The translations under genes were made by a program, and so were the position numbers. Of a DNA stretch of 64,000 nt, positions 1-64,000 are shown piece by piece. The stretch's first letter is position 1. The number at the start of each line of letters is the position of its first letter. The notes below the pieces were generated by a model. That model saw nothing but the letters and a program-made list of their open reading frames with translations. It made no database searches and was not told the DNA's origin. Origin of the DNA: Phaeosaccion multiseriatum (Eukaryota; Protista; Ochrophyta, other classes); the NCBI GenBank assembly GCA_965112735.1, contig OZ218950.1, positions 3,410,001 through 3,474,000 of the forward strand. The letters run 5' to 3'.

Positions 1-454
1 TACAGCGCATTCCCTGCCATCTGTGAGGAAGCAGTTGAGACTTCCGCGCGGCCGGAGATCTCGCGCGCGGGAGAAGCAAGGGGATCCCTCTCTTTCGTAC
101 GCAATGCCCCGGCTGGGGAGTACGGGGGAAAGGAAGGAGGCTGCTCGAGAGCGACTTGCTTCGCTGAATCGAAGGTCCTCTCAAGGCTCCTTAGTACGCC
201 AAGATCCAAGGCATGAAAGACGAACCCACGCTGCAGCTTCATCTCACGTGGAAAATGCTGCGTATATGCAGGTCCGGCTCATGCCCGATTCGTGCATCTC
301 AGCGAGCGTCCGAACTGGTGTCCGAAGTAGTGTCTCTCTCTCTCCAGCACCACAATCATCGCCCGATCAAGTTCCTCACTCTCTCCCTCTCCTACTGTGT
401 CTGTATCCGAACTCATCTTCTCAACATCAGGAGTTCAGGAGCGCACTTGCCGAC

Positions 455-3400
455 ATGGAAAGGAAGGGCAGCGATAATAGCACCAGCAGGGACAGGAGCA
501 GGAGTAGCCTGTCGGGCTCTGCGCGAAACGCAACAGCAGCCAGGGGCCTGTCGTTGCAGGGACGCAGGGAGGGCAGCCCTCAGCCTACCAGCAGCAGCAC
601 GAGCATGAAAAGAAGGGAAAGTGGTGGTAATGGAGGTCTCCGTCTTGGTCCGGAGCGTGGTCGAAGGCTCTCCTCCTCCCCAGAGGCTCCAAGTCGGAGC
701 TGGTGGGACGGCCCATCAGACCCCTCGGGAACTCTGGTTGATGCAAGTGACCGCAACCTCATGTGCAGTAGCAGCAGCAGTGACAGCAGTAGCAGCACCT
801 CTGGGCCCACAGCTGTGTTTGGTTGCGCGGACCATGCGCTCTATGAGGTGGAGCTGTGCACGGGAAAGCTCAAGAGGAAGCTCCACTCTCGATCCTCGGG
901 CCACAGCGACTGGGTCACTGCCGTCGTGCACACCGCGGGGAGAGGCGATATCGTCTCGGGAGGAAGCGATGGACAGCTCTGCAAGTGGCCCGCTTCAGGT
1001 ACTTGCCAACCACACAGTATGGATAGAATGCAGACCGCAGAGGTGACACGGGGGACATGTTCGTGTATGTCTAAAGAGTCAAGGAAGCTGAGGAGAGGAG
1101 CGTAAAAGAGTGCTCCCCATTCTTGTCCCGGATATTCTCCGACAGTTGTCACCTTCCCCATGGTCCGCTGCTTGTCGTTCCCAGGGTACTGTATCAACTG
1201 AGTTCGAAATCAGGAAGGGCTGAACCTGACAAACACCGAAACGGCAACCTCTTGACTTCTGTCACGCCCTGTCACCCTCAGGCGGTCTGGAGTGCCGACA
1301 GGTCCGGGCACACGAATCGTCCATCAGTCAACTTCGGACTGACGACACCGGCAAGGTGAGGAAGAACGGCGCAGCCCACGCTGTCTGTCTTGAGGAGGCC
1401 GTCTATCTGCAGTCAGTGGCAGGCAGCTCCAGACATATCAATCATGAGAGGACGGGACGGGCGAAAGCCGTACTGTTTACTGTCTGTCCTCTCTCTATAT
1501 ATATGCATGTGCGTTCGGGGCGTCGGGGCTGCTATTAGAACCGCAGAAGACCCTGCTCGAAGCAAGCGCTGCTGCCCTGTCCAACGCCGCTGCCAGCAAC
1601 GTGTTCACGGTTCACGTGTCCTTTCCGACCGATTCCTCCTCCCCCCCTCAGCCCGATTCCTCCTCCCCTCCTCCTTCTCTTTCACCCCCGGCAGGTTGTA
1701 TCGTCGGGCTGTGGGGGCGAGATTTGCTTGTGGAACGCGGCGCACGGAGGAGCGCTGTCCAAACTGACCGAGTTCGCGTCATCGGGTAGGACTGAACATA
1801 TGACTCAAGTTTTTGTCGATCCTTATCACTATAGCAGCGGTTCCCACTATATTTTGTTGTCGTGCTTCTTCTACTACTCCTGCTACTGCTACTGCTGTTG
1901 CTGGGCTCAACCCTCCTCTCCTCTCACCGTCAATCATTGAACCTTCCACCGCCTTCCCTCGCCTGCTACGTGTGTGCTGTGTCAAACCAAAACAAAAAAA
2001 GACAACACCGCTCCAGTGACCGACTTTATCTGGAAGGGAGAGTGCTTACTCGCGGGCTACCGGGACGGGAGTCTAACGTTTTGGGACGTACCCGCCGGAG
2101 GGGTAACCGCATCGGCCAGAGTCCAGGCTGCCCACCGGGGACACGTCACGGCCACTGCGGCTCTGGGGGCCCCCGAGGGGGACCACGAACAAGCCCAGGG
2201 GGGGACGGGGGCGGGGGGGAGTGTCGTGGTGTCAGGGGGGCAAGACGGCTTTGTCAAAGTGTGGGACGCGAGGTGTCTCTCCTCTTCGCCTTGCGTGGCG
2301 ATTGCTGCACACCGGAGCAGCCGAGGAGCCGGAGCTGTGGGTAAGAAAATAGAACGATAGGAGGGAGGGGAGGGAGGCAGGGAGGGAGGAAGGAAGGGAG
2401 GGAGGGAGGAAAGAAGGAAAGCAGGGAGGGGAAGAGGGAGGGAGGGAGGGAGAGAGGAAAGGAGGGAGGGAAAGAGGGAGGGAGGGAGGGAGGGAGGAAA
2501 GGAGGGAAGGAGGGAGGCAGGAAGAGAGGGAGGGAAAGAGGGAGGGAGGGAGGGAGGGAGGAAAGGAGGGAGGGAAAGAGGGAGGGAGATGCGCGTGGTA
2601 GTGGAAGTGGTATGAGCTTGCTGCGGCGCTGCCTGTACACTCTCCTCCCTCCGCCTCTTGAGACCAACGAACGAGCCAGCCAAAGCCCCACAGCACACTT
2701 AGTTACACACCCACCCACCCATCCATCCACTAGGGGGCTTGATCGGAGTGGGCAATCACACCCTCTTGAGCTACGGGGCAGACCGGAGGATCTGCAGACT
2801 AGATCTTCGGAAGGGGACAGAGGGAGAGGACGGCGACGGGCAGGCCGCAGTCGTGAGGGCCTTCGACGACCATAAGGACTTCATCTATAGGTATATGGAC
2901 ATGAAGGAGGCGGTATCGCCGATCCCCACCCGTCCTCACTCACTCCCTCCCTTCCCACCTACCTCCATACCCACCTTCCTGCTTGCATGCCTTCCTGCTT
3001 GCCTGCCTGCCTGCCTGCCTGCCTGCCTGATGCCTGCCTGTCTGCATGTCTTCCTGCTTACCTAAACGACTTCCTGCCGGCCTGACCAGTATGAAGCTCT
3101 GTGGCTCTTTGCTGCTGAGTGGAGGCGGGGATGGACTGCTGTTGGTTCACGACCTCAAGCGAGGGAAGCTCCTCTACGGCCTCGGGTGCTGCAAGTGAGT
3201 ACCATATATGCAGGGGAAGAGCTCGGAAGCCTATATAGCATAGCAGCAAGGGGGGGAGGGGACAAGAAGAAGAAGTTACGGGTGGGGCTCGCATCCGCTT
3301 CCATATCGAAGACAAGAGATAGAGTGGGTGTATGTCCCACACAAGCAAGCCCCTAAGTATGAGCGAGGCTTTGAGCACGCTCGCTTCGCCTTCTGCCCTC

Positions 3401-3647
3401 GTGGACGGATTCTGCTCTCTGCCTGCGTCGTTACGTCGTTCCATCACTGTCCCGGACCTCTCCCCTGACCCACTCCCTCCTCTCTGTCGCGGCGTCCCCT
3501 CCTTCCTTCCTTCCTTCCTACCGCCCGCCGCCGGATGACCCTCGCCCCAGGGGGGCCGTGCGCGCGATTGAGGCCTCTGCCTCTCGCCTCGCCGTGGGCG
3601 GAGACGATGGCAACATACTTACATACGCCTTTGAAGCCTTTGGATGA
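455..3647 (+). CDS. WD40-repeat protein (7 exons, ~455-998, 1282-1355, 1694-1785, ~2002-2340, ~2734-2890, ~3090-3194, ~3551-3647)
   Basis: GH..WD-type repeats are joined in frame across GT-AG introns: GHSDWVTAV...IVSGGSDGQLCKW, AHESSISQL...VVSSGCGGEICLWN, LLAGYRDGSLTFWD, VVSGGQDGFVKVWD, HKDFIY.MKLCGSLLLSGGGDG, AVRAIEASASRLAVGGDDGNIL...FG*. Confidence 0.85.
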
Positions 3648-3916
3648 GGGATGTGAAGGGGGGAAGACAGCGCGACAATGCTCCGCTCCCAAGATGCCTT
3701 TCAGAAAGAACAAGGGAGAGAATACTGTGTACAAAAGATTGACATGGTAGAGAGACGGGAGGGTTTGATCCCCTCGGCAGCAGGTGGGCCCCTTGGTTGG
3801 ACCAAGAGCCTCAACCCAACGCTCCTCTACAACATACTAAATGTATTTTTTTTTTAGTACTGGAGTGACTACTACTTCAAAAAAACAGGCATGGTCCATT
3901 TTCCCACTCGGAGAGA

Positions 3917-6900
3917 CTACCGGTGCTGTTTGCGACTCCTCCTCGAGGCGGGGTTCTGACCCTTCGATCGCCGCCTGCTCTGCTTCTCCTTCAATGGGCC
4001 TGTCCCGTGTGCCGTCGGACATGCGCCGTGGCACGTCGCCTCCCTCCCTCCAGCGGGCGCCGGCGAGAAGAAGGGGGCATGATCGGCGTGATGGCGGTGC
4101 GGGGAGGAGGAAAGCATGCCCCCTACTGTCGCCTCCGCCGCCGCTGAAACCGCAATGGCCATGGCAGAGGGTACGAAGTGCGAGCGCAGGGCTTGCGAGC
4201 TGTCGCCTGACAGGAGCATCGGACTGGACCTCGAGTGCTGCGAGTGGGAAGAGGAGGACAGCGCCTTTACTACCGGTGATGGTCGATGGGACGAGGGGTG
4301 ATGGTGGTGTTGTCCGTCTTGATCGTGCTTGTCGTCGTTGTATGTGTCCTGTCCCCAGCCGCCTCTTTGCTGCTGCTTGTGCTGCCGAAGAACAGGGAGA
4401 GAAAGTGCCTTGTGCAATCGTTTCTGCTGCTGCTCCTCCCGCTGCTGTCTCTTCCTGGCCCGCCGCGCCTTCGCCCGCAGCCCCGAGACATACTCTCCGG
4501 TCGACGACAAGGTGCTTCCTCCTCCGTCTGTCTCTGACGATGGGGTATCACATTGGGGCCCGCCCCCCGACTCTGTCCGTCTCGAGGGCCTTGTTTCGGA
4601 GGAGGGTGTGCTTGCTCGTGCACATCTCAAGAGGGACTCTGTTGCCTTGTCGATGTCAGCGGTGGTGCCCTGAGGAAGGGAGGAAGGGAGGAAGGGATAG
4701 AGGGAGGGAGGGAGGGAGGGAGGGAGGGAGGGAGGGAGGGAGGGAGGGAGGGAGGGAGGGAGGGAGGGAGGGAGGGAGGGAGGGAGGGAGGGAGGGAGGG
4801 AGGGAGGGAGGGAGGGAGGGAGGGAGGGAGGGAGGGAGGGAGGGAGGGAGGGAGGGAGGGAGGGAGGGAGGGAGAGGATTAGAGGAGAGGCTCAGCAGGC
4901 ACAGGCTGGTGGTAACCACAGGCGGAGAGGTGAGGGGCGCGATCGCCCTCTGCTGTCGATCGTTCGCATCAGCAGCCCGCCTTTTCTACCATTCCGTTCT
5001 GTTCCACCCTCCTTCTCACCTGCTTAGCTTGCTCCTCTGCATCCTCTTTTTGCCACTTCTGGACCAATGCGGCCAGCGGTGCTCTCCAATGCAGCAGCCC
5101 CCTACCTGCGGACCCCCCTCCGGAGTGCCTTTTGGAGCGCCGAAAAGTATCCGACGGTGTACTTCCCACCCCGGACGTTGACGACAAAGGCTTCTGCTGC
5201 CGCTTTTGGCCCCGCAACGTCGAGTTCAATGACACAGATCGTCCCAGACGTTTGGCTGAAGTCGCAGTATGGCCAGAAGGGGAAGAGGATCGCCGAAGCC
5301 CCTGACTAGCACCCGGAGCAGCGAGACTGTGCATCGTCTCCTGCTGCCGCTCCTTCTCCTTCTCCATCTCTGAGAGCAGCAGCGTCACCACCTCGTCTTG
5401 TCGCCGCTCCCACCTGGCTCCGACCTGCTTCACCACGGCGGTCATGCGGCGCTTGGCCTGAATGTCTTGGAGAATGTCCCCTGCTTCTGCTGTGATGCCG
5501 TGCCGTTGCAGCTGCAGGCGAAGGCCCGCCTGATCCATCAGGGAGGGAGGGAGGGAGGGGGTTATCAATTAATCCGCGGACCATCCAAAGAGAAAGCAGC
5601 AGAAGCAGCAGCAAGTGGTGGTGAATAGTCGAAGAGTCTGTGTCATAACCCACTGAGTGAGAGGTAGGTAGGTTACCCCATCTGCAGAGAAAGAATGAAT
5701 CATCAAGCACCAAATCAGTACGTGTCCCCCACTCCCTCACTGACTCACTGACTCACCTGCTCACTCTCCAGCTTCTTGACGGCGTCCGCCACCCCCTGCA
5801 GGCCGGCCTCCGTTCCGATCTTCTGCTTGAGTAGGCGGGACATCTCACCAGCCATGGCGTTTTTGTCAAGGTCGAGCAGATTCAATTCTCGGGCCAGCTG
5901 GGCTGACTCCTTTCGCTTCAGCGTCTGGCGGATGGCCAGAGACTGCAGCCCCACGCTCTGCATCGCCAGCTCGTCACGTATCTTGCTGTTCACAAGGAGG
6001 GCGCCCTTTGCTTCCTCGGCCAGGGCGTTGAAGGCGATATACGTGTAGTTACCGTCCATTTCTCGGAGCGTCTGTTATGGATGTGGGAAGGAAGGAAGGA
6101 TGGGGGAGGGGACAGAAGCGGTGAGCTGAACCCCCTACACTCTAAGCACAGCCAGCCTTGGCGCCATTCAGATTGCTCCTTCCTCTCCCTCAGCAACACC
6201 CACTCCTTCCCTTCCCTTCTTTCACTCTGAAGAAGCGCTTGTCATCAGATCATCTCTAATCCCTTGCGTCTGATCCCCTTTCTCACACTTCTGCGCCCCC
6301 TCTCCCCTTCTCTCTTTCTCTCTTTCTCCCTTCTCCCTCGTACATTTCTGAATGCAGCCTCAAGCTTCCGTCTCAAGTCTAGCATCTCCCTCATCACATT
6401 GTGCTTCATCTCCTCGTGCTTCATCGTATGGTCGGATAAATCCTCCATCACGGTCTCCACGTCTGCATGAGATAGGAACCAGGGAGGGGAGACGAAGGCG
6501 ATTGAATCAGGTCCGTGATGGAGTCCACCTTGCCGCATGTGGCTCGCGAACACCCCGGCCAGCCCCCCTCCTCCTTCTTCCATATTTCCTGATTCGAGCC
6601 CCTCGATTCAGGCCCGAGGAGCGGTGGATGATTATGATGCGAGCTGTCTCGGCTTACCCGCGGTCATGGTTTGTATCTCGTTCAAGACTACTGTGTAAAT
6701 CTTGTGCTTGTTCTGCAGCTGACCCAGCTGCCCCTTCAGCACCTGCGCCTCATACATTAGCTTCTCCTTTTCGCACTGCTGCTCGTCTTTTAGCATGGAG
6801 ACGTCTGTGGGTGTGGGGTGTTCAGCGAGGGAAGAGAGAGGGGGGATTGGAGGGTGCACGTATGAGACGACAACCAACACCCCGTCGTCCTACCTGCCGC

Positions 6901-7163
6901 GTTTCTCCCCTTGAGCATCTCCATATACGCCTCCATCTCCCCCAGCCGTTCCGTCTTCTCGTCGTTCTCAAGGCTGAGCATCTGGAAGAGGGGAAAGAGG
7001 ACGTAAGTGGAGCATGAGCACTGAAGGATGGCACCAAAACGCACCCACTTACCTCAATCTGCTTCTTCTCCCCAAGAATGCGATCGTCAATGTCAGCGAG
7101 CTCCTGCTGCAGAGACAGAGTCTCCTCATCGAGCTCCACGTTCTCCTCCACAGCGGACGCCAT
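3917..7163 (-). CDS. Multi-exon coiled-coil protein, possibly BBOF1/CFAP157-like (cilia/basal-body associated); 3' end uncertain
   Basis: Exons read MASAVEENVELDEETLSLQQELADID.., ..KHEEMKHNVMREMLDLRRKLEAAF.. and ..AFNALAEEAKGALLVNSKIRDELAMQS.., all in heptad pattern. The last segment resembles, from memory, the 'A..L.e..k....eN..l..eL' block of BBOF1/CFAP157. The family call is inference. Confidence 0.55.
4701..4873. repeat. (GGGA)n tetranucleotide microsatellite, intronic
   Basis: Perfect run seen directly. Confidence 0.95.
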
Positions 7164-7305
7164 GGTATATATTCATAGGGAGAGCCCGAGCCCAGCAGGA
7201 TTTCTGTAACGTATAGCCCATACACCTCCAAATATTTGGATCTGAGGAAGCCACAAACCCCCTTTTCTCTCAGAGGAAAGGGCAAACAAACAAACAAACA
7301 AACAA

Positions 7306-9191
7306 ATGGCGGCTCCCCATGGAAACGCGACACCGGTGATACTTCTGCTTGTGTTGCTTGTGTCTTCATGCAACATTGCTTTGAACGAAGCATTTAGCTT
7401 TGGGGCGGTCCCCAGGAGAGGCACATGTGTCCTATCAGCAGCGCCGGCCACAACCGCAACAGCGAAGAAAGGCGGTACGGAATGCGCCTGCTTGAGTAGT
7501 GGCAAGTGGAGCAGCGGCAGCGCAAGTAGGAGTGCAGCGTGGGGCGTGGTGTCGACAGGATGCAGAGGGGGGCCTTTTTCAAGCACGCTGCTATCCGCAT
7601 CAGAAGACGGGGCCGGGGCCGGAGCCGAGGGAGCGGGGGAAGCTACGGTAGCCGACCCCAAGGAGGGGGAAGGGGAAGGGGGAGAGGAGGCGAAGGAGGA
7701 GGTCAAGGAGGAGAAGCCGGACCCGAATGCGGAGGTGAAGGCCAAGATTGCCGAGTTGCAGAAGCAGGTACGGGGTTGTTGAACAAGGACTTGGGCTCCG
7801 CTCGACAAGGAATAAGAGTTGCTCTCACGTAAGGCCAGGGATCGGTGTTTGTTTGACTTACGTGTGTGTCTCTTACTGTTTTTTCTGTTGGTCGGCAGGT
7901 GGACGCCGCTACCAGAGATGTGGACAAGGCCAGAACCGACGTGGACCTAAATGGCCAGAGTGGCTACATGAGTCTCGCAGCCGAGGTGGCTAACTACCGA
8001 GTAAGTAAGGAACGAAGGAAATCGCTTCCTTCGTGGCTCTGAGTCACTTGTTGTTTTTGTTGGGGTTGCCCACTCGCTCCGCTCCTGCGAATCACACATG
8101 ATCTCTTTTGTCTCCTTTCTGCCTGTCCGTCTCATCGCTACGAGCGTAGCGTGTGTAGCGACTATGATATTATGATGTGCATATGACCACCCCTCCATCT
8201 CCCATCTCTGATCATACTGCACCTGTGCACACATTCTCACTAACAACCCATACCACACACACACACCTGTGCACACATTCTCACTAACAACCCATACCAC
8301 ACACACACACCCACACACCCACCCACACACCCACCCACACATACACACACACACGCACCAGCGAAAGCGCACGGACGACCGGTCCTCCCTGGAGGCCAGC
8401 GCCATGAGCGGCGTGATGAAGTCATTTAACACCGTATTCGAGGACTTTGAAGGGGCGGTGGGGGTGCTGGGGGAGGCCACCACGGAGGACCAGCAGCGCC
8501 TGCACGCAAGCTATCAGGGGCTCTACAGGAACCTCCTGGACGGCTTCAAGAAGCTGGGCATGAGCAAGTTCGAAGGTAGGAAGGGGGGGCGTAATATGTT
8601 GTTGGAGAGCCAAATTGTGCCCCAAAGGAAGTCCCCACTCCTCTTTGGGGCACTTTGGCTCTCCAACAACTAACTCCATTGGGTGCCCCGTCTTTGAAGG
8701 CGGGGGTCGCTCTAGACTGCGCTGTGACCCGTGAACCCGGGCATGCATCCTCACGACCGCACGACCGCGTGCGTGTATATATGTATGCCAGTGTGTATCT
8801 AAGCGTGTTGCTGACATTGTGCCTCCACCCACCCTCCTACCCCCCCCATCCCTCCCTCACAGCTAAGCCCGGGGACAAGTTCAACATGTGGAGACACGAG
8901 AAGGTGGGAGAGGACGTGGAGCATCCGACGATAGGCAAGGGGAAGATCATCGAGTGCCATCGCGAGGGGATGGAGGTCAACACCCGAGTGTCCCGTGAGG
9001 CCCGCGTGGTGGTGAGCAGTGGCAACGACGCAGAGAGGCAGGCAGAGGAGGAGGCTAAGGTGGCCAAGGAGGCGGAGGATAAGGCCAAGGCGGAGGCGGA
9101 AGCGGCGGAAGCGGCGGCAGGACCAGCAGGAGGAGGAGGGGAAGGGGAGGCGGAAGGGGCAGCGGGTGCGGAGCAGCCCATTCAGGCATGA
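7306..9191 (+). CDS. grpE: GrpE nucleotide-exchange factor, plastid-targeted, divergent (exons ~7306-7767, 7899-8000, 8362-8575, 8863-9191)
   Basis: A hydrophobic signal (VILLLVLLVSS) plus EAF motif and transit peptide precede the GrpE motifs AEVANYRRKR, SYQGLYRNLLDGFKKLG, PGDKFNMWRHE and GMEVNTRVSREARVVVS. Confidence 0.8.
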
Positions 9192-9993
9192 CACCACGTG
9201 TAAGGGAGTACGAGAGGGAAGGTGCCTCTGACAAGACAAGACTCGACAGAGGGGTGTGTGGACCCGATGTGTGTGTGTGTGTGTGCTTGCGGCGGTGTGT
9301 CTCACTTTCTACCATGATGAATGGAAACTGTGCTGTGTTGGTGTGACTCACCGGCTCATATAGTGTCGACTGCCGAACTTCACCACTTCCCACATCCGAA
9401 TGATCTTGTTTGAAACAACAAGAGGAGCCTGTCGAACAAATGGAGGCAGCTGGCGAAGCACGTCTCCTCGTCTCGTTTGGGTTTTTTTGTCGATGAGATG
9501 AAGGAAGCATTGCTGCCGCTTTGAGCCTCTCGTGTGTTGTGCTCGTCTCGAAGAGGAGTGCGGAAGACGTACACTATTAATGGTAATTGTACTACTCAAA
9601 GCAGACGGTGCATGCGTGGAGGTCGACGCGAAGCAGCAGAGCAAGCACTCGCACTCGCTTGACTTACCACACACAGCGCCCCACCCTCTCCCACACCACT
9701 GCCTGCCTGCGTGCCTGCCTGCGTGCCTGCGTGCCTGAACTTCGTCATCAGAGCCTCTCTGTGGGGCACTCGTCACTTGAGAGACTCGTGTGCTCAAAGC
9801 CCTGACCTGCTCATTTAATTGCCTACGCCTGGGCCCTCCCCCCCCCTAGTACTTGACAAGATACCTTCGCTCGGCATAGTTTCTCTCACCTCCCATTTCC
9901 GTTTTTGTGTGGCATAGATACTTTCTGAGCGAAGAGGACGCCGAGATGTGTCCACGTGTGTATGTGGCCCCCTCCGCTGACCCACTTTCAACC

Positions 9994-10207
9994 CTACAGA
10001 CCCCACAACGGGGAGGCCTTCGTCGCCTTGGAGGAGGTTTTGGCCTTCTTCGCTCGCGTTCCTGACGAGGAGGAGGATGCAGACCCGGGTGCCGCAGGGG
10101 GAAGGGGGGGGGCAGCGGTCGAGGCGGATTTCTTGCTACCCCCCCGGGGTGCCGCCGCTTTCCTCTTCTTCGTCGCCGCCAGGTGATTGCTATTGCTACT
10201 GCTGCTG

Positions 10208-10246
<39 letters not shown>

Positions 10247-12343
10247 GATGGGTTGTTGGTTTTGATGGGTAAGGAGGAGGGCGGTCTGTAGTCCCTCTGC
10301 TGCGGTTTGCCACGTCCGCGTCCCTGCGGGTACTCTTGCTGCTGCCACTGTTGCTGACGCCTGCTGCTGCTCCCCGCTGCCCCCATCCCCGCCCCTGCCC
10401 CTCCGCGCATCCTCGCCTTGGCCTCTTGTATGCTCCGCTTGAGGTCTTGGCGCCTACGCTCCTCCTTCTCAACCTGCGGCCGTACGGCGGTATCACCCCG
10501 TATTCGTGTACCCAGCCCCGCAAGACAGAGGGCGAAGGAAGCAATGTCATGGAGGTCAGAGGTGGGAGGGAAAGGGCGGTGCGATAGAGTGACTGTGAGG
10601 CTGAGCACGAACTCTCTGGACTACTTTTTGTCGAGGAGCGGCAAGCAAGAAAGAATGAGATCTGTCGATGTAGTCGTCGCTGCCCGTCATCCCGTCAGGG
10701 CGCGTCAGAGCGTTTCGTACCTGCGATTCACTCCGCAGAAGCTGCCCATCCTGAAGCTCCTGCAGACGATTCTGATTGTACGCGTACCGCGAAGGAAGTC
10801 AAGGCAGCAGGCAGCATTGGTCTAAAAGGGAAGAGGGAGTGAAGACGGCGTGGATACAGCAGGCAGGGCGAACAAGTGGCTCAACTCGGCTCGCGTGGGC
10901 AGAGCCCCTTGACGACCATGTGATCGGCCGCACCGAGACTATATTCAACTCGCGAGAGCGACGATCAAGGTTCGCCCCCCATCCACCCACTGCCTTTCCC
11001 TCTCCGAGGGAACGGAGCCTCACACACCTGAAGTAGGACCTTCTCCCTGGCGGCTTGCTCCACTTGCTCGTTTATCTGCTGCTTGTCCCGCTCCCAGTTG
11101 CTCGTCGCTGGGTCAGCAAGAGTGTCCTTAGTCCCCCCCCGAGTTGATGCTTCTCCTTCTCCTTCGAGGCCTGAGCGGAGCTCGTCTTCCACCCTCAAGG
11201 CTTCCTTCCGCAGCACCTCGATGGCTTCCTCTGCCTTAAAGGGTGGTGCGGCAAGAGAGAGCACAGCTTAGGGCACGGTATGAGTGTGGGGCAGCATGCG
11301 AATCCTCTCGTTGCTACAGGGGCCTCTCTCACGCGGCTCTCAAAAACTACGCGAAGCGACTTGCCGCACCTGCTTGAGAGACCTCGTAATTTTGCCCTCA
11401 CTGGCAGCCACCCCGACGATTTGGTGGTCCAGGCGTTTCTCCTCCTCCGTCAGCCATCCCTCGAAAGTCTTGGAGAAGAAAGAAGCAAGGGTGAGGAGGA
11501 GGAGGAGGAGGAGGAGGAGGAGGGAGGAGGAGGACACGCTTGTAGTGCGGCAGTACGGCTGCTGGGAAAGATTAGAAGTACACACACACCTTGCGCAGCT
11601 TGTGGTGCGCTTCAAGCTCCTGCCCCAGGTTTTCGAGCTGCACCTTTGCATGCCCCACCCGTCTTTGGCGGCAGCGGAGGCGTGAACAGAGTTAGGAGAG
11701 GCGAAACAGAGAGGTTAGGAGGAGAGAGCCCAAGGTTTCGAGCTGCATCTTTGCATGCCCCACCCGTCTGTGGCGGCAGCGGAGGCGGAAACAGAGTCTA
11801 TGCGAGGCGAAACAGAGCGGTTAGGAGGGCCTCGCTCCCTCGGGCCCCGAAGCACAGCGAGAAACGCAGGTGTGCCTCCTCATCCTACCTGCTCGTATCT
11901 CTGCGTCTTTCCACGAGCTGCGCGGTAAGGAGCTCCTCCTCGCCGGCTCTTGCCTCCTCCTGATCATATGGGGGGAGGAATGAAGGTATTGCAAGCTTTG
12001 GGGGGAGGCGCGTTGCGAATCACTCACTTCTAGTCTGGCCATCTCCAGCGAAGCGAGGTCCGCCTGCAGCCCCAAGAGCTCAATGCGAAGAGTCCTCTCT
12101 GCCCTCTCCTCTGCAACCAACTGCCTCGACGAAGGAAACGGAGGTCAGCAGACAAGGTATATGACGACGAAAAATGATTTAGCTCACCCGCTCTCGGAGC
12201 TCCGCTTCTTCTCGCTGAAGCTCCTCCTTCTCCCTCGCCGCCTGCTGCGCTCTTGAGTCAAGCTCGTCTACGCGCTGAGATAGCGAAGCCGGCATGCCTC
12301 TATCCGTGTGTTTTTTTCTCAAGGAAGGTTGGAAGGGTTCCAT
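9994..12343 (-). CDS. Uncharacterised multi-exon coiled-coil protein with Q/K-rich low-complexity tail
   Basis: Spliceable E/R/Q-rich helical exons: SQRVDELDSRAQQAAREKEELQ, AERTLRIELLGLQADL, HAKVQLENLGQELEAHHKLRK, AEEAIEVLRKEALRVEDEL, VEKEERRRQDLKRSIQEAK. Confidence 0.6.
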
Positions 12344-12462
12344 GTTGAGCTGAAACTGAAACTGAAACGCTGACTCAACCCTCAACACCCACACACCAAG
12401 TTTCCTTCACCCTTTCATTTATATATATTTACCTGGAGAACGAGTTTTGAGCACTGAGGAAG

Positions 12463-13862
12463 ATGAAGGTCACTGCAGCAGTAGTAGTTCTGGGCGTATG
12501 CTGCCAAAGCATCAACGCTTTCATCCCTGTAGGGCTAGGACAGGGTGTTGTGCCAAGGCGGAGCGCCCTGAGGGCAAAGGGCTTTGGGAAGGAGCCCGAG
12601 CCGGAGAAGCCAAAGGAGAAAACCAAGGGCCAACTCGCGGTAAGACTAGAGGGGGAGTTAGCACCGGACATGGGGGGTCGCAGGATTCACGTGGCCGCCC
12701 TTTTTGGAGAGGGAAAGGAACACGGACTCACTCACCGCGAGGTCAGCCCACCCGGCGCACCTAGAACGAGTGGAGCACGCATTGACTCGACCTACATCAA
12801 GCGTATACTACTTTTTTTCTGTTCCCGGCCTTGGCTCCCTGTATTTGCCAGTACACGGCACTCCCTCACAACCTGCACGATCTTTTTCTCCCTCTCTTCC
12901 CTTGTGTCCTTGTTTGCTTTTTTGTTTTAATACAGGCTGAAGCTGGCGCAAAGGCTTACGACACTGAGGTTGCTAGTGGGACGCCCGAATATCTCATATT
13001 CGCAAGAGAGAAGGGAACTGAGGATGAGTACGTGCCAGCTGGTACAATGGCAGTACCCAGGAGTCAGAAGCTGCCTGCTGCTGTGTGGGAGCAGGAGGAG
13101 AGTCTTAAGAGGGGGGCCGTGAAGCTATGGGGCAACCTCAAAGGCAAGGAGCTCGAATACGGTGAGTCTCGACGAAAAGTCAAAGGGGCCGTGACTGAGC
13201 CAGAGGGGTAGGGCTTTCTTTACTCCCTTGTTTTGTCTGCCCCTTTGCCCTTCCGTGCAGTCGAAAGATTGCCCTTCCGTGTAGTCGAAAGCGAAAGCTG
13301 CGCTCCTCACACCGTCCCCCCTTCCTGATTCATACACGCATCCATACTCTCAACACACTGTTGCTTAAGATTTAAAATGTTGTGCCCCTCCCCCCTCCCA
13401 CCTCCCCCCTCCCCCCTTCCCCGCCTGGAATGCGAATACCCCCCCTTTCCTCAGGCTACACTCTCAAGGTGAGGAGCAGGGGGGAGAAGATAAGGGGGGG
13501 AAATAGAGGAGGGAGATGGGGGGAGGAAAGAGGAGGGAGGAGGGGAACGGAGGATGTGAGGAAATAAGGAGACGAGACGAGGCAACGAGCGAGGGCGAGA
13601 CAAAACACAGAAGGAATTTTGAAGTCCTCAATCATTGGGCAGGGCGAGGCCCATATTCCCATTCCTACACACACATATACTCCCCTCCTTTCCCTCTCGT
13701 TCTCACCTCACCTCCCCCCCCCCTCCCTTCTCCCAATAAAAACAGGTGTACCCCGATGACCCTATCCGCCCGCTTGTAGTTGAGGAGCCAACAAGTGATC
13801 CGATCAAACAGTTCTTTAACAGCATCATGGACCCGATAAATGCCAAGAAGGCCGACAAATAG
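12463..13862 (+). CDS. HHL1-like plastid protein (cyanobacterial-type short form); exons 12463-12639, 12936-13161, 13455-13468, 13746-13862
   Basis: Signal peptide plus NAF motif and AKGFG. The core AKAYD...GTPEYLIFAR...YVPAGTMAVPRS..L.AAVWEQEESLKRGAVKLW.NLK..ELEYGYTLK.YPDDPI matches my recollection of the HHL1-like family. Confidence 0.75.
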
Positions 13863-14119
13863 AAATAGCCAGAGCAGAGCAGAGCAGAGGAGTGCATGTG
13901 ATGGGATGGGAAGGGATGGTATGGGTGTGGGCTCAGTCGAGGCCGGTGACTGTGCTGTCTGTCAAGGGAGGGGTGATACGGAAGGGTGTTTATATAGTAC
14001 ATATAATAATAGTCATAGAATTAGGTGTTTCGAGCAATGCGAAATCTTCTGCTTTTATTTTTTTCTTGCTTTTGGTCACTGAGAGTCGAATACATGGAAA
14101 GCGATCAACAACTACGCCC

Positions 14120-22796
<8,677 letters not shown>

Positions 22797-23116
22797 GAGA
22801 AATATACTGCTGGGGGCTGCTGCTTATCCTGCCACTCCACTGTGTGTTTCGCGCCTGCTTCACTGGAAGCCCTGGCCTCCTTCGCCTCCTTCGCAAAGGC
22901 TATTGCTGCCGCCCACCCTTCTATGAATCCTTCCTCATCTCAAGTGTCGTTTGACCGGCCTGCTCTGAAGCCTTCTTGGTGTTCGTTGGCCTCTTGGTCT
23001 CTGGCTATTCTCGCTGACTAGACGCCTTCGCTGAAGTCATTAATGGCCCAAGCCTATGCAATTCCATTCCCCTCCATCATCCCTCCTCCTCCATCCACAA
23101 AAAACACTAAAGGACC

Positions 23117-23947
23117 ATGGGAAAAGAGGACGTCGCTGCTTCCGCAGGGAGGAAGGCAGGGGAAGCAGGAGAGGCCAAGAAGGGGCCCAAGGTGGGCCTT
23201 TCGGGCAAGAAGATTTGCTGCAGCTGCCCGGAGACCAAGCAGGTGCGGCAGAAGATCATCAGAGAAGAGGAAGAGAGCTCTGTAAAGGAACTGTCTGTCA
23301 AGGAAGGCTTGCTCGAAGCCGCTTGCTCTCCTCCTTACTTCCTCTTATTGTTTGCTCGGGGACGCCAGCAGCATGTATCTGTCGCCCTTTTGTTGCTGGT
23401 GTGAGTCAGTCATTGATGGAGGACGTGAGTCAGTCATTGGTGGAGGACTTTGCCCCGCACAGCATCTTGGCTCATGAGTAATGGCCCTTCAGGCCTCAAG
23501 AACGGGGCGAAGTAGGCTTCTTACTCTCCAATTTATCCCGTTGAGACCTCGCGTGTGTTTGCGTTTGTGAGTGTGTGATGGTGTTCCGCAAATCCCCCGT
23601 CCCCCCCTTTTCTCTCTCCCACCCCTGCACGCACCTTGGCCGATGATAGTACACAAAGTATACGCTCTGAAGCCCTCAAGAGGGGGCGATGTAGACTTTT
23701 TTACTCTCCAATTAGTCCTCTAGAGGCCTCGTGATACCTACTCTTACACCCTGGCTCCCTTTCCCCTTCCCCGCTTCCTTCCTTTTTCCCGTCTCCCTTT
23801 CTTTCCTCTGCCTTCCCCGTCCCTCCTGCTTCTGCTCTGTGTTGGTAGGCTCGAGACGAATGCGTGGTAATGAACGGGGAGGAGAGCTGCGCAGGGCTCA
23901 TTGAGGCTCATAAGGTCTGCCTGCGGGCGGAGGGCTTCGATGTGTGA
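23117..23947 (+). CDS. COX17: Cytochrome c oxidase copper chaperone COX17 (exons 23117-23242, 23849-23947)
   Basis: KKICCSCPETKQ|ARDECVVMNGEESCAGLIEAHKVCLRAEGFDV* contains the CCxC copper motif and the twin-CX9C-type cysteines. Confidence 0.95.
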
Positions 23948-24976
23948 TGCAAGGGCTTCAATGTATTGGTATAAGTCATCATGTACATGTGCAGTGAAAA
24001 TAACATTGTAAGGAGGAGAGAGGAAGAAGAGAAAAGGAGGATATACCGGGCTTGCCCGCCCCCTCACTCAGTGGCTGCAACGGTCAAAGGGTGAAGAGAG
24101 AGAGCAGCGCTGCGGCTCAAGCCATCCCATCTCGGCCCTGCCAGAGGCCCGTGACAGGGGCGAACAGAAAGGCAGCTGCCGTCGCCGACCCTACTATTGT
24201 AGCCGGGGGAGGGTGTACTGGGAGTGTGAGCCACGCCGCAGTCCTGGTACTGCTGGGTCTGCTGTGCCGGCAGGTGATGCGGACCCAACAGAGTGAAGAA
24301 GAGTGAACACTTGTGGCTGCTTTGGTGCCGAAGGCCTCTCGACGGGTACAAGTTCGACGGGGCGCGCAAATGTCTTGTTCGCGGCTCATTCGACAGGGAC
24401 AGGGGATGGAGAATGGGTGCCTTGATACCTTGATACCCCTCCCTGTCTCGCGTGTTGCGTCCGTGGCAGCTCGGCAGCTCTTCAGCGATTTTTGAGAGAC
24501 TTTTTTGTTCAGATGAGAAGGAACGCGTCGAGAGGTGTCCTGCAGAGCAACCGTCGGGTATCGACGAACCGCACCAACGGCGAGCGTCGCGAGCGCAGCT
24601 TTCTTGGTGACCATGCTGTGCATGTGTATATATGCACACAGTGTTCACTTTACGTGTGGTGGTCTTGGAAGGTGGGGGCACGTCTTTCACGGTGGAAGAG
24701 CATCAGAGCGTGCAGCGTTGGAAGGACGTGCGAGGTTGGGCGGGCAGAGAGCAGCAGCTTCTTTGATCAACGGACGACGAAGACAGGTCTCCAATGAGAA
24801 GGGCAGTTCCTTCATAAATAAGAAAAAAGAATTTTCATGCAACTCTTTCTTGCCTGACCCTTTCCCTGCCCGAAGGAGGAAGTGATATATCCTTCTCTCC
24901 CTCGTCCCCCCCACCCCAGGCGGTCGTTGTCATACCCGTTGTTCATTACAGTTACACAGAATTGTGTTACCAATAA

Positions 24977-27900
24977 CTACGCAAACATTCCTAGCCAGAA
25001 CTCTGGATTGGCCAGGTCGACCCCCCCCTCCCAGTCTCCGCTTCCTTCAGCCGTCGCCTCTTGTGCAGCACCAGCACCAACAGCACCACCAGCAGCACCA
25101 GCAGCACCAGCACCAGCACCAGCACCGCTTCCACCAACGCCATGGTGCTGCGGCTCCCCTGCTGCCGCCTTCACCATCTCCGCCTCCTCAGGCTCGGGCC
25201 GGCGGCTCTCAACCCCTCGATCATCACTTGCAGCAGGAGGAGGGCACTCTGGTGACTTTTGTTGACTTTTGTTTTTGTGCTTTCCTGAGGCGCTCGAGGC
25301 CAGCACTCCTCCCCTCTGTGCTACTCCCTTCACAGAGACTTCTCGAGGCATGCCTTCGAAGGCATGACTTCCCCCATCTCTATCATGCTGCTGCTGGTGC
25401 TGCTGCTGCTTCTGCTGCTTCTGCTGCTTCTGCTGCTGCTGGTGCTGCTTCTGCTGCTTCTGCTGCTGCTGCTTCTGCTGCTGCTGCTGCTGCTGCGGCT
25501 GCTTCTGCTTCTGCTTCTGCTGCTCGCTGTCCTGTCCATCCTGCTGCTGCTTCACTTGCAGCCTCTGCCGTTGCCACTCAATCAGCTCCTGATGCAGATC
25601 CCGCTGATCTTGTTCCTCCTCACGCCCCTCCTGCTGCCGCTCCTTCTCCCCTGCCGGCCTCCACCGCTCTGTTTTTCCTTGGCGCATCACCCCCTTATCC
25701 TCCTTTGCCCCCCCCCGCCCCTTTCTCTCCTCCCTCACCTCCGTATGCTCCTCCTCTTCCTTCTCCTTTCCCTTCTCCTCCCCCCCTTCCTCCTCGCCGT
25801 CGACCTTGTCTCTAACCTTTTGCCTCTTCCTCTTCAGTTGCTGCTGTCGTCTCCCCGTCTTCTCTCCCGTGGCCTTCTCCTCCTCCTCCTTCTCCTCTTC
25901 CTCCCCCGCTTCCTCCTCCACCTCCTCCCCCTCCTCTCCCTCCTCGTCCTTCCCCTCCTTCTCCTCCTTAAATTCGCTTCGCTTGCTACCCCTTTTTTGT
26001 TCGACAACTTTGTCAGCGTCTTCCTTCTCGTTCTCTTCCTCCTGTCTAGGACGCCCCTTAACCCCCCCTTTCTGTCGTGGCCTCTCTGTTTTCTCTTCCT
26101 GCCGCCTCCCGTCTCTTTTCGATCTATTTACCTGTTCCTCGCCCTCCGGAGGTTCTTTCATCTTCTCTTCCTTCTGCCGCTTGTTCTGATGTCGCATCTC
26201 CTCTCTCTCCTTGTTCTTGTTCTTGTTCTCGTTCTCCTCCTCTTCCTCCTCTCCCCTCCCCTCTCCTTCACGCCCTCTCTTCCTCCCCTCCCTCCTCTCC
26301 CTCTCACGGCTGCTAGGCGGCGGCAGAGAGTCCTCCCTCCTCCTTGTCTGACACGCGCTCGACATCGGTCTTTCATTCCTCTCGTCATGGTGATGGTCAT
26401 CCCAGCTCCTCCCACCCTCATACGACGCACGGTACTCACCACTGCTCCTCCAGTCCCACTTCTCTCTCCGGGACAGCAATGCAGGAGCCTCGAGGCCAGT
26501 ACCAGCACGAGCATCTACCCCACCCCTGCTGCTGCTTCTGCCCCCAAGACTGCTGTTGTATGACTGGCGCGCGGCTGGTGATCCCTCCCCTCCTACCCCT
26601 CGAAAAGAATTGCGTCCTACTTGCGTCGAAATGACCTTTATCAGGGCTTTCTTGTACTTATGATAAGTTGTCAGGCCTTTTCGCCTCTCCAGTGCAGCAA
26701 ACTCGGGGCTCTCCCACAGTCCCTCGACCGTCCTGCACGCTTGCTTCGCCAGGGCGATGAGCTTGGGGGGGTGTGTGGGGGGGTGGGTCAGGCGGAGAAG
26801 GCGCAAGAGAGAGAGAGGGAGGGAGAGGGAGGAGGCAAAAGAGAGAGAGGGAGGGAGAGGGAGAAGGCACAAGAGAGAGAGGGAGGAAGAGGGAGAAGGC
26901 GCAAAAGAGACACAGGGAGGAGGCGCAAAAGAGACAGAGGGAGGGACAAGAAGGCGCAAGAGAGAGAGAGAGAGGGAGGGAGAAGGCGGAAGAGAGAGAG
27001 AGGGAGGGAGAGTGAGAAAACGCAAAAGAGAGAGAGGGAGGGAGAGGGAGAAGGCACAAGGCGCGGTCAGGGCTAGGAGGAGAGGAGAATTTGGGAGCAG
27101 TGGTGATGGTGGATGGTGGACGTGGTGGTGATGGTGTTGATGATGGTGGTGATGTCATCACAGCACACAACATGAAAACCGAATACATGACGATTCTTTT
27201 GCACCACACTCAGCGTACATTACCTCCTTATGTTTGCTGTTGTAGGGCTCCAGATAGCTTCCGTCGAGCCTACTGGGGCGGAAGTAGAGAGACAAGATCC
27301 CAGCGTCGAGCAGCGCCTTCTCCAAGCGCAGGAACATGGTCTTTGCGGCGTGCATCCCCTCCTTGGGCAGCACGCAGAGAGTGGCGAAGATGCGGTCGAA
27401 GGCCTCTTGCTGGAGCCGCCTCGTGGTCTTGGTGAGCGGCTCCTTCGGGACTGGCGTCGTGGTTTTCCAGAATGCCTTCTCGCGCTCCACCAGGCTCTGT
27501 GTATGTGGGGGTGGTGGTGGGGGGGGGGGGCGTTTGTGGGGTAGCAAGGAGCACGGGGTTTTTTGTATGTGGTTCCGCCCCAGACAGGGGGGCAGCAGCA
27601 GCAGCAACAGGAGTGGTGGGAGAGAAGGAGGAGGAGGAGGAGGAGGAGGAGGAGGAGGAGGAGGAGGAGGAGGAGGAGGAGGAGGAGGAGGAGGAGGAGG
27701 AGGAGGAGGAGGAGGAGGAGGAGGAGGAGGAGGAGGAGGAGGAGGAGGAGGAGGAGGAGGAGGAGGAGGAGGAGGAGGAGGAGGAGGAGGAGGAGGAGGA
27801 GGAGGAGGAGGAGGAGGAGGAGGAGGAGGAGGAGGAGGAGGAGGAGGAGGAGGAGGAGGAGGAGGAGGAGGAGGAGGAGGAGGAGGAGGAGGAGGAGGAG

Positions 27901-28037
27901 GAGGAGGAGGAGGAGGAGGAGGAGGAGGAGCATGCGTTAGGTGGTCCTTCTTTCGAATCACCGCCGGAAAGATCCCCTACTGTCATATTATATATATATA
28001 TATATTATATATATATATATATTATATATTATATATA

Positions 28038-28079
<42 letters not shown>

Positions 28080-31000
28080 AGCGCCGCATCGCGACACATC
28101 CCTCGATCAGGCCGTTACTCCTCTGCAGCTGTATCACCCACTCTAGTGCTGCAGTATCTATACTCACCTCTATCATCTCCCGTCCGCGCAAACCGCCGAA
28201 CCTCCCAAGTTTCGCGCCCCCCTCCTCGTCCGTGGGAAAAGCTTTGCTGCTTCCCCCTCCTTCCTCTTTTCCTCCTCCTCCTTGCCCCCCTCCTGTTAGC
28301 TGAGGTACACTCCGTACGAAGTTCGCGCCCGGCACGATGACAGTCGAGGAGCCCCTCCCTACGGGGTTGGTATGACCGCCTGCCACTCCTGCCACTCCCG
28401 TCGCACCTGCCACACCTGCCGCCGCGCTGAAGAAGTGCGCGGGAGGAGCCATCGTCCTTGGCAAGGTCATTGAGCGGCGAGGAGACGGACTCCGAGAGGA
28501 GGAAGAGCGAGATGACACAGAGCAAGGGGAAAAGGCGGCTCGCGGCGAAGAAGAACAAGAAGAAGAGGGAGAAGGGGGGGATGAACGAGCCCAACCCTGC
28601 TGCTGCCGCTGCCGCTGCTGCTGCTGCTGTTGGTGCCGCTCCTGCTGTAGCTGGCGGTGCCGCAGCTGGTGGTGCCGCTGCTGCTGCTGGTGCTGTCGCT
28701 TCTCGTCCTCGCAGAGTGCTTCACTAGCTCTCGTGGGAGCCGCTCTGGCGACCGACGAAGAAGCCCCTGGAGACAGGGTGCCAGCAGTGTCCACGCTGCT
28801 GCTACTGCTTCTGGTAGTGGTGGCGACCGACGAAGAAGCCCCTGCAGACAGGGTGTCAGCAGTGTCCGCGCTGCTGCTACTGCTACTGGTAGTGGTGGCG
28901 ACCGACGAAGAAGCCCCTGGAGACAGGGTGTCAGCAGTGTCCACGCTGCTGCTACTACTACTGGTAGTGGTGGCGACCGACGAAGAATTCCCTGCAGACA
29001 GGGTGTCAGCAGCAGCAGCAGCGCGGACACTGCTACTGCTACTGGTCGTGGTGGTCGTGGTGGTCGTGTTGGTGGTACTGCTGGCTGGACTGGCGGGGCT
29101 CTGGCCAGTCTTGCGCTCAGCAAGGGCGGCGACGACCCTGGTGATGACGGACCCGAGAGCGCTTACAGAGGAAGAGAACGGAGAGTCGGGTTCGAAGCTG
29201 ATGTTTTGCGCCGCCACCTCAGCTCGCAGGCCCTCCACGGAGCCACAAGCGCCCCACAACAGCCTCGCCAGCTGTGATGAAAGGGAAGGGAAGTCAAGTA
29301 CCGCGCATAGTGCACAGCAGCAGGGTCGAGAAAGAATGAAGCAATGGAGGGAGTGAGTCCGTCAGTCGAGTGAGAGTCCATTCATTTCAAAGAGCGCTTA
29401 GCAAACGTGTGCCCTCGACACCCCTCTCTCGCGTCTCTCCCCTTCCCATCATCCCGCCTCTTCCGTCCGTCCGTTTACCTGGCGTCTGCGTGCACGGAAG
29501 GGCTCCAGTAGAGAAGGATCTGCGGGGCAGGGACGGAAGTACGTGAAGAGCAACTTCTTCCTAATGAAGAAGGATTTGAGACGCTGAAGGAGGCATCTTG
29601 CTGCGTTCTCTGGCCCGTCTGAAGGTCGAATATAAAGGGTTGCGAGGATGGCTCCAAACCTCTCGAGTTTGGCAGCCTTTATAGCCTTATTATCCAATGC
29701 CTGCGCTCTCCAATAGTTGGCCTCATCCGCCTTTATCGACTGCATATGCGCATGTACACCGCGTCAAAACAAGGACAGGGGGTTAAAGCCAAATTAGAAG
29801 AAAGTAGGTAAAAGTGCAAAAGCGGATGGAATAAAGCGAATGGCCCACGGGCCAAGGCACGAAACAAGCAGAGGGGCTGAGAGGCAACGACAAGGAAGGC
29901 CGCAAGGGAGAGAGGCTTGGCGACGACCGGAGCACTGCTCCTCAGTGCTCCTCTCACTCACAAGGCCCTGCTCCCCTCACTCACTCACTTGCTGCTCGGA
30001 GGGCGCCATGCAGAGCAACTGCATCCAAAGGAGCCCCTGCTCCTCAGCCTCTTGCACCCCCCCCCTCTTCCCCCTCTCGCCCCCAAGCCCGCCTATCTCC
30101 GGCTGCAAGTGCTCGGTGATGAAAGCCTTGGCAAGTCGTGCGTGTTTGTAAAAGTTCCAAAAGATTGGGGCCGCAGAGGTCCATTTCTCCAGCCCCTCAG
30201 AGTTATGGCACGCAAGAACCAGCAGTCGTGTGAGCTGTATGCCGTTCCGACCCATATGTACGAGGGGGTCGAGATAAGGCACCAGAGGGTAGGCCCAAGA
30301 TGGGCGAGGAAGAGCGCGCAACAACGAGGGAGGTTTCTCAGTGAAGAAATGAACAACACGCAGCGAGTCGAGGTGGGGGGGCGATACTGTCCCTCTGCCT
30401 CTGCCGAAGACAACAACACGCTTGATTTGATGTAAAGTAAGCAATCTCCCTCCGTTCCGGCTCACCTCTCTTGATCGTCTCTGGGACGCCAGCTCCAACC
30501 GCGAGGAACAGTCAGAGAACTGGAAGTAGGTAAAGAACAAGCGTTCCTCAACCAAGGCCACCTTGAGTCGGTGAAAGAGACGGTCTGCGGCGTGCGCGGC
30601 ACCGTCCGAACGGTGCACCCGCAGCGTCGCAGCGATACGACTGTAAGCGGCTTCCTTGGCGAGCTTGATTGCGCGCGTCTGAACGGACACGCCTTCAGGC
30701 ATTGGGATCGCCTCCCAATGACTGTCTTCTTGTGGCTTTATGAACTTTTAGCAAGGGGAGAGGGCGGGAGGGCGGGGTGGGGGGGGGGTTGATGCTAAAC
30801 GTGAGGCCCTTCTCACTACCAACACAACACTCCAGCCCTTACTTACTTCTTGCAGGAAGGGCTTTAAGAAGAACGCGGCCTCACTTTCATCGCCCTTCAT
30901 CTCGTCCTCGTCATTCGCTTTGATTTTATGTGTCTCCTTCCTTTCTGCCTCGTCCTGCTTCTGCCCCGGCTCCACCTGAGGCCGATTCATAGCCGCCACA

Positions 31001-31813
31001 TCCGCGGGTACTTCCCCCGCTTCCCGCACCTCCCCCCTTTCCCCTTCCTCACACACCCCCTTCTTATCCTGCAGCCCCCCCTGTTGTCGTTGCTGCTGCT
31101 GCTGCTGCTGCTGCTGTTGCTGTTTCTGCTCTTCCTCTTGAACACACCCTTCCTTCTTATCGCTCTCTCGCTCCGCGTCCTCCCCTGTGAACCCCCTCTC
31201 CTCAAAGTGGCGGAAAACGATGGGCTTCATTGCCTCTCTGTAAGCGTAGAAATCCCCCTCGCAATGCTTGAGTTGAAGCTTGAGCTCCTCTTGCAGTCCG
31301 TTGACGGGCTTGCACGCGTTCCACACCAGACGCACGAGCTCGCGATGGCGGCCAGGAAGAGGCTCCAAGCGGTGTGGATCGTCTCGGCTGGATCTAAAAT
31401 AGTCAAAGAGCATTCTGTGCTCCACCAAGGCGGAATACAGCCGCTCACACAACCGGGCCACAGCCAGCAGTGGTCCATCCGAGGGTAGAATCGTGAGGGC
31501 CCACTCGACTCTCCTGGCAGCGAGGGCCTCCTCACACTTCCTGGTAACAGTGGGTTTCCTCCTGGCAAGCACGAGCGAGAGGTCCCCCTTTACTTGTATT
31601 CGAATGTCATCTTTTGCTGGTGCTGTCATCTTGACTTCTCCCTCTTCCTCGTCCGACTCGTCCTCCTCCTCCCCCCCATCCCGCCTCGCCATCGCCAACT
31701 CCTCCCAATGGATAGTATTTTCACCTTCGCTGTAGTATCTCCGTAAACACACGATGTGTGTGTGTGTTGTGTGTATGTGTTGGATTGTTTTACCGAATCA
31801 TCATCATCATCAT
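24977..31813 (-). CDS. Large orphan protein (~1600 aa) with four copies of an unrecognised ~130-aa domain separated by low-complexity linkers; exons ~31738-30847, 30744-30466, 30234-29989, 29739-29479, 29271-28168, 27496-27224, 26761-24977 (start either 31813 via a mini-exon or ATG 31692)
   Basis: All six junctions between these exons are phase-0 GT-AG and keep frame. The four units share W...L.[VI].(P)[SK][DE]G......RL......YF.....LE.....[EQ]L..L...AC....GL. Confidence 0.7.
27627..27930. repeat. (GAG)n ~100-unit microsatellite, followed by an AT-only (TA)n tract at ~27984-28076; both intronic
   Basis: Runs seen directly. Confidence 0.95.
28746..29045 (-). repeat. Coding minisatellite: four 75-bp units (25-aa SSSSSSVDTADTLSPGASSSVATTT)
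   Basis: TGGCGACCGACGAAGAA recurs at 28746, 28821, 28896 and 28971. Confidence 0.9.
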
Positions 31814-32246
31814 TTGTGAAGAGGCAACCAACACGCACACTTTCAATTTCACACCAATTTTTTTTTCGCCGGTCGTTTTCTTTGGGTACCCTTGCGTGCA
31901 GTTTATTGAGCCCCACTCTCCTTTCTTTAATTTCCCTCTCTATTACTTATAATTCATATACGCTCTCTGCTCTTGAGCATGCGTTGCTTAGGTATAACAG
32001 ATTGTGCCTCCTCCTCCTCCTCCTCCTCCTCCTCCTCCTCCTCCTCCTCCTCCTCGTTGTCCTCCTCCTCGGTGTCCTCCTCCTGCTTTGTTTGCTAACT
32101 AAAATATATACCCAATGCGCAGAATTTTTCTGCCTCACCCCCCCCCCCTTTCCCTCTCCTTCCCCCAAGAAAGCAGCAGCCCCAAGCTCGCCCCCGCCCC
32201 TCCCTCCCCTCCCCTCCCCGCCCCTCCACTACCGCGCCTCTCTTGC

Positions 32247-33245
32247 CTACCCGTCGTCGTCTTCGTCCTTGCACTTGGCGAGGTCCTCCGGCAAGGGAAG
32301 CTTCCGTAGCTTGTCCCTGAAATCCTGTGCAGAGCTTTCACTCACCGCACTCTGCAGAAGGGGGGGGGGGAGGGAGTGGACGGAGAAGGGGGTACAGCGT
32401 GTCAATGCTTCCGCCAGGTCCTCACTACGCAACGCAGGGCTTAGCAAGGCAACAGCAAGGAGCATGAATGAGAAGGGAGGCCTGGGGCGGGGGAGGGAAG
32501 GTATGAGGCACATGGTATCTCTGCCCTCGAACCATTCCCCGTCGTCACTACTGTCACTGACCTGTACACCCACAAAGTTGACGACTTTTCCCGTCTCGTC
32601 CAGCAGAGGGGCCACAAAGAACTGATTCCAAAAGGGTACGCCATCGGCCTGACAGGAGAGGAGAGGGGAGCCGCATACCGAGTGAGGTGGGTGGATGCGT
32701 GGGTGGGTGTATGTGTGTGTGGGGGGGGGTAAGTTGGTCAAATGCATACTACTTGTTTCGCTCCAACCTCTTTGGGACACGAGAGACTTCAAAGGACGGG
32801 GAGAAGGAGGGGGGAGAAGGAGGGGGCGATGGCGCACCCCGCCGCGCTACACGCAGGCGAAGCTCCATCTCCACCCTCCACTCTCCACTCTCCACCCTGT
32901 TCCTCTAACCTTGTAGTTGAGGAGGCAGACAGACGTGTCCCTGGCATCGGCCACTCCCTGGCGGATAATGTCCACAGCTCGCTGATCCGTCCCGGGGCCC
33001 TGCAAGACAGCAAGGAAAGACAAGGGAGAGAGAGAAAGAGAGAGTTCAAAGCCGGGGAAGGATGGAAAGAAGAATTACGGGAGGGATGGAAAGAAAGAAC
33101 TACGTTCCGCATGCATTCCTTCTCGCACCCACTTCTGCCGAGCGCCAGCCCAATCCCTCCCTCCTGTTCTGTACTCCTCCAGTGCTACTCGCCCTCTCTT
33201 CTGTCTCTCCCTCCCTCTCCGCGCTCCTCGGCCCCTTGCTCCCCC

Positions 33246-33276
<31 letters not shown>

Positions 33277-35607
33277 ACACACACCCCTACACCCACCCCT
33301 CTCACCTGCAAAAAGCGACAATTCCGTCCAATGACCTTATCCACGGTATAGCCTGTCAGATCCAAAAAGCCTTGAGAGGCATACACGATTGGGTTGTCTG
33401 GCAGACTCGGGTCCGAAACCGTAAAGTTTTGCTGACTCTTCATGAGGGCGTGGAACAGCTGGAAGTCCGGCTCCAGCAGCAACCTCTTGGGCTGCGATCC
33501 TCCTCCGCCTTCTCCTCCCCCGCCATCAGCTTCCCCCCCCGCCTCCCTGGCTAGCTCCTGCTTTGCCCGCTCCACTTGCCCGCTGATGTCCAGTGCATCT
33601 TCGTTGATACACTTGCCCAGAATGTCGGGCGCCACCGTTGCCATGTTCTCCTGATAAGCGGCAGTGTGTGTGTGTGTGTGTGGGGGGGGGGGGGTGCACG
33701 GAGGACGGACGGGAGGGCAGCCGGGGACAGCAGGGAGCAATGATAGTTACGGGGGGGGAGGACAGAGGAGCGGTTACGCATGACACGCGCAAACACGCGT
33801 CTTGCCAAAGTATTTCCTACTGCATATGCATTGCAATGATGAGGAAAGGTGGTCCGCCCTGTCCCTTGCGCTGCGGATGAAAGTCAAGTCAAGTGAAGGG
33901 CCCCACCTTGACGCAAGAGCGGAGGTTCATGTTCTCCTTCCGGAGCATAAGCAGCTGCTCCTGCAGACACTCGAGCATAAACTTCTTGCGGATGCGCGAC
34001 CGTTTCGCGTGCTCTCGGTTCCGTTCCTGCGGTGCGTTAACACGACCGAAGCGGAGGGAGCGGGGGGGGGGGGGGGAAGCAGATGCGTTGGTGCGAAGAG
34101 ATAATGAACATGATCATCTCGCAATCTCTTAACGTCGCCCCTCAAACTCGCCAGTCCCATCCCATCTATGAGCCTGCTTGACGTTTCCATCCGACGTACG
34201 TCTCCCTCTCTAAGGACCTCCCCTGCATAGCATTCGAGCAACAACCCAAGGGCTACACAAGAGAGAGTGTGTGTGTGTGTGTGTGCAAGGAGCTTTGCTT
34301 CCATGCCCCTCAAAGAAAGACAAAAGCCACACACCATACACACCCTCGAGACACACACACACACAAGTATGTTTCGAGGACATTTTGACGACATTCGTAC
34401 ACAATTCTGAATGTCCACCAGTGCGCGGCGTGACCATGGCCCATCCAGCAGCTTCCCCTCGCCCCTCTCCCGCTCACTCACCCGTCTCTCCTGCTTTTGC
34501 TCCTCTGTCATCTCCTTCTTGCTCTCTGGTGGAGCCTTCCTTTTCCTCTCCATCATGGCAGCTACCTCTGCAGCCACCTCCTCCTTGGTTATGTCCCCCC
34601 CCCCTGACGCCGCCGCCATGTTCCCCAGTCCGCCCCTCCCCCCCGCGGGTGTCGGTATCTGCGGCTCACTTATCCCCATCATACCCCCCATCCCGAAAGA
34701 GGTGCCCAACGCGAGCTTCCCCGCTCCTGCACCCCCCATCAGCGCACCAAACGCCCCCAGGTCCTGCCCCCCCAGGTCCTGCGTAGCCGCTGCGTCACCC
34801 TCTTGTGCAGGAGCAGGCGGCAGGGGTTGAGTGGTCGCGGAGGCGCCCTCCTCGCCCTCTATTGTTGGCGCAGCTGACATCACTGCTTCTTCCTCTTCTC
34901 CTCCTCCTTCTCCTCCCCCTTCTCCTCCTCCTGCCCCCTCTGCCTCTGCTGCAGTAGTGTCCACGCCTGCGGTCAACAGCGCAAGATCAGCAAAAGAGTG
35001 TACTTTCGTCGCCGTTCTTGCCGCTTCCGCTCCCTCAGCCAGCGGAGCCGGCTCCATAAAGCCGTCTTCGTTGTTATCTCCATCGATTGTGAAGAAGCAG
35101 TCTAGAGTGTGAGAGAACAGACAGTTGCACGCATCGAGAGCAAATACAAGGAGAGGGAAAATAAGTGCGAGGCCAGAGTCAGGTCGCGACCAAAGCAACA
35201 GTGAACATCTTTCTGGGGAGAGGATGGCTGTCGCAGGATTCCTGGTCCACAGGTAAGCCACGAACAGGCAGTCAACAGAGTAAAGAGGCACGCGCGGCAC
35301 ACACATAGGAGCCCTCCTCCCGCCCCCCCCCCCCCCCCCACCCACCCCCGTCCCGCCGCGAAAGTAACCCGGTTCTCCACACGCACCTGAGAACATTTCA
35401 TCCAGGTCCACTGTCAAAAGTGCGGCAATGGACGGGAGCGGCGGCGGGCGGGCAGGTTAGAGCACAATGAGCACGTACTCTTTGGGAAGGACCAACGTAA
35501 GCGGAGCATGAACAGCAAGCAGGAAGAAACAACAAAACCGGCACACCGCTCTTACATTGGCCGTTCCCGTTCCCCGCCGACCCAAACACAGGCGCAACCA
35601 TATCCAT
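32247..35607 (-). CDS. AUREO: Aureochrome (bZIP + LOV blue-light-family transcription factor), about 8 exons
   Basis: N-terminal LDLDEMFSDCFF. bZIP: [31 protein letters not shown]: [37 protein letters not shown]|GPGTD..LLNYK|[17 protein letters not shown]. Confidence 0.96.
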
Positions 35608-36126
35608 CTCGAGGAACGGCTTCTAGCCCCCCCGCCCCTCTCTACGCCGACTGGCGACTACTGAAGTCACGGCCCAGCGTGGGGCACGCGCCACGCCTTG
35701 GCTCGGCCCTATGAGACTCCTAATGTCTGTTCGCAGGAGACGGAGCGAGGCACAGCGCGGGAGGCGATTAGACGAGAGCGAAGGACACGGCTCGACCCAG
35801 AAGAGTGTGACAAACGAAAAGAGAAAAAGGATGGGGGGGGGGCACCAGGAGAGGAGGAGAGGTATAACCACCACTCATTCTAAATGGGAGACAAATGAAG
35901 AGCCATCACCACAAGGCGCCCCAAGACCTCACCTCCTAGTCATTTTAACCCCTTCGCGACACACACACACACACACACACTCCGCGGCGTCTTTCAATTG
36001 ATGGCAAGATTTGTTCGAGCCCAGGGGTGGAGGTCGACTCTTGATTTTGCGCGGTTGGATGGCACCAGACGATTTATCAATATTCCATATTCCGCCCCCC
36101 TCTTTGCTCGCGGCCTGATTGTCCTC

Positions 36127-37101
36127 ATGCTGCTAGATGGAGGGGAGGTGGTGGACGGTGTGGCGCTGACAGGGCCCTTGCTCTGTAGTCTGCTGCACGA
36201 GGCGTCCATCACCGACAAGCGAGGAGCGCCCTTGTCGCGGATCGAGGGCCTGCTGTTTGGAGAGGTCAATCGCCGCACACTCAACGCCATCGGGGTAGGT
36301 AACGCGGGACTTGGGGGCGGATCGCTGGCTCGAGACGCCTCACGCCATACTGCTGCTTGTGCCTCAAACGCAGGACGCCCATGAAGGCCTGAAGACAATG
36401 CACCACGAGGTGCTTCTGGAGGGCTACTTGCGCACAGGCCGCGCCACTTCCTTCTACGACGCCTTCGGAGAGCTCAAGCCGGAGCAACTCGCCGCCCATG
36501 TCGGCTCCTCGGAGCACCGCGCGGGGCTGGCGGGCATGTTCGTGGTGCACATCGGGCGCGGGGGGGGCAATGGTGCGTTGGCTTTGGTGGGCATTACCTA
36601 CACGTTCGTTCGGGCTTGCGCTCACGTCTCCCTCCCCTTTTCAGGCGCGAATAATGACAACAACAACGGCAACAGCGACTGCAACGGCGGCAACGACATT
36701 ACCTTGAGGCCCACTCTGAGAGAGTATGCGGCGTACCGCTCGCTGCTGCACTCCCCTCACGCCCACCTCCCTCTGGTGCTCCTCATGGTGGGTGTGAGCC
36801 TTCGTCCGGGGGACAGCACACAAAAGTTTGAGCATCGCTGTCTGTACAAGGCTCGCGCAGAGGGGGGACAGCCGCTGCAGGTGGGTCGATATCAGCTTCT
36901 TTTTCACCTAGAATCTGTTGTCCTCGGGGGGGGGTGCTTGGTCGATTTAAGTTTTAGTCGTAGTTTGCTCACCAGTCCCCCCCCCCTCCTTCCTTCTAGG
37001 CCCTGCCCTGTAGAGTCAAGAATGTGGTGCATGACTCCCAAGCAGAGTACGATGCTTTCCGCCCAGTGCCTTTGCCTCTCGTGCAGCATCAGCAGCAGCA
37101 T

Positions 37102-37136
<35 letters not shown>

Positions 37137-37509
37137 GCAGCAGGGGGGGGAGGAGGAGGAGGAGGAGGAGGAAGGGGAAGAGGAGGAGGGCTTGTCGGAG
37201 CAGGAGCGGCTCGGGGCCCAGGTGGGGAAGATCGGGGACATGTGGGATGCCACCCCTCCCCTGCATGTGCAGGGGCAGGAGGCCCTTTTCGACCTCTCAA
37301 TGACCGCTCTGCAGAGCCTCGTCAAGAGCATACAAAACGAGGTGGGTTCAACACAAGAAGGGTGTAGGGGTGTGGGAGAAGCAGCCACTTCGACCTGTGC
37401 GCCTTCGTTGCCTCATCTAGCCCCTCCCATCCCCCCGCAGGAGGTCGAAATCGGGCGGCTGAGGCTGGAGAGGTCCTGCTTGGAAGATGCTTTGCGGGAG
37501 AAGGGCTGA
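36127..37509 (+). CDS. Abraxas/ABRO1 (FAM175)-like MPN- domain protein (exons ~36127-36295, 36374-36880, 37000-37341, 37441-37509; alternative start 36001)
   Basis: LTGPLLCSL, EGLLFGEV, SFYDAFGEL, RPTLRE, PLVLLMV and STQKFEHRCL parallel the Abraxas motifs EGFLLGEV, SFYN..GEV, TFRE and STHRLEH. There is a C-terminal coiled coil. Confidence 0.75.
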
Positions 37510-38052
37510 GCTTCCCATGCCTCTCTGCTTGGTTTGGGTATCGTATCCCATTAAGGGATCCGGTAGGGGTGTCCTCGCAGGCGGCCCACAGGGAGCCCCC
37601 ACTCCCCCCCCCCGCCTCGAGTCGCATATGAACTGCGGGAATGGGACGGGACGGGCCACAGCTCAGACAGCATGAACAGCAACCAGCATTAGCTGTTTGT
37701 TCCACTTGCTTGGCAGGCTCAGCGGGGGGGGGCTTTGCTTGGTGCAGGCAGACCTCCTTGGCGGGGCTGGGCATGTTGCTCACTCGGGAGCTCTGAAGCT
37801 GCTCCGTCTGAACCTGCTCCGAGCATGTACAACTGTAGAGGGAGAGTCGTCGCTCAGATCGGTAGGCTCATAACATACGAAGCTGGTGGTTGATGCCCCA
37901 CCGCGCCCTGTGGATGGAGGCGCCCGCCCTGTTTCGGGATAGGAGAGAGAGATTCCTTCGACCCCTAACGTGCCCCGTATTCTCGGTAGCCACTGTCGGT
38001 AGAAGGAGGAAGAAGAAAGGAGGGGAAGGAGGGGAAAAAAGAAAAAAGGATA

Positions 38053-38427
38053 CTGTGATTTCGCGGTTGAGTGGCACTTTTTACGCCCAATTACGCCCCA
38101 TTAATTTTTTTTTACGCCATATGACGACTTTTTTGACGACGTTTGACGACGTTTGACGACGCTTTAGCCCCCTATTTGACGCCCTTTTACGCCCCTTTAC
38201 GCCCTTTTACGCTCTTTGACGCCCTTTTATCTTAATTCGCCTTAATTTCGTCTATAAAAAATCACGTAAAAAAAAATCACGGAAGAGGGCGTAAAAGGGC
38301 GTAAAAGGGCGTAAAAGGGCGTAAAAGGGCGTCAAATAGGGGGCTAAAGCGTCGTAAAACGTCGTAAAACGTCGTAAAACAAGTCGTCATTTGGCGTAAA
38401 AAGTGCCACTCAACCGCGAAATCACAG
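38053..38427. mobile_element. Non-autonomous foldback/MITE element with long terminal inverted repeats and TA target-site duplication
   Basis: TA|CTGTGATTTCGCGGTTGAGTGGCACTTTTTACGCC ... GGCGTAAAAAGTGCCACTCAACCGCGAAATCACAG|TA gives a 35-bp perfect TIR. The inner arms are also inverted, and the element is AT-rich relative to its surroundings. Confidence 0.9.
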
Positions 38428-39334
38428 TATGCGATTTGTCAGTTTCAGTTTTTTTTTAAATCGATGTCTTCTACTTTTTTTCCCTCCCTCCCACCTGGTG
38501 CTTGCTTCTGGATATTAGTCCCTCCTCTCCATTCCTTCCTGTTCTGTGTGAGGAGAAGCACCACCAAGACAAGTAGTAGGAGGCTGTAGCCAAAAACTAC
38601 CATCGCAGCAGTAGCGCCGAAACAGCGCGGATCGCCAGGCCACCGCCGGCTAGCAGGTGAGCTGAGAGAGGGACCCAAGGTTCAAGGGTTAGGGGAAACA
38701 AATGCCAATCCGACAGGACCTTTTGCTCTGAAAGGATGTCACGTGCTTGAGACGAGGGTGGGGTTTTCTTGTAGTGTGTCCTTGATGGGGGGCAGGGGAA
38801 GGAAGGTGAATTTGAAGAATTGTTATGTGCGGGAGTTTTCGGGGTCGAGCGGGTCAGCCGCGGGGAGGGATGTAGGCGTGAGGGGGGGAGCAGAGAGGAG
38901 GAGGCGAAAGCCTCGCAGGGAGAAGCAGCTTTAACCAGCTCGTACTGCCCTCTGCGATCTCTGCCTCGCCTGTAAACGAAGGATTCCGGTGTGGAAGGGA
39001 AAGAGAGCGGGTACCGTTCCCCGTGTCACGCGGGAGCCCCGCTTCAAGCAAACGCGGACAGTCCTGACGCTGGTGTTTACGCAATCGTTTTGCTTTGAAT
39101 TCTCACACCCTTCAAACCCTCTTTGTTCTCGTCCTTGTTTCTCTTTTCCTCAAGGCACCCGGTCACGGTACTCTTATGTTATTTTTGAGGATGCTCCGTG
39201 AGCCTCATTGAGGGTCAGGGGGTGGGCATTTCTGCTTGCTCCTGTAGTGAAAGAGGAGTAGGAGTAGTAATAGCAGCAGCAGCTTGTGGTGGGGTCCGCG
39301 CAGCTTTCCTCGTTGAAGGAAAGCGAGCGTCACC

Positions 39335-42300
39335 ATGGGGAATGGCATGAGCGACTTCGGGACCAAGTCCCCCTTCCGAAAGAAGTCCATCAACAGGGAG
39401 CTTGAGCGGTACTGCAAGCCAAACGGGTACGTTCATGAGGGAGGGGGGGGAAGGAGTAGAGCCTGCACGGCTTCTTCAGATCAGGGTACAGAGGATCGGT
39501 GGAGGTAGTAGTGGATAGTGGACAGGTCACGTGGACCTGTGGGACCCATCTCTCGCCCTTGCACACTTAAGGCACAGCTTGGCAGTGGACAAATATCGAA
39601 GCGCTCCTTTGTCTTGGTGGGGTTGCGACAAGTTCTGTTCCTCCCGGCGCCCCCCTTACTATCCATCTCTCATGCCTATCCTTCACGCACATGTGGTCAC
39701 ACAGGCTGTACGACTCTTGCCCGTACGACGAGAAAACTGTGCGCAAGTGGATTCTGGACGGCAAGGTGGCTCCCCGCTACCACGGGACGGACCGTAACAA
39801 CCAAGCCACAAGTTTGGATGTGTCGGATGCCAGCACCAGTGTCGAGGGCTCGTCGTCAGCTGCCGCTGGAGCAGCCGCAAGCAACTTCGACGGCAGCAGT
39901 CATCAGGGGCGTGCGAGCATCAGTAGCAGCAGCAGCACCCCCACCGCCCCGCCCTCCTCTTCTTTGTGCGGGACTGAAGAGTGCCCCATTTGCTTCATGA
40001 ACTACGAGGGCGTCAACACGACCACCTGCTGCGGCAAGCCGCTGTGTACGGAGTGCTTCCTGCAGTGCAAGCCGCCCCGAGCCGCGGTGAGTGTGTGTGT
40101 GTGAGAGAGAGAGAGAGAGTCAGGGGAAGTGATGCGTATGATGCTTACATGGGTTGGGGGATGGGGGGGGGGGGTAGACGGCGCGTCTCTGTTTTCGGTG
40201 TTTTTCTTGGCAAAATAGAACTTGTTTTTCTCTTGACGTTGAGTCTCTGAAATTGGACGCGACGGTGAGCAGATTTCTTGTGCAAGCAGCACCGGAGTGC
40301 CACCTGCCCCCCTCCATCCTTGCACCGCTTCTTCTTGTCCACCCTGCAACTCAAGTCGCGTATTTGTTGTATTGGGGTTTGCTTTGCTTTGCGTGCAGGT
40401 GACGTGTCCGTTCTGCAACAGCAGCCGCTTCAACGTCCAGTACTTGGGCAAGATGTCTCCAGAGGATCGGGAGAGGAAGGAGATGGAGGAGCAGAGGGTT
40501 ATTGAGGCCACCATTCGAGCGCGGGTCAGTCATTCAGTCTGTCAGTCAGTCAGGCAGGCAGGCAGTGCGTGTCAAGTCGAGGTGGCCTGCGAAATACGCC
40601 ATGCGTCTGGGACTGCTCATCCTTTGCTCCCCCAAAAGGGCGGGTGGGGCTGTTTCGGGCTTGCCTCCCTGCCGGTCACTGACTGTATCAAAGCAAGTAG
40701 AGTGGAGTGTTGGTTGGTGTGTACTTACGTGTTGCTTTCCCTCCCCGTCCACCCGCGTGTGTTCGTGTTGGCAGGTGGAGCATGCAAAGGTCCTGGACGA
40801 GGAGAGGCAGAAGCGACGGAACACCGATGCTAACCAAGACGTGGAGGAAGGGGAGGGTGGCACGAATGGTAGTAGTACCAACAACAACGACGCTGGAGCA
40901 GGAGCAGGCGCTGGTGCTGCTGCAGCGAGCGACGGCGCTGGGGGCGACGGCCTGAGCAGCAGCGGCACAGAGGCAGGAGGCAGTGGGGAAATAAGAAGCA
41001 GGGCAACAAGTGGTGCCGTGACATTCGCGACCGTGGCGGAGCGCCGGAGGATGGAAGAGGAGCTTCGCAGGCTCCAGTGTACGCCTACGCGAAGTCCCCG
41101 AGGGGGCAACGCGAGTCGGCGGTCCTTCTCAGCGGGAGACGAAACCGAAGCCGGAGGATCTCGGAGCGGAGCCGGAGGGGCAGCAGCGGCGAGTACTAGG
41201 AGGGGCAGCAGCGGCGCGGCGGGGGGGAGAGGGAGGGGGCGGCGTAGAGTGCCGGGGGGGGGCGTTCCGAGTGATTTCGACGGAACGTTGTCCGAATTGG
41301 CAGTGTTGCTCATGGGCGGGGGAGTCGGAGGAGAGGGTGGTGCGGAGGCAGATGGAAGCGGTGGAGAAGGAGGCTCGGGGACGGGCAGCAGACGGGCCTT
41401 TGTTGGAGATGGCGATGGTGCCATCTCACAAGTGGAGAACCTCATGTTGATGGAGGCCATGCGGCTGTCGGTCATGGACGAGCAGCGCCGGCTAGAGAAG
41501 GAAGTCAGGGGAGAGGCGGATGGCGGGGCGACTGCCACAGCTGAAGAAGCAGGAGGGGTCGCAGGTGCTGCTTCTGTTGCTCCTGATGGGGGAGGGGCCA
41601 GGGTGGGGATACCACCATTAGCGGCAGCGGGGGCAGCAGCAGCGGTAGAAGAAGGAGAAGCAGATAGGAAAATAGGGGCCGCGAAGGCCACGCCAGCTTC
41701 GGGTGCTGCTGGTGCTACTGCTGCTGACACAAGTCCCTCACAGGCCGCAAAGGCAAAAGCAGCGGTGGACATCCAGGGGGGCGCTGCAGCTTTTTCTCCA
41801 GGGGTTAAGGCAGAAGGGCAGCGTGAAGACACCAAAGTCGGTGCCCCTGCTGCCCCTGCTGTCGCTGGTGCTGTTGGGGCTGCTGCTGGTGCTGCTGTTG
41901 GTGGCGGTGCTGCGGCTGCAGCCGCTGGTGGTGGCGGTGGAGAGTGCGCCGATGGTGGTGGGGAGCAACAATCCGGAGGGGAACCCTCCAGAGAACTTCC
42001 GTACGAGGTTCCAGACAGCTACGAAGCTCAGATGAACTTGGCCATTGCGTTGAGCCTGAGGAGCGCCGCAGGAGAGGCCGACAAATCTCAGTACCCAACG
42101 GAGGAGAGAGGGGCGAAGGGGCCACTGATAGCGGCAGTAGAAGCAGCAGCAGGGGGAGGAGGAAAAGCATCAGCGGCAGCAGGAGGAGGAGGAGCAGGAG
42201 GAGCAACAGCAGCAGTAGGAGGAGGAGGAGGGGGAGATGGGCATCCCCTCGAGGATGACCGGAAAATGCCTGCCCCGACGACTGTGTCAGCAGCAGCTCC

Positions 42301-42787
42301 CACGTCACTGCCTTCGCCTCCTGACAGGAAGCCTTCCCCAGAGGAGGCCGCGACGGCGGCAGCATCGGCACGCGAGAACGAGGATGTGCTTGACAACGTT
42401 TATCTTGCCTCGGATGGCGGCAGTCCTACTCCTCCTTCTGCTACTGCTGTTATTACTACTACTGCAACTACTGGTGGTGGTGCTGCGGCTAGTGCTGACA
42501 TCAGGAGACACGGTGGTGAAGGCGAAGCAAGTAGCCTGGATGGAAAGCTGCCCCCACAAGCGGGAGAAGGAGAGAGCGGTGAAGGCGCCGGAGCACTTGT
42601 TGCACCGCCTGCTGGTAACGGGGGCGCTCATGTAAGCTTGAGCTTGAGGGAGGAAGGAGCACAAGCAGCAAGTCCTGTCCCTCCGATGGCGGCCATGGCT
42701 GCCGGCTCCCCTGCTGCGGCCGGGGGGGCGGACGTCGGTGCCCTCCCAACCACGGCAGGGACGGAGAAAGAACAAGAGGAGAGGTGA
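39335..42787 (+). CDS. GW2/DA2/Sip5-type RING E3 ubiquitin ligase (exons ~39335-39426, ~39705-40086, 40399-40524, 40775-42787)
   Basis: MGN start; RYCKPNGLY...D.K.VRKWILDGKVAPRYHG; ECPICF..Y..VN.T.CC.K.LCTECFLQ...CPFC; EEQRVIEA.IR.R; ENLMLMEAMRLS; UIM-like SYEAQMNLAIALSL. Confidence 0.88.
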
Positions 42788-43018
42788 AGGAAAGTGCAAT
42801 CACACAAGGAACTCAGACGCTGGTTGCGATCATTGTATGACCGGAGCAGCGGAGGAGGCATGTGAAATGCAAGGGGGGACGAACCTCCTTTAATCCGCCT
42901 ACACACACGCATGTACATATTCCTGGCGCTCAGGCGACGCTCAGCTGTTTTTCCATTTATATACTATCAACTGTATGCTATTCTTGCTCACTGTTGAAGG
43001 GACCGATTACCCTTGACC

Positions 43019-43900
43019 TCATCGGGCCAGGGCCTGGCACAGCCTTTGCTCCAGAGAGTCGAGCACGAAGCGCTCATTTTGCCGCTCCATCAATGCCGTC
43101 ACGTGATGATGGTGCCGCTTTACTGGCTCTCGGTCGTAGTAGTTGAGTTGCTTCAAGGATGAAGGAAGCAACGACGAGGTCTCCAGCTGCTCCACGCATT
43201 TGATTCGGAGGTACTTCAGGACCCTCTCCTCCTCTGGCGGTTCGTACCGTCCGCGTGGGAGAGCTGAGGCGAACGCGCTCTGCTGAAAACGAACACGTGA
43301 GTCTGCTCCCGTTCCTCCCCACTTCGCCTCGTCCTTGACCTTCTCTAACAAGAGCGTTCTATCGATGATCTCAATATCCGCCTTGACGAGACCCTCCGCC
43401 AAACCTGCTACCGTTACGGCATCGCGGAGTTGCGGTAATAGCCCCTCGTGACGGGACCTTCTCTGGGGAGGAGGGTACAAGGAGTAAAGTGCCGAGAACG
43501 GGCCATATTGCTGCTCCTGCTGCTGTTGTGACTGTGTCACCTTTTCAAGGAGCTTGACAACGTGTGCTTGGGAATCGTCGAGCGCTTGGAGGTGTTTAGA
43601 GACGCTTAAGGCGGTGGCCTCGAGCCTACTCGCCCCTTTTGAGCCTCTTGGCTCTTGCATCCGCCGCTGCTCTTGCAACTGAAGGTCTTGCTTCTCTTTT
43701 AACAGCGCCTGAAGATCTTTTTTGGTGAGGAATCCTTCGCTATTGCTGTGTTTTTGGAATAGCCTCCCGGCCAGAAAGTCGTCGTCTTGCTCCAGTTTTG
43801 TTGTTGGGACAGGGGATTCGTCCGCGGCTCCACTCGAGCTGCTGCTTCTCCTAGAATGCTTGCTCTTCCTACTGCTCCCGTGCTTCTTCTTCGAGGGCAT
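43019..43900 (-). CDS. Hypothetical 293-aa single-exon protein with a basic N-terminus
   Basis: ATG-initiated ORF of normal complexity, placed tail-to-tail with the RING gene and head-to-head with the ARH gene. No family recognised. Confidence 0.6.
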   Translation of the reverse strand: MPSKKKHGSSRKSKHSRRSSSSSGAADESPVPTTKLEQDDDFLAGRLFQKHSNSEGFLTKKDLQALLKEKQDLQLQEQRRMQEPRGSKGASRLEATALSVSKHLQALDDSQAHVVKLLEKVTQSQQQQEQQYGPFSALYSLYPPPQRRSRHEGLLPQLRDAVTVAGLAEGLVKADIEIIDRTLLLEKVKDEAKWGGTGADSRVRFQQSAFASALPRGRYEPPEEERVLKYLRIKCVEQLETSSLLPSSLKQLNYYDREPVKRHHHHVTALMERQNERFVLDSLEQRLCQALAR

Positions 43901-44015
43901 GAGACCGTAATAATACGGTTACGGCGTCGACGCGTCGTCCTCGCGTGTTGGTGCTCAAAGCGATCACAATTGGCAACTTCTCTTACTAATAAATTCTCCT
44001 CTTCCCCTTCGCAAG

Positions 44016-45310
44016 ATGAGCCAGCTTGCCACCTCTCTCCTCGGAGCGTTGGTGGCCGACGCGGCGAGCCTCGGTCTGCACTGGCTGTATGATGTTGGGC
44101 GGATTGCCGAGGTCGTGGCACGGGAGGGCAAGGTGAGTAAGGGATTCAATCGGCGTGTCCACTCCAAATGGTGGGGTGGGCATAGTGAGTTATGATGCGA
44201 GAGGGAGGGGAGTGATCCGTGCTCTATGTCCTTTTTGTTTTAAAACATTTGCGGCTCCTTCCTTCCCTCTCGCCCTGGCAGGTGGCATTCATTCCTCCGG
44301 CCCAATCGAATTTTGACGGTGCCATGGCCTACTTTGCTCACGGAGCGAAAAACAACGGAGATCTGTCCCATCACGGAGAGATGCTCCGACTGACCATTCA
44401 GAGCATAATTAAATCGGAGGGAGGAGTCTTCGACGCAGCGGCCTATCAAAAGGATTTCTCCGCCCATTTCGGCCCAGGTACGCATCGTGAGAAGCATCCA
44501 TCTCTCTCCCCTCTCTCTGCCTACATGTCACTCTATCCCCTCTTTCTCTACACCACACATAAGAACGAGGTCCACCTTCCTTCTCTTCGTTTCATGAACC
44601 CGTCAACTCCCCTCTTTCTCTCTCTCCTGACTTGAATCGAGCCAGGTGGAGCATACCACGGGTACATTGACCATGCCATGCGCGGCACGCTTGCGAAAAT
44701 CGCCGCAGAGCAGCTGGAGCCTTCAGGGGTGGACGACGGACAGACAGCAGCCATTGCGCGTTTACCAGCCATCGTAACCATGGGAGGCAGCGCTGAGGCA
44801 ATCCAATCAGTCATCGAAGTCACAAACGTCAGTCGGGATGCGACTCTGTACGGCGCCGTCGTAGCAGATCTCCTGCGCCGTACTTACGCGGGCGAAGGTG
44901 TGCGCGAAGCCCTACATGCGTGCACGGAGGCCGCTGCTGACGGTGACATCAGATCCAAGCTCCAGGACGCGCTCACCACCTCAGAGCAAAGCTCAGTCAA
45001 GTACGGTGAACAGGTGGGACGTGCCTGCAACCTCGACATGGCGGTGCCCCTCGCTTTCCACATCCTCCGAGACGCTCCCGACTACAAGACCGCGATAGAG
45101 CGCAACATTCTGGCAGGAGGGGATTCCTCAGGCAGGGCCACGCTCATCGGCGCAGTGGCCAGCGCGGGGGCAGGTGGTAAAGTCGGTGGAGCCAAGGGGA
45201 TCCCCTTGGAGTGGGTCCTGTCCATGACCCACGGGGCGGAAATCTGGGCGGAGTGCCAGGCCCTGGTCGGGCAGCGCGTGTGCGACTCGGGAGAAGCGGT
45301 TGGTTCGTAA
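44016..45310 (+). CDS. ADP-ribosylglycohydrolase family protein (crystallin J1/SelJ-like clade); exons 44016-44132, 44282-44477, 44646-45310
   Basis: LLGALVADAASLGLHWLYD, GDLSHHGE, FGPGG.YHGYID and NILAGGDSSGRATLIGAV. Confidence 0.9.
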
Positions 45311-45618
45311 CGTTTCTTTCTTATCGTTTTACTGCTACATGGTATATATATTGCACAAAATTTTTGACCTAACGAATGGTACAGCAGGACCCTTTGCATG
45401 TGTGTCCTCTGCTGCTGATGAGCTGAGGATGACACACTTTAAAATTTAATTTACTAAAGAATTAAAAAAAAACGAGCAAATGAAATATTTTTTTTCCCCC
45501 TCTGGCTCTCCCTCCACTTTTCGTGTGCCTATTGTTTGGTACCGCAGGGGTGCCGCAGTACCAACACATATGTACAAGGCAGCCTCTGTCGTATGTGTGC
45601 GTGCCTTCCTTCTTGCCT

Positions 45619-48600
45619 TCAGGCCCATGCGTGGGGTGTCTTGGGAAAGAAGGGCGCCCCCACCGGAGATGCAAAATCGCCCCTGCCCCTGCTTTTGCCG
45701 ATGCCCCCACCCCTCCCCGACGGCGGAGGATGCCTCTTCAAGGTTCCTCGAGGAGGAGGGGGGGGCGTTCCCCACCCGGGACCAGCAGCCGCAGACAGCC
45801 GCGCGGAGGAGGAGGAGGAGGAGGACGGGGTGGCGGAGGGGGAGGCGGTGGGCGAGGAGAAGGCTCCACCTCCACCTGCAGCGGCCACAGCAGCGGCGGC
45901 GTTGGCCGTTCGGGGAGACATGCCCACATACCATGCGTCTTCGGAGATAGCAGCAGCTTCGATACCGCCGCCCCTCCTCACAGAGGCCGCGTAGGGCCGC
46001 TCCGAGCTGCCAATGTACAGCGTGGCCTCTCGCACCAAATACTCGTCGATGAAGTCGTCCGTGAAGCGGCTCTCTTCCGGCAGGGCCAGGATTTGTTCGG
46101 GGCTGGGGCGCGCGTCTGGAGACGGGTGCATGAGTTTGTCGCACATCTGTGAGCGTCGTTCGGAGCAAGAGCAAGAGCAGCAGCAGCAGCAGCAGCAGCA
46201 GGGGAGGTGAGTGAGTGAGGGATTGAGGGGAGGGGAGTATTGGCGACGACCGTCCTCTTCGAGTGTGCGTTGAAAGATCGACATGAACGGGTATTTAATG
46301 TACAATGATAGCATTGAACGTTGGTTGAACGGGTCTTTGGGGCAGCAGTTAATCAATCAACGTACCATCTGCATGCTCTCGCCTCGCATGGCCGGCAGCC
46401 TGGGCGCATTTCCGTCTCTGAGGAGATGCCACTCCTCCCCATGGTGAGGCAGGTCCTCCACGCCCGCAGCCAATTCGTAGAGCATCATACCGAGACTGAA
46501 CATGTCTGCGGAGGGGAAGCGCTCGTCGCAATTGAGCAGCTCCTGAGAGGGGGGGGAGGAGGCGGGAGCACGTGCAAGGAAGGAAGAGAGAGTTGAAAAA
46601 GAGGTGGGAGAGGAGGAGGAGGAGGAGGAGGAGGAGGAGGAGGAGCAGCAGCAGCGTAGTACGGGGTGCCGCTAATGTGCATACGATATCACACCAAGGC
46701 ACAGACAGCACAGGGTGGAGGCTTCAGTCCTCCCTCCCGCCCGTCACCGTTTACAGTCCAATCACGAGGGACAGGACAGAGAAAAGCAGGAGAGGAAAGG
46801 CTGGACAACTGCTTGCGCTCATATCTCACCTTGGGCATGTATGAGTCATCGCCCTCCGCCTCCTCGTCATTGCGGCCGAAGGCAGTGGCGAGGCCGAAGT
46901 CGCCAATCTTGAGGCGACCGCAGGCGCTAAGGAAGATGTTGGAAGGCTTAATGTCGAGGTGTACCCAGCCGGCCGAGTGGATATGCATGAGGCCTACGGA
47001 GGTGTCATGCAGCACCTTCCAGAGGGTGTCGTTGGGGATGCTGTCATGCGTCATGGGAGGCAAAAGGGGGAGAGGTACAAAGGTCAGGGGAATGAAAGAA
47101 GGGGGGGCGGACGAGAACATACTCCACGAAGAAGAAGCAGCAGCAGCAGCAGCAGCAGAAGAGGAAGAAGAAGTGGAAAGCTCACCCGAGTTTCGCCTTG
47201 GTGCGCTTGACAATGTCCGTCAAGCTGCCCAGCTCGCACAGCTCCGTCTGAAAGTAGAAGCGCGACCCCTCCACGCCGTCCTCTCCGCCCTCCTGCCACG
47301 CTGGGTGTGTGTGCGTTTGTGAGAGAGAGAGCGAGTGAGTGTACCTGCCTGGCGATCTCCTTAACGACGCTTATGCTCCAAAAGCAAACTCCCCCCTACC
47401 TCCACAATCACTTGCACACATCATGTTACATACTCACTGCCTCCCCCACAGCAACCCACACACTCACCCACTCACTCACTCACCTACACTCACTCACCTT
47501 GCTCGAAGTGCACAACATAGGGGCTCTTCTCCAACCGCTTCAAAGCCCGCACCTCCTGCAGCTTGTGCTCGCGGTCCTTGCGCGAGCGGAAGGGGTACTT
47601 GGACTTCTTGATGGCGTAGTATTGGCCATTCTTTTTGGACTTGGCTGTGAACACCTCGGCAAAGGCGCCTTCCCCGATCTTCACCAGGTGCGTAAAGTCC
47701 TTGTTCATCTCCACCCTGTCCTGCCCGCACTGTGTGTTGCACCGCCGTAGCTTCGCCCCTCCCATAATACGTCCCCGTCGTTCTCTTGCATCAGTACTGT
47801 CATTGCCACCACCCCCGCCGCCGTTCCTGCCGCTCTTGCTGCCACTTGTATCGCCCTCACCGCCAAACGTCCCGCCCGAGTGGCTGCCGCTGCTGCTGCT
47901 GCTGCTGCTGTATCCCAGGCTGCTACCGCTGTTGGTGCTGCCGTTACTACTGCTCCTCTTCAGCAGTACCTTTGTGCAGAACAGCGAGTCTCGCCGCACA
48001 AGATGTGCCCCGTTTGGTGCCTTCCTCACAGCTCGTTTCTTCTTCCGCTGCTGCCCCCCCTCCCCCTCCCCCTCCTCCTCGGCCTCCTCCTCGCTGCTAC
48101 TGCGCCGTGATAAGAAGCTCTGCTTGCCCAATTGGTCTCGGCCTTGCTGAGGGGCCGGAGATAACAACAGTCCGCCCCCCCGTGGCCTCAGAGGCAGAGG
48201 TCTGATCACATCGCCGCCTTCCCTTTCACGGCTCTCCCCCGGACTTGAGTGTGATGAGGGGTGGCTAAAGCCATGGAGGGCGCCATGGCGGCTCCCGCCT
48301 ATCGACGCGGCTCCCACGGGCATGCGTTGTGGAGTGGGAGGACACAGCGCCGCTCTTCCCTTGGACGCTCCCCAGGTACCTGCCGGAGATTTGATGGTAG
48401 GAGATGTAGTTACAGCGGCAGCAGCAGCAGCAGCAGCAGCAGCAACCCCGCCTCTGACCCCTCCTGCTGCCGCCTGTACCGCCTCTGCCACAGCCTCCAA
48501 TCCGACTCCTCCTCCTGCGGCCCCTCCTCCCGCTTGCCCGATCTTGTAAGACGATCTTTGTGCGCGTGATCTTGCGTCTTCCTCTTCTTGGATAGCGGCG

Positions 48601-49032
48601 GTGTCGATGCCCAGCGCACTCCGTCGAAGTCCGTCGCTCGCTGCTCGGCCTCGGAGTACCGAGGAGGACGCCGCCGGAGAGAGAGGCGCGCGAGGAGTGA
48701 GGCAGTCTCCCACCATCGTACTCGCAAAGCTATTGTCCATCATCGCCGGGCTTCTGCTGCTGTATACGCCATTGCTCTCACCCCCGCTACGCCATACAGT
48801 CTTTCCCTTTCCGTCTCCCTCTCCCTCCATCCGGATGCTGCCAAGGACGTTGGTGAAGGCGCTACGATTCTCAGCGTTGCTGTCCCCTCCGCCGTTGACA
48901 TGATACTCGAGTGCGCCCTTTCCTCCGCTGCCAACGTGGTCTATGGGACTGATGTTGTCCTCATATCGGGGTCGCGTCGGTGTCATGTTACTCAGAAAAC
49001 CCGAAAACCGGCCAGGCAGGGCCGTGACATCT

Positions 49033-49067
<35 letters not shown>

Positions 49068-50858
49068 CCCCCCCTCCTCCCCATCATCACTGGAAAAGCT
49101 CTGCTCTCGCATTCTCTCCGGTTCCCGTCCTCCACCTCCACCATGTCTTGTTCTTCCTCCCATCGCACAGCCCACCCCCTTTCCGTTTTTGGACGGGGTC
49201 CTTGTCGGTTCGCCCTTTTCGGCCGGGGAGAAGTGCAAAGCAGATCGGGACGAGAATAAGCCTTTGGAGGATGACCACGGTGACGCCCTAGACGTCGGTG
49301 TGGTGTCGCCGCCCTTGTTGCCCTCCCCGCCCGTCATGTCTAGCAGCAGCTTGCCCATGCCTCTTTCACCCTCTCGAGCGTCGTTGGCAGCATCTGCTGA
49401 GGTCACACTCTTGGGCGACGACCCGCCAGACGAGGAGCCGGAGCCCCAACTGCCATTCCTTAAGCGCGGACGAGGACTGATGCCATTCTTCGAGGTGCGT
49501 TCACCGCCCTCCTTTTTCTCTCCTCCCTGTCCCTCTTCCCCTCCCCCACCACCAATTTCCACTGCAAGAGCGCCCCCCTTGTTCCAACCCTTCGCCTCTC
49601 CCTCCTCCTTGAACTCTTCATCGCAGCTACTGAGACTGCTCAGACTGTCGAAACGGCTCCTTCCCCTCGCGGCCCCCATCCCTGCCTCCGTATCCAGTGT
49701 CACGTCCTGAGCAGCGCCCAATCCGTGCATAAATACCGCTGCCTCCTGCTGCCCCTGCCCGCCACTGCTGCTGCTGCTGCTGCTGCTGCTTTCCCCCCCC
49801 TCCACCTGCCCCTCGTCCCCATGGGCACTTTGCCGTATTGAAAAGTCTTCAACAGGGCTGTAGCTTGAGCTACGAATAGGACTCAGCCCATCCAAAAGGC
49901 CGTCCAATACTCTCCCCCTGCGCTGCAAGTCGCGATGTGGTCCGGCCATGTCCTCTTCGTACTCCTCCCCGTCCGCCTCGTTGTCAGTTTTGTGTTGCTG
50001 CCAGGCCCCGGTGTCCTGGCTCCCCTCCGTCAGTCGCTTGGCCGCTTCCAGCTTGGGCAGGGATTCTGGGAAATTCTCGCCAAAACGGAGAGCTCCGGGG
50101 GAAGTGTGCGAGCGGCCCTCACTCCCAGGGGATGGTGGCGAGGCACAGCCACTGCTAGTAGCACCAGCACAGCCGGTTGATGAGCCTTCCTCTGGCTGAC
50201 CAGCACGAGCGCCATCCGCATCCTTCCGCTTGCCAGCCACAACTTGCGCAGTAGCTGCTGTCGCGGTTGTGGCTCCCGCGCGGTGAAGGTTCGGCTTCTT
50301 GGCAGGACTACCGTTCCTTGCCCAGAGCACGGTGGCCTCGCCGCTACTGGTCCACTTCTCTCTGGACCAGTGTCTTTCTGCCCCCCCTCCCTCTGTTCCT
50401 CCATCTCTCTCGCCCCGCGATGGACTCCTTTCCTTTCGCTTGCCCGGAGAGGGCAAGGCCATAATCGCGCCCCTGTACGCAGTAGAGCTCCCTATGCCAA
50501 GAGCGGCCCTCGTCGTTGGGGCATCGAGGGCACCTCCACCCGTGCGTTTCTCTCTGGCCGGGCGGAGGCTTCCACAAGAGAAAGATTGGCTGAGGCGCTG
50601 ATACTGGCCTGCATCGGGCGCTAAAGACACCCCGCCGCTGCCCCCCCTTCTCCTGTCACTACCGCGGGGGCTGCTCAGTTTCTCTTGCTCTCGGGGTGGC
50701 TGGAGCCCGTGTTGCCGACCTCGCCTGCCAAGCACGTAGGAGCGGCGCAGCTGCTGTGGAGGTGGTGGTGCCGCCGCCGGCACCATCCGCGACTGCTCGT
50801 CTTCTCCTGCGGGCGCAGCAGCAGCAGCAGCAGCAGTGGTAGTAGCGTACGGCCACAT
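45619..50858 (-). CDS. Wee1/Myt1-family kinase with a very long disordered N-terminus
   Basis: IGEGAFAEVF, YAIKKSK.PFRS.KDR..KLQEV, AWQE, QTELC, HLDIKPSNIF, KIGDFGLA, EGDDSYMPKELL, ADMFSLG, LP..GEEWH.LR.G. Confidence 0.9.
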
Positions 50859-51663
50859 TCTACTGCGGGCTGCGCCCTCGGCTCCTGCTCTGCCTCTTCC
50901 TCCCGCTCCCCCCCTCTCGGTGGAAGGGGGGAAACGCTGCGTGTGCCGGGGGAGTGACGGTATTGCAGGGAGTGGAGGAGATAATGAGATAGATAGACAC
51001 CCGGACAGCCCAAGAGGAAAGATGAGGAGGCGGGTCAAGAGGCGGTTTGGGGGAGCAAGGACGTCCCACTGTTGCAAAAGATCGTTCTACGCAAACTTGG
51101 GCAGTACTTGAGGGGTCAATCAGCTCCTTCCTCAGAGGCGGTAGCAGTAGAAGTAGCAGCAGAAGAAGAAGTATGCAGCGCGCAACGAAGCCTTTGCAGG
51201 CAATCACGGTTGCTCACCACCCACCTGGTCGGTGGCCGTTTGAGGATTACCCAAAGCCGCACTTCCTCCTTCTGGCAAAGCAACACAACCCCGGTAGATA
51301 AGCGCAACCCTACCTCCTCGGCAATGCTCTCTTAAAGACGCCGCCTTATGCACCGCTTTAATTCTTTCTTGTGGGTGTTTTGTGCGCGGTGGTGAAGGTC
51401 AGGGTTGGGCGGAGAGGAGTTTGAGTTTCCGCCAGTGGGGAAATTCAAATTGGCGCAATTTGATTGCAATTTGGTGGTGGTTGCCTTCGAGTGGTATGCC
51501 TTCTTTCTGTGTGTTATGGTCTTCTCTGTGTGTTATGGTCTCCGCCTAAAGCACTTCCTTACTACACCTCCTGCCTTGACTTGGGGGGCACTACTTTAAA
51601 CTACTTCCCCTCACCCGCCTCTGGGATGCCATACCATTCGGCCCCGCCTCTTCCCCTCCTCAA

Positions 51664-52235
51664 TCACGAGTCACTGAGAAGCGTTTTGAGGCCCTTCGCC
51701 CACAGCTTCCCTCGCGACTTGAGAGGCATGATGAGCAGCTCAGGCTCTCCCTTGGAAACGCCGATGAGCATTCGACGGGCGACTCGGTCGGGGTCCATGC
51801 CCTGCTGGAGGGCATTGTCCGGCTTGCCGTGAGTGCTGCCATCGGCGTTGACGGCGTTGAGGCTCAGGTTAGAGGCCGTCCATCCAGGGTACACCGTCGT
51901 GACCTTGGGGAGAGGAGTATGAATGGGAAGCAGGAGGAGCAGGAGTAGGAGGAGGAGGAAGAGGCGGACGGAGGAGGAGGCGGAGGGATGAGGAGGGCGT
52001 GGGGAAGGAGGACTCACATTCGTTTCCTTACGGTGGAGGACAAGATACAGACAAACAGCTGAATGTGAAGCGCTTGCATGCGGCCCTCTTTCTCCTTCGC
52101 ACCTTGACATTGTCAGCCGCCACCTCGGCTCGAAGAGAGTCAAAGTAGCCCCGAATGGCGTGCTTAGAGGCAACGTTGCTGTTGTTGATGGGGGCAGCGG
52201 CGGTCAGGGTGGATGAGAGTAGCGCAAGTAGTAGT

Positions 52236-52272
<37 letters not shown>

Positions 52273-53568
52273 GGGGAGAAGGGAGCACAGCACACAGGGG
52301 GGAAAGAAACAAAAAAGAACAACAAATCACCCCTTTCCCCCCACCCCCCCTCCCCCTCGTTGTCCTCCGATAGCCAACGATGAGCAAGACATCTTCGATA
52401 CCTTGATCGCTCGGGTGCCCCCTCGAAGCCGTGCAGCCCGCTCATGACGACAATGTGCCCCTTCCCTCGCACCTCCATGGGCTTCAACACGCACTGGGTG
52501 AGCGCCACGCAGCCCTCAAAGTTGGTCTGCATCACCTTCTCCATTGCCTCCAGCGACGTGTCCTCGGCCAAGCCCCTGCTGGACACTCCGGCGTTACACA
52601 TGAGTATGTCAATGGGGCAGGTGCCGCCCTCGCCCTCCATCCCTTCGTGGAAGCCTTCGTAAATATCATTCTGTGCCTTTTTAAGCGCCGCTGGGAATGA
52701 CGCCACATCTGTAACATCCAGTGGGATCACCTGTGTGTGGCCCCGAGAGAGAAAGGAGGGAGAGGTAAGGCAAGGTAAGGTAAGGTGAGTTGAGTTGAGT
52801 TGAGGTGGGTGGGCGCGGCGGGGCGGGGCGTTCGACCTGCAGCGGGCGTTCGACTTGGCTGCAGAAGCACTGGAGAGATGCAAGCTCAACGAGGTCGTCT
52901 TGGGTTCCGCTGAAAGGTCACCTCTCAACGGGCGGCCCTCCATCGAGACCACACGTCTTCAGTCCCCCGCGCCGCTCCCCTCGCTTTGAGTGTCGGAGCC
53001 CCACCACACCGAAATCACTGGCTACACTCACCAACTCACCCACTCACCCCCCTCACTCACTCCCTCACTCACACACTTCACACACCCACCCACTCACTCA
53101 CTCACTCTCACTCACTCTCCCTCACTCTCACTCACTCACCCCCCCCCCACTCCCTCACTCAATCAGTCAGTCCCTCACTCACATTCGCAACCTCGTCGGC
53201 GATCAACTCTCGAACGAAGGCACTGAGTGGTGAGTACCCCACCGCCTTCTTCCAGCTCAGGCGACAAGCAAGGCGGACTCTCTCCAACGCTTCCTCGTTC
53301 CGTCCACTCAGAATCACCTTTGGGGGCGGAGAGTAAAGAGTAGAGTGGGTGTAGGGTCGTCAGAAGGGGGTAAGAGGACTGAAAAGGCACCCCCTGTTGC
53401 TGCAGGAGGCGGCAAGCAAGGGCAGGGCGGCAGCCATTGTGACCTCCCTTGGCGAATTTATTCACTCCGCAACATCGACAGGAATGGAGTCTTTGCTTCG
53501 CTTCGCTTCGCCTTACCATACTTGCTGCGCTCATCGCCCTCCTTCCCTCTCTCGCTCCTCCCTCCATT

Positions 53569-53632
<64 letters not shown>

Positions 53633-55241
53633 CCCCCCACACACACGCACCTTGGCTCCGCAGACCGCGAGGTTGATGGCCAAACGCTCGCCAATTCCCG
53701 AGCTGGCTCCGGTCACCCACACCACCTTGTCGTGATAGAACTTTTGCACACTCCTGGGGAAGGGCTTGATCTTCTCTGCCTGAGAATAGTCTTCCTCGCT
53801 ATAGTCGAAGCGCTCAGGGTGGTCCTCCGCTTCGTCCAGGGCCTCCATCATGTAGGCCATTTGCTCGCGAGGCTTCTCTCCGTCGGAAACGTACTTGCGC
53901 ACCCACTTCCATTTCAATCATTGGAGGGGAGGGGCGGGGAGAGGAGGGAGGGTCGGGGATATACCGGGCCAGATCAGAGGCAGAGTAGGGGACACTTGAC
54001 GAAGAAAGGGGAGGGAGTGCATGGGCAAAGAGCCGTGACCACCTTGGTCTACAGCTTGCATTCTTCCCTCCAGACGACTGACTGCCTGCCTGCCTGCCTG
54101 CCTACCTGCCACCGACTCACTCATTCACTGCGTCACTGGCTCACAACACGAGGAGGTCCACCTACCTTGAGTTCCTTCGGGTTGTCCTCGAGGATAATCT
54201 CTGCGTCTGAGCCTCTCAGCTCGGAAACGAGAGTGGCCTCCATGAGGGGCTGCATCAGTGTGACCGACTCCTCCTCTCCCTTGCCCCACACCAAATCACG
54301 CGCCCGACTCATCTGTTCGGAGGGCGAAGGGAAAGGCACCCGACAAAGGATGGGTTGGGCCATGATCTAATGCGAAGCCGGCACTTTGACACACGTCGCC
54401 GTGTCCCTACAGAGGAAAAGACAGGCAACAAAGGAAGTACACGGATTGGGCCTCCGCTTACCTTCACGCCGAGATCCCACTTGTCCAAGAACAAGTCGCT
54501 GCCCGCCCCTCCCCTTTCCTGCTCCACGCCGGCGGCTCTCTCCTCTGAGATGGTCGGACCGGCCGGTATGGCGGGGGGTGGTGGTGGTGGTGGTGGTGGT
54601 GGTGGTGGCAGTGGCGGCAGTCGCTCTGATGGCTCTAATGGGTCTGATGGCAGCACCACCTTGATCGCTTTGCTTGGATCAGTCTTGTCCACCAAATATA
54701 TTCCTCCCTCTGCTCCGTCACCCCAGCCTTCATTCCTGCCGGGTGGCTTGCCCCCCTTCGCCATGGCAGACTTGAATATGCTGTCTGCCGTGACGCCCTC
54801 GCCTCCTTCAACGCCCTCTACCTCCATCAGCAGCTCTGCCATCTCCCCAAACTCGCCCCAGCTCGGCATGCCGCCCGGTCCTCGCCCCTCCTTCCGTCTG
54901 TGCTTCTCCATCAACTGCCGCACTCGTTCCTCGGCTGACAAGCCTCGCTTGGGCGGTGGTTCTGGTGGGGGTGCCGAGGACGTTGCCGACGGCACCGGCG
55001 CTGGTGCAGGAAGCAGGTTCTCATCCGCGGGACCGGGAGTGGGCAGAATGGTTTGAGACAGCCCCGAAGGCCTCCTCCACAGCCGGCCACTGCCACCACA
55101 GCTGCTGCTTCGAGGGCGGCTCCAGTGCACTGCCGTGCCGCGGGAGCAAACCTCTCCCTGGAAGGACAGGACAGGCGCAGGTGGCATCTCCATCAACCCC
55201 ACCCCCAGGCCCATCATCATGGCCATTCGACTTCGCTTCAT
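51664..55241 (-). CDS. DHRS7-like short-chain dehydrogenase/reductase with a long N-terminal extension; catalytic residues apparently lost
   Basis: KVVWVTGASSGIG, VILSGRNEEAL, IPLDVT, IDILMCNAGVSSR, TNFEG.VALT, ASKHAIRGYFDSLRAEV, VTTVYPG. Joining the 5' exons (55241-54166) to the SDR core is a phase-0 inference. Confidence 0.8.
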
Positions 55242-55514
55242 ACCTTCTTTTCTACCCTCTGCTCTCTGGTTGAACGGCCATCCACTGCCATCCCTTCGAG
55301 AACGGACACCGATCTCAAATCCACGCCATCCGCACCACAATCTTTGTTTTTGACTCAGCCTGTGACAAGAGAAGAAGGAGGAGGACTCGAGCAATCGCCG
55401 CTGCACAGACAACTGGCGTTGCGTTGGCCTGCAGAAAGCAGAGCAAGAGCCCCAGGGTTCCAAGAGAAATCCAATCCTGTGTCAGCTTGACTATTCAAAC
55501 TCAGATTCAAGAAG

Positions 55515-57812
55515 ATGAGCCCCGCTCCCTCCGCCCCGGCGCTGGCGGCGCTGGCCCTGATGCTTGGCAATCCTGCGGCCCAGGCCTTCGTGACGCAGGT
55601 ACCCATCAATGGAGGAGGGGCGCCAGCAGCTCCGACCACAGCAGGAGCACGAGCCGCTCCCACCATGCAATCGTCCGCCCTCGCCCACTCGAGGGGGGGC
55701 AGCCGCCCCGCCATGCTGTCCTCATCCCCCTTCCGCGACGCCCGAGCTGGCGCTTCGATTGCCGCCTCCACCTCCGCCCACCTCCGCCGCGCTCTCGGGC
55801 GCAGCAGCGGCAACAGCAGTAGCCTGGAGCGGCGAAGCGCCGTGGCGCTTCGGATGGTGTCGGGAGGCGGAGAAGGCACGGCTGGCAGCGCGGGGTCGGC
55901 GGGGCCGCTCAACCCGGAGAAGTTCACAGAGAAGGCGTGGGAGGCCTTCACTAGGCTGCCTGGGCTCGCAGATGAGCACGGGCAGTCCGCTCTGGATGCG
56001 GAGATGCTCTTCAAGGCCATGCTCGACGACGGACCGGACGGACTCGCGCAAAGGATCCTCATCAAGGCGGGCGCCAACGTGGGAGACGTGGAGTCCAAGC
56101 TGGACGTGCACTTGAGCAGCCTGCCCAAGCTGAGCGACACGTCCGTGGCCAAGAACGTGGGCAGCAACCTCACCAAGGCCATGACAGCGGCCGACAGGAT
56201 CAAGGCCGACTTTGGCGATACCTTTGTGAGTGTGGAGCACCTCATGCTGGCCATCGTGGAGGACGCGATGGGGCCCGTGGCCATGGCGCTCAAGCAGCAG
56301 GGCATCACCTCTACCATCCTGGCGCAGGCGGTGGAGGCCGTGCGTGGCAAGCACAATGTCACCACCAAGAACCCCGAGGCCAGCTACGAGGCACTGGAGA
56401 AGTACAGCAGGGATCTCACCTTGGCAGCTAGGCAGGGCAAGCTCGACCCCGTCATCGGCAGGGACGATGAGATTCGACGCACCATTCAGATCCTCTCCCG
56501 CAGAACCAAGAACAACCCCATTCTGCTGGGAGAGCCTGGAGTGGGCAAGACGGCCATTGCCGAGGGACTGGCGCAGCGCATCTGCTCGGGGGACGTGCCG
56601 GAGTCGCTCAAGGGGCGCACACTCATGAACCTCGACATGGGGGCGCTCATTGCAGGGGCCAAGTACCGCGGAGAGTTCGAGGAGAGGCTCAAGGCGGTGC
56701 TCAAGGAGGTGTCGGAGGCGGACGGGCAGGTCATTCTCTTCATCGATGAGATTCACACCGTGGTCGGGGCCGGGGCGGCGGGCGGGGCAATGGACGCCTC
56801 CAACCTGCTCAAGCCTATGCTTGCGCGAGGAGAGCTGAGGTGCATCGGAGCCACCACGCTCACCGAGTACAAGCAGAACATTGAGCAGGACAAGGCCCTG
56901 GAGAGGCGCTTCCAGCAGGTCTATGTCAAGCAGCCCACGGTGGAGGACACCATCAGCATCCTGCGTGGGCTCAAGGACCGATACGAAGTGCACCATGGCG
57001 TGCGCATTCGCGACAACGCACTCGTGGCCGCGGCTCAGCTGTCGCATCGCTACATTTCGGACCGCTTCCTGCCGGACAAGGCTATCGACCTTGTGGACGA
57101 AGCCGCTGCCAAGCTCAATATTGAAGTCACCTCCAAGCCGCAGGTGCTGGACGAGGTGGACAGGCGCATGATTCAGCTGGAGATGGAGAAGCTGTCGCTC
57201 ACCAAGGACACCACTCGCGACGCGGCGGAGCGCATGGGGCAGATCGATGGCGAGCTGAGGAGCTTGCTGTCGCAGCAGGAGGAGCTGCAGGCGTCGTGGG
57301 AGAAGGAGAAGGGCAAGGTGACGTCTGTGCAGGAGCTCAAGGAGAAGATTGACACCATCAAGGTGGACATTGAGGCGGCGGAGCGCGACTACGACCTCAA
57401 CAAGGCTGCTGAGCTCAAGTATGACATGCTCCCTAAGCTCCTGAGTCAGCTTGAGGAGGAGGAGAAGCTCATGAATGCCGACGGAGTGGATGTGTCCGAC
57501 AGGATTCTCAGGGACGAGGTGCTGCCCGACGACATTGCGGGGGTGGTGGCGGCATGGACGGGCATCCCCCCTGGCAAGCTGCTGGAGACGGAGAGGGAGA
57601 AGCTGCTGCACTTGGAGGACGAGCTGCACGATCGCGTGGTGGGGCAGAACGAGGCGGTGCAGGCCGTTGCCGAGGCCATTCAGCGGTCCCGAGCAGGCAT
57701 GTCCGACCCCGAGAAGCCCATTGCCTCCTTTGTGTTTTTGGGCCCCACGGGTGTGGGCAAGACGGAGCTGTGCAAGACGCTGGCCACGTACATGTTTGAC
57801 TCAGACGAGAGC

Positions 57813-57844
<32 letters not shown>

Positions 57845-58727
57845 GAAGCACTCCGTGTCGAGGCTCATCGGCGCTCCTCCCGGCTATGTGGGGTACGACG
57901 AGGGGGGGCAGCTGACCGACTCGGTGAGGAGGCACCCGTACTCGGTCATTCTGTTCGACGAGATGGAAAAGGCACACACGGACGTGTTCAACATTATGCT
58001 GCAGCTGCTGGACGATGGGCGGGTGACGGACAGCAAGGGCACGGTGGTCAACTTTTGCAACACGATTGTCATCTTCACGAGCAACGTGGGGTCCTCCTCC
58101 ATCCTGGACCTTGCCGGGCAGGAGGGGGCGAAGGACGAGATGCGAAGGAGGGTGATGGGAGCCATGCAGGACCAGTTCAGACCTGAGTTCCTCAACCGCG
58201 TGGACGAGTTTGTCATTTTCGACTCGCTGAATCTCAAGGAAATGGCCTCCATCGCCCAACTGGAGCTGCAGAAGGTAACGAAGCGCCTCGCCGACCGCAA
58301 GGTGACGCTCACCGCGTCGCAGGAGGGCCTCAGCTTGCTGGCGGAGAGGGGCTATGACCCTGCCTACGGGGCCAGGCCTCTCAAGCGAGTCATCCAGAGG
58401 CTGGTGGAGACGCCGGTTGCCAAGGGCATCATCGGGGGCAAGATTGCCTCAGGTGACATGGTGGAGGTGACGGCGAGGGACGGGCTCTTGTCCATCGACG
58501 TGGTGCTTCCCACGGGCGAGCGACAGACTGTCGACACGCCCGATCGAGCGCCCGCCTCCAAGTCAACGTGGCAAGAGCAGCCCATGTTCCACGACTACTC
58601 CGATGACTTGGACCACGACCTCCCTCCTATCATCGATGTCGGCCCGCCGGGTGGGCAGGGCGGGGGGGGGGCTGTGGTGCCACCCGTCCCGACGGAGAGG
58701 TCTGATGACAGCCCCCTCACAGCATAG
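55515..58727 (+). CDS. clpB: ClpB/Hsp100 disaggregase, plastid-targeted, intronless
   Basis: Signal peptide plus QAF motif; [15 protein letters not shown]; Walker A motifs GEPGVGKT and GPTGVGKT; M-domain coiled coil; [26 protein letters not shown]; GARPLKR. Confidence 0.97.
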
Positions 58728-59191
58728 GAAGGTCTGACGACATCGCCCTCACAGCGTAGGAAGGCAGGCAGAGGCTCACAGGCTCACAGGCTCACAGGGC
58801 TCTAAAGCCGCAGAATACTATGGATTAAGTAACTAATAACTGGCTGAGGGAAGTGGAGAGAGTGGAGGCAAGAGACAGACGAATGTATGATTATATGATT
58901 ATATGGTAGTAAGGCCACACATGAGGCCAGGCGGGAGAAGCGGGGGCTCCTTGAGGGAGACAAACAACACCCCTAACAACAACAAAAACAACGACAAACA
59001 ATCACACCACAAATGGTAGTAAAAACATTTAAAACTCTACACTTACGACAGTTCCATTTGTAAAAGGGAAAAGGGACTTTTTGTTCATGAGAAAGTCCCA
59101 TCGCTGTGGAGGGGCAGGCAACATACATTTCCTTTCCTTTTCTTCACATCACAACCAATCAATCTATATGATACATAAAACGGGCTGTGCT

Positions 59192-61770
59192 TTACAAAAA
59201 TTTGCTTTTGCCGGAGGGGCCAGTTGCAGCTGCATCAGCCGCAGCCGCTGCTGCATCGGCGGAGACAGACGAGCATCCCCCCTTGTCCTCTCCTCCTGCC
59301 CGCTCTCCCTCCCTGTCCCTGCTGCTGCTCCGTTTGCTGTACAAGCGCGAGACGAGTGCTCCGAGCACTCCCAGAACCAGCAAGAGCAGCACCTGGGGGA
59401 GGGTGTCCCATGCATGCACCTGTGGCCGGCCGGAGGATAAGGAGGAGACAAGACGGCAAGGGGGAAAGTTGAGGGTCAGGGAAAGGGAAAGAAGAAGGAG
59501 AAGAGGAGGAGAAGAGTAATAAAAGGAAACAAGCTACTTTTTGCTAAAACCGAAAGAACATTTCCCCACACGATGCAGCCAAACAAAGCATCTTTCCACT
59601 CACGTTCTTGACTCGGAGGAAAGCGGACTCGCTGAGCAGTGCCTCGAGCGGGTCCAACAGTAGAGGACCTACACAGAGGGAGGGTGCAAGGAGTAACGGG
59701 TAACGGGCAGAGAGGGCGGAAGGGAAATATTAAAAAACACCATAACAACGGACCTACGCTCCATCCCATCTTCGTTTTGTTCATCGCGACGAAACAAAAG
59801 CCGCGTAAAATGCAACACAAAAAAACATTTCTCGTACAACAATAATTACCTGCATCATGTAAGTGGTGAGAGGCTGCCACCTCTGCCAGAGCAAAGCCGA
59901 GCGTCCACTCCACCTCCATCCCATTCGCCTCTCTCGCAAAGGTAATGTTTCTCGTGGCCTCTGGGAAGCCGTAGCCGTGCCTGAGCAGCGTCGTCATGTA
60001 CACAGCCTCTACGCAGCGGTAGGGGATGCGCGAGGGGGGCGTGAAGGCATGTACGTGCAGCAGGGTGGAGTTGAGATGGCCCCACTCCATGCTACAGAAT
60101 CCCTCTACGGCGGTCTGCAGCTCCCCCACAGAAGGTGTAGGCCATACGCTGTCCAGGTTGGCTCCAAAGCCATCTGTGAGTGATGTGTGGATGAGAGAGA
60201 CATAGTCATCCAAAAGAGAGAAGAGGGGGGGGAGAGAACGCAAGAGTCAGGCTCAAGAAGGACGAAGGCCTCTAAGTATGTGTACGCCTGCTTTTCTATA
60301 CCATGGCTCTCCCTCAGCAATCAAAGAGAGGCACATGCATTCATGCACTGCAAACTCAAATCACGCATACACATAGACGTACGGTACGCACCTAATTGGT
60401 GCCTCTCCAGCTCCCTGACGCAGTCCATCCCGTAGAAGAAGACCGACATTGCATAAAAGTCGCCCGTCACCACAGGCACATCCACGCCGTCGATGTCGCA
60501 GCGGCCCTCCTCACAGTGCATGTGCCCGTCCTGCGCCCAGGACAAGAGTACAGAGCAAGCACACAGCGTAGAGGGTCGCACACAAAGTTAGGAGAGGAGA
60601 GGAGAAGAGAGAAAGAAAAAACTACCAGTCGGCACCAGATTTCTCGAAAGAAGCAGGCACGCACGCACGCACACACACACGGAAGCAAGCAACAAGAGCC
60701 CCAACAGTAGAAGCAGGCAGCAGCACCACCAACAGAAGGGCGAGGAAGACGAAATGTAGAGGAGGAATGCAAAAACAGAAGAGGAAAGCGGCAGGACCAC
60801 AGACCAGCTCGCAGGCAAAGCTTCCTCCCTTTCCCTCCCCTCCCCTCGTGACAACTTACTCACCCCCCAGATCATGTGCTTCATACCCTCAGCGCACTCC
60901 AGGGCATCCCCTGAGCCCACGAGTACATGCCCCATCCACTCGTCTGTATGCTCCACAAACGCACACGGGTTGACCACCGGTACTTCTGCTGCCTTGCCCT
61001 CTGCTATGTGCTTGTCCACCAGAAAGGTCCACACCCTCTCTTGGATGGCACCCACGCCGAAAGAGAGGAAGGAGTTGCCCCAAAAGTCATCGGGGCTTAC
61101 CCTCTGAGGCTTGTCTGTTGCTGCGCACTGGCTGTTGGCAAACGGGGCGGCTATCCTGGAAGCCAACGCGCCAGTGATTCTATTGACGAGAGCTTTGCCT
61201 GCTTCTGCTGAAGCAACGAGTTCAAAGCCCTCCGGGCGCTCCTCTTCCTCCTGCCCCCCTTCGTCCCGGCTCTTCCCACAACTCTCACACGTGTCATCCG
61301 CCATGGACTCCTCTCCATGCTGCAGCTGCGGCACAGAAGTGGTCGCCAAGACATCTCCCACGGTGTCCCCACTGCACTCCGCCGCTGCTACCGCCCCCGC
61401 CACCAACGCCGCTGCTGCCGCTGCTGCTGCCTCCTGCACAGACTCCACGGGGCCCACTCCTGCCAACCCTGCTCGGGCCTCTGCCGATAGATTTAGAGCA
61501 AAGTCGGCAAGCTCTCCGGGGGGGAACATAATCTGCGTGCTCTCTCCGCCCATGTCTAGCGCTCCCAGCACCCCCTGGTGGTGCCCTGTGCGGTGCAGGC
61601 GGGCGTCGATTCTGCCCTCCAAATAGTTGGTGGACAAGACTGCGTAGTAAGCCTCCATGTGGCCGTCAATGGTGCCAACATGGTGTCTCTCTACTTTAAA
61701 CTTGAACCCGTGGGGACCCTCCTTGAGCTCCTGGAAGCAAAAGGAAGTGGGAAGCAAAGAGAGAGAGAGA

Positions 61771-61826
<56 letters not shown>

Positions 61827-62311
61827 GCCGCATGTTGAGGGAAAGTGCCGGAGCCAGACAAACACACACGGAGGGGAGCCGCGTAGAAAAGAAGAAGAAC
61901 AAGAAAGGGCGGAGAGAAGGCAGGATAAGGGAGGGAGGGGGCTGGCCACTCTCGTAAAAGGGTAATAACCCCTCCGCTTCGCTCACCACCCACCTTGTAT
62001 ATGATGTCGTAAATCGCTTCCTGCTTGTCCTCCTCTACCAGCCGCATCCCCGCCGTCGACTTGATAAAGACGGACGTGTGCTCGTGCTGCTCCTGCGGAA
62101 TGTGACTCGCCGCCGCTTCTAGCAAAGGCCGCACGTAATCGGCAGCCGTCTCCGGGGCGTGCTCGAAGGTGCTCAGGCCTGGGCTGACCTTGGACACAGG
62201 CCGCCCAGTCATGACCATGCCTCCATCAACGAGGGACATTTCATAGAGAAAGGCCCGGCTGCCGCTGCTGCCTGCATCGACCACGACGCAGTATCGACGC
62301 TCATCCTCCAT
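59192..62311 (-). CDS. GDA1/CD39 family apyrase (NTPDase) with a C-terminal transmembrane segment; 5' end uncertain
   Basis: Apyrase conserved regions VVDAGSSGSR, STAGMRL, IDGHMEAYY, GALDMGGESTQI, SFLSFG and EWTLG. The last exon has VLLLLVLGVLGALV. Confidence 0.9.
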
Positions 62312-62954
62312 CTCCTATCGATCCGACGCCCCGGAAGTGAGCCGTTTGGCGGTCACACGCAGTGATTGCTCGCCGCTCCCCTCCCAAAGTCTCCCTCTCT
62401 CTATCCTCCTTGTGGTCTCTCTGAATGAGGGCTTCTGGCTCGCCCTCTCCCCCCCGCTGACTGTCTTCTCCCACCCGCCACTTCACCGGACGCCGCCTCC
62501 GCCTCTTCCACTTTTGTTCCGACGCACCGCTGACCGCAAGTAATTTTCCCCACTATCACCCTGACATCTCCCGTGAACTGATCCCCAGACTTGCCACGGG
62601 CCGCTCCGCTCCGCTGGTGGAACGCCTGTGGGTTGTTGGAACGGGCAGGAGGCTCTAGACCCCTTCTTTCCTTTCCAGCGTCGAAGCCTCCACGGAATAG
62701 ACCAAACCCCCTTGTGATTATTCAGCCGCTCAGAAGCGTTGTGTGGAGAGGCAGGCCCAGCAGCTCCTCGAGTCTACAGACACACACACCGAAGCGCCAA
62801 CAGCGTGGGGGCGCCGAGACCTTCGTTCGTCGCCAGAAAAGCCCCGGGGGGGCCAAATTCGTTGCCTTAGTATCTCCCCATCTCCCCCCCCCCTTCGATA
62901 GCCCCTCGATCTCTCTCCTCGACACAAGCGTCTCTCGAGGCTGCAGAGAATGCG

Positions 62955-64000
62955 ATGAAGTCCGCCAGTGCTGCGGCGTCCGCTGCAGCTGCTCAAGGCA
63001 GAGGAGTGCGAAGATTGCTGCAGGCATCGGCCTCTCTCTCTCGAGCTCTCCACAGCAAACACTTTCCGGATGCAGCAGCGGTATCTGGAGGGCGAGCACT
63101 CGCAGCAGCGAGCTCTCAGGTGCCAACGAGAGGCTTTTCCCAGGCACCTCTTCAGCAGGAGCATGGACGAGGGCAGCATTACTACTCAGCGTACCGCATG
63201 CAGCAAAGGGGGCTATGGCACGGGCCAGCTGCTCTAAGCCCAGTACACGGAGGGATTGGGTGTAGGGAGAGTCTCAGGAGCCGGACACAGGGGGGGGTGA
63301 CGAGAGGAAGGAGGCTCATGTCAACCAGTAGTGGTGGTGTGGCTTCGTCCACACCACCAGCTCCATCGTCACAGTCTTCTTCATCTTCAGCTTCAGTCGA
63401 GGCCGCACCAGGGTCAGCTCCTGGCACAGAAGGAGCAGCACCAACACCAGCACCAGCACCAGCAGCACCGGCACCGGCACCTCCACCACCATCCTCATCA
63501 TCTTCAGCCCCAGTCGAGGCCGTCGCTGACTCTGGTGGCGCAGCGGCAGATGCAGCGTCGATGGCGGCATCATCAGCAACAGCAGAGTCATCGAGCTCTG
63601 TGGCTACTGCAGCAGATTTTTCACAGGTGAATCACCCGGGCTTGTGGTGTACTTTGTCAGATAGAAATGGCCCAACACGGACTATGCAATAGGTGGGATT
63701 TGGTGTGTACACCGACGAAGAATACTCGCGCAGATAGGAAGGCCGTCGTCTCCCTGTCTCTGTCTCTCTCCCGCCCCCTCCTCTCTCTTTCTTTCTCTCT
63801 CTGTCTTCCCGTCTAGCCCGGTCACTTTGGTGGTCTACATTCCTCTGCTCCCCGACCCTCGCCTCAGCAAAACTCTCCTTCCTTGTCCTTGTGGTCCTTT
63901 CCTGTGTCCCTGTCCCGCTGTGTGTTCTTCTGGGTAGGTCATTGTGGGGCCCTCGCTACCCACCTTGGCCGAAGTCACCGACATTCCCGTGGCGGATAAA
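62955..64000 (+). CDS. 5' part of a probable mitochondrion-targeted protein (truncated by window edge); product unknown
   Basis: A/S/R-rich, acid-poor N-terminus (GRGVRRLLQ..., GRRLMSTSS). Donor at 63627 and an in-frame exon from ~63938. Confidence 0.5.

What the first reader, a model, noticed from the sequence alone, without database searches (positions are those of the whole stretch)
24977..31813. Orphan ~1600-aa protein built from four copies of an unrecognised domain, hidden by introns
Seen in sequence after manual splicing. Unit A: ..LTILPSDGPLLAVARLCERLYSALVEHRMLFDYFRSSRDDPHRLEPLPGRHRELVRLVWNACKPVNGL. Unit B: ATLRVHRSDGAAHAADRLFHRLKVALVEERLFFTYFQFSDCSSRLELASQRRSRE|LTRLLVLACHNSEGL. Unit C: ATLYIRPSDGPENAARCLLQRLKSFFIRKKLLFTYFRPCPADPSLLEPFRARRRQ|LARLLWGACGSVEGL. 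Unit D: ATLCVLPKEGMHAAKTMFLRLEKALLDAGILSLYFRPSRLDGSYLEPYNSKHKE|LIALAKQACRTVEGL. Each unit is preceded by an E-x(3-4)-W motif and followed by an amphipathic helix. Invariant W, G, RL, YF, LE, AC and GL against heavily diverged DNA suggest purifying selection on a folded, mainly helical domain. I recognise no family. The linkers are E/Q-, S/T- and K/E/R-rich. Inference: a multivalent, possibly nucleic-acid-binding or scaffold protein, directly downstream of and co-oriented with aureochrome.
Basis: partly seen in the sequence, partly recalled or inferred. Interest (0 to 1): 0.85.

Follow-up and report, generated by a model that had tools for sequence, protein, structure and literature searches.

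The report
Four capsid-like modules in algal gene
A real, spliced, about 1,616-codon gene of an unidentified brown-lineage alga carries four diverged copies of a small helical domain that no database recognises. Two independent but modest tests suggest the domain descends from the capsid part (C-terminal half) of a jumping gene's Gag protein, as the vertebrate SCAN domain does.

Summary
An 8-exon model (31813 to 24977, 1,616 codons, 7 GT..AG introns, six of them phase 0) has no in-frame stop.

"Unrecognised" holds at the level of standard searches. Pfam, PDB sequences, 1.84 billion representatives, 5.8 billion clusters, Foldseek and the Atlas gave nothing. But this genome has no close relative in those databases, and the scan has reported several other orphan repeat proteins in it.

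New here:
- The unit also aligns to the matching stretch of Gag in a resident Ty3/gypsy family (BLASTP E 7e-4; hhalign score 27-32, against at most 22 in 758 controls).

I read it, at about 55%, as a co-opted capsid-CTD module repeated four times on disordered charged linkers, probably an association scaffold. No RNA data could be obtained.

The parts
31794..31813 (-). Inferred exon 1: ATG x5 then ATTCG, 20 nt, followed by a GTAAAA donor. It is needed to bring the E-x4-W motif of unit A into the reading frame.
   Evidence: Sequence; frame and junctions. Inferred only; there is no RNA evidence.
30847..31729 (-). Exon 2. It holds the E-x4-W motif, an acidic insert, the complete uninterrupted unit A (core 31186-31560) and an E/Q-rich acidic linker.
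   Evidence: AlphaFold gives the core pLDDT 85-91.
30466..30744 (-). Exon 3: unit B, first piece (E-x3-W, pre-helix, 'TL.V..SDG..RL..YF..LE').
29989..30234 (-). Exon 4: unit B, second piece ('L..L..AC...EGL' plus the last helix) and a short linker.
29479..29739 (-). Exon 5: unit C, first piece.
28168..29271 (-). Exon 6: unit C, second piece, then a 312-aa Ser/Thr/Ala/Gly- and Gln/His-rich linker. The linker holds a 75-bp tandem repeat (28746-29012, 3.6 copies, 94% matches).
27224..27496 (-). Exon 7: unit D, first piece.
24977..26761 (-). Exon 8: unit D, second piece, then a 543-aa E/G/Q/R/K-rich tail with basic clusters (for example KRKR), and the TAG stop at 24977-24979. Further introns inside the tail cannot be excluded.
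27497..28167 (-). Intron 6 (671 nt). It holds a (GAG)103 microsatellite (27622-27930 on the + strand) and an (AT)49 run (27985-28076).

Best explanation
This is a genuine, single-copy, spliced nuclear gene. Its product strings four diverged copies (32-40% identical) of a folded module of about 110-125 residues on long disordered linkers, and ends in a charged tail of about 540 residues with NLS-like basic clusters.

The module is made of a helix, a helix, a small beta-hairpin and three more helices. It is most likely a descendant of the C-terminal domain of the capsid (CA-CTD) of a Ty3/gypsy retrotransposon Gag protein. I think it was co-opted by the host long ago and then multiplied as a two-exon cassette.

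CA-CTD and its vertebrate derivative SCAN work as association (dimer or lattice) modules. By analogy, the protein would act as a multivalent scaffold. Each module would pair with a like module, either its own kind or the Gag of resident elements, and the linkers would let it bridge or cluster partners, probably in the nucleus.

Shown here: the gene structure in sequence, the repeat, the constraint on the protein, the absence of standard database relatives, the fold prediction, and the targeted similarity to Gag.

Inferred: the splicing, the descent from Gag, the self-association, the nuclear location, and any cellular role.
For: Gene and repeat:
- The exact strings are found and the 8-exon open model holds.
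- The genome holds only these four copies.
- The exons have a coding-like GC pattern by codon position that the five non-repeat introns lack.
- The invariant residues are encoded by varied codons while third positions are saturated.

Fold:
- Two AlphaFold models were made. The core of the second has pLDDT 85-91.
- In a search of 48,161 PDB chain representatives, the only matches that span the whole module are capsid CTDs:

Sequence, tested because of the fold lead:
- Unit profile against the Gag part of a resident Ty3/gypsy gag-pol frame (L011): hhalign score 31.9, E 7.7e-4, at Gag residues 262-316.
- A second, 30%-identical family (L010) aligns at the same place, but its score is not significant.
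- Unit profile against the Gag alignment: score 27.3, 66 columns.
- BLASTP of the uninterrupted unit A against L011 Gag: 29% identity over 68 residues, E 7e-4, in the same register.
- Controls, none above 22.1: 301 column-permuted alignments (max 19.8), 66 other real segments (max 20.0), 119 other open frames of the window (max 17.1), and 272 segments of 12 other retroelement loci (max 22.1).
- The matched Gag stretch lies in the second half of the region between the N-terminus and the CCHC knuckle, which is where a CA-CTD sits.
- The first-exon piece alone is not significant, yet it lands in the same register.

Precedent: SCAN is held to derive from retrotransposon gag, and CA HMMs do not detect SCAN (PMC11011659). 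That shows such descendants escape HMM searches.
Against: - No Pfam Gag family matches the units or even the resident Gags. That the matched Gag stretch is CA-CTD therefore rests on its position alone.
- Most of the sequence signal sits in one 20-column motif, L..L..AC....GL.
- The similarity is significant only as a targeted test. Genome-wide searches with the unit did not list Gag at E <= 10. Over all ~460 real segments later scanned, the expected number of hits at that P-value is about 0.1.
- Gag regions of 12 other retroelement loci gave nothing.
- The module has a beta-hairpin and a leading helix. To my knowledge, classical CA-CTDs lack both.
- Self-association is untested; the complex prediction gave no answer.
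- There is no RNA evidence for any junction.
Confidence: 0.5

Rival explanations
1. A lineage-restricted helical domain with no relation to Gag. On this reading the capsid-like fold matches reflect a common small helical arrangement, and the Gag alignment is a chance match centred on one short motif. The function would be an unknown protein- or nucleic-acid-binding repeat in a disordered scaffold protein.
For: - There are zero hits in 1.84 billion representatives, in Pfam and in PDB sequences.
- All fold scores are under the noise bar.
- The signal is concentrated in 20 columns.
- Twelve other retroelement loci do not match.
- The same genome holds many other orphan repeat proteins.
Against: - Two independent kinds of evidence point to the same domain of the same protein class.
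- The Gag match exceeds all 758 controls by about 9 score units or more.
- BLASTP with composition adjustment gives E 7e-4 over 68 residues spanning both halves of the unit.
Confidence: 0.32
2. A DNA-binding helical module of the BEN or helix-turn-helix kind, repeated four times as in BEND3-like chromatin proteins. The protein would read DNA directly.
For: - A Tc3-type HTH Pfam model touches the 'AC...GL' turn of unit A at E 0.026.
- All four units are basic, pI 9-10.3.
- The tail has NLS-like clusters.
Against: - The BEN match has 4% identity and ranks below the capsid matches.
- No Pfam BEN hit appears at E <= 10 for any unit.
- The HTH hit is below the cut-off and is seen in one unit of four.
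Confidence: 0.08
3. The model is wrong in kind. It could be two or more genes, a pseudogene, or an untranslated region whose open frames are kept open by low-complexity repeats.
For: - No RNA evidence could be obtained.
- The first 20-nt exon and the long low-complexity tail are inferred.
- Several introns have lengths divisible by three, and at least one stays open in frame.
Against: - Amino-acid conservation persists with saturated synonymous sites across four units.
- Intron positions are the same in three units, and their removal reproduces the uninterrupted unit A.
- There is no in-frame stop in 1,616 codons.
- The GC pattern by codon position is coding-like.
Confidence: 0.05

Closest known systems
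SCAN domain of vertebrate zinc-finger proteins (a Gag capsid C-terminal domain co-opted as a dimerisation module)
   Same: Both are small helical modules thought to descend from the CA-CTD of a Ty3/gypsy-type Gag. Both are used by a host protein without the rest of Gag, and neither is detectable with capsid HMMs (PMC11011659; here).
   Different: SCAN occurs once, at the N-terminus of zinc-finger transcription factors of vertebrates. Here there are four tandem copies, no zinc fingers, long disordered linkers, and an algal host. No Pfam SCAN match was found, and dimerisation was not shown.
Retroviral and retrotransposon capsid C-terminal domains (MLV, HTLV-1, RSV, HIV-1 CA; Copia capsid; Arc C-lobe)
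   Same: They are the best whole-domain fold matches of both models. The helix order is compatible. The unit also shows sequence similarity to the equivalent stretch of a resident Ty3/gypsy Gag.
Gag-derived host genes that act on retroelements (mouse Fv1; Ty1 p22, a CA-CTD fragment that limits Ty1). These are cited from general knowledge, not from a paper read here.
   Same: A host-encoded capsid-derived module sits beside apparently active elements of a related Gag type. The L010 family copies are 95-100% alike with intact frames.
   Different: No evidence of interaction was obtained, identity to present-day Gag is only about 20-29%, and the four-fold tandem form is not known for these factors.
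Co-opted gag genes catalogued across eukaryotes (Wang and Han 2021, PMC8321522)
   Same: The same kind of event: an LTR-retrotransposon gag piece recruited as a host gene.
   Different: That survey lists 14 events, all in animals, plants or fungi, and none in stramenopile algae (abstract). The cases named here (Arc, PNMA, PEG10) keep a recognisable gag rather than an internally repeated CTD alone.

Membership tests
Retroelement capsid C-terminal domain (CA-CTD) superfamily, including SCAN-like derivatives | Compact helical CTD fold that superposes on solved capsid CTDs. | tested here: inconclusive
Retroelement capsid C-terminal domain (CA-CTD) superfamily, including SCAN-like derivatives | Sequence relationship to a Gag protein, at the CA-CTD position. 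| tested here: met
   - hhalign against L011 Gag residues 262-316: score 31.9, E 7.7e-4.
- hhalign against the Gag alignment: score 27.3.
- BLASTP of unit A: 29% identity over 68 residues, E 7e-4.
- 758 controls score at most 22.1.

Caveats: this is a targeted test only, and one Gag lineage out of about ten tried. That the stretch is CA-CTD rests on its position before the CCHC knuckle.
Retroelement capsid C-terminal domain (CA-CTD) superfamily, including SCAN-like derivatives | Major homology region signature at the start of the CTD. | tested here: inconclusive
   All four units keep 'G ... R-L' at constant spacing after a short strand. This resembles the G...R-[FL] core of the signature as I recall it. 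The conserved Gln and Glu of the signature are not kept. The consensus comes from memory, with no tool comparison.
Retroelement capsid C-terminal domain (CA-CTD) superfamily, including SCAN-like derivatives | Match to a curated Gag or capsid profile (Pfam Gag_p30, Retrotrans_gag, Gag_p24, SCAN). | tested here: not met
   No such family appears at E <= 10 for any unit piece. Gag_p30 and Retrotrans_gag match nowhere in the genome, not even in the resident gag-pol frames.
Retroelement capsid C-terminal domain (CA-CTD) superfamily, including SCAN-like derivatives | Self-association (dimer or lattice contacts). | not testable with these tools
   The one complex prediction gave 'no answer', which counts neither for nor against.
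BEN domain (PF10523) | Match to the BEN profile and fold. | tested here: not met
Helix-turn-helix, Tc3-transposase type (PF21517) | Profile match above the curated cut-off in the units. | tested here: not met
   15 bits against a cut-off of 27.2, E 0.026, in unit A only.

The most novel reading that the evidence does not exclude
The gene is the first gag-derived host gene seen in a stramenopile alga, in a form not described before: four capsid-CTD modules in tandem. It would act as a multivalent decoy that binds the Gag of the resident, apparently active Ty3/gypsy elements and disturbs particle assembly. That would be a host-encoded copy-number control, like Fv1 or Ty1 p22 but built by internal repetition.
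Probability: 0.15. Interest if true: 0.8.

Novelty: new variant of a known kind. Interest (0 to 1): 0.5.

Why it matters
If the descent from Gag holds, this extends capsid co-option to a major algal lineage. It has so far been catalogued only in animals, plants and fungi (PMC8321522). It would also show a new way of using the module, as a four-fold tandem array on disordered linkers.

The claim is directly testable: does a unit dimerise, and does it bind the Gag of the elements still moving in the same genome?

If the descent does not hold, the gene is one more constrained orphan repeat protein in a genome that has no sequenced close relatives. That would be of modest interest.

Tried and rejected
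- Pfam on all exon frames and on every unit piece: no consistent family.
- Profile of the four units against 1.84 billion representatives: 0 hits at E <= 0.001.
- Word-indexed search of the exon-2 frame: 0 hits.
- PDB sequence search: only a ferredoxin-like complex I subunit at E 0.054, rejected as chance.
- ESM Atlas by features and by shape: nothing usable.
- Foldseek against PDB and viral models: nothing at E <= 0.001.
- Metagenome scan: the alignment was too diverged to use. The single-protein scan gave one hit, which is a pattern match in a non-coding frame of a high-GC bacterial contig, opposite an Smr-type ORF, and was rejected.
- EF-hand reading of the 'SDG' and 'YF...LEP' loops: not supported by Pfam or by the model.
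- The resident Gag region has no relatives in the 5.8-billion database and no PDB or Pfam link.
- Twelve other retroelement loci: no match to the unit.
- L021 is a decayed Gag fragment, not a second host gene.
- Complex prediction of two copies of unit A: 'no answer', so it is no evidence either way.
- The bacterial promoter/terminator scan is irrelevant to a eukaryote.
- A spliced, joined protein was never sent to any search or fold. Exon pieces were given as separate rows by reference. Scripts summed exon lengths and counted in-frame stops. alone also concatenated the exons in memory for a stop count. It printed and saved nothing joined.
Full report
**1. Is it there?**

Unit A (31294-31497) is uninterrupted. 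Units B, C and D are each split once.

The split falls at the same point in all three units, between the basic '..R-x-[EQ]' and 'L-x-[RA]-L'. The intervening 231, 207 and 462 nt begin with GT and end with AG. Removing them reproduces the order seen uninterrupted in unit A. That is internal support for the splicing, though not proof.

A full model has eight exons:
- 31813-31794
- 31729-30847
- 30744-30466
- 30234-29989
- 29739-29479
- 29271-28168
- 27496-27224
- 26761-24980, followed by TAG

It has 1,616 codons, no in-frame stop and seven GT..AG introns. Introns 2-7 are phase 0. This agrees with the sibling note s1-363053.

The 20-nt first exon is an inference. The 'E-x4-W' motif of unit A lies upstream of the first in-frame ATG of exon 2, and it is homologous to the motif that opens units B-D.

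I did not send a joined protein to any search or fold. Exon pieces were always given as separate references or rows. Scripts summed exon lengths and counted in-frame stops. alone also joined the exons in memory for a stop count. Nothing joined was printed or saved.

**2. Is it more than chance, and is it coding?**

- The genome (67 Mb, 22 contigs) holds only these four copies. This holds for the single sequence and for the profile at E <= 10.
- The exons show high GC1, low GC2 and high GC3, like the neighbouring aureochrome exon. Five of the six introns checked do not. The exception is intron 6, whose pattern comes from its GAG repeat.
- Between units, identity at third codon positions is 0.32-0.38, which is saturated. 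At positions 1 and 2 it is 0.38-0.62.
- Thirteen of the 16 invariant residues use more than one codon. The invariant Arg uses all four CGN codons.

So the protein sequence has been held by selection since the duplications.

**3. Standard searches**

The following found nothing:
- Pfam on every exon frame and unit piece
- PDB sequences
- A profile search of 1.84 billion representatives
- The word-indexed 5.8-billion database
- Foldseek on PDB and BFVD
- The ESM Atlas

The one metagenome hit is a chance pattern in a bacterial contig.

This blank must be read with care. The LOV exon of the aureochrome next door finds nothing closer than 50% identity (Tribonema, brown algae). The genome therefore has no close relative in these collections. 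The scan has also reported several other orphan repeat proteins in this same genome.

**4. Fold**

Two AlphaFold models of unit A were made, with the other units' exon pieces as alignment rows.
- The 107-residue model has pLDDT 76.
- In the 186-residue model the core (residues 57-150) has pLDDT 85-91. It consists of a helix, a long helix, a short beta-hairpin ('..YF' and 'LEP') and two further helices. A last helix is less certain.

In an exhaustive structural comparison with 48,161 PDB representatives, nearly all rows cover only the first helical hairpin. The matches that span the whole module are capsid C-terminal domains:

**5. Test of the hypothesis with sequences from the same genome**

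Pfam's Gag models match nowhere in the genome. Integrase does, however, and it led to two Ty3/gypsy families. Each has a single long gag-pol frame containing RT, RNase H and integrase. L010 also has a weak, below-cut-off chromodomain match.

In both families the region before the protease holds a CCHC knuckle. It lies at about residue 445 in L011 and about residue 375 in L010.

Results of the comparison:
- The unit profile aligns to L011 Gag residues 262-316 with hhalign score 31.9 and E 7.7e-4.
- It aligns to the equivalent place in L010 with a non-significant score of 15.
- It aligns to an alignment of both Gags with score 27.3, over 66 columns running from 'TL.V.PSDG' to 'AC..V.GL'.
- BLASTP of the uninterrupted unit A against the L011 stretch gives 29% identity over 68 residues and E 7e-4, in the same register.

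Controls (all scoring at most 22.1):

| Control set | n | Maximum score |
|---|---|---|
| Column-permuted alignments | 301 | 19.8 |
| Other real segments (rest of both polyproteins, 40 aureochromes) | 66 | 20.0 |
| Other open frames of this window | 119 | 17.1 |
| Segments from 12 further retroelement loci | 272 | 22.1 |

The matched stretch lies in the second half of the part of Gag that precedes the knuckle, where a CA-CTD belongs.

Weak points:
- Most of the score comes from 20 columns, 'L..L..AC....GL'.
- The first-exon piece alone is not significant, though it falls in the same register.
- The resident Gag itself has no detectable link to known capsid families.
- A blind genome-wide search would not have found the match.
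- Only one Gag lineage of about ten matches.

**6. Reading**

Two independent kinds of evidence, each modest, point to the same domain of the same protein class. I put the descent from a Gag CA-CTD at about 55-60%.

The precedent is the vertebrate SCAN domain. It is held to derive from a retrotransposon gag, and capsid HMMs cannot see it (PMC11011659). A survey of gag co-option found 14 events, all in animals, plants or fungi (PMC8321522).

For function I infer the following, without test. The four modules would be association units on disordered linkers: an acidic E/Q linker, a 312-residue Ser/Thr/Ala/Gly linker with a 75-bp repeat, and a 543-residue E/G/Q/R/K tail with KRKR-type clusters. 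The units are basic (pI 9-10.3), so nucleic-acid contact is possible.

A bolder reading is that the protein binds the Gag of resident elements. The L010 family looks active, with copies 95-100% alike and intact frames. That reading remains speculative.

**7. What could not be done**

- The complex prediction gave no answer.
- No profile library was available for an HHpred-type search.

**8. Verdict**

"Unrecognised" is true for routine tools, but the domain probably has kin in retrotransposon capsids. I classify it as a new variant of a known kind (gag co-option, SCAN-like), with moderate interest and moderate confidence.

Noticed in passing
window 27622-27930 and 27985-28076: A nearly perfect (GAG)103 trinucleotide run (99% matches) and an (AT)49 run lie side by side inside intron 6 of the gene. 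On the coding strand they read as a long CTC run followed by a TA run.
   Followed up: no
window 28746-29012: A 75-bp tandem repeat (3.6 copies, 94% matches) inside exon 6 encodes a 25-residue Ser/Thr-rich repeat of the C-D linker. It is much younger than the four domain units.
   Followed up: partly
window 26794-27060: A GA-rich 32-nt repeat array (8.4 copies) fills most of intron 7. It reads as a CT-rich tract on the coding strand, just before the acceptor.
   Followed up: no
window 32247-33740 (minus strand): The aureochrome-type bZIP-LOV gene immediately upstream has as its best database relative Tribonema minus aureochrome 4, at only 50% identity. So the genome has no close relative in the protein collections. 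Whether it and the repeat gene are separate transcripts is untested.
   Followed up: partly
L010 (G000:C10:824500-833500) and L015-L020: A Ty3/gypsy family with an intact 2,056-aa gag-pol frame has at least six copies whose Gag stretch is 95-100% identical, so it looks recently active. Its Gag matches no Pfam Gag model. The genome holds at least 85 RT-RNaseH matches in several score classes, and 30 copia-type RT matches.
   Followed up: partly
L021 (G000:C4:3596763-3599921): A decayed, rearranged fragment of the L010-type Gag: two partial copies of the 'AC...GL' stretch on opposite strands.
   Followed up: partly
L023, L024, L025 (3' parts, near RT-RNaseH): Three other gypsy families give long (70-column) but non-significant hhalign alignments to the unit profile (score about 18) in their RT-RNaseH region. 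This is probably one shared helical stretch. It was not pursued.
   Followed up: no
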